Both the position numbers and the translations under genes were made by a program. This document shows positions 1 to 64,000 of a stretch of 64,000 nucleotides of DNA, piece by piece. The stretch covers positions 7,304 to 71,303 of the forward strand of contig CAYWKF010000014.1 in assembly GCA_964459155.1 (NCBI GenBank). The letters run 5' to 3'. A model generated the notes under the pieces. That model saw only the letters and a list, made by a program, of their open reading frames with translations, was not told where the DNA came from and did no database searches. Source of the DNA: an uncultured Desulfobacterales bacterium. GTDB taxonomy: Bacteria > Desulfobacterota > Dissulfuribacteria > Dissulfuribacterales > JALVPX01. How positions within the stretch are numbered: position 1 is the first letter of the stretch; each line of letters begins with the position of its first letter.

Positions 1-491
1 GACGCAAAACATATGGTTTTACCAAATTTCCCATAATAAAGGGGTTTTATGCCCAATCTATCTCTTACAAGAAACAATTTTTTTTCTTTTTTATCCCACA
101 AACCAAAAGCAAACATACCAATAAATCGTTCGATGGCTTCTTGAAGTCCCCAATGCTCAATTGAGGTCAATAGCACCTCAGTATCAGACGAACTCTGAAA
201 CGCGTAGTCATACCCCTCTAATTCCTTACGCAACTCTATATAATTGTATATCTCACCATTAAATGTGATGACAAAACGTCCGGAAGACGAAACCATGGGC
301 TGTTGTCCAGCAGAACTGCAATCGAGTATTGCCAGGCGGTTGTGCCCTAATATGACGGGAGCTTCTTTGTCAATCCACAATCCCGTGCTGTCTGGACCGC
401 GATGCTCTTGGGTTCTCAAGGCACCTTGGCACAGCTTCACAGCATCGTCCATGTTATCGTTAAATTGTAAGTATCCAAATATTCCGCACAT
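1..491 (-). CDS. asparagine synthase (glutamine-hydrolysing) family amidotransferase, N-terminal part; the gene runs off the left edge
   Basis: This gene is absent from the ORF track because no stop codon lies inside the window. My minus-strand translation from the ATG at 491..489 reads MCGIFGYLQFNDNMDDAVKLCQGALRTQEHRGPDSTGLWIDKEAPVILGHNRLAILDCSSAGQQPMVSSSGRFVITFNGEIYNYIELRKELEGYDYAFQSSSDTEVLLTSIEHWGLQEAIERFIGMFAFGLWDKKEKKLFLVRDRLGIKPLYYGK. It starts Met-Cys-Gly-Ile like a class-II glutaminase and has AsnB-type motifs (HRGPD, NGEIYN, SDTEVLL, RDRLGIKPLYY). Confidence 0.85.
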   Translation of the reverse strand, partial: MCGIFGYLQFNDNMDDAVKLCQGALRTQEHRGPDSTGLWIDKEAPVILGHNRLAILDCSSAGQQPMVSSSGRFVITFNGEIYNYIELRKELEGYDYAFQSSSDTEVLLTSIEHWGLQEAIERFIGMFAFGLWDKKEKKLFLVRDRLGIKPLYYGKFGKTICFA

Positions 492-515
492 TTCAGATGT
501 TAAATTTGAATTGAA

Positions 516-1439
516 TCACACTTTATTCCAATGGGACAAGTCTATGTTTATTAATTGAGACAATTTTTCCACTTCGTTTTTATAATGTTCAACAACTCTT
601 GCTTTAACCAAGGGATGCATTGGCTTCCTATTTGTTTCAAAGGTATTTATACGCCTTATAACAGAGCTAATTCCTATACGATTGAGCCCTAGTGTCTTTT
701 TTAGTGAATTAATTAGCTCTCTGTTCTTATGAATTATAACAGTAACTTTTTGAATGCGTTTTGATCTAATCCCTTTGTTTGGATTCATTGGGAGAAAAGA
801 TGTCTTTTTATAAAATGGTACATTCAAAAAAAATTGTACATCTCGGTATACCTGAGAGGTGTTTTTTATAAATTCATCAAATAATATTATCTTTACCTGA
901 TTTTTAGGGAAATATCGATATACACGTTTCAACTGTTCATGATATTTTGCAACTTCTGAATAGAATAAGTTTGGCACATGATATACGTTTTTTGGAATCG
1001 CCTTTCCCCTTTTTCTGAGTGGCTCAAGATCCCACGCTTTTTCAAAATCTTTTTCATCCTCCTGTAAGTTGAAACACTGTTGGGAATGTAATGAATAGAC
1101 CATATCAACAGGTTTCCTTAACATGACAATCAACTTTGCTTTTTCGTTGAAAATAGCAATGTTTTCAATAGCTTTTTGGGAATACATATACCATACTGAA
1201 GCTTCACCAACAGCAGTTTGCCCTGGATTGACATCTTTAAACAAATCAAAATAATCATGGGCTGTCTCAACTGCACGATGATATATCATATCAGAAGCGA
1301 AATAATGTGGTTCTTTTGGAGTTGAAATAAAAACGTTTGGATGTTCATTGAGATATTCCGCAAGTGCCGTAGTTCCACATTTAGGAGCGCCGATGATGAA
1401 AAAATTTGGTTCTTTGAGCACTTGATTAACTCCTTTCAA
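516..1439 (-). CDS. sulfotransferase family protein
   Basis: The 307-aa ORF has an N-terminal PAPS-binding loop FIIGAPKCGTTAL and a later RKPVDMVYSLHSQ motif, both typical of the sulfotransferase fold. It overlaps the upstream flippase ORF by 14 nt, which suggests one operon. Confidence 0.75.
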   Translation of the reverse strand: MKGVNQVLKEPNFFIIGAPKCGTTALAEYLNEHPNVFISTPKEPHYFASDMIYHRAVETAHDYFDLFKDVNPGQTAVGEASVWYMYSQKAIENIAIFNEKAKLIVMLRKPVDMVYSLHSQQCFNLQEDEKDFEKAWDLEPLRKRGKAIPKNVYHVPNLFYSEVAKYHEQLKRVYRYFPKNQVKIILFDEFIKNTSQVYRDVQFFLNVPFYKKTSFLPMNPNKGIRSKRIQKVTVIIHKNRELINSLKKTLGLNRIGISSVIRRINTFETNRKPMHPLVKARVVEHYKNEVEKLSQLINIDLSHWNKV

Positions 1440-2955
1440 ACCTCTTTATTTTACAACATCTTTTTACCACGTCTATGAAAAAAGATTTATCTTCTTTGCT
1501 TGAACCCCATTGATACCATAGGAAAATAAATAATGAAATATTGACCATAGCACAGATAAGCAGACTAAAGATGTCGTTGGTTCCATCCTTTTCAATAATA
1601 TTCGAGATTATTTTACAAAAAGAATATGAGATGCTAAAGAAAATAAATGGAATAATATAACCACTTTTGAATAAAGAAAATATATCTAATGTTATAAGTT
1701 TACTGCATATAATCAACTGCAATATTCCACAAGAAAAGTATCCGGTGGTTAATCCTATAGTAACGGCTATATATGGATTTTTTGTAAATGCAAAAATGAG
1801 CAAAATCAGCGACAAGGGTATAACGACCAAAGTTAAGAAATATATTTTTACAACAGAATCAATTTTTCCAAGACCTTTAAGCATATGGTGAGCAACAGAT
1901 GTGCTCTCTCTAAAGCAAGTAGATGCGAAAATTACTGTCATATGTGGAATAAGAAAAGTATATTGGTCACCGACCCATAATTTTATAGAAGGGCTAAGCA
2001 AAAACAAAATAAAAATGAAAGATATAAATACCAATACTGCTATGTATCTTACTCCCCTAACTAAAATTTGTTTTAGTACATTTTGATTATCTATAGCTTC
2101 ATAGGCACTAGTTGCAGGCATTATTGTAACAGCCAAAGGGTTAACAATTTGTGATAATAATATAGATGGCGTAAGCATGATAACCATGTGTGTTACAAAT
2201 ATTGGCGAAGACAACCAGTTCATAAGCCAACGCAAACCACTAGAGTTTGCAGCTAAACATATAGACGCAAAAATAATTCCAGTGCCATAGCTCAATATCA
2301 AATAAAAATTATGCTTATTGAATAGGGCTAGACGGTTAGTAAGACCAGGTATGATGCGATATGCAAAAGGAACTTGAACCGCCTTGGACAGAAATAGCAT
2401 TAATCCCATAATAACAATAAGTAGATTTACAGATGATTTATAGAAGTGAAATACAAAAATAACAACAATAAGACCTATATATTTAAATAACGTATCGCTG
2501 ATAGCTCCGATATAATAACATTGTTTAGCCTGAATCAGGGCGATATAGGGAGTAAGTGGTACAATTAATACAATAAAAAAAGATATGATTATTAGGGGGA
2601 TGCGCATGTTAGATATTTGGTTAGAACTCAGAAAACTGAGTGAAAAAAGAATAAATCCAATAGTGATAGCTATACCACAAGAAAAGACAAAACTAGAACT
2701 TAATGTTTTGTTAATTTCCTCCGTCTTGTCCTGAGCTAAAAATGCAGCACTATATTTCACTACGCCAGCCTGCAGTGATCTCTGCAAGGTATCGACCGCT
2801 AAAAGTAACGACCATACTAAAGCATAGATACCATAACCTGAGTTTCCAATTCTTGATATGAGATATGGCACAAGGTATAGCTGTGGAAAAAGCTGAAATA
2901 TTCTCGCAGCCCACATTATAATTGCATTGATAGCTATTATGGAAGATTGGCGCAC
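1426..2955 (-). CDS. polysaccharide biosynthesis / MOP (Wzx-like) flippase family membrane protein
   Basis: The 509-aa ORF is hydrophobic almost throughout, with many TM-length stretches, and is AT-rich. The family call rests on topology, size and the neighbouring sulfotransferase and amidotransferase, not on a diagnostic motif. The start is uncertain; Met14 at 2916 is an alternative. Confidence 0.55.
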   Translation of the reverse strand: MRQSSIIAINAIIMWAARIFQLFPQLYLVPYLISRIGNSGYGIYALVWSLLLAVDTLQRSLQAGVVKYSAAFLAQDKTEEINKTLSSSFVFSCGIAITIGFILFSLSFLSSNQISNMRIPLIIISFFIVLIVPLTPYIALIQAKQCYYIGAISDTLFKYIGLIVVIFVFHFYKSSVNLLIVIMGLMLFLSKAVQVPFAYRIIPGLTNRLALFNKHNFYLILSYGTGIIFASICLAANSSGLRWLMNWLSSPIFVTHMVIMLTPSILLSQIVNPLAVTIMPATSAYEAIDNQNVLKQILVRGVRYIAVLVFISFIFILFLLSPSIKLWVGDQYTFLIPHMTVIFASTCFRESTSVAHHMLKGLGKIDSVVKIYFLTLVVIPLSLILLIFAFTKNPYIAVTIGLTTGYFSCGILQLIICSKLITLDIFSLFKSGYIIPFIFFSISYSFCKIISNIIEKDGTNDIFSLLICAMVNISLFIFLWYQWGSSKEDKSFFIDVVKRCCKIKRFERS

Positions 2956-3037
2956 TTTTAAAAATCTAAGAGATACAGTAAAGTGAGTGAGCTTAGATGC
3001 AAGGGTTTTTTGTATTCAATTTTTTCTCTAATATTTA

Positions 3038-4201
3038 TTACAATACCTTTTTCATCCGATCCACGGCCTCTTCCAACCTTTCTTTTGACACAGTAAGGGC
3101 AAAGCGAACATATCCCTCACCAGGTTCTCCAAAGCCGTTACCAGGTGTGCAGACTATGCCAGCTTTTTCCAAAAGCAGGGCACAGAATGAGGCAGAGTCA
3201 TAGCCGGAAGGCACTTTTGTCCATACGTAAAATGTGGCTTTGGGTAACGGGGCATCCAGGCCTATGGAACGAAGCCCATCAACGAGTACGTTTCGCCTTT
3301 CCATGTAAAGCCTTTGCATCTCTTTCACACACCTCTGATCACTGCAAAGGGCAGCCATGGCCGCTTCCTGAATAGCCTCGAACTGGCCTGAGTCCACATT
3401 CCCTTTCACCTTTGCCAAGGCCCCAATCAGCTCCTTGTTGCCTACAGCAAAGCCTATTCTCCAACCTGTCATATTATAAGTTTTCGATAAAGAATGAAAC
3501 TCCATGCCCACATCCATTGCGCCTTGGGTTTCCAAGAAGCTGGGTGCAATATAACCATCATAAGTCATTTCCGAGTAGGCTGCATCATGGCACACAATTA
3601 TGTTGTTATTCTTGGCAAATTCTACAACATGTTCAAAAAAATCAGAAGGAGCTATTGCTGCCGTTGGGTTGTTGGGATAGTTAAGCCACAGGATCTTTGC
3701 ACGTTTAAGTATGTCTTGAGGTATAGAATCAAGGTCTGGAAGGAAGTTGTTTTTTTCTACAAGGGGCAGGTAATATGTCTCTCCACCGGTGAAAAGGGTT
3801 CCTATGTGGTAAACGGGATAGCCTGGGGTTGGCACCAAGACCACATCGCCTGGATCGACAAACGCCAAAGGGAAATGTGCAATGGCCTCTTTTGAACCAA
3901 TAAGGCAGCATACTTGAGAGGCAGGATCAAGGTGAAGACCAAAGCGTTTCTTGCACCAATCAGCCGCTGCCTGGCGGAAGGGCATCATACCTACAGAAGA
4001 CGGATAGCGGTGATATGCTGGGTTTCTGATTGCCTCAGCCATTTTATCCACTATAAACTGAGGTGTTGGGGTGTCTGGATCGCCAATGCCCAGGTCGATT
4101 ACATCCACACCTTTGGCAATTGCTTCCGCCTTTTTTTTGTCCAATTCCACAAACAGATATGGTGGCAGTGCCTTGAGCCGGTGTGCAAGATCAAAATCCA
4201 T
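3038..4201 (-). CDS. dapL: LL-diaminopimelate aminotransferase (class I/II PLP aminotransferase)
   Basis: The 387-aa ORF is a fold-type I aminotransferase with the motifs LPPYLF, DLGIGDPD, NYPNNPT and SLSKTYNMTGWRIG (PLP Lys). It lies in an operon with dapA, dapB, dapF and lysA, and no dapD/C/E is present here. The specificity is inferred from context. Confidence 0.7.
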   Translation of the reverse strand: MDFDLAHRLKALPPYLFVELDKKKAEAIAKGVDVIDLGIGDPDTPTPQFIVDKMAEAIRNPAYHRYPSSVGMMPFRQAAADWCKKRFGLHLDPASQVCCLIGSKEAIAHFPLAFVDPGDVVLVPTPGYPVYHIGTLFTGGETYYLPLVEKNNFLPDLDSIPQDILKRAKILWLNYPNNPTAAIAPSDFFEHVVEFAKNNNIIVCHDAAYSEMTYDGYIAPSFLETQGAMDVGMEFHSLSKTYNMTGWRIGFAVGNKELIGALAKVKGNVDSGQFEAIQEAAMAALCSDQRCVKEMQRLYMERRNVLVDGLRSIGLDAPLPKATFYVWTKVPSGYDSASFCALLLEKAGIVCTPGNGFGEPGEGYVRFALTVSKERLEEAVDRMKKVL

Positions 4202-4215
4202 GATTTTCGTCCTTC

Positions 4216-4977
4216 CTATGCAACATTGTTTTTCAAATCGCCAATATTTTCAATCGAAACCACGATTTCGTCACCCGGCGACATTTTCCCAACACCTACT
4301 GGTGTTCCAGTGGCAATTACATCGCCAGGTTCAAGCGTCATTATGGTCGAAATAAAGCTGACCAGCTCATATGGATTGTATATGAGCTGATTGGTATTCG
4401 AATCCTGCCTAGTCTCGCCATTCAATCTCGATCTAATCCTCAGATTGCAGGGATCCAATTCTGTGACAATCCAGGGGCCCAACGGGCAGAAGGTGTCAAA
4501 ACTCTTTGATCGTGTAAACTGGACATCTTTTTTTTGAAGGTCCCTTGCTGTAACATCATTTAAGCAAGTATAACCCAATATATAATGAACCGCCTCTTCT
4601 GGCCCAACGTCCTTACACCGCCTTCCCATTACCACTGCCAGTTCTGCTTCATAGTCAACCTGGTTGCTCATGGGAGGCAGTTTGATCGTGTCTTCAGGGC
4701 CGATCACTGACGAAGGAGGCTTCAAAAATATGAGAGGTTCGTCTGGCAGTTCCATACCTAGTTCCCGTGCATGATCCCTGTAATTGAGGCCAACAGCCAC
4801 TATTTTTGTGGGAGTGCATGGAGGAAGAAGCCGGACCAGTGTTTCAGAATAGACTCCATTATCCTCGTCAATGGAATCTTCAAAAGGCCCTCTTAAGAGA
4901 GCCTTGATACCTTCGTCCGTAAAGATCCCATATCGAGGCAATTTGTTGTCGTCAGTGGTAAAACGTACAAATTTCAT
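4216..4977 (-). CDS. fumarylacetoacetate hydrolase (FAH) family protein
   Basis: The 253-aa ORF carries FAH-fold motifs: VGLNYRDHA, DYEAELAVVMG, CLNDVTARDLQ, KSFDTFCPLGP and PGDVIATGTPVGVG. Confidence 0.8.
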   Translation of the reverse strand: MKFVRFTTDDNKLPRYGIFTDEGIKALLRGPFEDSIDEDNGVYSETLVRLLPPCTPTKIVAVGLNYRDHARELGMELPDEPLIFLKPPSSVIGPEDTIKLPPMSNQVDYEAELAVVMGRRCKDVGPEEAVHYILGYTCLNDVTARDLQKKDVQFTRSKSFDTFCPLGPWIVTELDPCNLRIRSRLNGETRQDSNTNQLIYNPYELVSFISTIMTLEPGDVIATGTPVGVGKMSPGDEIVVSIENIGDLKNNVA

Positions 4978-4989
4978 ACACTATAGGAG

Positions 4990-5811
4990 CTAATCCTTAA
5001 GGCCCAATACGTCCTGCATATCGTACAATCCAGGCGGCTGGTTCACTATCCATTTTGCCGCGCGGACGGCCCCTTTTGCAAATGTATCCCTGCTAGATGC
5101 CTTGTGAACCAATTCGATGCGTTCTCCTATGCCGCCAAATAATACGGTATGCTCTCCAACTATATCTCCTGCCCTGACGGTTTGAATGCCTATTTCCTCT
5201 TTAGAACGTTCGCCTATGTTTCCATACCGTTCGTAAACGGCCACTGTGTCAAAGTCGCGTTCCAGGGCTGCAGCCGCTACCCTTCCCAATTGAAGGGCTG
5301 TACCGCTTGGTGCGTCCTTTTTCATGCGGTGATGCGCTTCAACTATTTCAATGTCATAGTCATCACCAAGGACTTTGGCGGCTGTTTCCACCAGCTTGTA
5401 TAGCAGATTCACTCCCACGCTCATGTTTGGAGCCAATACGACAGGAAACTCTTTGGCAAGCTCGGCTATTTTTTCCAGCTCACTTTTTGAAAATCCTGTG
5501 GTGCCTATGACCATGGGTTTCTTGGCTTGGCTGGCTGTCTTAGCATGTTTTACCGTGGCCTCGTGGAATGTAAAATCAATCAAAACATCGCCTTGGTCTA
5601 TTACTTCATCAAGATTGTCCGCAACTGTTATACCCGACTCTGGCAGCCCGGCAAGGGCAGTGGCGTCCTTGCCTACGGCTGGACTGTCTGGATGTTCGAA
5701 GGCCGCGCCCAGGGTTATCCCCTCCGCTTCAGAGACCATGGCGATGATACGCCCTCCCATCCTTCCTCCTGCACCTGCTACTATTGCTTTGACTGGATTG
5801 TCACTGCTCAT
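4990..5811 (-). CDS. dapB: 4-hydroxy-tetrahydrodipicolinate reductase
   Basis: The 273-aa ORF has the Rossmann motif GAGGRMG, the DapB signature EIVEAHHRMKKDAPSGTA, and HKASSRDTFAKGAVRAAKW. Confidence 0.92.
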   Translation of the reverse strand: MSSDNPVKAIVAGAGGRMGGRIIAMVSEAEGITLGAAFEHPDSPAVGKDATALAGLPESGITVADNLDEVIDQGDVLIDFTFHEATVKHAKTASQAKKPMVIGTTGFSKSELEKIAELAKEFPVVLAPNMSVGVNLLYKLVETAAKVLGDDYDIEIVEAHHRMKKDAPSGTALQLGRVAAAALERDFDTVAVYERYGNIGERSKEEIGIQTVRAGDIVGEHTVLFGGIGERIELVHKASSRDTFAKGAVRAAKWIVNQPPGLYDMQDVLGLKD

Positions 5812-5812
5812 T

Positions 5813-6706
5813 TTACAACACCCCCACTGACTTCATTACTTGCATGAGCCTCTCTTTATTTGCTTGACTCATTGGGGCAAGAGGAAGCCTTACTTCATCA
5901 GAAGGTATCTTGCCCATCATGGCCAGGGCTGTCTTAGCAGGTACAGGATTGGTTTCATAAAAGAGGGCGCCAAAGAGCGGGAAGAGTTTGTAGTGTATTT
6001 CTTTGGCCTTAGATATCTCTCCGCTATTCCAGGCATTCATCATTTCGGCCATCTCTTTTGGCATTACGTTGGAGCATACAGAAATAACCCCCTTGCCGCC
6101 GACTGCCATGGTCGGAAACGCTGTAAAGTCATCGCCAGAAAGGACTATGAAATCATCCGGACATTGCAAAACAACCTGCGAAATTTGGTTCAAGCTGCCT
6201 GTGGCCTCTTTGATCGCTACTACATATTCGCTCTCCTTGGCACAGCGAGCCACTGTTTCTGGAAGCATGTTCACACTTGTGCGGCCTGGGACGTTGTAAA
6301 GAACCATAGGAAACTTGCATTCGTCTGCCACCTTCATGAAGTGCTGGTATAGCCCTTCCTGTGTCGGTTTGTTGTAATAGGGCGTAATAACCAAGGCTGC
6401 GTCTGCGCCTGCATCTTTGGCATGTCTGGTAAGCATAATGGTTTCAGCGGTGGAATTGGAACCCGTGCCAGCTATTACCGGAACCCTTCCTTTTACCGTT
6501 TCTATGGTCAGCTCCACCACGCGTTTGTGTTCATCGTGGCTGAGCGTGGCAGATTCTCCTGTGGTTCCGCAGGGCACTATGCAATGTGTGCCAGATTCTA
6601 TGTGCCATTCGATGAGATTCCTAAGTGTATCTTCATCTACCTTGCCATCTTTGAAAGGTGTAATTATTGCTACAATGGCCCCGCCGATTTTATCTGTTTT
6701 CGACAT
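5813..6706 (-). CDS. dapA: 4-hydroxy-tetrahydrodipicolinate synthase
   Basis: The 297-aa ORF has the motifs GTTGESATLS, PYYNKPTQEG, LYNVPGRT and the Schiff-base Lys region AIKEATG. Confidence 0.93.
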   Translation of the reverse strand: MSKTDKIGGAIVAIITPFKDGKVDEDTLRNLIEWHIESGTHCIVPCGTTGESATLSHDEHKRVVELTIETVKGRVPVIAGTGSNSTAETIMLTRHAKDAGADAALVITPYYNKPTQEGLYQHFMKVADECKFPMVLYNVPGRTSVNMLPETVARCAKESEYVVAIKEATGSLNQISQVVLQCPDDFIVLSGDDFTAFPTMAVGGKGVISVCSNVMPKEMAEMMNAWNSGEISKAKEIHYKLFPLFGALFYETNPVPAKTALAMMGKIPSDEVRLPLAPMSQANKERLMQVMKSVGVL

Positions 6707-6786
6707 GAATTTGAACCTCCCCCAGTAAAATATAACTCAACCTGTTTCCGTGCATTCTTAAACACTTTTTGCAAAGTGGGCAAGAC

Positions 6787-7614
6787 TCAACCAACATCTC
6801 CATCCATTATCCCAGTATAGACATGAACAGCCCCACCTTCCAAAAAGACCTCCGTGAATTCCTGGTCCTGCATATCAAAATAGATGGTCAGCTCTTCATT
6901 GCCCCATGTGGTTACCTTTGTGGGACTCTTAACAAACCCTTTTAAGGCAGAAATAAGGGCGCTTGCCACTGCACCGGTGCCACAGGCTAGTGTTTCATCC
7001 TCTACACCGCGTTCATATGTGCGTATCAAGATATGGTGCTCATCCTTTATTTGTACAAAATCAACATTGGTTCCTTCAGGGGCGAAGAGATCATCGTACC
7101 TTATGAGCCTACCCCATTCGAATACCGGGACATGGTCCAAATCTTCGGTTAGCACCACCGCATGGGGCACTCCTGTATTGATATAGTCAATGGTGAGCTC
7201 ATCCAGGCCTGTGGAAAATTTAATATCCAGTCTCAGATCCGAGGGTTTGGTCATTTCCAGCTTCACCTGTTTGTCTCTTACTTCAGCCCTTATAATGCCT
7301 GCCAAGGTCTCAAAACTGAGCTTCTCTCCGCATATTCCTTTCATAAAAGCAAATCTGGCAGCACATCTGCCTCCATTTCCACACATTTCAGCCTCGCTAC
7401 CATCTGCATTGAAGAAATACCATTTGAAGTCTGCTTTTTGTGAATTTTCGATAAGTATGAAGCCGTCAGCTCCAATACCAAAGCGGCGCCTACACCATTT
7501 TCTTGCCTTGTATGGCACTTCGGAATGTTTTATTAACCGTTCCCGGTTGTCGACTAATATGAAATCATTGCCGCTTCCGTGCATTTTGATGAATTCGACA
7601 TTCTTTTTCATCAA
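6787..7614 (-). CDS. dapF: diaminopimelate epimerase
   Basis: The 275-aa ORF has MHGSGNDFILVD, both catalytic Cys regions (EMCGNGGRC and LACGTGAVA), and a 4-nt overlap with lysA. Confidence 0.92.
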   Translation of the reverse strand: MMKKNVEFIKMHGSGNDFILVDNRERLIKHSEVPYKARKWCRRRFGIGADGFILIENSQKADFKWYFFNADGSEAEMCGNGGRCAARFAFMKGICGEKLSFETLAGIIRAEVRDKQVKLEMTKPSDLRLDIKFSTGLDELTIDYINTGVPHAVVLTEDLDHVPVFEWGRLIRYDDLFAPEGTNVDFVQIKDEHHILIRTYERGVEDETLACGTGAVASALISALKGFVKSPTKVTTWGNEELTIYFDMQDQEFTEVFLEGGAVHVYTGIMDGDVG

Positions 7615-8864
7615 CCCATCTCCCGAATGGTTTCTCCACGTATGAGATCTTCATAGGTCTCCCTCTTTCTGGCTATCCAAAAGTCGTTTCCAGAGACCAC
7701 CACTTCAGGGGGCCTTGGCCTCGAGTTGTAATTGGAAGACATGGTAAAACCATAGGCTCCTGCGCTCTTTACTGCCAAAAGGTCTCCAGGCCCCATTTGG
7801 GGTAATTCCCGGTCTTTGGCCAGAAAATCCCCGGTTTCACAAATCGGCCCTACGACATCAACGGCCTTCCATGGCACATCCTTTTCTTCAACAGGCACTA
7901 TTTCATGATAAGCCTTGTAAAGGCTTGGCCTTGCCAAGTCGTTCATGGCCGCATCCACTATGTAAAATGTCTTCTCAGGGGTCTCCTTAGTATATATGAG
8001 TCTGGTGACCAGTATGCCTGCGTTGCCTGCTATTGCCCTTCCTGGCTCTACTATCACAGAAAAACCCGTTCCATCCAATATGTCGGCGATAGCCTTGCCA
8101 TATTCTTCAGGAGTCGGTGGGGTTTCATCCTTGTAACGTATTCCAAGACCTCCACCAATATCAATGTATTTGATTCCCACTCCGTCCCTTTTCAAAGCGT
8201 CTGCCACGCGAAGGACCCTCTTGAGCGCATCCGTAAAAGGAGAAAGTTCTGTGATCTGAGAGCCGATATGGCAGCTTATACCAATCACTTCGAGTTCATC
8301 ACGTTGGGCGGCTTTCTTGTACGCCTCATATGCTTCCGCAATGGGAAGGCCGAATTTGTTTATTCTCAACCCCGTTGAGATATAGGGGTGCGTTTTGGGA
8401 TCCACGTCAGGATTGACTCTGAATGATACCCGGGCCTTCTTGCCAAGGTCTGCTGCCATTTCACATATGGCCTCCATTTCTTCCAGAGATTCCATGTTGA
8501 ACATGAGAATTCCTGCCTCCAGTGCTTGCGAAATTTCAGGCCTGGTCTTGCCTACACCGGAATAGACAATTTTTCTTGCCTCGATTTTCGCTTTCAAGGC
8601 CCTGAACAACTCTCCGCCTGATACAATGTCAGCGCCTGCGCCTTGCCTTCCAACAATGTTAAGCACTTGCAGGTTTGAATTAGCCTTTACAGCAAAACAG
8701 ACCAAATGATCCAGATTGGAAAGGGCGTTGTTAAATGCCAACACATGCCTTTTTAGCGTGTTCGCACTGTAAAGATAAAAAGGAGTGCCAACTTTCTCAG
8801 CAATTTTTTCAACTGGTACATCCTCACAATAGAGTTTGCCTGCAACAAAATTGAATAGATCCAT
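7611..8864 (-). CDS. lysA: diaminopimelate decarboxylase
   Basis: The 417-aa ORF is a group IV PLP decarboxylase with the motifs FAVKANSN (PLP Lys), DIGGGLG, EPGRAIAGNAG and GPICETGD. Confidence 0.93.
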   Translation of the reverse strand: MDLFNFVAGKLYCEDVPVEKIAEKVGTPFYLYSANTLKRHVLAFNNALSNLDHLVCFAVKANSNLQVLNIVGRQGAGADIVSGGELFRALKAKIEARKIVYSGVGKTRPEISQALEAGILMFNMESLEEMEAICEMAADLGKKARVSFRVNPDVDPKTHPYISTGLRINKFGLPIAEAYEAYKKAAQRDELEVIGISCHIGSQITELSPFTDALKRVLRVADALKRDGVGIKYIDIGGGLGIRYKDETPPTPEEYGKAIADILDGTGFSVIVEPGRAIAGNAGILVTRLIYTKETPEKTFYIVDAAMNDLARPSLYKAYHEIVPVEEKDVPWKAVDVVGPICETGDFLAKDRELPQMGPGDLLAVKSAGAYGFTMSSNYNSRPRPPEVVVSGNDFWIARKRETYEDLIRGETIREMG

Positions 8865-8876
8865 ATTTTTAAACCC

Positions 8877-15516: not shown

Positions 15517-18333
15517 CTATTTGGTGTTAAGCAGTGTCAAAAACATCTCGTCAGCGGTTTTTATTAGTTTTGCTGCTGCTGTGTATGCATGTTGGAATTT
15601 TAAAAGGTTGGACAACTCCTCATCGAGTGACACGCCGGCAATGCTGTCTCTCCGAGCTTCGAGTTCTGTTACGCTGGCAGTAGTGAAATCCAAATCTTGG
15701 TTTATCCCTCTGGCGTGGATTCCAACTGTTGCAACAAGGCTGTGAAATGCCTCGTTGATGCTAGCTCCGTCGAGTTCTGGCATTCGCTGGCTACTCAGGC
15801 CGCTGATGGCCAAAGCGTTTGCATTGTTGGCTGGCTCATGGCCTCCCCCTCCTTTGATGTCCAAGCCCAAAAAACTGGCGATCCCGCTGTCGTCGCTTCT
15901 TAGTGCAAAGCCCTTGTAATTGCCATCAGTTGAAATGCTCAGCTTCCCGTCGGTTAGTTGTGCAGTCAATCCATTCAGATTGTCAATTTTTTCGGCAACA
16001 TCCCTCAGGGTATCTCCTGAATCAATTGTAACCGAGAGCTGGTCTATATTTCCGTCTGAGTCAAAGAGGTCCAGGGCCAACGTGCCAGGGAAAGAGAGAT
16101 CTTGGTTGTTGTAACTGGCCAGCGGCTCAAAGGTTCTTTCAACCCTATAATTGCCTAAAATTTCAGTGGTCGGTCCCGCGGGGCTAGAAATGCCCAAATA
16201 ATCGAAAAGGTTTGTGGTGCCACCATTTATAGAGTTTATGGTCCAGCCTGTTTCCTTGGCGGCAATCTTAACAACTCCTTCAGATATGTCCGTGTTAATT
16301 TTGCCCGTGGCTTCAAGGGCCCCAAGCACCTTTTCTAAAGAGTCGCCATTTATGTCCACTGTAACTTGGAACGACTGAATGTTGCCGGTGTTATCCACCA
16401 TTTCCACTGTTATGGTTCCATTAGATAGGGCCATATCCAAAGGACGCCCAACCTCTCTTATCTGTTTGGAGGCAAGGGCGTTGGAAACAGGCGCTTCCTC
16501 AATTTGTGCCGCTGCAATCATTTTGGGATCGTCCATTAGATCCTGATTTACATGTATGGTGGCAGCATCAAATCCACCAAAGAAGCTGTTAAGTCCAAGG
16601 GCCATTAAGAGGCCAGAATCATCTTTTCCAAAAGAGAAGCCCCTTGCATTGGTAGTTCCATCAATTCCTATGTTGAGTTTGTTGTTCACAATTTTTGCAG
16701 TAAGACCATCGATGTTGTCAATCTGCTGCCTTATTTCTTCCAGGGATTGGGCAATTCTTCCGCCTGCACCATCGTCCTTAAAGGCCTGGATGGTAAATGG
16801 TTCAATATAACTTGTGGCCGAATCGCTATCTATGGCCTTTCCTTCCGAATCAAAAAGCCAGATCCTGAAAGCGCCATCTCTTATGTCTTCAGAAAATCTC
16901 AGTCCTGAAGATCCATGCGCCAAGGGTTCGTTAATATTTGCCACTGTTTGAATAGACGTGGTTTCGGTCAAGGGGGTTAGGCCAATTCCCTGAGAGTGCA
17001 ATTCATTTACTGATTTAATGAGCTGGGTGGCAAACTTATTCAGAGATTCCACATAATTCAAAGGATAAGTGCCGTCGAACTTACCGAAGTTGAGGCCTGT
17101 GACTCCGCCACTAATGGAGTCTATTTGAAATTTTATGGCCCTCTCCCCGTTTTTAATATCTTTTATTTTTATCCTTCCGTCTTCAGTGACTGAGACCTCA
17201 ACTCGCTTTAGAGGAGGGTTGGTGGCACTGTCTTGGTACATCTCTTCGATGGACGCCAAAAAGTCGCCAATGGTTGCGTTTGATTCAGGTGGTCCTGCTG
17301 TATATGTGAAAGAACTGCTCACCGGCCTTCCATCCTGATCAGTGCCAGAGAAGTTTATGGTGAAATCACCTGTAACAGTGACCCCATCCAATGCGTCCCA
17401 ATGGGTGCCAGGTTTCATGCCTTTGCCTCCAGACGCATTTGGAAGGGAACTTATTAAAATTGCAGGATCTGCTGGGGTTATGCGAGATTTTATGTCCAAC
17501 CAGCCACCAAGCTCTCCGCCTTCCACGTCTTCAGGTGTGAGGGTGAATGTTTTGCCATCTGTTCCAATCCACTCAACCTCTCCAGATCGAAGCTGAAGCT
17601 CCCACGATCTATCCCCTTCGACCAGCGGGCTTCCCTGTCCGATCAGTATGGTGTAAGAGCCCCGTTCTGTTTCAAAGTAGTGGATATCTGCCAGGTTGGA
17701 CAGCTCTCTTACCAGCATGTCACGCTGGTCGCGCAGGTCATTGGCAGAATGTCTGCCAGTTTCTGCTGCCACAATCTGGACATTGATCTTGGCGATTTGT
17801 CTGCTCAGACGGTTTATGTCGCCGATGGTGGTTTCCAAATTGACGTCGATATCTTGGGACTGTTTTACCAGTGACTTGTATTTTTCTCTTATTCCGTTTG
17901 CCAGCAAAGTGGCTCTCTGAAGCAAGGTTGTGCGTTCAGGCATGGATTCCGCATTGTTCGCTATATCTTCCCATGCCGCCCAAAATTGGCTCAAGAGTTC
18001 ATTGAGGCCATTTTCATCGGTTTCGTTTAGGATTCCCTCTATCAGCTTCATTCCTGACTGGCGGGTCTCAAGGCCCGATTTTACTGAACTCTTTTCAAAA
18101 AGAACCTGTGTAATGAAGCTGTCATAATTTCTAGTGACCTCCTTTGCGGAAACTCCATTTCCTAACTGCCCAACAAAGGCAGGCGTAGGCATTTGAGACG
18201 AAAGGTCCACATTTTGGCGTGAATAACCCCTGGTATTCACATTGGACACGTTGTGGCCGGTAGTCTGAAGATTGAGCTGATGGGTCAAAAGCCCACTTTT
18301 GGCTATGTTTAGGAGGCTGGTTATTCCTGGCAT
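15517..18333 (-). CDS. flgK: flagellar hook-associated protein 1 (FlgK), unusually long, with an internally repeated central region
   Basis: The 938-aa ORF has an N-terminal rod/hook motif LLTHQLNLQTTGHNVSNVNTRGYSRQ and the FlgK C-terminus GVSLDEELSNLLKFQHAYTAAAKLIKTADEMFLTLL. Residues about 322-826 hold four modules of roughly 75-95 aa that end in GF.(F/L)..DDSG....LGL-type motifs. Confidence 0.9.
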   Translation of the reverse strand: MPGITSLLNIAKSGLLTHQLNLQTTGHNVSNVNTRGYSRQNVDLSSQMPTPAFVGQLGNGVSAKEVTRNYDSFITQVLFEKSSVKSGLETRQSGMKLIEGILNETDENGLNELLSQFWAAWEDIANNAESMPERTTLLQRATLLANGIREKYKSLVKQSQDIDVNLETTIGDINRLSRQIAKINVQIVAAETGRHSANDLRDQRDMLVRELSNLADIHYFETERGSYTILIGQGSPLVEGDRSWELQLRSGEVEWIGTDGKTFTLTPEDVEGGELGGWLDIKSRITPADPAILISSLPNASGGKGMKPGTHWDALDGVTVTGDFTINFSGTDQDGRPVSSSFTYTAGPPESNATIGDFLASIEEMYQDSATNPPLKRVEVSVTEDGRIKIKDIKNGERAIKFQIDSISGGVTGLNFGKFDGTYPLNYVESLNKFATQLIKSVNELHSQGIGLTPLTETTSIQTVANINEPLAHGSSGLRFSEDIRDGAFRIWLFDSEGKAIDSDSATSYIEPFTIQAFKDDGAGGRIAQSLEEIRQQIDNIDGLTAKIVNNKLNIGIDGTTNARGFSFGKDDSGLLMALGLNSFFGGFDAATIHVNQDLMDDPKMIAAAQIEEAPVSNALASKQIREVGRPLDMALSNGTITVEMVDNTGNIQSFQVTVDINGDSLEKVLGALEATGKINTDISEGVVKIAAKETGWTINSINGGTTNLFDYLGISSPAGPTTEILGNYRVERTFEPLASYNNQDLSFPGTLALDLFDSDGNIDQLSVTIDSGDTLRDVAEKIDNLNGLTAQLTDGKLSISTDGNYKGFALRSDDSGIASFLGLDIKGGGGHEPANNANALAISGLSSQRMPELDGASINEAFHSLVATVGIHARGINQDLDFTTASVTELEARRDSIAGVSLDEELSNLLKFQHAYTAAAKLIKTADEMFLTLLNTK

Positions 18334-18335
18334 GG

Positions 18336-18872
18336 CTAAAAACCTGCTGCTCTGATGTTCAGTCCGCAGTCGCTTCTCATTTTACCATGGGTGTCATAAA
18401 CAATGCCCTGCATGCCAACCTTTCCTGCGAATATGTCAAGCAGCCTTCTTGTGGTCTCAAGCTGTTCATCTATCCAGTGAAGATGGCGTTTATTCATGGC
18501 CATTATTTCCATTTCGAGCACTTTGCATCCATTGATCCACGTCTCAAGTTCATGAAGTTGTTTTGCGCTTATAGCAGCCTTGATATAGTCCCACCTATCA
18601 TCTCCAGGCCTTCCACCTATGGCAGTAACGATGGCGTCTGCTGTGCGGTGCAGTTCTTTCCGTTTATCAACCACATGCCCTGCGCGCGACTGTTTTTCTC
18701 CATTGATCTTCAAAAGCGTAGCAGCGTCTTGTTTGGACAGTGCTGCCCACTCTTTTTCAAGAACTTCTTTAAGTTCTTCCAAAGACCTCAAAAATTCATG
18801 GGCGGCACTCCAAAAAGATTTGGGCAGACCCTCAATTTTGGTAAGCCTTTTGTTACCGTCCATTGTTTGCAC
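18336..18872 (-). CDS. FlgN-like flagellar export chaperone (tentative)
   Basis: The 178-aa ORF is helical and lies immediately upstream of flgK, the canonical flgN position. It shows an LxxLxxxLxxExxAL-type pattern (FLRSLEELKEVLEKEWAALSKQD). The call is mainly positional. Confidence 0.4.
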   Translation of the reverse strand: MQTMDGNKRLTKIEGLPKSFWSAAHEFLRSLEELKEVLEKEWAALSKQDAATLLKINGEKQSRAGHVVDKRKELHRTADAIVTAIGGRPGDDRWDYIKAAISAKQLHELETWINGCKVLEMEIMAMNKRHLHWIDEQLETTRRLLDIFAGKVGMQGIVYDTHGKMRSDCGLNIRAAGF

Positions 18873-19221
18873 CTCCCTTGATCACTGAATTTTCAGGCCG
18901 GTGCAATACCTTTCCTGCAAGCTCTTCATAGAGGTTTTGCCACAATCCAATTCCCCTGCCACTGGCAATTTTTTCAGCCATTTTCTGGTCAAACATTGAG
19001 ACGTACATCTCTTCCTGCATGCCGCCATGGAGCATGCCCTGTTTTGGTACACTTTTTCTCATCTCTTTGAGAATCATATTGATGAACATGGCTTCAAAGT
19101 CCTGACACGCTTTTTTCAGTTCCCCATCCTTCTTTTCGGAAAGTGGCTGGCCAGCTTCATTTTGCATACCGTTCACCAGCAAAGTGGCTGGCACCAGTGA
19201 CATCGTCCTCGTAGTGTTCAT
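18853..19221 (-). CDS. flgJ: flagellar rod-binding protein (FlgJ N-terminal domain only; no muramidase domain)
   Basis: The 122-aa ORF has the rod-binding motif ACQDFEAMFINMILKEMRKS and follows flgI. No glycoside-hydrolase portion is present. Confidence 0.8.
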   Translation of the reverse strand: MNTTRTMSLVPATLLVNGMQNEAGQPLSEKKDGELKKACQDFEAMFINMILKEMRKSVPKQGMLHGGMQEEMYVSMFDQKMAEKIASGRGIGLWQNLYEELAGKVLHRPENSVIKGGANNGR

Positions 19222-20343
19222 TTATATCACCTCTATTTCGGCTTGGAGCGCTCCAGCTGCTTTGACAGATTGGAGCACTGCTATAAGGTCCCTTGGAGTA
19301 ACACCAACTGCATTCAAGGCCCTAACCAGGTCGCCTATGGTCACACCCTCATTGAGGACTATGAGACGTCCTTCACCTTCCTCTGTTTGGATCGTGGTAT
19401 CAGGAGTAACCACTGTTTGCCCCTGGCTAAATGGCTGCGGCTGGGAAACCTTTGGATTTTCTCTGATCTGGATGCTCAAGTTGCCATGTGCAATTGCCAC
19501 CCTGGAGATACGTACCTGGTCACCCATGACCACAGTGCCAGTCCTTTCATCGAGTATTACTTTGGCACGTTGGTCGGGCGTTATTTCCACTGATTCTATG
19601 GCTGCAAGCAGCGCTACCGTATTGCCGTTGAATTCTTGAGGAACGCGTACGGAAAAGGTTTCTGCATCAACAGGTCTTGCGAACTCCGCGCCCAACAGGT
19701 CATTTACTGCTTCGACCGCCCGCATGACAGTGGTGAAATCAGGCCTGAATAGGCTTAATGTTATTTCTCCCTTTTTATTGATAGGCACTGCTATTTCCCG
19801 TTCTATGGTGGCACCGTTGGGAATGCGCCCTGCAGTAGGATGGTTTTTCTGTACAGATGCCCCTGCGCCTTCAACAGCAAAGCCTCCTATGGACAAAGGC
19901 CCTTGCGCCACAGCATATATCTCTCCGTCTATACCCTTTAAAGGCGTCATAAGTAAGGTGCCGCCCTGAAGGCTTTTTGCGTCCCCCAGAGAAGAGACGA
20001 CCACGTCTATTTTCTGTCCAATCTTTGCGAAGGGAGGAATTTCAGCAGTCACCATTACCCCGGCGGCATTTTTCACTTTTACAGTCTTGGGGTTTATACT
20101 TATTCCCATCCTTTCCATCATATTGGCAATTGATTGGATGGTGAATTTCGCCTGGGTGCCGTCTCCCGTGCCATTGAGCCCGACTACAAGGCCATAACCG
20201 ACCAGCTGGTTCGTACGCACTCCTTTGACATTTGCTATATCTTTCAGACGCGCGCCATGACTAGGTGCCGTCAAGAATGGCAACATGGCGATGATTGTCA
20301 AAAAAATGACCACGATTTTTTCTGTTCTTTTCATGGCGTTCAT
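19222..20343 (-). CDS. flgI: flagellar P-ring protein FlgI
   Basis: The motifs LVGYGLVVGLNGTGD, LQGGTLLMTPL and the C-terminus LQSVKAAGALQAEIEVI identify FlgI. I trimmed the start from 20394 to Met18 (20343), which removes the overlap with flgH and leaves a signal peptide. Confidence 0.92.
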   Translation of the reverse strand: MNAMKRTEKIVVIFLTIIAMLPFLTAPSHGARLKDIANVKGVRTNQLVGYGLVVGLNGTGDGTQAKFTIQSIANMMERMGISINPKTVKVKNAAGVMVTAEIPPFAKIGQKIDVVVSSLGDAKSLQGGTLLMTPLKGIDGEIYAVAQGPLSIGGFAVEGAGASVQKNHPTAGRIPNGATIEREIAVPINKKGEITLSLFRPDFTTVMRAVEAVNDLLGAEFARPVDAETFSVRVPQEFNGNTVALLAAIESVEITPDQRAKVILDERTGTVVMGDQVRISRVAIAHGNLSIQIRENPKVSQPQPFSQGQTVVTPDTTIQTEEGEGRLIVLNEGVTIGDLVRALNAVGVTPRDLIAVLQSVKAAGALQAEIEVI

Positions 20344-20354
20344 CTTTCTCCGGG

Positions 20355-21068
20355 CTAGAAAAGGGCAATAAGACCCAAAATCCTTGCAAACCAAGCTGGA
20401 TTCTGCTTCTCACTCAACACACCGCCTCCTGTGTATTCTATGCGGGCATCGCCTATACGTGTTGAAGAGACTGTGTTGTCTGGCCCGATGTCCTGCGGTC
20501 TTACAACACCGGTCAGAATCAGATATTGTGTCTCGTTGTTTATGCGGAGTTCCCGGCTTCCTCTTACAATTAAGTTGCCACCAGGCAATACTTGCACTAC
20601 TCGTGCCGAAATCGTTCCGCTCAAAGAGGCATTTCTTGATGTCTTTCCTGAACCCTGGAACTTGCTGCTGCTAGAGCCACCTATGGCATTCTTTGCATCC
20701 ACCTTCGCATTTCCATATCTGGGTTGCACTTGTTTGTTGAACTCCAGACCGAATATGCCAGAGAGGCCTATATTCATGTCTGATTTGCGTTGTGTCTGAG
20801 TGCGCACGTCCTTGGCTCCCTTGAGATCTTCCTCTACCACTATTGTGACCACATCTCCTATGCGCCGCGCCCTAAAGTCTGACACCAGGCTTACATGGCG
20901 TGTGCTCTGAAAGAGGGAGCCTTCTTCAGGGGGAGCCTGGGGCACTGGAATGTCCGGTACCACAGGGGATGGCGGTTGAGGAGAAGGGGGAGGAGTGTGA
21001 GGCGCGCACGCCCCCAGCAACAAGGCAATAACCAATGTGAAAAGCGCCAGCATGAACTTCATGATCAT
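20355..21068 (-). CDS. flgH: flagellar L-ring lipoprotein FlgH
   Basis: The 237-aa ORF has the lipobox LLGAC and the motifs GDVVTIVVEE, LTGVVRPQDI and ARIEYTGGG. Confidence 0.92.
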   Translation of the reverse strand: MIMKFMLALFTLVIALLLGACAPHTPPPSPQPPSPVVPDIPVPQAPPEEGSLFQSTRHVSLVSDFRARRIGDVVTIVVEEDLKGAKDVRTQTQRKSDMNIGLSGIFGLEFNKQVQPRYGNAKVDAKNAIGGSSSSKFQGSGKTSRNASLSGTISARVVQVLPGGNLIVRGSRELRINNETQYLILTGVVRPQDIGPDNTVSSTRIGDARIEYTGGGVLSEKQNPAWFARILGLIALF

Positions 21069-21072
21069 CCCT

Positions 21073-21828
21073 CTAAAAGAATACCTTCACTGTTTTCGTA
21101 TCCACCACTTGGGCCAGGATCTCTCTGTGGCTCATCGCGTTTTGGACTTTTATGAATTGGCCTTTGGCCCCTTTTTCCTTCACGATCCCAGGCACTCTTA
21201 CGAAGAGGCTGCCAGACTGGGCAACAATGGTCACCCTGCTGCCGCGCTTTACGAGTACCGGCTCTTGCAAGATTATTGGAGTGATGACTTCGCCGCTCCT
21301 TACAGAACGCTTCAATCCTTTTCCAAGGGCAGCCTTCAGAGTGTAAAGGGGTTCAGATCTCAGTTTTGAAAGAGGTTTTTTTACTACTTCAAGATCGTCA
21401 GGGGTCAGAACGTGACCTTTGCGAAGCGGCTTGGCTGCACACACGACGTTTCGGTAAATTTCCACCCATCCGTTCACTCTAACCCGGCGAACAGGTTTTT
21501 TGTCAGCCATCACTGTGATCAGAAAAGACATCCTACCGAGTCCCTTTGAGTTGGAAGGAGGAGCAACATCGAAATCAATTTCAGCTTGAGCCGGTATTCC
21601 AACCTTTGTGGGAAACATCCTGAGATCTGAAATATCAAGCTGTTCCATTGGCCAGCCTGCATATTTCTCTAAAGCCTTCAAAAATATGGGCTCAAAGTCT
21701 TCTATGGTAAGATAAGCTAAATCACTGCTTGTATGGTAGCTGTTGGCAAGTCCACTCCAGCCTGCCAAAAACAGGAAGAAAGCAACAAAAACGGCAAAGA
21801 GATTGATAGAATCTTTAAAGCATTTCAT
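21073..21828 (-). CDS. flgA: flagellar basal-body P-ring formation chaperone FlgA
   Basis: The 251-aa ORF has a signal peptide and a SAF-like C-terminal region (LKRSVRSGEVITPIILQEPVLVKRGSRVTIV...GQFIKVQN). It lies between flgG and flgH. Confidence 0.8.
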   Translation of the reverse strand: MKCFKDSINLFAVFVAFFLFLAGWSGLANSYHTSSDLAYLTIEDFEPIFLKALEKYAGWPMEQLDISDLRMFPTKVGIPAQAEIDFDVAPPSNSKGLGRMSFLITVMADKKPVRRVRVNGWVEIYRNVVCAAKPLRKGHVLTPDDLEVVKKPLSKLRSEPLYTLKAALGKGLKRSVRSGEVITPIILQEPVLVKRGSRVTIVAQSGSLFVRVPGIVKEKGAKGQFIKVQNAMSHREILAQVVDTKTVKVFF

Positions 21829-21833
21829 CTTTG

Positions 21834-22616
21834 TTACCTCTTGAGATTGTTGGCTATTCCAAGCATCTCATCAGCTGTTTGGACTGTTTTTGAATTGAGT
21901 TCATAGGCCCGCTGGGTCACTATCATCTCCACCATCTCTTTGACCACTTCCACGTTGGACATCTCGAGGAAACCTTGGGCAATGGTGCCAAATTCGTCGC
22001 TCCCTGGATTGCCTTCGATGGGATCTCCAGAGCCCTCTGTAGGCCTGTAAAGATTTCGCCCTATGCTGTAAAGGCCTGCTGGATTCGCAAAGTTGAAGAT
22101 GGTCAGCTGGGCAGAAGCAAGTGGCTTGCCGCCTTCATCAGTAGCCACAATAAGGCCATATGGATCTATGGTGATATTCACCGTGCCGTCTGGAACGGCA
22201 AATTCGGGTTGAAGTCTATCACCGCTGGACGTTACGATATATCCATCCCTGTCGAGCTTGAAGGCCCCGGATCTTGTGTAGAGTTCTTCGCCGTTTGACA
22301 ATATTTTGAAAAAACCCTTGCCTTCAATCACCCAATCAAGCTCATTGCCTGTGTTTTCGAAATCCCCCTGGGTGAAGATTTTTTGAACTGCGGTAGGCCT
22401 TGACCCCATGCCCACTTGCATGCCTGTGGGAAGCTGAGTGCCGTCTGCATTTTCGGTCCCAGCCATTCTGACCGTTTGATACAGCAGGTCCTCAAAGTCT
22501 GCCCTGCCGCGCTTGAAGGCCGTGGTGTTCACGTTTGCTAGATTGTTAGCAATCACGTCAAGATTGAACTGCATGCTGTTCATGCCTGAAGCTGCTGTCC
22601 ATAGTCCGCGCATCAT
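21834..22616 (-). CDS. flgG: flagellar distal rod protein FlgG
   Basis: The 260-aa ORF starts MMRGLWTAASGMNSMQFNLDVIANNLANVNTTAFKR and ends FLEMSNVEVVKEMVEMIVTQRAYELNSK. Confidence 0.93.
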   Translation of the reverse strand: MMRGLWTAASGMNSMQFNLDVIANNLANVNTTAFKRGRADFEDLLYQTVRMAGTENADGTQLPTGMQVGMGSRPTAVQKIFTQGDFENTGNELDWVIEGKGFFKILSNGEELYTRSGAFKLDRDGYIVTSSGDRLQPEFAVPDGTVNITIDPYGLIVATDEGGKPLASAQLTIFNFANPAGLYSIGRNLYRPTEGSGDPIEGNPGSDEFGTIAQGFLEMSNVEVVKEMVEMIVTQRAYELNSKTVQTADEMLGIANNLKR

Positions 22617-22635
22617 AAGCTTTTATTCCTTTCCC

Positions 22636-23388
22636 TTAACCAACTTTTCCAACCTGGTTTATCGCCTTGTCATCAAGTTCGTCACACGCCTGCATGGCCC
22701 TCTGCATTGCTTCATAGGCCCTGTAAAGATCAAGCAGCACCACCATGGACTCCACCGGGTTCACGTTGGAATCTTCGATAAAACCCTGGGCAACTTTCCC
22801 TTCAGCAGGCTGTTCCTTGGCGCCGGTGCCTTCACTCACGAAGAGGTTCCGTCCCATCTTTTTCAATGCTTCTGGATTATCGAAGGCCACCAAGTCCAAT
22901 GCTCCAACCTCTGTCTCGTCCACATAAAAGTGGCCGTCACGGTTCACCCATATCCCCTTCCCAGTGGTATCCTCAAGGGTTATGGGCCCACCGTTCCCCA
23001 GCACTCTGTAACCTTCAGGTGTGACAAGTTCATTTTGTGCATTTAGGGTGAAATGTCCGGCCCGCGTGAAAGCCTTGCCAAAGGGCGTCTCCACAACAAA
23101 GAAGCCCTCGCCATCAATGGCCAGATCTAAAGGATTGTTTGTTTGCTTGAATGCACCTTGGCTGAAATCCGTTGCCTCAATTTCCCCCTTGGCAGTCCTT
23201 TTGCTGCTATCCAGCTGATCTAGGAAATATTCTTCAAAGGTAAGCCTTTCCTTTTTGAAGCCAGGGGTGTTGGAGTTGGCCACATTGTTGGCCAATACTT
23301 CCAACTTTCTTTCAAGCATCCGTACGCCCTCCAAGCCTTCAATATGGCCTAAACGATTATGCGGATGTAATGTGGGCAAAGCAGGCAT
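22636..23388 (-). CDS. flgF: flagellar proximal rod protein FlgF (FlgG paralogue)
   Basis: The 250-aa ORF has the rod motif LANNVANSNTPGFKKE and the C-terminus GFIEDSNVNPVESMVVLLDLYRAYEA. It is the first gene after the intergenic promoter region. Confidence 0.85.
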   Translation of the reverse strand: MPALPTLHPHNRLGHIEGLEGVRMLERKLEVLANNVANSNTPGFKKERLTFEEYFLDQLDSSKRTAKGEIEATDFSQGAFKQTNNPLDLAIDGEGFFVVETPFGKAFTRAGHFTLNAQNELVTPEGYRVLGNGGPITLEDTTGKGIWVNRDGHFYVDETEVGALDLVAFDNPEALKKMGRNLFVSEGTGAKEQPAEGKVAQGFIEDSNVNPVESMVVLLDLYRAYEAMQRAMQACDELDDKAINQVGKVG

Positions 23389-23422
23389 AAAAGTCCTCCT
23401 GAAATTGTCTCAAAAGGTATAA

Positions 23423-23438
23423 AGCAAGGCATATGCCT
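23423..23438 (-). promoter_or_regulatory. sigma-54 (-24/-12)-type promoter candidate for the flgF operon
   Basis: The minus strand reads AGGCAT-ATGCC-TTGCT. The GG and GC dinucleotides have the canonical spacing of TGGCAC-N5-TTGC. The site lies about 35 nt upstream of the flgF ATG (23388), with RBS AGGAGG at 23394-23399. The core AAGGCATATGCCTT is also a perfect palindrome. Confidence 0.4.
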
Positions 23439-23637
23439 TGTGGGCTATTGTGCTGTCAAATTAATATCTAGCTGTTTTTACAAGAAAAATGCCAGCTTTT
23501 AATGCCTTTGTTTGATCATGCCTGTGCCTTGAGGGGGAAAATACTGCCTGGGTAGGCAGAAAATTACTGGTTGACCTTTTGAGCGAAATACCATTAAGAA
23601 AACAATAGGCAGTCATATTTTTAAAAGGGGCAACCTA

Positions 23638-24498
23638 TTGGTTATGGCAAGACAGGGAATTTCAAAAAAGTGGGTGCTTTCTTTCAATCCCTGCATTGAG
23701 GCGGACAAAAATTTCTACTGTCCCGGAAACAAAATTTCAAGAATGCACGTTTCGGCAATTAAAGAGGCAGATGTGGTGATATTGCCTCCCTGTTGTTCAG
23801 AGGAGTTTTACCGATTGGTGCGGACTCATTGTAGGTGGGTCTTGCCTAACTACGATGCATACTTCGAATATCCAGGCAAAGTGGGGCAGAGCCATTTGTT
23901 CAAAAAGATGGGAGTAGCTCATCCGCACACCATGGCTTTTGGATCTTTAAAGATGTTCAAAAGAATTTACAAGAAATTCAGCGGGTTTGATTACCCTTTT
24001 GTTTTCAAAGCCTCATTTGGAGGAGAAGGCAGGTACGTATTTTTGGTCGCCTCACAAAGAGAATTTGAGAAGTGCCTTGAGAAAGCCGTCGGTTGGGAAG
24101 CACAGGGTGAATATGGTTTCCTTCTTCAGGAATTTGTTCCCCATGGAGGGAGGAGCCTCAGGATAGTAGTCATAGGCAGAAGTTTTCACGCCTATTGGCG
24201 CGTCCAGAAAGGCGGAAATTCCTTTTACACCAACGTTGCCAAAGGAGCGTCAATAGAAAAAGAAGGTGAGCCTGAGCTTGTTAATTTGGCGCTGGATTGC
24301 CTTAGCAATTTTTGTGTCAAAACAGGTATAAATTTGGCCGGTTTTGACTTTTTGTTTGCAGAAAATGATCCAACGCCTGCGCCGCTCTTTCTGGAAATCA
24401 ACTATTTTTTTCGCAAAAGAGGCCTGGGAGGTCCAGACAATTATTTTAAGCTGTTGGAGCAAGGAGTCCGGGATTGGATTAACCATCTGCCTGGTTGA
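23638..24498 (+). CDS. ATP-grasp domain-containing protein (ligase of unknown specificity)
   Basis: The 286-aa ORF shows ATP-grasp patterns: YPFVFKASFGGEGRYVFLV, LLQEFVPHGGRSLRIVVIG and NLAGFDFLF...LFLEINYF. The start is TTG at 23638 (SD AAGGGG 7 nt upstream) or ATG at 23644. Confidence 0.6.
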   Translation: MVMARQGISKKWVLSFNPCIEADKNFYCPGNKISRMHVSAIKEADVVILPPCCSEEFYRLVRTHCRWVLPNYDAYFEYPGKVGQSHLFKKMGVAHPHTMAFGSLKMFKRIYKKFSGFDYPFVFKASFGGEGRYVFLVASQREFEKCLEKAVGWEAQGEYGFLLQEFVPHGGRSLRIVVIGRSFHAYWRVQKGGNSFYTNVAKGASIEKEGEPELVNLALDCLSNFCVKTGINLAGFDFLFAENDPTPAPLFLEINYFFRKRGLGGPDNYFKLLEQGVRDWINHLPG

Positions 24499-24565
24499 TC
24501 CAGTTTGGTTAAATGACAATCTTTAATGTAAAATAAAAAATAAGGCTGCCTGGGAGAGGAAATAT

Positions 24566-25909
24566 ATGGATTCATACATTGGAGCAAACAACGTATTGGC
24601 CATAGGGCTGGTGGGGGGCAAAGGTAGCCGCCTTGGCCCGTTGACCATCTACAGGACAAAGCCTGCAGTAATGGCTGGTCCGGCCATATTGGCCTCATTT
24701 TCCACCTCAGCCGCCCTCAATTCAGGCGTGGACCGCATAGTTCTTGCCAGTCAATACCTCCCGTTTAGTCTGGAAAAGTTCTACTCAGACGTGTATGGCA
24801 GTGAGTTTGGCCATTACAAAAAGATTGATGTCATTGGCCCGCACCACTACAGGGGAGATGAAACCCGGTACAAAGGCACGGCGGATGCCTTTTTCAAAGC
24901 GCTTCAGATTGGTGTCAAACACCAGCGTGAATATGTTTTGGGCCTATCAGGGGACCACATATATACCTTTGATTTTGAAAAACTCTTTGGCATTTTCCTG
25001 AAGGAGTATGACGACAATGCCTTTGTGGTCTTCACTCAGAAGGTCTCCAGGGAAGATGCGCCAAGATTTGGGATTCTTGAGACAGAAGACGGGTCCACAA
25101 AGGTGGTGAAATTCATAGAAAAGCCTGCCAGTTCCAAGTTGCCTCCAGGCCGAGAATATTTTGACGCCAGTATGGGCATTTATTTTGCTCCATTGCGTTT
25201 GTGGCAGCGTATATTGGAAGAGGATCAAAGGCGGGGCGCTGCTGGCGAATCCAATTATGACATAGGCGGTGATGTGATACCGCACATGATCGAAACAGGC
25301 CAGTTTCCGGTCCATGTTTTCAGGTTTGAAGGCTTTTGGGCAGATGTTGGAGAGCCACAGGCCCTCTATGATACTTACCGCTCGATCTTCTTGAGGAGGA
25401 ATCCTGATCTCTTTGGTGACCGGTTGAGGCCTATTGGCTCCACTGGCCAGCCAAACTTTTTCTGTTCAGACAATTGCAGCTTTTTTACTTCTGGTAAGTT
25501 TTCATTGCGGGAATCAAAGATAGACGGCTCCATTTTTTCGCCAGGCGTTGAAATAGAGAAATCAGAAGTGCTGGATTCAATTGTTATGGGCGAATCTGAG
25601 GGAAACAGGACCGTGATTGCCCATACAGTGGCAAAACGGGTAATCGTAGACAAAATGTGCAATATCAAAGGGGCTCAATTAGTCAGTGAAGAAGGCCTTA
25701 TTATTGTTGCCAGGGGAACAATGATCGCCAATGGAATAAAGATCAACACCAAAGGCCACGCCGTGGTTGCTTCTCTTTCAGCCCTTACAGAAAATATTCA
25801 CAAACTGGAGACTTATGTAAAGACCACCCAGGCAGAACTTTTTGACAATTTCGGGCAGAAATATTCTTATGAAGAGTTAAAGGAGCTAAGAAAAACCCGT
25901 ATGGGCTGA
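24566..25909 (+). CDS. glucose-1-phosphate adenylyltransferase (GlgC)-family sugar-phosphate nucleotidyltransferase, divergent
   Basis: The 447-aa ORF has motifs that parallel GlgC: VGGKGSRLGPLTIYRTKPAV, YKGTADAF, LSGDHIY, FIEKP, ASMGIYF and FWADVGEPQALYD, plus a C-terminal beta-helix-like region. The RIID segment after KPAV is not conserved. Confidence 0.65.
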   Translation: MDSYIGANNVLAIGLVGGKGSRLGPLTIYRTKPAVMAGPAILASFSTSAALNSGVDRIVLASQYLPFSLEKFYSDVYGSEFGHYKKIDVIGPHHYRGDETRYKGTADAFFKALQIGVKHQREYVLGLSGDHIYTFDFEKLFGIFLKEYDDNAFVVFTQKVSREDAPRFGILETEDGSTKVVKFIEKPASSKLPPGREYFDASMGIYFAPLRLWQRILEEDQRRGAAGESNYDIGGDVIPHMIETGQFPVHVFRFEGFWADVGEPQALYDTYRSIFLRRNPDLFGDRLRPIGSTGQPNFFCSDNCSFFTSGKFSLRESKIDGSIFSPGVEIEKSEVLDSIVMGESEGNRTVIAHTVAKRVIVDKMCNIKGAQLVSEEGLIIVARGTMIANGIKINTKGHAVVASLSALTENIHKLETYVKTTQAELFDNFGQKYSYEELKELRKTRMG

Positions 25910-25911
25910 AA

Positions 25912-25950
25912 GGGCGGCTCATGCGCTGGTTCTGGCTGCCGCCTGTTTTT
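25912..25950 (+). terminator. candidate intrinsic terminator after the GlgC-like gene
   Basis: GGCGGC (25913-18) pairs with GCCGCC (25938-43) and is followed by TGTTTTT. The loop is long, about 19 nt. Confidence 0.4.
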
Positions 25951-26115
25951 GCCTCCGTTAGCCCTGGTTGGATATGACATCGATGCGTTGTGACGAGCCT
26001 AGCAAGGGGGGTGCAGTCCTTTCTGCATCCGCTGCCCTTGTTAATGAGTGTAACTAGCATGGACCCAGGGCCCTGCTCTAAAGGAAAACGATTTAACGTA
26101 ACCTTGTAGCCAAGG

Positions 26116-27189
26116 CTACTTCTTGATATTTTTTCTTATTTCCTCTTTGTTCTTATCCTCCAAAGGATTTTCTATTTTTTTGATAACGGAGCTGGCTACC
26201 TCGAAGATGGTGCCTTTGTCATCTTTTATCCAGCCCTTTTTCGTTTTTTCATCCTTGAGGCCAACATGCAATATTTTTACTCCTTTTCCTTTAAGGTGAA
26301 TGGTAAGCCTACCAGATTGCTGGCCAGGTCCAAGGCCAAAATCAGAGGCAGAATCAGGATTTACCACATCATAGGCGTAAAGGGGTAAAAAGCCCTGCAA
26401 AATTTCTCTGGCCTCTTGTTCTGTTCTGAAGCTATTTTCTCCATTGAAATTGAAGACATATTCCAAGGTCTTGACGGTTGTTTTCCCATTTTCAGCAGTT
26501 GAGTTCCCATCCCCGTTTGCTTCCTTCTCTTTGTTTTTGGCAACAAGGCTCCACTCCAACGTGCCGCGCGAATAGGAAACCCCCTCTATTTCCCCTGGGC
26601 CTTCCGCTATAATGGTTTTATCTATCCACGGACCAGGCTCTGGGTGGCCAGCGGGTTTCTCAGACCAGATATCGAATAGGCTAAGCAGGTTTTGGGAGCA
26701 GAGATATATGCTGTCGGAATCTGGCAGCTTTACAAAGCTGCTGTTCCACTGGGGACCACGTTTGCCCACCTCCAATACTATTTTTTGGCCTCCACTTTTT
26801 TTCAAGGCCACTTTCATGGCCTCTTTATTATCAAGGGCAAAAGTGGCCAGCAGTTTCTTTCCAGATGCCCGTTTTTCGCCGGTAAGGCCACTCAAGGCTG
26901 TTATTAGTCGTTTAACCTTGCTTTCTTTTGCTGGCGCCCAATAGGATTTATTCTTGTCCCACTTCTGGACGAGCCATCTGCCCGCTTTTTTCACAAGCAG
27001 GAGATGATGGCCTTTGTCTTTTGTTGGTCCAAAGGCTTCTATTTCCACAATTTCATTAACATCCAATTTCGGTATGATCGGAGTATAAAGCTGGTTTTGG
27101 TCTATCTTTTCAGGCCGTTGTAAATAAAAGTAAGAGGCTCCAAGGCCAGCTAAAATTATGGCTAGAACTATCAAGGTGTGAGGTTTCAT
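26116..27189 (-). CDS. DUF4340-like protein (accessory component of a GldG-type ABC system)
   Basis: I trimmed the track ORF (start 27324) to Met46 at 27189, which has RBS AGGAGG at 27197-27202 and a single N-terminal TM (MKPHTLIVLAIILAGLGASYFYL). A gene of this size and topology downstream of a GldG-like gene is the usual DUF4340 arrangement, so the call is positional. Confidence 0.5.
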   Translation of the reverse strand: MKPHTLIVLAIILAGLGASYFYLQRPEKIDQNQLYTPIIPKLDVNEIVEIEAFGPTKDKGHHLLLVKKAGRWLVQKWDKNKSYWAPAKESKVKRLITALSGLTGEKRASGKKLLATFALDNKEAMKVALKKSGGQKIVLEVGKRGPQWNSSFVKLPDSDSIYLCSQNLLSLFDIWSEKPAGHPEPGPWIDKTIIAEGPGEIEGVSYSRGTLEWSLVAKNKEKEANGDGNSTAENGKTTVKTLEYVFNFNGENSFRTEQEAREILQGFLPLYAYDVVNPDSASDFGLGPGQQSGRLTIHLKGKGVKILHVGLKDEKTKKGWIKDDKGTIFEVASSVIKKIENPLEDKNKEEIRKNIKK

Positions 27190-27203
27190 GTTGGTTCCTC
27201 CTG

Positions 27204-29687
27204 CTAAATCCGCGTTTCCACTGGATTGGGACAATGCTCGCGGCGTCTTTTCCTGTTTGCGGCCCTCAAAACACCAAATATGATCCATATTACCGGCGCA
27301 GTGAAAATAGTGAACCCACGCCACAGAAGTTTTGCCTGGGCGGATATGGGCGGCAGAAATCTTTGCACCTGAGACTTGCTACGTATGTGTATCAATTCTT
27401 CTCCGAGTCCCAGGGCATCCATGCTGTTTAACAAGAAAGATGCGTTTCCCATGGCACCGATGACATTGTCTTTAAACATTTCTGCGCAACCTGTTAGGAT
27501 GATCTGGCTCTTCTGAGGGGTAGTCGGCTCTGCTGTTTTTTCTTTACCCTGTTCGGTATTTTCTTTTGGCGATTCCAACTCATCCTTTTTCTCTTTTTTC
27601 TTTTCTTTTTCACTGCTTCCAGGCCATGGGGGAATCTCTTTGCCTTCAAAGGTATTTGGAAACTGGCCTTCCACCAGCAAGGCTAAGGGTCTTGGCTTCA
27701 TCTCTTTGCCAGATACTGGCGGATGCAGGTCTTGGAGCGTAAGGGGACCGAAATGATAAGGCCTGGTCCAGCTTTCCTGGCTGGAAGAAAAGAGGATTGT
27801 GGTTTTCAGGCCCTTTTTGTCCAAGGTTTCTCGGTCCAGTTTCAATGCAGTGCCCCAAAGATAGAGCAGACCTGGTATCCGGTCCGTCACTGACAGCTCT
27901 TGGTTCATCTGATCTGGCAGCACTTCTATCTGCATCGGGAAGTTCACAGGCATCTGCACAAGGGCGGTGAACATGCCTATTTTGCGCTGGGTAGCAATGG
28001 AAAGCACTGCGTGGCGTTTGTCAAAGAGCATGTTGCCATCCACTTCCAGGCCATAAGGAGCCAGCAAGTCATTGATGTTACTTGGTAATTGTTGAGCGGT
28101 GGCAGTCATGCCGTTAGCGCCTTCTGAATAGTCATATTTGATCCGCTGTACTGCTATAAAAAGTTTGCCGCCACGATTTAAAAAATTTGATATTTCATAT
28201 TGTTGGCGTTCATTTAACTGGCCTGGTTCCAAGATAACCAGCAGTGTTGCATCTTCTGGAATGGGACTATTTTTCTCAAGCCTTATCTTTTCTACATTGT
28301 AGCCCACATCTGTCAGCAACTCCTGCAGAGTATTGAATTCGTCCATGGGAACTCGTTGGCCCATTTGCCTCATGAGCATGGCCGTTTGCGGATCAATATC
28401 GCTTGTTGGAGCCAGCAGTGCCACCTTAGGCCGTTTTTCCAACGTGAGTCTGAAGATCTTGGATACCAAATCATATTCAAGACTGCCCAGTGACTGCGGC
28501 ACAATTTGTGGAATTATTTCTTCCTTTTTGTCAAGATACGCAATAGAAAGAGCAGAATAGATGCGTTTTATATTTACCGCATCTTGCTCAATAGTCTGTG
28601 CATTAAAGGGTACGATGCCTTTTTTCTGCAGCTCAGGAATTTTGTCTGGTATGGCTGATGGATCGACAATGCGGTATGTGAATTTGGGCGAGAGCTGTGA
28701 CAGTTCCTCCAAGATGTCTTCAACATCCCTGGCAATTTCTTTCATGGGGGTAGGTAGTTTTTCCTTGGAAGAAACATAGTAGGTAACTGAAATAGGAACT
28801 TTGAGGCGTTCAAAGACCCTTTGTGTAGCTGCAGACACTGTGTAGAGTTGGTCACTGGTCAAGTCTATGCGTTTTAAACGAACATTGTAAAGTATTCCAT
28901 TTAGAAAGAGGCCAATGGCAAGGAGGATTGATGCTCCCAGCCAAAAGCCTTTTGCCTTTTTCATCCTAATGTGTCCTTCAAGGGTGAGGACATTGATCGT
29001 CAGGAAGATTGCAGCAAAGGCAATGAAAAAGAGCAGGTCACGAACGTCTAATACCCCTTTGGCAAAGGAATTGAAATGACTTGGTATGCCTATGGTTTCC
29101 TTTAGAAAGGTGCCGAGTCCTGCGATCCAACCATCCAGGAATGTCGAAATGAAGTCTGTACCGGCTAAGAAGGCGCCAAGACCAGCCATCAGGGTGAGAA
29201 TAAATGCAACTATCTGGTCCTGGAAAAAGGCAGATATGGCCATTCCAAGGGCAAGCAGGAAGGCAAGGAGCAGCAAACTGCCCGAATAGCCCCCTATAAT
29301 TGGTCCCATATCAGGATTGCCCAATGCTTTGAGCATTATTGGTATAGTGACTGTGCTGGCCACTGCCATGGCGCCAAAAAACATGGCTGCCAAGAACTTG
29401 CCCAATACCAGTGCGGTTGAAGATGTTGGCAAACTGAGCAGCAATGATATGGTGCTGCTCTTCCTTTCCTCTGACCAAATCCTCATGGTCACTGCGGGTA
29501 CAAACACGATGAGCAAAAGGGGCAAGTTTGTGAAAAATGCGCGCATATTGCACACTCCAGATAGGAAAAACGTGGTCATAAATATGCCGCATGTGACCAA
29601 GACGAAGACTACCAGAAACACAAAGGCTACCGGGGCGTTGAAGTAGCCAGCTAATTCTTTCCGGACAATGGTCAATATGTCTTTCAT
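27204..29687 (-). CDS. fused ABC-2 type permease (GldF-like) and GldG-like auxiliary domain protein
   Basis: In the 827-aa ORF, the first roughly 240 aa form a multi-TM ABC-2 permease. A large extracytoplasmic domain and a C-terminal TM follow, as in GldG / ABC_transp_aux proteins. A low-complexity EKEKKKEKKDE stretch is present, and the ORF overlaps the ATPase gene by 4 nt. Confidence 0.6.
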   Translation of the reverse strand: MKDILTIVRKELAGYFNAPVAFVFLVVFVLVTCGIFMTTFFLSGVCNMRAFFTNLPLLLIVFVPAVTMRIWSEERKSSTISLLLSLPTSSTALVLGKFLAAMFFGAMAVASTVTIPIMLKALGNPDMGPIIGGYSGSLLLLAFLLALGMAISAFFQDQIVAFILTLMAGLGAFLAGTDFISTFLDGWIAGLGTFLKETIGIPSHFNSFAKGVLDVRDLLFFIAFAAIFLTINVLTLEGHIRMKKAKGFWLGASILLAIGLFLNGILYNVRLKRIDLTSDQLYTVSAATQRVFERLKVPISVTYYVSSKEKLPTPMKEIARDVEDILEELSQLSPKFTYRIVDPSAIPDKIPELQKKGIVPFNAQTIEQDAVNIKRIYSALSIAYLDKKEEIIPQIVPQSLGSLEYDLVSKIFRLTLEKRPKVALLAPTSDIDPQTAMLMRQMGQRVPMDEFNTLQELLTDVGYNVEKIRLEKNSPIPEDATLLVILEPGQLNERQQYEISNFLNRGGKLFIAVQRIKYDYSEGANGMTATAQQLPSNINDLLAPYGLEVDGNMLFDKRHAVLSIATQRKIGMFTALVQMPVNFPMQIEVLPDQMNQELSVTDRIPGLLYLWGTALKLDRETLDKKGLKTTILFSSSQESWTRPYHFGPLTLQDLHPPVSGKEMKPRPLALLVEGQFPNTFEGKEIPPWPGSSEKEKKKEKKDELESPKENTEQGKEKTAEPTTPQKSQIILTGCAEMFKDNVIGAMGNASFLLNSMDALGLGEELIHIRSKSQVQRFLPPISAQAKLLWRGFTIFTAPVIWIIFGVLRAANRKRRREHCPNPVETRI

Positions 29688-30643
29688 TTTACATCCCCTT
29701 CATGTTTGTTACTTATCTGGCGCTTTATGAGTGCCGTGAATATCTCTTCCAGGTCAGGATCTTTCCTAACCAGTTGAACCACTTTCCAGCCATGATCCAA
29801 GGCAGCCTGTGCTACTGCCTTGTCAAGACCGGATGCCCTTTTACCAGTAAGAACAAACTTTTTTATCCCATCATCAGTGCTCACAGCCTGTACGTTTTCA
29901 ACTGCAGGAAGGACTTTCAGATCTGCTTCAGGATCACTATCTGCAACAATGGCTAGATGGACGACCTCCATTGGATGCACTTGAGCAGCAAGCTCATTGA
30001 ATTTTCCATCCGCAACTATTTGGCCTTCATTAATTATCAATATCCTGTCGCTTACCGCATCGATTTCTTGAAGTATATGGGTGCTGAAAAGGACGGCCTT
30101 CGTCTTTGATAGCTCCTTGACAAGTTCCCTGATTTCTATGATTTGTATAGGATCAAGGCCAGAAGTTGGTTCGTCCAATACCAGCACTGGCGGGTCATGA
30201 ATGAGTGCCTGGGCAAGCCCAACCCTCTGCTTGTAGCCTTTTGAGAGCTGACCGATGGGCCTGCACCAGACATGTACAAGCCCGCAAGTATCAGCGATCC
30301 AAGAAAGCCTTTTTTTTAATTCTTGGCCATTCAGATGGCGCGCCTTGCCAACAAAATTGAGGTATTCCCTGACCTCCATTTCATCATAGAGGGGGGCCTG
30401 TTCGGGAAGATATCCAAGCTCTTTTTTGGCCTGTATCGGACTTTCGACAACGTCTTTACCATTTATTTTGGCTGTGCCGTTGGTAGGAACTATCTGAGCG
30501 GAAAGAATCTTCATGATCGTGGATTTGCCTGCTCCATTTGGTCCAAGCAGCCCCACGATTTCGCCCTGTTTCACTGAAAAAGAGCAGTTCTTGACTGCTT
30601 CAAAAGATCCGTAAGACATTGAAATGTTTTGTGCTTCTATCAT
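29684..30643 (-). CDS. ABC transporter ATP-binding protein
   Basis: The 319-aa ORF has Walker A GPNGAGKST, the signature LSKGYKQR, Walker B VLVLDEPTSGLD, and the H-loop STHIL. Confidence 0.93.
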   Translation of the reverse strand: MIEAQNISMSYGSFEAVKNCSFSVKQGEIVGLLGPNGAGKSTIMKILSAQIVPTNGTAKINGKDVVESPIQAKKELGYLPEQAPLYDEMEVREYLNFVGKARHLNGQELKKRLSWIADTCGLVHVWCRPIGQLSKGYKQRVGLAQALIHDPPVLVLDEPTSGLDPIQIIEIRELVKELSKTKAVLFSTHILQEIDAVSDRILIINEGQIVADGKFNELAAQVHPMEVVHLAIVADSDPEADLKVLPAVENVQAVSTDDGIKKFVLTGKRASGLDKAVAQAALDHGWKVVQLVRKDPDLEEIFTALIKRQISNKHEGDVK

Positions 30644-30723
30644 ATCCGACCTCCCGGAACAATCCAGCAGGAAAAGATATAAAAACTTTTTTTTAAGTCA
30701 AGGCCACTTTCGTATGTGCTCTC

Positions 30724-32067
30724 TCACGCCAGGTCGAAGAGTGCCATGGCCTCAGCATGGGAAGTATGTGGAAACATGTCCACGATGCAAGCTGCAGTAA
30801 GCTTGTACGGGCCCTTTGAAATAAGAATGCCGGCATCTCGAGAAAGGGTAGACGGATTGCACGAGATGTAAAGGATTTTTTCCGCTCCGCTTTTGGCCAA
30901 TTGTTCCATGGTTTCAAGGGCGCCGCATCTAGGAGGATCGAGCAGTATTTTATGGAACTGCTTTTCTTGGAATATGAAAGCGACATCTTTGGTCAGATCT
31001 GCGCTCAAAAAATTGGTGTTCATAAGGCCGTTCCGTTTGCTGTTGAAAAGGGCACGGTCCACCATTCCCGAACTGCCTTCAATGCCAGTCACCATGCCTG
31101 ACTTGGTCGCCATTGGCAGGCTGAAATTTCCAATTCCGCAGAAAAGGTCTAGCACCTTGTCATCCGGCTGGAGTTCCAAGAGATCAAGTGCTCTGGCAAC
31201 CATCTTGTTGTTGACTTCACTGTTGACCTGTATGAAATCACCTGGTTCAAAATAAAGTATGATATTAAGTACTTTGTAACAGAGTTCCACTTTTTCAATA
31301 GGCCAAACTTGATGTATGGTTTCAGGGCCTCCAGGCTGAAGATAGATCACGTAATCATATTCTTGGGCGAAACGTGATAGCTTTTCATTGTCTTCGTCTT
31401 CAAGACTTTCAAGGTGGCGGATGATCAAAGCAGCCGCATTGTCAGCCACTGCCACTTCTATTTGAGGAATCAAGTCTGGGATCGATAGTGATGATACTAT
31501 ATTGCGAAGTGGTTCAATATTGTGTCCTATAGCGGGATGCAGGACTTCACACTGGCTTATGTCTGCTATAAAGGAACTGTGCTTTTCCCGGAATCCAACA
31601 AGCACCCCACCTTTTTTGTGTACCAGCCTGGCACCAAGTCTTGCAGACCTGCGGTAGCCCCAAATTGAGCCGACCAAGGGGTCGAGTAGATTTTCAGGGT
31701 GTGTTCCAGCAAAGTGTTCGAGCTGTTCCAAGAGTGCCGTTGTTTTTGCCTTTATCTGTGCCTCATGACTCATATGCTGAAGGCTGCATCCTCCACAAAC
31801 CAAAAAGTGTGGACAACGTGGTTCGACTCGGTCGGGAGATGGATGCAGCACTTCGGTTACGACTGCCTCATCAAACTTTGAAAAACACCGCACATACCGA
31901 AATATTACCTCCTCACCAGGCAGGGCACCGTCAACGAAGACGGTTTTGCCATTCACCTTTGCGATGCCCCTGCCATCATGAGAAAGACCAATTATCGCAG
32001 CCCTAACCGGCTCTTTCGGGATCTTTCTTCTCCTCTTTCTTCGTCTACCCATGGTTTTGCTGTTCAA
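30724..32067 (-). CDS. rlmD: 23S rRNA (uracil-C5)-methyltransferase RlmD/RumA family
   Basis: The 447-aa ORF has an N-terminal TRAM-like region, the 4Fe-4S Cys cluster CPHFLVCGGCSLQH, the SAM motif DLFCGIGNF, and the catalytic region DPPRCG...YISCNPSTLSRD. The start is TTG at 32067 or ATG at 32052. Confidence 0.85.
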   Translation of the reverse strand: MNSKTMGRRRKRRRKIPKEPVRAAIIGLSHDGRGIAKVNGKTVFVDGALPGEEVIFRYVRCFSKFDEAVVTEVLHPSPDRVEPRCPHFLVCGGCSLQHMSHEAQIKAKTTALLEQLEHFAGTHPENLLDPLVGSIWGYRRSARLGARLVHKKGGVLVGFREKHSSFIADISQCEVLHPAIGHNIEPLRNIVSSLSIPDLIPQIEVAVADNAAALIIRHLESLEDEDNEKLSRFAQEYDYVIYLQPGGPETIHQVWPIEKVELCYKVLNIILYFEPGDFIQVNSEVNNKMVARALDLLELQPDDKVLDLFCGIGNFSLPMATKSGMVTGIEGSSGMVDRALFNSKRNGLMNTNFLSADLTKDVAFIFQEKQFHKILLDPPRCGALETMEQLAKSGAEKILYISCNPSTLSRDAGILISKGPYKLTAACIVDMFPHTSHAEAMALFDLA

Positions 32068-32720
32068 ATTTCCTGGAGTTTATCCACATCTTCCCTCTTG
32101 CCCAATACATACAAGATTTCGTGTTGATGCAATATGTGCTTCGGGCTGGGCATCAAGTTCATCTCGCTAGTTTTTTCATTCTGAATGGCCAATACATAAA
32201 TGTGGTATTTCTTCCGCAATTCCAGTTCCTGCAAAGAGTGCCCAATAAAGGGCTTTGGAGGCTCAATTTGGGCAATAACATAGCCCTCCAGCATTGGAAG
32301 AAAGTCTACTATGTTTGGTGACAAGAGCGAGTTCGCCATGTCTTTGGCAGCATTCTTTTCCGGGATGATCACCTGGTGGGCACCTACCAGGGAAAGAAGC
32401 TTTGAATGATCCTCATCATTTGCCTTGGCCAAGATTTTTTGAACCCCAAGCTCTCGCAGGTAAAGGGCAATGAGTACGCTGTGCGTCATGTCCCCCACAG
32501 CCACTATCACTGTTTCGATGTCCGCTACTCCCAGGCTCTCCAGTACCTCTTTGTCACTTCCATCTGCCACCACTGCATCCGTGACATCTTCGCTTATCTT
32601 TTGGACAAGCTCTTCTTGCCTGTCGATACATAACACCCTCTTGCCGGCGCTGGCCAGAGTTCGTCCAAGGTGTATCCCAAATTTTCCAAGGCCTATTATT
32701 GCGAATTCATACCGTGCCAT
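32064..32720 (-). CDS. trkA: TrkA/KtrA-type potassium uptake regulatory protein (RCK domains)
   Basis: The 218-aa ORF has the N-terminal Rossmann motif IIGLGKFGIHLGRTL and a C-terminal TrkA-C-like region. It lies next to a TrkH-family gene. Confidence 0.85.
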   Translation of the reverse strand: MARYEFAIIGLGKFGIHLGRTLASAGKRVLCIDRQEELVQKISEDVTDAVVADGSDKEVLESLGVADIETVIVAVGDMTHSVLIALYLRELGVQKILAKANDEDHSKLLSLVGAHQVIIPEKNAAKDMANSLLSPNIVDFLPMLEGYVIAQIEPPKPFIGHSLQELELRKKYHIYVLAIQNEKTSEMNLMPSPKHILHQHEILYVLGKREDVDKLQEI

Positions 32721-32734
32721 ACCTTTTCACCTGA

Positions 32735-34099
32735 TCAGCCTACCATTATGTCCTCGCTGGCATAGTGATAGGGTTTTGGTTTTGTTACTCCCTGTGTGAG
32801 TGCGGAAACGAGTGACAAGAGCCCAACTCTGCCAATAAACATGGTGCATATAATTATTATTTTGCCGCTGGTATTGAGTTTTGGCGTTAGATCCAAAGTA
32901 AGTCCCACTGTGCCCAGGGCTGAAACACTCTCAAACAGTGTTGCCAAAAACCTGTTTGAACCTGAGAGGAAAGGGTGATTCCTTCCAGACACCATCATGA
33001 GAAGGTGAGACAATAGAATTGCGCTCACGTAGAGTGTAAGAAGCACAAGGACTTGTTGAATGGTGTGGTCTGGAATAGTCCTGCGGCTGATGGTGGATTT
33101 CGTATAGCCTTTAAGTCTGCTTATGGCAGTCACCCAGAGCGACGCAAGAGTTGTAGTTTTGAGTCCGCCGCCTGTAGAACCAGGGCAGGCTCCAATGGCC
33201 ATCAATATTAGCATTATATAGAGCGTGTCTTCGGTTAAACTCGATATATCAACTGTGTTGAATCCAGCAGTGCGAAGACTTACGCTGTGAAACAAGCTTG
33301 TGAGCCACTTTGTTTTGAAGTCCATATCAGCCAGAGCGTTGCCTTTCTCAAACAGAAAGAAACACAGTGTACCAGCAACAAGCAGTATAACGTGTGTGTA
33401 AACAGTAAGCCTAAAATTCAGTGACCATGTTCTGCGGTTCCCCTTTAAAAATCTTTCCCCAATTTCATAGGCAATGGCAAAGCCCGTGTTGCCCAGCATT
33501 ATGGCGGCCATGATAGTAATTAAGACACCCACGTTGGATTTGAAAGGGTAAAGGCCGTTGTCAAAAGTGGAAAAACCCGCATTGCAAAAAGCCGACACAG
33601 CATGAAAAACTCCTTGAAACAACGCTTCATCTGGCGGCAGGAACCTGAGGAAAAAGAAGGTGAGGGAAAGGGCAACGGCTGCTTCTGCTGTAAAGGTGTA
33701 TAATAAAATTGTGGTAAGCAGGCTGCCAAGGGTTGGAGTGTGTTTGTACAGAAAGGTCTCTTTCAAGAATAATTTGTGGGATATTTTTATGGGCTGGCCA
33801 ATTGTCAGAAACAGAAGTGTTGAAATGGTCATCACACCAAGGCCGCCTATCTGAATCAACGCCATGATTACAAAATGCCCCTGTCTGGTAAAAGATGAAG
33901 CAGTGTCTGTTACTGTAAGCCCTGTAACACAAACTGCTGATGTGGAGGTAAACAGAGCGTCGAGCAGGGAAAGGCCGTGGTAGTGCATTCCTGGCATTAG
34001 AAGAATTGCTGCTCCGAGCAGATCCAACACGCCAAAGGCCGCTATCACCAGGAAAGGCGGCTGTCGCCACAATCTCTTTGTTATCGCCTGAAACTCCAT
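32735..34099 (-). CDS. trkH: TrkH/KtrB family potassium transporter
   Basis: The 454-aa polytopic membrane protein has repeated selectivity-filter-like motifs: TGLTV, AGFST, RTAGFNT and GTVGLT. Confidence 0.85.
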   Translation of the reverse strand: MEFQAITKRLWRQPPFLVIAAFGVLDLLGAAILLMPGMHYHGLSLLDALFTSTSAVCVTGLTVTDTASSFTRQGHFVIMALIQIGGLGVMTISTLLFLTIGQPIKISHKLFLKETFLYKHTPTLGSLLTTILLYTFTAEAAVALSLTFFFLRFLPPDEALFQGVFHAVSAFCNAGFSTFDNGLYPFKSNVGVLITIMAAIMLGNTGFAIAYEIGERFLKGNRRTWSLNFRLTVYTHVILLVAGTLCFFLFEKGNALADMDFKTKWLTSLFHSVSLRTAGFNTVDISSLTEDTLYIMLILMAIGACPGSTGGGLKTTTLASLWVTAISRLKGYTKSTISRRTIPDHTIQQVLVLLTLYVSAILLSHLLMMVSGRNHPFLSGSNRFLATLFESVSALGTVGLTLDLTPKLNTSGKIIIICTMFIGRVGLLSLVSALTQGVTKPKPYHYASEDIMVG

Positions 34100-34105
34100 A
34101 AGCTC

Positions 34106-35101
34106 TTAATTGTGAAGATGTTCCACTACCTTGCGCAGATTGTAAAGGGAAGAAGGGTAAAAAAGATCCAAAATTTCCCTGAGTCTGGCCAGAGCCATTG
34201 GAATGAAGTGCGCAAAAAAGGTTTTGCCCTTTTCATGGGACAAAAAAGAAAAGGCCCCCAGCACCTGCAGAGTGCGAAGCAATGCAGCCTTGGCAAAATC
34301 TTCCATGAACAGGTCGGTTTTCACATTCAAACCAAATTTGACGTTAATGTATTCTATATAGCCGGAAAGAAGGCTAGGCCATTCTTTGCAGTCCATGCTG
34401 ATGTATGGATCAACCAGGAGGGATGCAACGTCATATGAGAGAGGACCAAGTCTGGCAGCCTGGAAATCAATTATCCAAGGCCTTCTGTCTTGCATCAGAA
34501 TATTTCTAGACTGGAAGTCCCTGTGGAGTAGAAAATTTTTGTAATGCAGGGTGTCCACCTCCAAAGCCAATTTTTCAAGCTCGTCATAAAGGGCTTGTTC
34601 TGGTTCGTGTTTGACAACCTTCTTCAAAAAAGAATTGATAAAATATAGAATTTCACGCTCCCATGCCAACGCACTATTGTAACTTTGCGTATCATAACAC
34701 CAGTTTGGATCAAAGCCCTTTACACCATTTATTTGAAAATCAGCTAAGTGTGTGAGAATATTTCCATATATTTCTTCGAAATCGCCAATACCGTTTTGCA
34801 AATATTTGTGGAGGCTAATATCCCCTTTGTCTTCAACTATTGCCACCTTGAATTCTTCGTCGAAAAACAAGAGCCTTGGTACATTTATCCCTTTGGTCGA
34901 GAGATGGAGGGCTATCTTTACGAAACTTTGAGCTTCAGCTGAGCCTATAGGGGCTGGAGCAGGGAAAATGGCCACGGCCAGTTTGTTACGAAACTTGAGC
35001 CTGTAAAATTGGCGTTCAGACCCATCTGGACTAAGTGATATTACGCTGTCAATGGATACGCCGAGCTTTTCAAAATAATCTTCAACAATTAGATTCATCA
35101 T
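34106..35101 (-). CDS. aminoglycoside phosphotransferase-fold kinase (AmgK-like anomeric sugar kinase candidate)
   Basis: The 331-aa ORF has the APH/choline-kinase catalytic loop LLHRDFQSRNILM and IIDFQAARLGPLSYDVASLL. The substrate assignment is only by resemblance to AmgK-type HRD(F/Y)(H/Q)SRN motifs. Confidence 0.5.
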   Translation of the reverse strand: MMNLIVEDYFEKLGVSIDSVISLSPDGSERQFYRLKFRNKLAVAIFPAPAPIGSAEAQSFVKIALHLSTKGINVPRLLFFDEEFKVAIVEDKGDISLHKYLQNGIGDFEEIYGNILTHLADFQINGVKGFDPNWCYDTQSYNSALAWEREILYFINSFLKKVVKHEPEQALYDELEKLALEVDTLHYKNFLLHRDFQSRNILMQDRRPWIIDFQAARLGPLSYDVASLLVDPYISMDCKEWPSLLSGYIEYINVKFGLNVKTDLFMEDFAKAALLRTLQVLGAFSFLSHEKGKTFFAHFIPMALARLREILDLFYPSSLYNLRKVVEHLHN

Positions 35102-35133
35102 AAAAAAATGAAATGTAACAGGAGATTTTCAAC

Positions 35134-35937
35134 ATGACCAATGTGTTAGATATACTCCGTTTGACCCCCAAAACCAACTGCGGTGAATGCGGTTTTCCTA
35201 CCTGCATGGCGTTTTGCGTAGGTGTTACCACAGGAAAGGCCTCTTTGGAAAAATGCCCATATATCGACAAGGCAAGGGCCAAAGTGCTCTTTAAGGATAT
35301 AGAGTCCAAAACTCCGACGACAACCACGAATGATCCTGATACTGCTTTACTGCGTGAGTTAAAGGGAAAGGTGAAAGGTCTTGATCTTGGGGAAAGGGCA
35401 GAAGGCCTTGGCGCCACCTTGGTCAAACTGGACAATGGAGATGATGGCCTGTCATTCACCTATTTGGGCAGGAAGGTAGTGGTCACTCCTTTTGGCATCT
35501 TGGATGAGTCTGGGGAGGAATTGGACCCAAGGGATCAAATACTTCTGTATAACTATGTCTTCTTTGGCGGCAAAGGCCCCTTGGCTGGTGAATGGGTGGG
35601 ACTGGAGTCGTTCCCTAACTCGGTGTCAAAGGTAGTGACATTGCGGCGATATACTGAAGAGAAACTTGGGGAATATTTTGAAGGACGGGCTGAGGATCTG
35701 GCCAAAGCCTCCAAGGAGATAGGCGGCGAGGAGATAGAACCGTGTCATGCTGACGTCTGCATGAAGGTGCCTGTGTTGCCAAAGGTGCCAATACAGATTC
35801 ATTTCTGGGATGGTGACAAGGAGGAGGGGTTCCCCCCCAAAGTAAAAGTGCTCTTTGACAAAAGGGCATTGGATTTTCTTGATATCGAATCACTCATATT
35901 TGCAGCTGAACGGATGGCTGAAACCATTACCAGGTAG
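35134..35937 (+). CDS. Fe-S cluster-binding N-terminal domain protein with DUF3786-like body
   Basis: The 267-aa ORF has an N-terminal C-x2-C-x4-C-x16-C motif (TNCGECGFPTCMAFCVGVTTGKASLEKCPY), like the RnfB / CODH-ACS gamma N-terminal Fe-S domain. The remainder is uncharacterised. Confidence 0.55.
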   Translation: MTNVLDILRLTPKTNCGECGFPTCMAFCVGVTTGKASLEKCPYIDKARAKVLFKDIESKTPTTTTNDPDTALLRELKGKVKGLDLGERAEGLGATLVKLDNGDDGLSFTYLGRKVVVTPFGILDESGEELDPRDQILLYNYVFFGGKGPLAGEWVGLESFPNSVSKVVTLRRYTEEKLGEYFEGRAEDLAKASKEIGGEEIEPCHADVCMKVPVLPKVPIQIHFWDGDKEEGFPPKVKVLFDKRALDFLDIESLIFAAERMAETITR

Positions 35938-35961
35938 GAGGCGGAGCCATTTTGGAGACAC

Positions 35962-36462
35962 TTAGAGCAACTGCATAGCTTTTTGCAAGCTTGCAACCAA
36001 CCCTTGAGCCATGCTTTTTGGAAAACGGCACAACAATTTTGATGGCTCAAGGAAGAGTGCTACACCCAAGTAGTGCCCGTTATGGCCTTCTGATGTGTTA
36101 AATTCAGGCAGGCGTAAAATAACGTATCCAGAATCAGTTGCCTCGATATCCTTTTCTAGGGTTATCTCTTTATCACGACACAGTGCCAGCAACGTGGCCT
36201 GATCGATATCAATGACATTTCTTTTGGCTAGATGGCCAAACTTCTGGGCAGCAACCGTGGTGGGCTTAAGAAACTTCGTGACTTTTCTAACAAAAGGCAG
36301 CCCTTGGAAATCCGTATTCAATCGAGATGTCTTGTCCTTATGGCTACTCTGCCTGGCTATATATATGGTCCTGGCGGATGAATAGAATTCATATGGAATA
36401 AAGGCGGCTGGAGGGATGCCAAAGCGTTCTTCCCAATATTTAATTGCGGTTTCCCTATCCAT
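35962..36462 (-). CDS. hypothetical protein, possibly the detached PUA-like C-terminal module of an RsmF-type methyltransferase
   Basis: The 166-aa ORF has a start that overlaps the stop of the upstream m5C-methyltransferase gene by 8 nt. Its GYVILRL...YLGVALF....LLCRFPK pattern resembles the RsmF C-terminal domains. The similarity is weak and judged by eye. Confidence 0.35.
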   Translation of the reverse strand: MDRETAIKYWEERFGIPPAAFIPYEFYSSARTIYIARQSSHKDKTSRLNTDFQGLPFVRKVTKFLKPTTVAAQKFGHLAKRNVIDIDQATLLALCRDKEITLEKDIEATDSGYVILRLPEFNTSEGHNGHYLGVALFLEPSKLLCRFPKSMAQGLVASLQKAMQLL

Positions 36463-37366
36463 TTTCTTTTGGTTTGGTAACGTAGGCTACAAAAAATCCC
36501 ACTGAATTTATGTGATGTGGATAAAATCTACGGCATTTGCTCAATTGCCTCCCGTATATGCGCCCACGGAAATTTTCAAGCCCCGGGTTCCAGTGTAAGG
36601 GGGGATTCCATTGTTTCAGACATGCCCTTCTTTTTTTTAGTAACGCAGCAACGACCCCTTCGTTTTCCTCTGGATTGAGGGTGCAAGTGCTATATACAAG
36701 GACTCCCCCAGGCTTCAGCAGGTCAAAGGCCCTGATTATGAGACCCTTTTGGATGGCAGGGAGATTTGTGCGGCCTGCTACTTTGAAAAGCAGCCTTCCA
36801 TTAGGGCCAATCCGGTACTTACCTTCACCAGAGCAAGGCGCGTCTAGTAATATTTTGTCAAACTGTTGTCCTAAAGGGAAATGCTCACCTTTGTATTGTG
36901 TCACCACCGTATTTGTTACGCCACACCTTTTGACATTAGCAGAAAGTGCGGTAAGCCGGCCAAAGCTCCTATCGTTGGCTACAATCGTGCCCTGATCTCC
37001 CATGAGCTGGGCCATGTGGGTGGTCTTGCCCCCTGGAGCTGCGCACATATCCAAAACAAACTCACCGGGTTTAGGATTCAGTGCGATGACTGGTAAGGCG
37101 GATGCCAGTGCTTGGGGATAGATATAGCCCAAGTAGTAGCAGAGCAGGTTTCCAAGGTCTTGAACACACTTCACATTGAAGAAAAAATCTATAGGTGTTG
37201 TTTCAAAAAGTACACCCTCATTCTTCAATAGCCCCATTATTTTGCGGAGTTTTGCCTTCAAAGGATTCAACCTTATGTAAGGGGGAAGCGGGTGGCTGAG
37301 GTGCCTGGTGTATAGTTCAAATTCTGGGATAAATGAACGATAATCTTCGGGGGGCCACTGATTCAT
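36455..37366 (-). CDS. RsmB/RsmF (NOL1/NOP2/Sun) family RNA cytosine-C5 methyltransferase
   Basis: The motifs are DMCAAPGGKTTHMAQLM (SAM), ILLDAPCSGEG (Cys motif IV) and VYSTCTLNPEENEGVV (Cys motif VI). I trimmed the track ORF (start 37492) to Met43 (ATG at 37366) to remove the out-of-frame overlap with the tetR tail. Confidence 0.85.
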   Translation of the reverse strand: MNQWPPEDYRSFIPEFELYTRHLSHPLPPYIRLNPLKAKLRKIMGLLKNEGVLFETTPIDFFFNVKCVQDLGNLLCYYLGYIYPQALASALPVIALNPKPGEFVLDMCAAPGGKTTHMAQLMGDQGTIVANDRSFGRLTALSANVKRCGVTNTVVTQYKGEHFPLGQQFDKILLDAPCSGEGKYRIGPNGRLLFKVAGRTNLPAIQKGLIIRAFDLLKPGGVLVYSTCTLNPEENEGVVAALLKKRRACLKQWNPPLHWNPGLENFRGRIYGRQLSKCRRFYPHHINSVGFFVAYVTKPKENG

Positions 37367-37388
37367 GAAAAGGGTAGACCAAGATTTT

Positions 37389-38060
37389 TTATTTCTTGGA
37401 TTTTGATTGGCGTTTGCGCCGGGTTTTCTGCTTGTTGGATCTTTGTGCCGGCTCCTTTTTAAGTGGAGGCGCCTCCTCTGATTCAATGCCATTAATGAAG
37501 TAGGAGCTTATCTGCCGTGCTGCCGTGGTAACACTATATTTTTTCTTGCTGGAAAGGACCCAGAAGCGTGACATCTCGTCCAAGGCCCCAAAAAATGCCC
37601 TTTTGAAGATTCCTGGCATAACCTCTTTTTTAAATATACCTGCATTCTGACCTTGCCTTACAATTTGTGAGATGATGTTCAAATATTCCGCAAATTTCTT
37701 GTTTCTGTATTCCTTCATAAATTTACTGCTTTGACGCAGCTCTACCTGAATGACCTCAGCAAGATCCCTATTGGCTTCAACCAGGCTCAGATGCAGATAA
37801 GCAAAACGTTCCAGCTTCTGACGAGGATCTTCGAGTTGGGTTATTTCACGTTTCACGCGAGCGATGATTTTGCCTATTTCTTCTTCAAAAATAGTGATCA
37901 GGATATCATATTTATTGTTGAAATAGAGATAAATGGTTCCGTCTGCGACATTAGCCTCCTTGGCTATTTCCGCTATCTTAGAATTAAAAAAGCCGTTTCT
38001 AGCGAAAACGCGAATGGCTGCCTGGACAATCTTTTGGTGTTTATCTGCAACTTTCATCAA
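37389..38060 (-). CDS. TetR/AcrR family transcriptional regulator with a Lys/Arg-rich C-terminal tail
   Basis: The 223-aa ORF has an N-terminal HTH, IVQAAIRVFARNGFFNSKIAEIAKEANVADGTIYLYF, and the tail KKEPAQRSNKQKTRRKRQSKSKK. Confidence 0.88.
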   Translation of the reverse strand: MMKVADKHQKIVQAAIRVFARNGFFNSKIAEIAKEANVADGTIYLYFNNKYDILITIFEEEIGKIIARVKREITQLEDPRQKLERFAYLHLSLVEANRDLAEVIQVELRQSSKFMKEYRNKKFAEYLNIISQIVRQGQNAGIFKKEVMPGIFKRAFFGALDEMSRFWVLSSKKKYSVTTAARQISSYFINGIESEEAPPLKKEPAQRSNKQKTRRKRQSKSKK

Positions 38061-38386
38061 GAATTTGGCTGTTCGAGAAATTTATGAATGCATGTTCATT
38101 CAGATAGTCCAACGCGCAAGCAGTGTCAAGGGGAAAAAAATCACAATCTGCATATGACGAGTCTCAGAAAATGTCTGTTTAATTAAGACGCGAATTAACA
38201 GCCATCTATCCATTCTAAGGGAGATTTTTGCCAAATCCTTGTCAGAAAGGCAGATCCAAAAATTGGGCCTAATCGGCTTCTGACGGGTTATTCCTGCAAA
38301 TTTTGTATTTTATGGCGTAAATTGGGGCAGTTAAATACTTCTTGACAGCCGCCATGGCCAACATTACTTTTTTAAAGAAATTTACC

Positions 38387-38474
38387 GGAGGGATGGCCGA
38401 GTGGTTTAAGGCGGCGGTCTTGAAAACCGCTGTGCCGAAAGGCACCGTGGGTTCGAATCCTACTCCCTCCGCCA
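38387..38474 (+). tRNA. tRNA-Ser (anticodon UGA)
   Basis: The hand-folded cloverleaf has acceptor GGAGGGA/TCCCTCC, anticodon stem GCGGT/ACCGC with loop CTTGAAA, a long variable arm, the T-arm GTGGG-TTCGAAT-CCTAC, and an encoded CCA. Confidence 0.92.
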
Positions 38475-38489
38475 CATACTGCCATGAAC

Positions 38490-38581
<92 letters not shown>

Positions 38582-38717
38582 TTCTATAATCCATTTTTCT
38601 TTCTTAGCAGTAGTTGATTTTCTTTCACAATTTCTTGACATTTTTTTCATATCAAATTAGATGCCTTACCCAGTTAAAACAAGCCGTTTCTAAGCTGTGT
38701 AAAGGAGACCTTTGATT

Positions 38718-41145
<2,428 letters not shown>

Positions 41146-41162
41146 GGAAACATATTATAGCA

Positions 41163-41198
41163 ACATTGACCTGTTCAAAAACATTGACCTTTTCAAAA
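41163..41198. repeat. tandem 18-nt direct repeat (2 copies, 1 mismatch)
   Basis: ACATTGACCTGTTCAAAA (41163-41180) is followed directly by ACATTGACCTTTTCAAAA (41181-41198). The repeat sits between the ahcY stop and the terminator. Confidence 0.9.
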
Positions 41199-41204
41199 GA
41201 GAAA

Positions 41205-41232
41205 GGCGGCCATCATAAGGCCGCCTTTTTTT
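41205..41232. terminator. bidirectional intrinsic terminator between convergent ahcY and ppsA
   Basis: The perfect GC-rich hairpin GGCGGCC-atcataa-GGCCGCC is followed by TTTTTTT and preceded by an A-rich stretch. Confidence 0.8.
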
Positions 41233-41255
41233 ATGTTCTTTTTCATTAGATCAAA

Positions 41256-43745
41256 TTATTTCTTCTTCTTCGTGGTTCTTTTGCACGTCCGTTTCGTGTT
41301 GCATTTCCCTCGGCCTTTTTTAAGCTCCTTTTCTTTTTCTGCCACTACCAGCCTTGTCTTAACGATGGTGTCTGGAGTAAGGCTCATGGAATCAATTCCG
41401 CACTGGACCAAGAAGGCTGCGAAGTCTGGGAAGTCGCTGGGAGCCTGCCCACAAATTCCAATCTTCCTTTTGCACTTTTTGGCTGTTTTGATTACATCGC
41501 TTATCAGGCGTTTGACCGCATCATTGCGCTCGTCATAAATATGGGAGACTAGCTCTGAATCCCTGTCCAGGCCCAAGGTCAATTGGGTGAGGTCATTTGA
41601 TCCGATGGAGAAGCCGTCAAATACTTCAGCAAACTGATCCGCCAATACGACATTACTTGGAATTTCACACATCACATAAACTTCTAGTCCATTTTCCCCT
41701 TGTTTGAGTCCATATTTCTTCATGACGTCTATCACCTTTTGCCCCTCTTCCACTGTGCGGCAGAATGGGATCATAACCTTGACGTTCCTGAGACCCATTT
41801 CATCCCGCACCTTTTTTAATGCTTCACACTCAAGGGCAAAGGCTGGCTCAAAGTTCGGGGAATAGTAACGTGAAGCCCCGCGCCATCCAATCATAGGATT
41901 GTGTTCTTCTGGTTCATAAATGGAGCCGCCTATCAAGTTTGCATATTCATTGCTCTTGAAGTCAGACAAACGGACTATCACATCGTTGGGCCAGAAGCCA
42001 GCTGCAATCCTTGCCACACCTTGGGCCAGGGTATCCACGAAGAACTTGGACTTGTCATCATAAGCCATGGTCTTTTCATCAATGGCCTTGATAACATCCT
42101 TCAACGACTTATCCTTTCTAGCTTTCCGTTTGAGTTTCGCATAGTCTAGAAGCGCCAGAGGATGAATGCCGATGTGTGAATTGATTATGAATTCCAGACG
42201 CGCCAGTCCAACGCCATCATTTGGTATTTGGCCCTGAGTGAAGGCCTGTTCTGGTATCCCCACATTCATCATCAGCTTTGTCTTAGTCTTTGGAAGCTCA
42301 CTCAGGTCCAGCCTCTGCACCTCATACTTCAAAAGGCCTTCATACACTACGCCTTCCTCCCCTTCGGCACAGGAAACGGTAACTGGCTGGCCATTTTTAA
42401 TTTTCTTCGTTCCGTCTTCTGTTCCAACGATGCATGGAATACCTAATTCCCTGGATACGATGGCAGCATGGCACGTTCGTCCGCCGCGGTTAGTGACGAT
42501 GGCAGCTGCAATTTTCATAATGGGTTCCCAGTCAGGGTCTGTCATGTCTGTAACCAGGACCTGGCCTTTTTTAAACTTTGTGATTTCGTTGACGTTTTTG
42601 ATGACTGCGGCCTTACCTTGTCCAATCTTTGATCCTACTGCGTTGCCGGTACATAGGACCTTACCTTTTTCTTTCAAGACATAAGTTTCAATAAAATTGA
42701 CATCCTTTTGTGAATGGACTGTTTCCGGTCTTGCCTGGACTATGTACAGTTCTCCGGTTCCAACCTTTTTGCCGTCGCCATCCTTGGCCCATTCTATGTC
42801 CATCTGTTTCTTGTAATGTTTTTCAATGATGCATGCCCATTTGGCCAAGGTGACAAGCTCGTCATCCGAGAGCACGAAGGTCCTTTGCTCTTTCTTAGTG
42901 GTGGCCTTGTTCTTCACAGGATTCCGCGGATTGTCGGTATAGATCATTTTTTTCTGCTTCAGACCAAGCTTTTTACTGATGACAGGCTTGAAACCCTCTT
43001 CCAGGGTGGGTTTAAAGACATAAAATTCATCAGGGTTCACAGCACCTTGCACCACATTTTCACCGAGACCCCAGGCTCCGGTAATGTAAACTACCTTGTC
43101 GAAACCACTTTCTGTATCCATGGTGAACATGACGCCCGAACTTGCGGCATCGCTTCTAACCATCTTCTGTACAGCAATTGACAAGTAGACATCAAAATGT
43201 CCAAAGCCTTTGTCTTGACGGTAGGATATAGCTCTGTCAGTAAACAGGCTTGCAAAACATTTGTGTGCTGCCTGGAGCAGCATTTCTGGGCCGCGTATAT
43301 TTAAATAAGTCTCTTGCTGCCCAGCAAAAGAGGCATCTGGGAGGTCTTCAGCAGTAGCTGAGGATCGAACTGCCACATCCACGTTCGGTCCATACTCCTT
43401 TTCCATTTCCCTGTAGGCATTGATAATTTCATCTTCAAGATCCTTTGGAAAGGGGGCCTTCAATATAATATCCCGTACTTTTTTGCCCCTTTTCTTGAGA
43501 TCTGTAATGTTGTGGGTGTCAAGGCCTTCAAGAACGTCTCTGATAGCCTGTTCTATGCCAGCTTCTTTCAAAATGTATTTGTATGCCTCTGCTGTAATGG
43601 CAAATCCATTAGGAATGTTTACGCCCTTCTTGGTCAAATGGCGATACATCTCCCCCAGAGAAGCATTCTTGCCACCCACAATGGGAACGTCTTTGATCCC
43701 GATTTCCTTGAACCAAAGAATGAAAGGTTTCTTTTTTTTAGCCAT
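41256..43745 (-). CDS. ppsA: phosphoenolpyruvate synthase (pyruvate, water dikinase)
   Basis: The 829-aa ORF has all three domains. These are the N-terminal ATP-grasp (GGKNASLGEM, VAVRSSATAEDLP), the phosphohistidine loop TNRGGRTCHAAIVSRELGIPCIVG, and the C-terminal PEP-utilising TIM-barrel motifs (IGSNDLTQLTLG). A Lys-rich tail of about 30 aa is also present. Confidence 0.93.
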   Translation of the reverse strand: MAKKKKPFILWFKEIGIKDVPIVGGKNASLGEMYRHLTKKGVNIPNGFAITAEAYKYILKEAGIEQAIRDVLEGLDTHNITDLKKRGKKVRDIILKAPFPKDLEDEIINAYREMEKEYGPNVDVAVRSSATAEDLPDASFAGQQETYLNIRGPEMLLQAAHKCFASLFTDRAISYRQDKGFGHFDVYLSIAVQKMVRSDAASSGVMFTMDTESGFDKVVYITGAWGLGENVVQGAVNPDEFYVFKPTLEEGFKPVISKKLGLKQKKMIYTDNPRNPVKNKATTKKEQRTFVLSDDELVTLAKWACIIEKHYKKQMDIEWAKDGDGKKVGTGELYIVQARPETVHSQKDVNFIETYVLKEKGKVLCTGNAVGSKIGQGKAAVIKNVNEITKFKKGQVLVTDMTDPDWEPIMKIAAAIVTNRGGRTCHAAIVSRELGIPCIVGTEDGTKKIKNGQPVTVSCAEGEEGVVYEGLLKYEVQRLDLSELPKTKTKLMMNVGIPEQAFTQGQIPNDGVGLARLEFIINSHIGIHPLALLDYAKLKRKARKDKSLKDVIKAIDEKTMAYDDKSKFFVDTLAQGVARIAAGFWPNDVIVRLSDFKSNEYANLIGGSIYEPEEHNPMIGWRGASRYYSPNFEPAFALECEALKKVRDEMGLRNVKVMIPFCRTVEEGQKVIDVMKKYGLKQGENGLEVYVMCEIPSNVVLADQFAEVFDGFSIGSNDLTQLTLGLDRDSELVSHIYDERNDAVKRLISDVIKTAKKCKRKIGICGQAPSDFPDFAAFLVQCGIDSMSLTPDTIVKTRLVVAEKEKELKKGRGKCNTKRTCKRTTKKKK

Positions 43746-44009
43746 GCTATATCCTCCCTGAATGCTACTTTAAACCCTCCCAGAGCTGTTCAGGAACAGG
43801 CCGGGGCAGGTCACGTTTTTCTTATTTAGGTGCTTGAGTTCTGTCTTTAAGTGCGCTCCAGACAAAATGAATATCCTTTCATTTATCAGGCAAAGGGATT
43901 TGTTGTCAACTATATTGAGCAACATTAAGAATCTGACATGGGAAATCTTTACTATCAATGTATATGGCACAGTTAGGTATGCCACCTGAGCAACATCAAC
44001 GGTTGAAGA

Positions 44010-44408
44010 TCAATGTCTCGTGTTTTGCAGTATGACCACGGCTGTTGCGTATTCCCCTTCATGGGAAAGGCTCACCATCCAGCTTTGAGCTCCAATTTGC
44101 ATAGCAAGTCTCCGGGCATTGCCATTCAAGACCAGCACTGGCCTGCCTGAATTCTCCTGCAGCACTTCCATTTGGCGCCAGGCAACTCCTTTTCTCATGC
44201 CAGTTCCCAGAGCCTTTGAACAAGCCTCTTTGGCAGCAAATCTTATTGCAAAGGCCTCAGAGGGCCTTTTTCTCTTGAGGCATATTTCAATTTCCTGCTC
44301 TGTGTAAACCCTGTTCAGGAAACGGTGTCCAAACCTGTTGATTACTCCCTCTATCCGTGGGATGTGTACCAAGTCTATGCCCAAGCCAAGGATCATTTGC
44401 GTCCTCAA
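44010..44408 (-). CDS. acpS: holo-[acyl-carrier-protein] synthase
   Basis: The 132-aa ORF reads [12 protein letters not shown]......[10 protein letters not shown] and [14 protein letters not shown]. It overlaps the upstream pdxJ portion by 4 nt. Confidence 0.9.
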
Positions 44409-45562
44409 ACAATCCGGCCTTTTTTCACCAACGACAGCATCTCTTTTACTGCCCGTTCCATACCCACCAACACTGCCCTGGAAACTACCGAATGGCCAAT
44501 GCTGAATTCCACTATTTCCGCCACAGAGGCCAATCTTGCACTATTTTGGTAGTTCAGGCCATGACCAGCATGAACTCGCAGGCCAAGATCAGCAGCAAGG
44601 CTTGCCATCTCAGCAATTTGATCGAACTCCCGGTCCTGTTCTTCAGCTGATATTGCTTCAGCATAGCGCCCAGTGTGGATTTCAATGCACTCTGCTCCGG
44701 TTCTCTTCGCAGCCTCAATTTGTCCTGGTTCTGGATCAACAAAGAGACTTACCGGGATGGATGCCTCGTGAAGGCGTGCAACAGCTTTGGTGATCTCTTT
44801 TTCTAAGGAAGCAACATCAAGCCCTCCCTCAGTGGTTAGCTCCTCCCGTTTTTCAGGCACTAAGGTGACTATGTCAGGCTGCACCTTTGAAGCGATTTTG
44901 ATCATTTCATCTGTAGCCGCCATTTCTAAGGTGAGCCTGGTTTGGATTGTTTGGCGTAGCAATTCAACGTCCCGATCTTGAATGTGGCGCCTGTCTTCTC
45001 TCAGGTGCACTACTATTCCATCCGCCCCGGCCAGCTCTACCAGCACAGCAGCTGCAACAGGATCTGGCTCTACACCGCCTCTGGCCTGTCTCACAGTGGC
45101 CACATGGTCAACATTGATACACAAGTCAGCCATAATCTTCTCCCCCGTAAGTGCTTTGATGAGTTCTTTTTCTTTTTTTTCAAAAACAATTTGTTCACCA
45201 TCAGACCCTTCATGATCATAGCCCAGCAAATGCACCATGCCATGTATCATTAAGGCCGTCAGCCTGTTTTGCAACGTAGTTTGAGCCAGTTTGGCTTCTC
45301 GTTCAGCAGTGTCCAGCGATATTACGATGTCTCCGAGGAGTCTTGATGCTGTGTGTTCGGGCTGGCTGAATGAAATGACATTGGTAGGTCCTTGGCGCCC
45401 AAGCCACTGCTGATTTATTTGAGCGATATCCTGGTCCGTCGTAAGATAAAGGCTCAACTCCTTGTCTTTGTGGCCGGCCAATTTCAAGATTAACTGCGCA
45501 GCCCTATCTACAAAGAGCAATGACTTGTAGCGCGGATGATTCCATTTTATCTCTGCCCCCAT
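44405..45562 (-). CDS. fusion protein: endoribonuclease YbeY (aa 1-143) joined in frame to pyridoxine 5'-phosphate synthase PdxJ (aa 144-385)
   Basis: This is a single uninterrupted 385-codon ORF. The N-terminal part has the YbeY zinc motif [12 protein letters not shown]. From [20 protein letters not shown] onward it is full-length PdxJ ([20 protein letters not shown]). An internal ATG at 45133 is preceded by the SD-like GGGGGAG. Confidence 0.85.
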
Positions 45563-55602: not shown

Positions 55603-56364
55603 ATGCGTAAGCCCTTTTTAGCTGCCAATTGGAAGATGAACAAGACCGTCCAAGAAGGGCTAGAGTTTCTCCAGGCCTTTCAACCGCTCATTTCAAGCGT
55701 TGAAGGCCGCGAGATCGTAATAGCTCCGCCTTTTACAGCTCTGCATGCCCTTTCAAAGGCGTTGGAGACCAATGAAAAAATTGTTTTGGCTGCGCAAAAC
55801 ATGCATTTCGAAGAAAAGGGAGCGTTTACCGGAGAGATATCTCCGCTTATGTTAAAAGAACTTGGTGTTAAATGGGTCATACTGGGCCATTCTGAGAGAC
55901 GCCACATATTTGGGGAACGGGACGATACCATTGCAAAGAAAGTTGCCTCTGCCTTAGCCCATGACATCGGGCCCATATTGTGCGTTGGAGAAACGTTAGA
56001 TGAACGGGAGGCTGATAACACTTTTACAGTATTAAAACAACAAGTTGATTCTGGCTTAGCCGAGGTCGATCCTGAAAACGCAGTAAAGGTGGTCCTTGCC
56101 TATGAGCCTGTGTGGGCCATTGGGACGGGCAAAACTGCATCTCCCGAACAAGCTCAGGAGGCGCATGCTTTCATCAGAGGGCTGCTTGCAAGTAGATATG
56201 GTTCCACTGTTGCAGAGCAAATACGTATATTGTATGGTGGCTCGGTCAAACCGTCCAACGCTGGTGAACTGCTTGCCAAGCCAGATGTGGATGGTGCGTT
56301 GGTTGGGGGCGCAGCCCTTGATCCAGACAGTTTTGCTGGCATAGTAATGTACCAAATCCCTTGA
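55603..56364 (+). CDS. tpiA: triose-phosphate isomerase
   Basis: The 253-aa ORF has the motifs AANWKMN, ILGHSERR, AYEPVWAIGTG and GGASL-type GGAAL. Confidence 0.95.
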   Translation: MRKPFLAANWKMNKTVQEGLEFLQAFQPLISSVEGREIVIAPPFTALHALSKALETNEKIVLAAQNMHFEEKGAFTGEISPLMLKELGVKWVILGHSERRHIFGERDDTIAKKVASALAHDIGPILCVGETLDEREADNTFTVLKQQVDSGLAEVDPENAVKVVLAYEPVWAIGTGKTASPEQAQEAHAFIRGLLASRYGSTVAEQIRILYGGSVKPSNAGELLAKPDVDGALVGGAALDPDSFAGIVMYQIP

Positions 56365-56410
56365 AGGGTTGGGGAATAGTTCATATATTTAAGGGTTGAA
56401 AAGACAAGTT

Positions 56411-56848
56411 ATGTTTACTTTGTTAATTGTGTTTCATGTGTTTATCTGTTTTCTGCTGGTAGTTACGGTGCTATTGCAACAGGGCAAAGGCGCTGAAATT
56501 GGTGCTGTCTTTGGCTCCAGTGAGGCCTTGTTCGGAAGTTCTGGACCAGTGACATTTTTAAACAAAATAACCACGGTACTGGCAGCGCTGTTTATGATTA
56601 GTTCCTTGGCATTGACTTATGTTGGAGCGCATCGTGGCAGCGGATCAATTATGCAGGATGTGGTGAAGACAATGCCAGTTCAGCCTGCTCAAAAGGCTGC
56701 ACCACAGGAGCCAGGAAAAATTGCTCCAAAAAGCGCAGTACCAGCAGGGCATGAAACCGCTAACCAGGGCAGTGAACCTGGGTCCAATACAAATACAAAG
56801 GCTGAAAGCGGGCATGAGACCGCCAAGGCCGCCAATGCTACAAATTAG
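56411..56848 (+). CDS. secG: preprotein translocase subunit SecG with a long low-complexity C-terminal tail
   Basis: MFTLLIVFHVFICFLLVVTVLLQQGKGAEIGAVFG is followed by a second TM, as in SecG. A Pro/Ala/Gln-rich extension of about 70 aa follows. The start is ATG at 56411 or TTG at 56396. Confidence 0.8.
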   Translation: MFTLLIVFHVFICFLLVVTVLLQQGKGAEIGAVFGSSEALFGSSGPVTFLNKITTVLAALFMISSLALTYVGAHRGSGSIMQDVVKTMPVQPAQKAAPQEPGKIAPKSAVPAGHETANQGSEPGSNTNTKAESGHETAKAANATN

Positions 56849-56865
56849 CTAAAACCGATCAACTT

Positions 56866-56952
56866 GCCGAGGTGGTGGAATTGGTAGACACGCCATCTTG
56901 AGGGGGTGGTGGGCGCACGCCCGTGGGGGTTCGAATCCCCCCCTCGGCACCA
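56866..56952 (+). tRNA. tRNA-Leu (anticodon GAG)
   Basis: The acceptor is GCCGAGG/CCTCGGC, the anticodon stem CCATC/GGTGG has loop TTGAGGG, a long variable arm is present, the T-arm is GGGGG-TTCGAAT-CCCCC, and CCA is encoded. Confidence 0.9.
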
Positions 56953-57074
56953 ATCTTTGAATCACCTTCTAGTCTTTTATAGAATCTTGACCTAGGGGTA
57001 AAAACGTGTTATCCGTCCCGAGCTTCCGGAATGGTTGTAATTGGTTCTGGTTGTGTTAACTTTAGATGTGGTGT

Positions 57075-57151
57075 CGGGACGTGGCGCAGTCTGGAAGCGC
57101 ACCTGAATGGGGTTCAGGGGGTCGGAGGTTCAAATCCTCTCGTCCCGACCA
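57075..57151 (+). tRNA. tRNA-Pro (anticodon GGG)
   Basis: The acceptor is CGGGACG/CGTCCCG, the anticodon stem CCTGA/TCAGG has loop ATGGGGT, the T-arm is GGAGG-TTCAAAT-CCTCT, and CCA is encoded. Confidence 0.92.
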
Positions 57152-57233
57152 ATTTTCTGATCTATATTGATTAGTGGGCAGAAGGAATAAGATTTCCTGC
57201 CTGCCGGGATAAGCTTTGAAAGGAGGGGTTGCC

Positions 57234-57677
57234 ATGGCATTGAGCACTTTTAGCCCGGTCAGGGCGGGAATAGAGGCCATGCGAATTCAGCGCTGTGCCG
57301 CCTCTCATGCAGCAGAAAATGGAATGAGTACCCATTTGTTGGTGGAAATGTGGCGATCCCCATTTTCCATCCTGGCAGATGCCCAAACCATCAAAAAGGC
57401 CTTAAGTCGCACAAATGGCAACGGCAGCAGCAAGGAATGCTCAGTGAGGGTTCATCAATTTGATCCTTACGGAGTATCCGGTACCTATAATGGTCCGAAT
57501 GCCCATATCTTAATACACACATGGCCTGAAAATGGCTATGCAGCAATAGATATCTTTTCCCGCGGAAAGGATGGCGCATACAAAGTGCTGGAAAGGATGA
57601 AGGAAGAACTTCAGCCTGAATATCTGCATGTGCTTGAAGTCCAGCGGGGACAACTTATCAACATGGAGGACACTTGA
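57234..57677 (+). CDS. S-adenosylmethionine decarboxylase (class 1a SpeD/SpeH)-like protein lacking the pyruvoyl-precursor Ser and the catalytic Cys (probable pseudoenzyme)
   Basis: The family is recognised from HQFDPYGVSG....HILIHTWPENGYAAIDIF. The conserved self-cleavage dipeptide Glu-Ser is Asn-Ala here (57498-57503), and the FTCG Cys is Arg (57561-63). The start is set at ATG 57234, with RBS AGGAGG at 57221-26. Confidence 0.7.
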   Translation: MALSTFSPVRAGIEAMRIQRCAASHAAENGMSTHLLVEMWRSPFSILADAQTIKKALSRTNGNGSSKECSVRVHQFDPYGVSGTYNGPNAHILIHTWPENGYAAIDIFSRGKDGAYKVLERMKEELQPEYLHVLEVQRGQLINMEDT

Positions 57678-58549
57678 CTGGTTACTGGTGGTCCGAGCGG
57701 ATCGGACCAGGTTTTGCCCACAGCTATCAGGTGGAGCTCCTCTATGAGGAGCGCACGCCATATCAGCATCTATTCGTGTTCAAGACGCCTCTTTGGGGAA
57801 GGGCATTGGTCCTCGACGGTGTCGTACAATTAACTTTAGCAGACGAATATATTTATCATGAGATGATGGTTCATGTGCCCTTTTTAGGGCGCAAGAGGCC
57901 AGTGAGATCTGCCCTGATAATTGGAGGTGCTGATGGCGGTACACTGAGAGAGGTTTTGTCTCATGAATCGGTTGAACGGGTAGTGATGGTAGAACTTGAC
58001 AGACAGGTCCTCGTTGCCTGTCAAAAATATATGCCCGAAGTATGCCAATGCTGGGATGATCCTAGGCTGGAATTGATCATAGGAGACGGTGCAAAATACG
58101 TGGAAGAAGCTGCATCCCGGGGGGAGCAGTTTGATTGTATCCTCCTTGATTCCACCGATCCAGTGGGACCGGCCATATGCCTTTTTGAGCGTCCGTTTCA
58201 CGAGAACATTGCCAAATGTCTAGCAGACGATGGAGTGGTTGTGAGGCAATCTGGCCTTCCTAGGACCATGCCCAAAGTCATGCCCTTTGTAATGAAGCGA
58301 TTTGAAGACGTGATGCCTGGTGTTCAGGTATACCGCGCCCCTGTGGCAGCATATGGCGATGAGATGGCCTTCGTAATTGCCACTAAAGATGGCGCATCTT
58401 GTGCGTTGCCCAATTCCAACCTAGTGGGCCGTTATTACAATCCCGAATGCCACAAGGCAGCTTTTTCCCTGCCTACCTGGTGGAAAAGGCTTATTGATGA
58501 ATATGAGGATGATGGTACGGTTCCAATAGAAACAGTTGATTGTTTCTAG
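57674..58549 (+). CDS. speE: spermidine synthase-like polyamine aminopropyltransferase
   Basis: The 291-aa ORF has the motifs WWSE, YQHLFVFKTPLWGRALVLDGVVQLTLADEYIYHEMMVH, IIGGADGGTLREV and ILLDSTDPVGPA. The TTG start at 57674 overlaps the upstream stop (TTGA). Confidence 0.8.
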   Translation: MTGYWWSERIGPGFAHSYQVELLYEERTPYQHLFVFKTPLWGRALVLDGVVQLTLADEYIYHEMMVHVPFLGRKRPVRSALIIGGADGGTLREVLSHESVERVVMVELDRQVLVACQKYMPEVCQCWDDPRLELIIGDGAKYVEEAASRGEQFDCILLDSTDPVGPAICLFERPFHENIAKCLADDGVVVRQSGLPRTMPKVMPFVMKRFEDVMPGVQVYRAPVAAYGDEMAFVIATKDGASCALPNSNLVGRYYNPECHKAAFSLPTWWKRLIDEYEDDGTVPIETVDCF

Positions 58550-58618
58550 TACCCTCATCAAAATTGCCCATCTTTTTAAAAACAAAATGATTGCTTACTT
58601 GCCTACATAGAGAGTTAG

Positions 58619-59395
58619 ATGGATGTTTTCGTTACCCTCTTGACCGATTTCGGTAACAAAGATCCCTACGCAGGCATTGTCAAAGGTGTGCTTTTTTCTA
58701 TAAAGTCAGACCTCAAAGTTATTGATTTGACACATGAAATCGGGCCTCAGAATATCCACCAAGGAGCCTTTGTACTAGGAACATCGTACAAATTTTTCCC
58801 TGCGAGAACCATCTTCATTGCAGTAGTCGATCCGGGTGTGGGGACCGAGCGCCGTGGACTCGTCCTTGAAGCTGGGGATTACACCTTCATTGCACCAGAC
58901 AATGGCCTGCTCACCTATCCAATAATATATGAAAGAGAGTGGCGATGTTATGAAATAAAAAACAGTAGCTACTTACTCCACCCAATCAGCAGGACCTTTC
59001 ATGCTAGGGACGTGTTCGCGCCGGTTGCAGCCCATATTGCAGCAGGTGAACCCATTGAAAACTTTGGACCACCAGTGCATGATCCCGTTCAATTTAAAAT
59101 AGCAGAACCTCTATCGTTGGAAAAAGAAATAAAAGGACAGGTGGTCTATGTAGATGGATTTGGCAATGTGATCACCAATATTCCCGGAGAGTTGGTGATT
59201 CACAAGAAAGTTAGATCCGTGAAAGTGAAGGACCATAATTTGCCCTTCGTAACAACTTATGGTGATGTCAAACAAGGGAAATGCGCTGCTTTGGTTGGCA
59301 GTACTGGCTTTATCGAAATAGCCGTGAATGGGGGCGATGCGTCAGCATTTTTGAACGCGAGTATTGGAGATGAGGTCTTGGTGGAAACTACCTGA
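58619..59395 (+). CDS. SAM hydroxide adenosyltransferase / SAM hydrolase family protein (DUF62, fluorinase-chlorinase fold)
   Basis: The 258-aa ORF has the motifs [48 protein letters not shown] and [10 protein letters not shown]. Confidence 0.85.
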
Positions 59396-59858
59396 TCTTG
59401 TATTTTTTTTGGAACTCCCTGTCCATGGTTCTGCGCTTTATGGATTCGCGTTTGTCCCATATTTTTTTGCCTTTGGCCAGCGCCAACTCGACCTTTGCTT
59501 TCCCGTTTCTGAAATAAATGGACAAGGGGATCAATGTGAGCCCCTTTTCCTGGGTTTTTCCCATGAGTCGTTTTATTTCACGTTTGTGAAGCAGTAATTT
59601 CCTGGGCCTAGTGGGATCGAGCGCTCCTATATTTGCTGCATGGGGATATGGGGAGATGTGCACATTGTAAAGGTAGGCCTCTCCTTTATCAAAAGATGCA
59701 TAGGCATCTGTTAAATTGGCTCTGCCATCCCGCAAAGATTTTACTTCAGGCCCTAGGAGCACCAGACCAGCCTCTATGGTGTCCAGGATCTCATATTCGT
59801 GCCTCGCCTTTCTATTTTTGCAAACTATTTTTCTTCCGCCTTTGCTGCCCATTGCCAT
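59388..59858 (-). CDS. smpB: SsrA-binding protein
   Basis: The 156-aa ORF has the motifs [29 protein letters not shown] and KLLLHKREI. Its 3' end overlaps the convergent DUF62 gene by 8 nt. Confidence 0.93.
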
Positions 59859-59867
59859 TATTAGTTA

Positions 59868-60422
59868 CTACCAGTCATAGGGTTTGGCCAGGATGTCGCG
59901 AATCTTTATCTCAAAAAGGTTGTTTGAAGAGGCTGGTTTGATCAATGCGACCGTATCAGCGCCTCTAGCCGTGCCAGCCATGGCAAGTACATCCTTTGTA
60001 CCGATCAAGCCTGCGTCTGAAGCCATCATAACTATTTCCACGCACACTTTTATTCCCTGGCACAGGATTCTTAGGGTGTTGGCGATAAGATCTTGCTGAG
60101 AGTAGCCCAATGTGGTTCTTATGGCCGTTCCAATATTTCTGAAAGGCATTGTGCCTGTGTATACAACGGCCCCCAAAGACTCGATTTCAGCCTTGGTGTC
60201 TGATTTCATCTCCAAGGTTCCCGGCTCTCTAAATCCAGTGTTATGGGTCACCACAATTACTTTTGTTTTAAAGCCTTTTAGTGCTGAAGCAGCTTGCAGG
60301 CCTGTTGTTCCATATGTAGAAGCCACTACCACTTCATTGACGCCATATTTTTTAACCCCTTCTTTCAGTATTTCCAGCGCCTTTTCACTGTTTTTATAGC
60401 CTGGTTTTGGAAAGGTGTACAT
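59868..60422 (-). CDS. stand-alone pyruvate kinase alpha/beta (C-terminal)-domain-like protein
   Basis: The 184-aa ORF has the pattern VVVASTYGTTG...VIVVTHNTGF..PG......L..LGA.V.TGT and CQGIKVCVEIVMMASDAGLI....VLAMAGTARGADTVALIKPA. This is typical of the small PK_C-like proteins of anaerobes and archaea. Confidence 0.65.
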   Translation of the reverse strand: MYTFPKPGYKNSEKALEILKEGVKKYGVNEVVVASTYGTTGLQAASALKGFKTKVIVVTHNTGFREPGTLEMKSDTKAEIESLGAVVYTGTMPFRNIGTAIRTTLGYSQQDLIANTLRILCQGIKVCVEIVMMASDAGLIGTKDVLAMAGTARGADTVALIKPASSNNLFEIKIRDILAKPYDW

Positions 60423-60440
60423 TATAGTGTAGACTCCTGA

Positions 60441-63400
60441 TCACCGGTATCTTATCTGTACGCTTGGATATCCCATGAGTTTTGTTAAGGCTTGAGTGAG
60501 ATCGGGCGTGATCTTTACATTCAAATGTTCCGGCAGGCTCAGCACCACTTTACCTTTTTGTGGCATTGTTATGGAAACAGACACAGGGCTGTCTCCACGA
60601 TTTTGAAGCAAAATGGCCTTTATTTGTTTCAGGATAGGCGGAGATATCCGTTCGCCGTGCAATACGATATCGAGCCCCGCAACACGCCGCTTGCAAGCTT
60701 GTTCCAGCAATTCTATCGAATCCGCAATAATTTTGTAAGTTCGGCTCTTTTCCTCTTCTTCTTTTTTGAGTTTTCCTTCCACAAAGACCGGGGCATCGCT
60801 GTCCAACAATTCCCTGACCTGCTGATAAAGTTTTGGAAAGCATATCACTTCCAGAGATCCGTGGAGATCCTCCAGGGCCAGAAAGGCCATTTGTTCCCCC
60901 TTTTTGGTTGTGATAACTTTTTTGGACCGTATAACGCCTCCCAGCCCAATTGCAGCGCCATCTGCCATAGTGTTTACGTTTGACGTATTCAGACCGCTAG
61001 AAAGGCGTTCCATCTCCTTTACAAAAGGATCAAGAGGATGTCCTGTAATATAAAATCCAAGAGATTCCTTTTCTGCTGCCAGCATTTCTTCTTGGGACCA
61101 TTCAGGGATGTCAGGCAGTTCGAGTCCCAATGGGTTCGTCTCTTCATCATCTGAATCCTGTGGCATAAGATCAAACAGGGAAAGCTGACCTGCAGCACGG
61201 TCTCTGCCTTTGGCATGCCCGAGTTCCAGGGCATCATCAATGACTTCCATCAATTGAGAACGGCGGTGGCCGAGGGAATCGAAGGCTCCGCACCTGATGA
61301 GGCTTTCTATAACCCTGCGGTTCACTTTTCGTGTGTTTATTCTGGTACAAAAATCCTCAAAGTTCTTGAAAGGGCCATTTTTGTTGCGTTCTTCTTGAAT
61401 GGCCTCAATGGCACCCATGCCTACATTTTTTACTGCTGCCAAACCGAACCTTATCTTGTTGTCCTCTATAGTGAAGTCGACACTGCTTTTATTGATGTCA
61501 GGAGGCAAGACCGGGACGCCTTGAGCCTTGCATTCCTGGATGAATTTGACAACTCCATCTGTGTTTCCCAGTTCATTGGAAAGCAAGGAGGCCAAAAAGG
61601 GTACTAAGTAATGAGCTTTCAAATAAGCCGTTTGATAAGCTATAAGGGCGTATGCAGCTGAATGGCTTTTGTTGAAGCCGTAACCAGCGAATTTTTCCAT
61701 TAGATCGAAGATGATCTTGGCCTTGTCCTCTGGAATATTTTTTTCTTTTGCGCCTGATATGAAACGTTCGCGCTGTGCCGCCATTTCTTCAGGTTTTTTC
61801 TTGCCCATGGCCCGGCGCAATATGTCGCCCTCACCAAGGCTGTAGCCGGCCAGAACCTGTGCTATTTTCATCACCTGTTCCTGATAAACTATTACACCAT
61901 AGGTTTCTTTCAATATGGGTTCTAGTTCAGGCAGCAGGTATTTGACCTCCACTTTTCCATGTTTTGCATCTACAAACTGGTCAACCATGCCGCTTTCAAG
62001 GGGCCCTGGCCGATACAACGCCACCAGCGCTATCATGTCTGTAAAAGTTGAAGGACGGATTCGCCTGATCAAATCCTTCATGCCGCTGCTTTCAAGCTGA
62101 AAAACGCCTGTGGTATCAGCCTTGGTCAGGAGTTCGTAGGTTGCCTTGTCATCAAGGGGCAGATTTTCAATGTCGATATCTTCCCCCAAATGATCCTTAA
62201 TTAACCGGACTGCAGTGTCAATCACCGTCAGGGTCTTCAAACCCAAAAAGTCGAATTTGATCAGACCGCATTTTTCAACGCATTTCATGTCGAACTGTGT
62301 AACGGTCTCACCTTCCTGCCCCTTGGTCAAAGGTAGATATTCCACCATGGGTTTATCTGATATGACGACTCCTGCAGCATGGGTGGAGGAATGTCGCGGC
62401 AGGCCTTCCAATGCCAGGGCAACTTTTATCAACTCCCTTATCTTTGGTTCTTTTTCTTGAAGCTCTTTAAGCTTTGGCTCCAGTTCCAGGGCCTTTGATA
62501 AGGTTATATTGAGTTGATCGGGTACAAGCTTTGCAATCTTGTCCACCTCAGGATATGGCAAACCAAGTGCGCGCCCTACGTCTCTTATCACTGCCTTGGC
62601 CTTCATCTGACCAAAGGTGATGATTTGGGCAACAAAGTCTTCGCCTCCATAGCGTTCTGCTACATATCTGATTACTTCGTCTCGCCTGCTCATACAGAAA
62701 TCAACGTCGATATCTGGCAGGGACTGGCGTTCCGCATTGAGAAAACGCTCAAAAAATAATCCATATTTCACCGGATCAATATTGGTGATGCCCATGGAAT
62801 AGGCCACGAGTGAGCCAGCGGCAGAACCCCTGCCTGGTCCCACTGGAATGGATTTGCTCTTGGCCCAATTTATGAAATCTGCCACTATCAAGAAGTATGA
62901 AGCAAAACCTTTTTGCGTTATGATCTCAATTTCTTCCTTTAGACGCTCTTCATATATCTTTCTTTTGGTTTCATTGAGATTGATCTTTTTGAGGCGGTTT
63001 TTGAAACCAGCCCATGCCTCTTTTTCAAAACGCTCTTCATATGTTTCGTTTTCTTTAAGAGGAAACCGTGGAAAATGGTGTTTCCCAAGTTCAAGTTCCA
63101 CGTCGCACATTTGGGCAATGTCAACACTGTTTGCAACCGCCTCTGGACAATAGGAAAAACGCTCTTTCATCTCTTCAGGTGGTGCAAAGTAGAGCTGATC
63201 TGTGGAAAAACGCATTCTGTTTTGGTCATCAACAGTCCTGTTGGTCTGGATGCACAAAAGCACATCGTGGGCCTTTGCATCCTCCGACTTGAGATAATGG
63301 CAGTCATTTGTGGCCACAAGGGGCAGCCCCAGCTCTTTGGCAAGATCTATGAGCGATTTGTTCAATTCACTCTGTTCCGGAATTCCGTTTTCCTGTATTT

Positions 63401-63923
63401 CTAGATAGAACCTGTCCTTAAATATGGTAGCATATGTCTGGGCAAGCTCCTTGGCCTGTTTCAACCCCTTTTTTAGCAATGTGTAAGGCACATGACCATG
63501 AAGGCAGGCAGAAAGTGCGATCAAACCTTCGTTAAATTCCTTCAGCAATTCAAGGTCAATTCTTGGTTTATAATAAAATCCTTCAAAATGAGCTGCGGTA
63601 ACCAGCCTTAACAGGTTTTTGTAGCCCTTGATGTTTTGAGCCAAGAGCACCAAGTGATAGGCGGCTTCGCTGGCCTTTCTGGCAGAACGGTCTTTCCTGT
63701 GTTTGGGGGCTACGTAAACTTCACAACCGAAAATAGGTTTGATATTATTTTTTCTAGCCTGCTCATAAAAATTCAAGGCACCATACATGTTGCCATGATC
63801 AGTAATGGTTAAAGCCTCATAGCCATATTCCTTGGCTTTGGTGAACAGGTCTTTTAGCCTTATGGCACCATCCAGTAGACTGTATTCAGTGTGTAAGTGA
63901 AGATGAACAAAATCCATTTCCAA
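60441..63923 (-). CDS. dnaE: DNA polymerase III subunit alpha
   Basis: The 1160-aa ORF has the N-terminal PHP domain (FVHLHLHTEYSLLDG), the palm/fingers motifs GPGRGSAAGSLVAY and PDIDVDF, and GYGFNKSHSAAYA. Confidence 0.96.
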   Translation of the reverse strand: MEMDFVHLHLHTEYSLLDGAIRLKDLFTKAKEYGYEALTITDHGNMYGALNFYEQARKNNIKPIFGCEVYVAPKHRKDRSARKASEAAYHLVLLAQNIKGYKNLLRLVTAAHFEGFYYKPRIDLELLKEFNEGLIALSACLHGHVPYTLLKKGLKQAKELAQTYATIFKDRFYLEIQENGIPEQSELNKSLIDLAKELGLPLVATNDCHYLKSEDAKAHDVLLCIQTNRTVDDQNRMRFSTDQLYFAPPEEMKERFSYCPEAVANSVDIAQMCDVELELGKHHFPRFPLKENETYEERFEKEAWAGFKNRLKKINLNETKRKIYEERLKEEIEIITQKGFASYFLIVADFINWAKSKSIPVGPGRGSAAGSLVAYSMGITNIDPVKYGLFFERFLNAERQSLPDIDVDFCMSRRDEVIRYVAERYGGEDFVAQIITFGQMKAKAVIRDVGRALGLPYPEVDKIAKLVPDQLNITLSKALELEPKLKELQEKEPKIRELIKVALALEGLPRHSSTHAAGVVISDKPMVEYLPLTKGQEGETVTQFDMKCVEKCGLIKFDFLGLKTLTVIDTAVRLIKDHLGEDIDIENLPLDDKATYELLTKADTTGVFQLESSGMKDLIRRIRPSTFTDMIALVALYRPGPLESGMVDQFVDAKHGKVEVKYLLPELEPILKETYGVIVYQEQVMKIAQVLAGYSLGEGDILRRAMGKKKPEEMAAQRERFISGAKEKNIPEDKAKIIFDLMEKFAGYGFNKSHSAAYALIAYQTAYLKAHYLVPFLASLLSNELGNTDGVVKFIQECKAQGVPVLPPDINKSSVDFTIEDNKIRFGLAAVKNVGMGAIEAIQEERNKNGPFKNFEDFCTRINTRKVNRRVIESLIRCGAFDSLGHRRSQLMEVIDDALELGHAKGRDRAAGQLSLFDLMPQDSDDEETNPLGLELPDIPEWSQEEMLAAEKESLGFYITGHPLDPFVKEMERLSSGLNTSNVNTMADGAAIGLGGVIRSKKVITTKKGEQMAFLALEDLHGSLEVICFPKLYQQVRELLDSDAPVFVEGKLKKEEEEKSRTYKIIADSIELLEQACKRRVAGLDIVLHGERISPPILKQIKAILLQNRGDSPVSVSITMPQKGKVVLSLPEHLNVKITPDLTQALTKLMGYPSVQIRYR

Positions 63924-63924
63924 C

Positions 63925-64000
63925 CTATTCCCACTCGATAGTTGCCGGTGGTTTTGAGCTTATATCATAGCACACCCTGTTAACGCCGCGCACTTCATTT
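63925..64000 (-). CDS. guaA: GMP synthase (glutamine-hydrolysing), extreme C-terminus; the gene continues beyond the right edge
   Basis: This gene is not in the ORF track. The minus-strand translation ends ...NEVRGVNRVCYDISSKPPATIEWE-stop (stop codon at 63927..63925), the invariant GuaA C-terminal signature. It lies 1 nt upstream of the dnaE start. Confidence 0.8.
   Translation of the reverse strand, partial: NEVRGVNRVCYDISSKPPATIEWE

What the first reader, a model, noticed from the sequence alone, without database searches (positions are those of the whole stretch)
44405..45562. In-frame fusion of the rRNA-maturation nuclease YbeY to PLP-biosynthesis enzyme PdxJ
Seen: a single 385-codon ORF contains no stop. 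A complete YbeY (zinc motif [12 protein letters not shown], ending ...[11 protein letters not shown]) runs directly into a complete PdxJ that starts [20 protein letters not shown]. The junction codons contain an SD-like GGGGGAG 7 nt before the internal ATG (45133), so PdxJ may also be translated on its own. The upstream phoH overlaps by 1 nt and the downstream acpS by 4 nt.

Established: phoH-ybeY and pdxJ-acpS are each conserved neighbourhoods, but the two enzymes have unrelated activities.

Inference: loss of the ybeY stop codon has joined two adjacent conserved gene pairs. This yields either a bifunctional polypeptide or a YbeY with a 242-aa tail that could alter its ribosome interactions.
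Basis: partly seen in the sequence, partly recalled or inferred. Interest (0 to 1): 0.55.

Follow-up and report, generated by a model that had tools for sequence, protein, structure and literature searches.

The report
Conserved YbeY–PdxJ fusion with internal start
A ribosome-maturation gene (ybeY) and a vitamin-B6 synthesis gene (pdxJ) are genuinely joined into one reading frame here and in hundreds of related sulfur bacteria, and the join keeps a ribosome-binding site and start codon, so the cell probably makes both the fused protein and free PdxJ.

Summary
Window 44405-45562 is one 385-codon ORF encoding a complete YbeY (aa 1-143) and a complete PdxJ (aa 144-385).

It is not a sequencing artefact. 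More than 240 distinct 90%-identity protein clusters carry both domains, down to about 45-55% identity. They fall in two large Thermodesulfobacteriota clades and include cultured Desulfocapsa, Desulfopila, Dissulfurirhabdus and Dissulfurimicrobium.

Relatives with adjacent, unfused ybeY and pdxJ exist. In three of them the two genes are in the same frame, separated by one stop codon. This supports origin by stop loss.

New findings:
- The junction codon is a start codon in 116 of 116 aligned fusions (114 ATG, 1 GTG, 1 TTG).
- All 25 distinct junctions examined as DNA carry a strong Shine-Dalgarno motif. It is stronger than a synonymous-codon null allows and stronger than the ybeY start's own site. 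Free PdxJ is therefore very likely also made.
- One Desulfobulbales sublineage has lost PdxJ catalytic residues. It still keeps the domain under purifying selection (pN/pS about 0.22) together with the internal start, which hints at a structural role for the PdxJ fold.

Databases already hold these proteins, and I found no paper describing them. Interest is moderate.

The parts
44405..45562 (-). ybeY::pdxJ fused ORF (385 codons plus stop)
   Evidence: Pfam and NCBIfam find both domains. A 100% identical protein, P0001, is called on NCBI contig JBPNVQ010000050.1.
45134..45562 (-). YbeY module (aa 1-143), ending in a C-terminal helix (aa 121-139) and a 4-6 residue linker
   Evidence: PF02130 covers aa 21-136, and TIGR00043 scores 109 bits against a cutoff of 45. 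The AF2 model is confident and Foldseek gives TM 0.85 to Aquifex YbeY 1OZ9.
45212..45244 (-). Zinc-binding His triad H107-x3-H111-x5-H117 ([11 protein letters not shown])
   Evidence: These residues are invariant in 116 fused proteins, and also in the lineage with a degenerate PdxJ domain.
45140..45146 (-). Internal Shine-Dalgarno GGGGGAG inside the linker codons (T-G-E), 6 nt before the internal ATG
   Evidence: The anti-SD duplex energy is -8.6 kcal/mol. All 25 distinct fused junctions reach -6 or better, against 15% of in-ORF background positions. The synonymous-codon null is rejected, with 0 of 1000 resamplings reaching the observed mean.
45131..45133 (-). Internal start codon ATG (Met144), the ancestral pdxJ start
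   Evidence: The junction residue is M in 114 of 116 fusions. The V and L exceptions are encoded by GTG and TTG.
44408..45133 (-). PdxJ module (aa 144-385), pyridoxine 5'-phosphate synthase
   Evidence: PF03740 scores 329 bits and NF003625 scores 365 bits against a cutoff of 190. The alignment to E. coli PdxJ 1M5W is gap-free and all 16 active-site positions checked are identical. Foldseek gives TM 0.94-0.96 to 1HO1.
45562..46554 (-). phoH (ybeZ-like), whose stop overlaps the fusion start by 1 nt (TAATG)
   Evidence: PF02562. phoH lies directly upstream in at least 18 of 22 fused loci.
44010..44396 (-). acpS (holo-ACP synthase), starting 8 nt after the fusion's stop
   Evidence: PF01648 and TIGR00516. 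NCBI calls the start at the ATG at 44396. acpS lies directly downstream in at least 13 of 21 fused loci.
46565..47524 (-). corA, the first gene of the same-strand cluster corA-phoH-ybeY::pdxJ-acpS
   Evidence: PF01544. The same order is seen in L082.

Best explanation
This is a genuine, ancient gene fusion. In an ancestor of certain Thermodesulfobacteriota, ybeY and pdxJ were adjacent, translationally coupled genes in a phoH-ybeY-pdxJ-acpS operon. The pdxJ ribosome-binding site was embedded in the last codons of ybeY. Loss of the ybeY stop codon joined the two frames.

The junction still contains that ribosome-binding site and start codon. One ORF therefore most likely yields two products:
- a 43-kDa YbeY-PdxJ chain, started at the weakly SD-equipped, phoH-coupled ybeY start;
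- a 27-kDa free PdxJ, started internally at a strong SD plus ATG.

In the window's version both modules keep all catalytic residues, so it supplies both YbeY activity and PNP synthase activity.

Shown: the fusion is real and conserved; the domains are intact; the internal SD and start are conserved at the nucleotide level; unfused adjacent forms exist.

Inferred: internal initiation actually occurs; free PdxJ outnumbers the fused chain; the fused chain itself is selectively maintained, possibly by co-assembling with free PdxJ subunits into the PdxJ oligomer.
For: Fusion is real and conserved:
- The best 120 clusters all carry PF02130 and PF03740 in proteins of about 380-410 aa, down to 55% identity. 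They include Dissulfurirhabdus and Dissulfurimicrobium isolates.
- A further 120 or more clusters occur in Desulfobulbales, including Desulfocapsa sulfexigens DSM 10523.
- About 4 full-length fused representatives remain at 50% clustering.

Domains are intact:
- The His triad and PdxJ active-site columns are invariant.
- AF2 gives pLDDT 91.6 and pTM 0.88, and both folds match solved structures.

Origin by stop loss:
- L002, L004 and L006 have ybeY and pdxJ in the same frame, separated by one stop. L002 reads ...LIRED*G-M, against ...LIREDI-M in fused L083.
- L051 and L024 have the genes adjacent in other frames.

Internal initiation:
- The junction codon is ATG 114, GTG 1 and TTG 1 out of 116.
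- Mean SD duplex energy is -8.83 kcal/mol at 25 distinct junctions, -3.18 at in-ORF background positions, and -5.92 at the starts of 105 unfused pdxJ genes.
- With amino acids fixed, the synonymous-codon null has a mean of -4.94, and 0 of 1000 resamplings reach the observed value.
- The internal SD is stronger than the ybeY-start SD in 21 of 23 loci (-8.97 vs -4.70).

Operon context is conserved.

PdxJ is an octamer with a low turnover number (kcat 0.07 per s; PMC10471632). This fits a need for more PdxJ than YbeY.
Against: - No protein-level or ribosome-profiling data exist, so internal initiation is inferred from conservation only.
- The anti-SD sequence used is the generic bacterial one, because the organism's 16S rRNA is not in the window.
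- The junction sequences are phylogenetically related, so the 25 junctions are not 25 independent events. Linker amino acids and synonymous sites have nevertheless diverged extensively.
- P0124, a divergent lineage, has no start codon at the junction, so internal initiation is not obligatory for the architecture.
- AF2 output gave only pTM and pLDDT. No coordinates or PAE were available, so the inter-domain interface could not be inspected.
Confidence: 0.75

Rival explanations
1. Sequencing or assembly artefact. A homopolymer-length error in the A8 run (45173-45180), or a miscalled stop, falsely joins two separate genes.
For: An A8 run lies 40 nt upstream of the junction. In the +2 frame a TGA overlaps the pdxJ start (ATGGCTGA), so a 1-nt error could mimic a fusion.
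Against: - The same in-frame architecture occurs in more than 240 independent protein clusters from NCBI, JGI, ENA and Logan assemblies, including complete isolate genomes.
- L082 (75% identical across the 60-residue junction region) has the run interrupted and keeps the same frame.
- The cluster of P0001 contains a second member from an independent 139.6-kb contig.
Confidence: 0.01
2. Fusion-only product. The ORF makes only the 43-kDa bifunctional protein, and the SD-like motif and Met are relics or serve another purpose, such as a translational pause between domains to aid co-translational folding.
For: - The AF2 model predicts a confidently placed, short linker and a high pTM of 0.88, which suggests a defined two-domain protein.
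- One divergent lineage (P0124) has no junction start codon.
Against: - A relic would have decayed. Linker amino acids vary freely (KEK, RRN, RED, GGN, ERK and others), while the AGGAG/GGAGG core, its spacing and the start codon are kept.
- The only two non-ATG junction codons are GTG and TTG, both start codons.
- The synonymous-codon null is rejected.
- The motif is stronger than at genuine pdxJ starts in unfused genomes.
Confidence: 0.12
3. Selectively neutral operon accident. The stop codon between two tightly packed genes was lost, both enzymes tolerate being tethered, and the fusion has no functional meaning beyond co-expression. There is no YbeY-PdxJ functional link.
For: - pdxJ and acpS are frequent but unexplained neighbours of ybeY and era (PMC10582724).
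- The two biochemical activities are unrelated.
- The adjacent same-frame state is one mutation from fusion, so fusion is mutationally easy.
- The PdxJ-domain tree places unfused genes between the two fused clades, which is compatible with repeated gain or loss.
Against: - Many linker codons (AAG, GAG, AAA, AGA, TAT, CAG) are one mutation from a stop. Yet no unfused gene falls inside fused clade 1, in a DNA sample retrieved with a pattern that does not depend on fusion state.
- In a Desulfobulbales sublineage the PdxJ catalytic residues have decayed. The full-length domain is still kept under purifying selection (pN/pS about 0.22) with its internal start, and YbeY residues stay invariant. This is hard to explain if the PdxJ part were only a passenger.
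- Other PdxJ fusions in the database are sporadic singletons with partial domains.
Confidence: 0.35

Closest known systems
YbeY-Era fusion proteins (Clostridia, some Selenomonadales, Thermoleophilum), described in PMC10582724
   Same: YbeY is the N-terminal module, fused to the product of a frequent operon neighbour. The fusion is lineage-restricted and is read as a Rosetta-stone hint.
   Different: The partner here is a metabolic enzyme (PNP synthase), not a ribosome-assembly GTPase. There is no known physical or genetic YbeY-PdxJ interaction. An internal RBS and start are conserved here, and none has been reported for YbeY-Era.
Stand-alone YbeY (PF02130/TIGR00043; PDB 1XM5, 1OZ9) and stand-alone PdxJ (PF03740/TIGR00559; PDB 1HO1, 1M5W)
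   Same: Each module is a full-length member above the curated thresholds, with catalytic residues and fold conserved.
   Different: They are covalently joined through a linker of about 4-6 residues. No solved structure contains both.
In-frame internal translation initiation giving two protein isoforms from one ORF (E. coli infB IF2 alpha/beta, clpB 93/79 kDa, cheA long/short). From my own knowledge, not checked here.
   Same: A conserved SD and start codon inside an ORF, in frame, predict both a long product and a short C-terminal product.
   Different: Here the short product is a complete, ancestrally independent enzyme rather than an N-terminally trimmed isoform. The internal start is the retained original start of the downstream gene.
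UniProt automatic 'Multifunctional fusion protein' entries and NCBI 'pyridoxine 5'-phosphate synthase' annotations for the same architecture (for example Desulfocapsa sulfexigens DSM 10523)
   Same: This is the same protein family, so the window protein is one more member.
   Different: The database names are automatic. NCBI's name hides the YbeY half. I found no paper describing the fusion, its internal start or the degenerate sublineage.

Membership tests
YbeY (PF02130 / TIGR00043) | Profile-HMM score above the curated cutoff over the full domain | tested here: met
   PF02130 scores 105.6 bits (cutoff 25) over profile positions 14-127 of 129. TIGR00043 scores 109.4 bits (cutoff 45).
YbeY (PF02130 / TIGR00043) | H-x3-H-x5-H zinc-binding histidine triad | tested here: met
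   H107, H111 and H117 are present and invariant in 116 fused proteins.
YbeY (PF02130 / TIGR00043) | YbeY fold | tested here: met
   AF2 model (pLDDT 91.6). Foldseek gives TM 0.85 to 1OZ9 and 0.81 to E. coli 1XM5.
YbeY (PF02130 / TIGR00043) | Thr-Asn pair proposed to contact uS11 Asn119 (EcYbeY T65/N66; 2026 preprint) | tested here: inconclusive
   T60-N61 are invariant in all fused proteins. The offset to E. coli YbeY (query 33 matches chain 38) fits T65/N66, but I did not check the alignment residue by residue.
YbeY (PF02130 / TIGR00043) | Biochemical activity (endoribonuclease and/or uS11 isoAsp formation) and 30S interaction while tethered to PdxJ | not testable with these tools
   Requires biochemistry.
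PdxJ (PF03740 / TIGR00559 / NF003625) | Profile-HMM score above the curated cutoff over the full domain | tested here: met
   PF03740 scores 329.5 bits (cutoff 24.5) over profile positions 2-233 of 234. NF003625 scores 365.4 (cutoff 190). TIGR00559 scores 295.2 (cutoff 192.75).
PdxJ (PF03740 / TIGR00559 / NF003625) | Active-site residues of E. coli PdxJ (N9, D11, H12, R20, H45, R47, H52, E72, T102, T103, E153, H155, H193, G194, G215, H216). The list is from my memory of the 2001-2002 structure papers. The 95-105 loop is confirmed in PMC10471632. | tested here: met
   The alignment to 1M5W is gap-free with an offset of 141, and all 16 positions are identical in the window protein.
PdxJ (PF03740 / TIGR00559 / NF003625) | TIM-barrel PdxJ fold | tested here: met
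   Foldseek gives TM 0.94-0.96 to 1HO1 with rmsd 0.9-2.2 A.
PdxJ (PF03740 / TIGR00559 / NF003625) | Octameric assembly and PNP synthase activity | not testable with these tools
   Only single-chain prediction is available, and no coordinates were returned.
Gene fusion of adjacent operon genes (Rosetta-stone type) | Related genomes carry the two halves as separate, adjacent genes in the same order | tested here: met
   L002, L004 and L006 have the same frame with one stop between. L051 and L024 have other frames. L017 and L054 have a 100-470 nt gap.
Gene fusion of adjacent operon genes (Rosetta-stone type) | The fusion recurs in many independent genomes with both halves full-length | tested here: met
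   More than 240 clusters at 90% identity and 4 full-length representatives at 50% identity.
Nested in-frame internal initiation (two products from one ORF) | Start codon conserved at the internal site | tested here: met
   114 ATG, 1 GTG and 1 TTG out of 116. All 25 DNA junctions and all 6 degenerate-lineage junctions have ATG.
Nested in-frame internal initiation (two products from one ORF) | Shine-Dalgarno at correct spacing, conserved beyond what the protein sequence requires | tested here: met
   mean -8.83 against a synonymous null of -4.94, with 0 of 1000 resamplings reaching it. 100% of junctions are -6 kcal/mol or better, against 15% of background positions.
Nested in-frame internal initiation (two products from one ORF) | Direct detection of the short product or of initiating ribosomes | not testable with these tools
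   Needs proteomics or TIS profiling.

The most novel reading that the evidence does not exclude
The PdxJ fold is a physical partner or scaffold for YbeY in these bacteria. The fused chain co-assembles with internally initiated free PdxJ subunits into a mixed PdxJ-type oligomer that displays a few YbeY modules, physically coupling a 30S-maturation factor to the PLP-synthesis enzyme.

In one Desulfobulbales sublineage the PdxJ part has become a pseudoenzyme that is kept only for this structural role.

If true, this would give the first mechanistic meaning to the long-noted but unexplained linkage of pdx genes with ybeY/era and other translation genes.
Probability: 0.3. Interest if true: 0.75.

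Novelty: new variant of a known kind. Interest (0 to 1): 0.55.

Why it matters
YbeY is nearly universal in bacteria. Its function is still debated: it may be a 16S 3'-end nuclease, a uS11-directed enzyme, or both. Its persistent synteny with metabolic genes such as pdxJ and acpS has been called enigmatic (PMC10582724).

A lineage-wide covalent YbeY-PdxJ fusion offers several things:
- It has a retained internal start and a sublineage in which the PdxJ half has lost catalysis but is still conserved. This gives a natural, testable handle on whether that synteny reflects a physical or regulatory link or only operon packing.
- It is a clean comparative example of how an ancestral ribosome-binding site survives inside a fused ORF to preserve independent dosage of the downstream enzyme.
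- Practically, NCBI names these proteins only 'pyridoxine 5'-phosphate synthase'. Genome surveys will therefore score these organisms as lacking ybeY. This matters for the phylogenetic-presence arguments used in recent YbeY work.

Tried and rejected
- Homopolymer or frameshift artefact at the A8 run. Rejected by conservation of the frame in diverged relatives.
- Apparent Ignavibacteria fusion (L023; tblastn HSP over residues 1-380). Rejected because there is a stop before pdxJ, the upstream ORF has no His triad, and it has no Pfam hit.
- tblastn 'FUSED' calls for L002, L004 and L006. Corrected to adjacent-unfused after reading the in-frame stops.
- Other long PdxJ-containing proteins from the representative search (PdxJ+SLH, truncated RecA+PdxJ, PdxJ+ACT_7, truncated PdxJ+Ham1). 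These are sporadic singletons, mostly with partial domains, and are not comparable to a conserved family.
- Organism names through cluster members. None were returned, so taxonomy rests on record titles and the few source names.
- No rRNA in the window from which to take the organism's own anti-SD.
- The promoter scan found only weak consensus matches, for example 45243-45215 inside ybeY (9 of 12). I did not use them as evidence.
- The afdb50 structure library was unavailable.
- The dedicated YbeY review (doi 10.1042/BST20200669) is not held.
- Literature searches for YbeY with PdxJ, fusion or domain architecture found no description of this fusion.
- The NJ tree of PdxJ domains has no support values. 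I do not claim a number of independent fusion events.
Full report
OBSERVATION.

Window 44405-45562 holds one ORF on the minus strand. It has an ATG start, 385 sense codons and no internal stop.

Pfam finds a full YbeY domain (aa 21-136, 105.6 bits) and a full PdxJ domain (aa 147-378, 329.5 bits). The NCBIfam equivalog models for both are above their curated cutoffs.

The junction reads ...[11 protein letters not shown]|[11 protein letters not shown]. The internal ATG is at 45133-45131. GGGGGAG lies at 45146-45140, six nucleotides upstream.

The stop of phoH (45562-46554) overlaps the start by one base (TAATG). The claimed 4-nt overlap with acpS depends on a TTG. NCBI's call starts acpS at the ATG at 44396, and the NCBIfam acpS models also begin their match there. 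That is 8 nt after the fusion's stop.

The window corresponds to NCBI assembly GCA_054028495.1, contig JBPNVQ010000050.1. The 64-kb window has no second ybeY or pdxJ.

NOT AN ARTEFACT.

An A8 run 40 nt upstream of the junction, together with a TGA in another frame overlapping the pdxJ start, made a homopolymer error conceivable. Three searches rule it out:
- A search of 5.8 billion proteins returned 120 of 120 best clusters with both Pfam domains in proteins of about 380-410 aa, down to 55% identity. They include Dissulfurirhabdus thermomarina and a complete Dissulfurimicrobium hydrothermale genome.
- A second search, seeded with a divergent member, returned 120 further fused clusters from Desulfobulbales. 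These include Desulfocapsa sulfexigens DSM 10523, Desulfopila and Desulforhopalus. UniRef already labels one 'Multifunctional f[usion protein]'.
- An exhaustive HMMER scan of 1.84 billion 50%-identity representatives found about four full-length fused representatives, against 884 hits at E≤1e-30. All four have both domains.

So the architecture is real and old but confined to one phylum. L082 (75% identical across the 60-residue junction region) has the A-run interrupted and keeps the frame.

ORIGIN.

DNA loci from genome and metagenome scans were classified by tblastn and by reading the junctions. They comprise 27 truly fused loci (25 distinct junctions) and several loci with ybeY directly upstream of pdxJ as separate genes.

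In L002 (Desulfobacteraceae), L004 and L006 the two genes are in the same frame with one stop between them. L002 reads ...LIRED-TAG-GGC-ATG, against ...LIREDI-ATG in fused L083. In L051 and L024 they are adjacent in different frames. The L002 upstream ORF is a bona fide YbeY.

The pdxJ Shine-Dalgarno lies inside the last ybeY codons in these unfused forms.

phoH lies directly upstream in at least 18 of 22 fused loci, and acpS directly downstream in at least 13 of 21.

A neighbour-joining tree of PdxJ domains shows two large fused clades with some unfused genes between them, and one fused outlier (L005). It has no support values, so I do not count events.

A published review notes that pdxJ and acpS are frequent 'satellites' of ybeY and era genes, and calls the meaning enigmatic. 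It describes YbeY-Era fusions but not this one (PMC10582724).

INTERNAL START.

In an alignment of 116 fused proteins the linker residues vary widely, but the junction residue is Met in 114. The other two are Val and Leu. I predicted these would be GTG and TTG. Fetching the DNA confirmed both, and each has GGAGG or GGGAG upstream.

At the DNA level, almost every fused junction has AGGAG, GGAGG or GGGAG 5-10 nt before the start, although the encoded residues differ (KEK, RRN, RED, GGN, ERK, QRR, TED, EEK).

Duplex energy with the generic anti-SD over positions -20 to -4:
- 25 distinct junctions: mean -8.83 kcal/mol. All are -6 or better, and 80% are -8 or better.
- 9,520 other codon positions in the same ORFs: mean -3.18. 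15% are -6 or better, and 5.5% are -8 or better.
- 105 unfused pdxJ starts: mean -5.92.

With amino acids held fixed and codons resampled from each gene's own usage, the null mean is -4.94. None of 1000 joint resamplings reaches the observed mean.

The internal site is stronger than the site at the ybeY start in 21 of 23 loci (-8.97 vs -4.70). The ybeY start is often GTG and coupled to phoH.

The simplest reading is that the ancestral pdxJ initiation site is maintained by selection. The ORF would then give a low-level YbeY-PdxJ chain and more abundant free PdxJ. PdxJ is an octamer with a low turnover number (PMC10471632), which fits a higher demand for it.

DOMAINS AND STRUCTURE.

The YbeY His triad (H107, H111, H117) and T60-N61 are invariant.

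The PdxJ part aligns without gaps to E. coli PdxJ (fusion residue minus 141). It is identical at all 16 active-site positions checked.

AF2 with the 116-sequence alignment gives mean pLDDT 91.6 and pTM 0.88. A helix (121-139) is followed by a short, confidently modelled linker (pLDDT about 93) and then the first barrel strand (146-150).

Foldseek matches the PdxJ part to 1HO1 (TM 0.94-0.96) and the YbeY part to 1OZ9 (TM 0.85). No solved chain covers both.

The high pTM suggests a defined inter-domain geometry.

A SUBLINEAGE WITH A DEGENERATE PdxJ HALF.

Nine cluster representatives in the Desulfobulbales clade (P0123, P0281, P0283, P0285-P0290) keep every YbeY catalytic residue. They have 3-8 of the 16 PdxJ active-site positions replaced, in at least four different patterns. 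H52, T103 and H155 are hit in nearly all, and E72K or H193Q occur in some.

A separate divergent protein (P0124) has 8 of 16 positions changed and no junction start.

Six loci of the sublineage share one synteny: lon-clpX-clpP-tig on one strand, then DSBA-phoH-fusion, with no acpS downstream.

In the two unsaturated pairs the PdxJ-fold half has pN/pS of 0.22, equal to the YbeY half. In intact fused pairs the PdxJ half shows 0.11-0.15 and the YbeY half 0.21-0.31. So constraint on the PdxJ half is relaxed but far from neutral.

All six genes keep an AGGAG core (AAGGAG in five, TAGGAG in L164) plus ATG at the junction.

A full-length, conserved, probably non-catalytic PdxJ fold that is still internally initiated argues that the PdxJ module does something for the fusion beyond making PNP. 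A scaffold role in a mixed oligomer is one possibility. This is an inference. The window's own protein is of the intact type.

COMPARISON AND NOVELTY.

Each half is an ordinary member of its family, and the membership features were tested and met. The architecture resembles the described YbeY-Era fusions, but the partner here is a metabolic enzyme.

Expression resembles in-frame internal initiation as in infB, clpB and cheA (from my own knowledge). The difference is that the short product here is a complete ancestral enzyme.

The proteins are already in NCBI, where they are named only 'pyridoxine 5'-phosphate synthase', and in UniProt, under the automatic name 'Multifunctional fusion protein'. 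The fusion is therefore recorded but, as far as the searchable literature shows, undescribed.

A 2026 preprint reassigns YbeY to enzymatic isoaspartate formation in uS11. 'rRNA-maturation nuclease' may therefore be an incomplete label for the N-terminal half.

Other PdxJ fusions in the database are sporadic singletons.

VERDICT.

- Best explanation: a conserved stop-loss fusion with a retained internal start, giving two products (confidence 0.75).
- Whether the tether itself is adaptive remains open. The degenerate sublineage tips the balance somewhat toward yes.
- Interest is 0.55, and novelty is a new variant of a known kind.

LIMITS.

- There are no expression data.
- The anti-SD sequence is generic.
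- The sequences are related, so they are not independent events.
- The pN/pS estimates and the NJ tree are simple methods.
- Which PdxJ residues are catalytic rests partly on my memory of the structure papers.

Noticed in passing
L164 6001-7194; L166 8001-9197; L167 551-1747; L168 75-1271; L169 3942-5132; L170 8001-9194 (proteins P0123, P0287, P0288, P0283, P0286, P0290): A Desulfobulbales sublineage of the fusion has a degenerate PdxJ half. 3-8 of the 16 PdxJ active-site positions are replaced, in several patterns, while all YbeY catalytic residues are kept. The domain is still full-length, has pN/pS of about 0.22, and keeps an internal AGGAG-core SD plus ATG. The loci share the synteny lon-clpX-clpP-tig | DSBA-phoH-fusion, and acpS is absent downstream. 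This is a candidate pseudoenzyme domain.
   Followed up: partly
L165 897-2198 (P0124, ENA ERZ1029111 k87_51549975): A very divergent, high-GC fused protein (433 aa). It has a linker of about 22 residues, no start codon at the junction, and 8 of 16 PdxJ active-site positions changed. It is the only fused form seen without an internal start.
   Followed up: partly
L002 ~5914-7077; L004 ~6001-7160; L006 ~4831-5967: Relatives in which ybeY and pdxJ are adjacent, in the same reading frame, and separated by a single stop codon. Each is one mutation from the fused state. The pdxJ SD lies inside or just after the ybeY 3' end.
   Followed up: yes
window 44396-44408 (-): The acpS start is ambiguous. The mechanical ORF begins at TTG 44408 and overlaps the fusion by 4 nt. 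The NCBI call begins acpS at ATG 44396, and the NCBIfam acpS models also begin their match there. GAGGA lies 6 nt upstream of that ATG, so there is probably an 8-nt gap rather than an overlap.
   Followed up: partly
window 45173-45180 (-): An A8 homopolymer lies in the EKKEKE-coding stretch of ybeY. It is a potential error or slippage site, but the frame downstream is conserved in relatives that lack the uninterrupted run.
   Followed up: yes
window 41256-43745 (-): An 829-aa PEP-utilising enzyme (PPDK_N / PEP-utilizers / PEP-utilizers_C) lies downstream of acpS. It ends in an unusually basic, Lys/Arg/Cys-rich tail (...KKGRGKCNTKRTCKRTTKKKK). The same gene follows acpS in L082, L085 and L093.
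   Followed up: no
window 38387-38581 (+) and 56866-57151 (+): There are two tRNA pairs: tRNA-Ser(TGA) with tRNA-Ser(GCT), and tRNA-Leu(GAG) with tRNA-Pro(GGG). The window has no rRNA or other Rfam family above gathering score.
   Followed up: no
proteins P0161, P0183, P0231, P0233: Sporadic other PdxJ-containing chimeras occur in metagenome proteins: PdxJ+SLH (782 aa), RecA(1-108)+PdxJ, PdxJ(1-215)+Ham1, and PdxJ+ACT_7. Most have truncated domains and are probably assembly or gene-calling artefacts or one-off events.
   Followed up: partly
annotation of P0018, P0060, P0081, P0298, P0338 and others: NCBI names the fused proteins only 'pyridoxine 5'-phosphate synthase'. Name-based surveys would therefore score these genomes as lacking ybeY. 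This is relevant to published YbeY presence/absence analyses.
   Followed up: no

What the first reader, a model, noticed from the sequence alone, without database searches (positions are those of the whole stretch)
57234..59395. Catalytically degenerate AdoMetDC homologue overlapping the start of a spermidine-synthase-like gene, next to a DUF62 SAM hydrolase
Seen: the ORF at 57234-57677 belongs to the small (class 1a) S-adenosylmethionine decarboxylase family (HQFDPYGVSG, HILIHTWPENGYAAIDIF). I aligned it to the conserved block as I recall it from Thermotoga/Bacillus enzymes ([32 protein letters not shown]).
- The Glu-Ser pair, whose Ser becomes the pyruvoyl cofactor, is Asn-Ala here (57498-57503).
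- The catalytic Cys of FTCG is Arg (57561-57563).
- The spacing between GVSG and IHTWPE is identical (10 residues), so the alignment is unambiguous.
- The protein also has an N-terminal extension of about 30 aa.

Its stop overlaps the TTG start of a spermidine-synthase-like gene (TTGA at 57674-57677). That gene retains its dcSAM and polyamine-site motifs (GGADGG, DSTDP, YHEMM). A DUF62 SAM hydroxide adenosyltransferase follows 70 nt later. A 10-bp interrupted hairpin (57177-57205) sits in the leader after tRNA-Pro.

Established: without the Ser-derived pyruvoyl group, these enzymes cannot decarboxylate. Trypanosomatids use a dead AdoMetDC paralogue (prozyme) as an allosteric activator.

Inference: this could be a bacterial AdoMetDC pseudoenzyme that acts as a regulatory or scaffolding partner of the aminopropyltransferase. 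It could also be a repurposed SAM-binding subunit, forming a SAM-handling trio with the hydrolase.
Basis: partly seen in the sequence, partly recalled or inferred. Interest (0 to 1): 0.75.

Follow-up and report, generated by a model that had tools for sequence, protein, structure and literature searches.

The report
Conserved dead AdoMetDC in speE operon
The small gene in front of this spermidine-synthase gene encodes a copy of S-adenosylmethionine decarboxylase that lacks the residues needed for catalysis. It is nevertheless strictly conserved in at least 73 species of mostly thermophilic sulfur bacteria, so it is a working pseudoenzyme of unknown partner that databases label as an active enzyme.

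Summary
ORF 57234-57677 is a class 1b (not 1a) AdoMetDC/SpeD homologue. The pyruvoyl-precursor Glu-Ser is Asn-Ala and the catalytic Cys is Arg. Its stop overlaps the TTG start of a canonical speE, and a DUF62 (R)-SAM hydrolase homologue follows.

It is neither a sequencing error nor a decaying gene. The same form is found in 73 species-representative Thermodesulfobacteriota genomes and 39 metagenome contigs. Position 63 is A/I/L/V/M, rarely S/T, and position 83 is never Cys. dN/dS is 0.02-0.04, the same as for speE.

The protein keeps F49, P51, S55, H68, W70, P71 and E72, and the residues around S63 and C83 vary. In eight bacterial SpeD-SpeD fusions, the degraded domain shows the same pattern and the catalytic domain shows the reciprocal one.

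My best reading (about 0.4) is a prozyme-like, non-catalytic protomer. It would lend its substrate-binding half-site to a pyruvoyl-bearing SpeD encoded elsewhere. The near-equal rival is a ligand-binding partner of SpeE, comparable to the dead AdoMetDC-like N-domain of human spermine synthase.

I could not test whether these genomes encode a bona fide SpeD. I found no published description of this family. I rate it a new variant of a known kind.

The parts
57075..57151 (+). tRNA-Pro(GGG), the conserved upstream neighbour of the operon
   Evidence: ARAGORN and Rfam at 59 bits. The same tRNA lies within about 700 nt upstream of the pSpeD match in 49 of 73 related loci. A promoter-like site lies only upstream of it, at 56957-56985.
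57176..57202 (+).
   Evidence: It is present in the MFE fold, and the whole leader has z = -2.1. It is not conserved in L001 or other relatives, and there is no Rfam match.
57221..57229 (+). Shine-Dalgarno sequence (AGGAGGGG) for the long form of pSpeD
   Evidence: Sequence read. AAAGGAGGG followed by ATG is conserved in L001, L004 and L008.
57234..57677 (+). pSpeD: catalytically degenerate class 1b AdoMetDC homologue, 147 aa
   Evidence: Pfam and NCBIfam matches. PDB alignment. AF2 model with pLDDT 82.7. Foldseek top hits are T. maritima AdoMetDC. dN/dS is 0.02-0.04.
57234..57323 (+). N-terminal extension of 30 aa, variable in sequence, with a low-confidence predicted helix
   Evidence: An extension is present in all family members (141-161 aa). 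pLDDT here is 50-56. dN/dS is 0.10-0.16, so it is coding.
57498..57503 (+). Degenerate processing site: Asn89-Ala90 in place of Glu62-Ser63
   Evidence: Across 74 sequences this position is A 47, I 7, L 6, V 5, S 4, T 3, M 2.
57516..57530 (+). Retained H95-T-W-P-E99 motif (T. maritima H68-E72), part of the trans-acting substrate-binding half-site
   Evidence: Invariant in 74 of 74 sequences. Kept in 8 of 8 degraded fusion domains.
57561..57563 (+). Arg110 in place of the catalytic Cys83
   Evidence: In the family this position is R/E/K/S/G/D and others, and never Cys.
57665..57677 (+). Translational-coupling junction: GGAGGA Shine-Dalgarno inside the last pSpeD codons, then TTG start overlapping the TGA stop
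   Evidence: Sequence read. The junction ACTTGACT is identical in all 73 loci, and the Shine-Dalgarno box upstream of it is purine-rich and only slightly variable. speE starts with TTG in all 67 loci that have speE.
57674..58549 (+). speE: canonical polyamine aminopropyltransferase, 291 aa
58619..59395 (+). DUF62 / SAM hydroxide adenosyltransferase, an (R)-SAM hydrolase homologue; an optional third gene of the operon
   Evidence: Pfam PF01887 plus PF20257. NF058624 scores 216.7 bits, below the 350 equivalog cut-off. Adjacent in 30 of 73 loci.

Best explanation
SHOWN. The gene encodes a pseudo-SpeD ('pSpeD'), a class 1b AdoMetDC paralogue.
- It cannot make the pyruvoyl cofactor, because there is no Ser at the cleavage site, and it lacks the catalytic Cys.
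- It is a single, vertically inherited family in Thermodesulfobacteriota, under purifying selection as strong as that on speE.
- It keeps the face of the protein that carries F49, P51, S55, H68, W70, P71 and E72. The face around residues 62, 63, 83 and 84 is free to vary.

INFERRED, about 0.4. Class 1b enzymes are homodimers in which each active site uses residues from both chains. I propose that pSpeD acts as the non-catalytic protomer of a heterodimer with a pyruvoyl-bearing SpeD encoded elsewhere in the genome.
- It would donate the adenine/ribose-binding half-site in trans.
- The result would be an enzyme with one active site. This would be the split, bacterial counterpart of the eukaryotic class 2 enzyme, of the bacterial SpeD-degraded-SpeD fusions, and functionally of the trypanosomatid prozyme.
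- Because it is translated together with SpeE (TTGA overlap, weak TTG start), the amount of heterodimer would be tied to the amount of the enzyme that consumes dcSAM.

The first layer (dead but functional) I hold at about 0.85. The stated confidence refers to the heterodimer mechanism.
For: (1) Loss of catalysis.
- N89-A90 and R110.
- The closest solved structures include 1tmi, titled 'S63A non-processing mutant'.
- Li et al. 2023 state that S63, H68 and C83 are essential for processing and catalysis.

(2) A conserved family.
- 73 of 73 Thermodesulfobacteriota loci and 39 metagenome loci share the degenerate form.
- Only 6 representatives in 1.84 billion proteins score E<=1e-30.
- dN/dS is 0.020-0.041, against 0.021-0.040 for speE and 0.13 for DUF62.

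(3) Reciprocal degeneration in eight two-domain SpeD-SpeD proteins.
- The catalytic N-domains keep E62-S63 and C83 in 8 of 8. They keep F49 in 1 of 8, W70 in 2 of 8 and E72 in 2 of 8.
- The degraded C-domains keep F49, P51, H68, W70 and E72 in 8 of 8. They keep C83 in 1 of 8 and S63 in 3 of 8.
- pSpeD has exactly the degraded-domain signature.

(4) One such fusion, from V. vadensis, is an active AdoMetDC (Li 2023).

(5) Cis-face positions in pSpeD are highly variable, including charge reversal at position 83. Trans-face positions are invariant.

(6) pSpeD persists with dN/dS 0.017-0.030 in operons that have deleted speE.

(7) The clade makes aminopropylated polyamines. Thermodesulfobacterium thermophilum accumulates Spm/Tspm and has active aminopropyltransferases. 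An active AdoMetDC must therefore exist somewhere.

(8) Foldseek also matches the T. brucei AdoMetDC/prozyme heterodimer.
Against: - No partner has been seen. There is no second PF02675 homologue in the 64-kb window. There is none within about 10 kb of pSpeD in 88 sources, 1.25 Mb, or in 39 further metagenome loci. Subunits of bacterial heteromers are usually co-operonic.
- I could not scan whole genomes for a bona fide SpeD.
- The only gene that pSpeD is coupled to is speE, not a speD.
- The retained F49, W70 and E72 are ligand-binding residues. They would also be kept in a homodimeric ligand-binding protein.
- H68 and S55 are kept in both domains of the fusions, so they do not discriminate between the models.
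- pSpeD is not specifically related to the degraded fusion domains: 72 bits with the pSpeD HMM against 92 bits with the canonical HMM. The resemblance is therefore convergent.
Confidence: 0.4

Rival explanations
1. A non-catalytic, adenosyl-ligand-binding partner of the aminopropyltransferase. A pSpeD homodimer would bind SAM, dcSAM or MTA in its cofactor-less pockets and associate with SpeE. It could act as a scaffold or dimerisation module, hand over dcSAM, take up the inhibitory product MTA, or regulate allosterically. This would be the unfused counterpart of the dead AdoMetDC-like N-terminal domain of animal spermine synthase. It is essentially the first reader's reading.
For: - The stop-start overlap TTGA with an embedded Shine-Dalgarno sequence is present in all 67 loci that have speE, and the junction DNA is nearly invariant. 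This is typical of subunits made in fixed ratio.
- Foldseek matches the N-domain of human spermine synthase 3c6k (E 8e-6, 24% identity). That domain is non-catalytic and required for dimerisation and activity (PMC4730321).
- Active SpeD-SpeE fusions exist: L078, P0179 and P0188, and Pelagibacter.
- An independent stand-alone degenerate SpeD, P0198, also overlaps a speE start by 4 nt.
- No second speD lies nearby.
- The ligand-binding residues F49, W70 and E72 are invariant.
Against: - pSpeD is equally constrained where speE has been deleted from the operon and where it stands alone (L052).
- T. thermophilum APT01 is 273 aa, the same length as the T. indicus pSpeD-linked SpeE. It makes spermidine alone in E. 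coli. That it is the orthologue is an inference.
- The tight speD-speE arrangement may be ancestral rather than specific to pSpeD.
- Pocket-lining positions 62, 63, 83 and 84 vary freely, including R/K versus E/D at 83. This is awkward for a defined SAM or dcSAM site.
- No pSpeD-SpeE fusion was seen among about 110 loci.
Confidence: 0.33
2. A SAM quality-control accessory. pSpeD would bind SAM-derived species such as the heat-epimerised (R)-SAM or (R)-dcSAM. It would work with the DUF62 (R)-SAM hydrolase to protect polyamine synthesis in thermophiles.
For: - DUF62 is co-operonic in 30 of 73 loci. It becomes the immediate neighbour where speE is deleted.
- DUF62 enzymes are (R)-SAM-specific hydrolases that counter heat-driven epimerisation (bioRxiv 10.1101/2025.08.29.672840).
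- By organism names, much of the clade is thermophilic or from hydrothermal samples.
Against: - DUF62 is not adjacent in at least 37 loci where the flank is available, including all loci named Thermodesulfobacterium or Caldimicrobium.
- DUF62 evolves much faster (dN/dS 0.13).
- It scores below the equivalog cut-offs.
- No precedent is known.
Confidence: 0.07
3. Still an enzyme. pSpeD would be the only AdoMetDC homologue in these genomes. It would either produce dcSAM by a mechanism not based on a Ser-derived pyruvoyl group, or catalyse a different reaction on an adenosyl substrate.
For: - It occupies the speD slot of the speD-speE operon.
- No other speD was found in any sequence I could examine.
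- The clade makes aminopropylated polyamines.
- H7, E11, S55, H68, E72, D79, E109 and R112 are all invariant.
- Its strong constraint is like that of an enzyme.
Against: - No electron-sink cofactor is possible from Ala, Ile, Leu or Val at position 63.
- S63A is the textbook non-processing mutant.
- The positions around the would-be catalytic centre are the most variable in the protein.
- Absence of another speD was tested only in about 20-kb neighbourhoods.
Confidence: 0.1
4. A decaying relic of speD, or a sequencing or assembly artefact.
For: Loss of the two key catalytic residues is what a dying gene would show first.
Against: - There is an intact ORF in 73 species and 39 metagenome contigs.
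- 19 invariant positions are shared with active enzymes.
- dN/dS is 0.02-0.04.
Confidence: 0.01

Closest known systems
Degraded C-terminal SpeD domain of bacterial SpeD-SpeD(C) fusion proteins (Li et al. 2023, JBC; e.g. Victivallis vadensis, Desulfobacter latus), and by extension the C-terminal half of eukaryotic class 2 AdoMetDC
   Same: - Class 1b fold.
- Loss of the pyruvoyl Ser and/or Cys83.
- Strict retention of F49, P51, S55, H68, W70 and E72.
- It occurs partly in the same phylum.
   Different: - pSpeD is a stand-alone 147-aa protein with tRNA-Pro upstream. It is not fused to an active domain.
- It is not specifically related by sequence.
- The published degraded domains derive from the ornithine-decarboxylase (SpeDC) branch. 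pSpeD keeps the HTWPE Pro that marks bona fide AdoMetDC.
- A partner for pSpeD is unknown.
Trypanosomatid prozyme (catalytically dead AdoMetDC paralogue that activates AdoMetDC by heterodimerisation; PMC5201418)
   Same: - A dead paralogue of AdoMetDC kept by selection.
- Fold-level match to the T. brucei heterodimer.
- The proposed mode of action is the same.
   Different: - Prozyme is a two-domain class 2 eukaryotic protein encoded next to its active paralogue. It acts by relieving autoinhibition.
- pSpeD is a single-domain class 1b protein with no paralogue nearby.
- pSpeD retains most substrate-binding residues.
N-terminal domain of animal spermine synthase (PDB 3c6k)
   Same: - AdoMetDC-like fold without catalytic residues.
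- Physically linked to an aminopropyltransferase.
- Foldseek E 8e-6.
- The domain is non-catalytic and needed for dimerisation and activity.
   Different: - It is covalently fused there. Here it is a separate, translationally coupled ORF.
Only an HTW..GY stretch aligns.
T. maritima AdoMetDC S63A non-processing mutant (PDB 1tmi)
   Same: Best-scoring solved relative, at 36% identity in the Foldseek alignment. It has Ala at the cleavage position, as pSpeD does.
   Different: It is an engineered single mutant that still has Cys83 and Glu62. pSpeD is a natural, diverged family with an N-terminal extension.

Membership tests
Class 1b pyruvoyl-dependent AdoMetDC (SpeD/SpeH; PF02675, TIGR03330) | Sequence and fold homology to the family | tested here: met
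   Pfam E 8.2e-26 over 107 of 107 profile positions. TIGR03330 80.5 bits against a 75.65 cut-off. Foldseek 1vr7_B E 2.8e-12, TM 0.82 normalised to the target.
Class 1b pyruvoyl-dependent AdoMetDC (SpeD/SpeH; PF02675, TIGR03330) | Glu-Ser processing site whose Ser becomes the pyruvoyl cofactor (T. maritima S63) | tested here: not met
   Asn89-Ala90 here. The family has A/I/L/V/M, and rarely S/T. In contrast, 142 of 156 domains in the nearest 147 representatives have both S63 and C83.
Class 1b pyruvoyl-dependent AdoMetDC (SpeD/SpeH; PF02675, TIGR03330) | Catalytic Cys (T. maritima C83) | tested here: not met
   Arg110 here. This position is never Cys in 74 family sequences.
Class 1b pyruvoyl-dependent AdoMetDC (SpeD/SpeH; PF02675, TIGR03330) | His68 and the substrate-binding residues F49, W70 and E72 | tested here: met
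   Invariant in 74 of 74 sequences.
Class 1b pyruvoyl-dependent AdoMetDC (SpeD/SpeH; PF02675, TIGR03330) | Self-cleavage into alpha and beta chains, and SAM decarboxylation | not testable with these tools
   This needs expression with SDS-PAGE and MS, and an activity assay.
Prozyme-type pseudoenzyme (dead AdoMetDC paralogue that pairs with an active one) | Catalytically dead paralogue kept by purifying selection | tested here: met
Prozyme-type pseudoenzyme (dead AdoMetDC paralogue that pairs with an active one) | An active AdoMetDC paralogue in the same genome | not tested
   There is none in the window or within about 10 kb in 88 sources plus 39 metagenome pSpeD loci. Two protein searches for a partner did not reach these genomes.
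Prozyme-type pseudoenzyme (dead AdoMetDC paralogue that pairs with an active one) | Heterodimer formation and activation of the partner | not testable with these tools
   No multimer prediction or coordinates are available. This needs biochemistry.
Degraded SpeD domain of SpeD-SpeD fusions | Loss of S63/C83 with retention of F49, P51, S55, H68, W70 and E72 | tested here: met
   the pattern holds in 8 of 8 degraded domains, and pSpeD has the identical signature.
Degraded SpeD domain of SpeD-SpeD fusions | Covalent fusion to a catalytic SpeD domain | tested here: not met
   pSpeD is a 147-aa stand-alone ORF with tRNA-Pro upstream. Family members are 137-172 aa.
AdoMetDC-like N-domain of spermine synthase | Dead AdoMetDC fold joined to an aminopropyltransferase and required for its dimerisation and activity | tested here: inconclusive
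   Fold match and translational coupling to speE. However, pSpeD is not fused. It is retained without speE. A probable orthologous aminopropyltransferase is active alone in E. coli.
Polyamine aminopropyltransferase (SpeE), for the downstream gene | dcSAM and amine-site motifs (GGGDGG-like, DSxDP, Y[HQ]E) and a full-length match | tested here: met
(R)-SAM hydrolase (DUF62), for the third gene | SAM_HAT N and C domains, and an equivalog-level score | tested here: inconclusive
   Both Pfam domains are present. NF058624 scores 216.7 against a 350 cut-off, and NF053629 scores 191.4 against 470.

The most novel reading that the evidence does not exclude
pSpeD is the only AdoMetDC homologue in these genomes. 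The members of this clade that make spermidine or thermospermine would then obtain dcSAM in one of two ways. Either an unrecognised, non-homologous decarboxylase supplies it, or pSpeD acts with a cofactor or chemistry not derived from an internal Ser. Either way, this would be a new route to the aminopropyl donor.
Probability: 0.1. Interest if true: 0.9.

Novelty: new variant of a known kind. Interest (0 to 1): 0.62.

Why it matters
- Annotation. The protein passes the NCBIfam equivalog cut-off. Public records name it 'adenosylmethionine decarboxylase (proenzyme)', for example in T. indicus, T. atlanticus and D. thermomarina. Metabolic reconstructions of a whole clade therefore credit it with an activity it almost certainly lacks.
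- Evolution. If it pairs with an active SpeD, it would be a free-living intermediate between the bacterial homodimer and the fused, one-active-site eukaryotic enzyme. It would also be the first bacterial analogue of the trypanosomatid prozyme that I am aware of.
- An alternative outcome. If it pairs with SpeE, it would be the unfused counterpart of the dead AdoMetDC-like domain of animal spermine synthase.
- A testable question. It raises the question of where dcSAM comes from in these mostly thermophilic bacteria.
- Recurrence. The independent second case (P0198) suggests that dead speD genes kept in front of speE may be a recurrent phenomenon.

Tried and rejected
(1) Search for a bona fide SpeD in the same genomes.
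- A profile of 8 canonical SpeDs returned only the top 120 of 7378 hits, all Thermotoga-like.
- A search with P0172, the canonical protein scoring best against the pSpeD profile, found cyanobacterial-type relatives. P0172 is only about 39% identical to pSpeD.
- Neither search reached the pSpeD genomes.

(2) P0170, a 271-aa two-domain protein, ranked just below the family. I first read this as a specific relationship between pSpeD and degraded fusion domains. Per-domain scoring showed that the rank comes from summing two domains, and that its C-domain fits the canonical HMM better. I rejected that reading.

(3) Sequence-level link to human spermine synthase. hhalign aligned only an 11-37 residue HTW..GY stretch, with probability 4-29%.

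(4) Leader hairpin or riboswitch. There is no Rfam match and no conservation. Rejected as a regulatory element.

(5) The conserved C-terminal E-[DE]-T motif as a protein feature. It is explained by the embedded Shine-Dalgarno sequence and the overlapping TTG start.

(6) The first list of 'pSpeD-specific' invariants was inflated by a Thermotoga-biased comparison set. Against the W-type bona fide SpeDs, only F44, A48 and A115 remain clearly specific.

(7) Literature. Seven searches bearing on AdoMetDC or this clade found no description of a stand-alone degenerate bacterial SpeD.

(8) The metagenome scan for loci with a neighbouring partner speD or a pSpeD-SpeE fusion found neither.


Full report
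**What is in the window**

On the + strand the order is as follows:
- tRNA-Leu(GAG), 56866-56952
- tRNA-Pro(GGG), 57075-57151
- a 147-aa ORF, 57234-57677
- a 291-aa ORF, 57674-58549, with a TTG start
- a 258-aa ORF, 58619-59395

smpB and dnaE follow on the opposite strand.

The first ORF matches Pfam AdoMet_dc end to end (E 8e-26). It passes the NCBIfam equivalog TIGR03330 (80.5 bits against a 75.65 cut-off). The second ORF is a canonical polyamine aminopropyltransferase, and the third has both SAM_HAT (DUF62) domains.

**The degenerate residues are real**

phmmer against the PDB aligns the protein without gaps through the catalytic core of T. maritima AdoMetDC. E62-S63 is N89-A90 (57498-57503), and C83 is R110 (57561-57563). 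I read both codons directly.

No Ser or Cys lies anywhere in the loop between G83 and H91, so a shifted nucleophile is unlikely.

One of the best PDB matches, 1tmi, is the engineered S63A 'non-processing mutant' and also carries Ala at this position. An AlphaFold2 model has mean pLDDT 82.7, with the core mostly above 90. It shows the AdoMetDC fold, with a low-confidence helix in the 30-residue N-terminal extension. Its best structural matches are the T. maritima and A. aeolicus enzymes.

**It is a family, not an accident**

A scan of one genome per GTDB species returned 80 loci. Of these, 73 are all Thermodesulfobacteriota:
- Thermodesulfatator
- Thermosulfurimonas
- Thermodesulfobacterium
- Caldimicrobium
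- Dissulfuribacterales
- Desulfobulbaceae
- many 'Deltaproteobacteria' MAGs

All 73 carry the degenerate form. The seven outgroup loci have the canonical ES/TS...C.

Across 74 sequences, position 63 is A 47, I 7, L 6, V 5, S 4, T 3 and M 2. Position 83 is R/E/K/S/G/D and others, and never Cys.

A metagenome scan added 39 loci with the same signature. One contig (L091) carries a 100% identical gene, which places the window in a set of related metagenome samples (Ga02568xx/Ga0256914) whose contigs make up nearly all of these loci.

A full HMMER search of 1.84 billion cluster representatives found only six proteins at E<=1e-30. Five belong to this family, so the family is narrow.

Purifying selection is strong:

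| Gene | dN/dS | Comparison |
|---|---|---|
| pSpeD | 0.020-0.041 | window, L001, L002 |
| speE | 0.021-0.040 | window, L001, L002 |
| DUF62 | 0.13 | window, L001 |

**Operon anatomy across the clade**

| Arrangement | Loci |
|---|---|
| pSpeD-speE-DUF62 | 25 |
| pSpeD-speE, no DUF62 next | 37 |
| pSpeD-speE, contig ends | 5 |
| pSpeD-DUF62 (speE deleted) | 5 |
| pSpeD alone | 1 |

- 67 of 73 loci have speE immediately downstream, with the same TTGA stop-start overlap.
- speE starts with TTG in all 67 of them.
- The junction ACTTGACT is identical in all 73 loci. The Shine-Dalgarno box upstream of it is purine-rich and only slightly variable. This explains the conserved C-terminal E-[DE]-T.
- tRNA-Pro(GGG) lies upstream in 49 loci.
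- DUF62 is adjacent in 30 loci (25 + 5).

In three of the five speE-less loci (L017, L020, L031), the first bases of speE (TTGACTGGT) remain, so speE was deleted from an ancestral three-gene operon. pSpeD in those operons is still under dN/dS 0.017-0.030.

The leader hairpin exists but is not conserved, and no Rfam family matches it.

**What is kept and what is lost**

Positions shared as invariant with active enzymes are H7, E11, F49, P51, G53, V54, S55, I67-E72, Y75, A77, D79, E109, R112 and G113.

Positions lost against both a Thermotoga-type and a 'W-type' reference set are E62, S63, C83 and G84, along with F81, H47 and T40. The clearly family-specific gains are few: F44, A48 and A115.

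**An internal comparative test**

Among the 147 nearest representatives, 142 of 156 domains have both Ser63 and Cys83. Eight of the exceptions are the C-terminal domains of two-domain SpeD-SpeD proteins. In those eight proteins the two domains have degenerated reciprocally:

| Residue | N-domain (catalytic) | C-domain (degraded) |
|---|---|---|
| E62-S63 | 8/8 (pair) | S63 3/8 |
| C83 | 8/8 | 1/8 |
| F49 | 1/8 | 8/8 |
| P51 | 1/8 | 8/8 |
| H68 | 7/8 | 8/8 |
| W70 | 2/8 | 8/8 |
| E72 | 2/8 | 8/8 |

Class 1b AdoMetDC builds each active site from both chains of the dimer. This is established knowledge from Bale et al. 2010, which I recall from memory because the paper is not held in the library.

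The reciprocal pattern therefore identifies F49, P51, W70 and E72 as the trans-acting half-site, and S63 and C83 as the cis half. pSpeD has exactly the signature of the degraded, trans-donating domain.

Li et al. 2023 showed that one such fusion, with a degraded second domain, is an active AdoMetDC. They proposed these fusions as models for the origin of the eukaryotic enzyme.

**Mechanism**

The shown part is that pSpeD is a selected, non-catalytic AdoMetDC paralogue that keeps the substrate-binding half-site.

My preferred inference (about 0.4) is that it pairs with a pyruvoyl-bearing SpeD encoded elsewhere and completes that protomer's active site. This would be a split version of the fusion and eukaryotic architecture, and functionally prozyme-like. 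It would be co-translated with the dcSAM consumer SpeE.

The main weakness is that no partner has been seen. There is no second homologue in the window, around 88 sources, or around the 39 metagenome pSpeD loci. I could not scan whole genomes.

An active AdoMetDC must exist in the clade, because Thermodesulfobacterium thermophilum accumulates Spm/Tspm and has two active aminopropyltransferases.

**The near-equal rival (about 0.33)**

Evidence for it:
- the universal translational coupling
- the fold-level match to the dead AdoMetDC-like N-domain of human spermine synthase, which is needed for dimerisation and activity
- natural SpeD-SpeE fusions
- an independent degenerate SpeD, P0198 (Ala63 and Ala83, from a 70% GC freshwater contig), which also overlaps a speE start by 4 nt

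Evidence against it:
- pSpeD is retained where speE is deleted
- T. thermophilum APT01 (273 aa, the probable orthologue) is active alone in E. coli
- the pocket-lining cis positions vary freely

A role with DUF62 in SAM quality control is possible but weak (0.07). DUF62 enzymes hydrolyse heat-epimerised (R)-SAM. A cryptic enzymatic role, or pSpeD being the sole homologue, gets about 0.1. A relic or artefact is excluded.

**Novelty**

Seven literature searches bearing on AdoMetDC or this clade found no description of a stand-alone degenerate bacterial SpeD. The closest published items are:
- the degraded domains in fusions
- the trypanosomatid prozyme
- the spermine synthase N-domain

I therefore rate this a new variant of a known kind. 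It has practical weight because public records annotate these proteins as active AdoMetDC.

Noticed in passing
L088:1093-2291 (JGI metagenome 3300020214): P0198 is an independent stand-alone degenerate SpeD: 119 aa, H-A-H at the cleavage site, Cys83 replaced by Ala, about 70% GC, and no N-terminal extension. It overlaps the ATG start of a speE gene by 4 nt (ATGA). Dead speD genes kept in front of speE may therefore be recurrent.
   Followed up: partly
window 57234-57323: Synonymous divergence in the first 90 nt of pSpeD (the N-terminal extension) is 0.29-0.36, against 0.9-1.4 in the core, when compared with L001 and L002. This could reflect a nucleotide-level constraint near the start, but the counts are small.
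   Followed up: no
window 57674-57676 and 67 related loci: Every speE of the clade starts with TTG inside ACTTGA. None uses ATG or GTG, although ACATGA or ACGTGA would keep the Thr codon. A deliberately weak, coupling-dependent start seems to be selected.
   Followed up: partly
window 38712-41145 (+): metK (SAM synthetase, 38712-39872) and ahcY (SAH hydrolase, 39787-41145) lie 17 kb upstream. The two ORFs overlap by 86 nt as listed, so the true ahcY start is probably further downstream.
   Followed up: no
window 44405-45562 (-): A single 385-aa ORF combines YbeY (residues 21-136) and PdxJ (residues 147-378). This is an apparent gene fusion.
   Followed up: no
window 48797-53062 (+) and 53116-54381 (+): A 1421-aa protein has Pfam matches (PPDK_N and the PEP-utilizers mobile domain) only in its C-terminal third. 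Next to it is a second, divergent 421-aa GAPDH-like gene, in addition to the canonical gap gene at 47775-48782.
   Followed up: no
window 59868-60422 (-): A 184-aa ORF between smpB and dnaE has no Pfam or NCBIfam match.
   Followed up: no
L078:9983-11300 (Neobacillus vireti); P0179, P0188: These are natural SpeD-SpeE fusion proteins of 405-439 aa with an intact Ser and Cys. They show that active AdoMetDC and aminopropyltransferase can be joined in one chain in bacteria.
   Followed up: no
L083:4671-6838 (Dissulfurirhabdus thermomarina): A PNP_UDP_1 (MTA-phosphorylase-like) gene and an Amidohydro_1 gene lie about 3-5 kb upstream of pSpeD-speE-DUF62. This suggests a wider SAM/MTA salvage neighbourhood in that genome. 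The locus has 72% GC, against 29-54% in the other clade members I sampled.
   Followed up: no
L165:3275-4937 and L167:9611-11273: These metagenome contigs carry a canonical W-type SpeD and, about 800 nt downstream, a second, strongly diverged SpeD homologue. The second copy keeps Ser63 and Cys83 but has lost F49, W70, P71 and E72, so it may be one of the neofunctionalised ornithine- or arginine-decarboxylase types.
   Followed up: no
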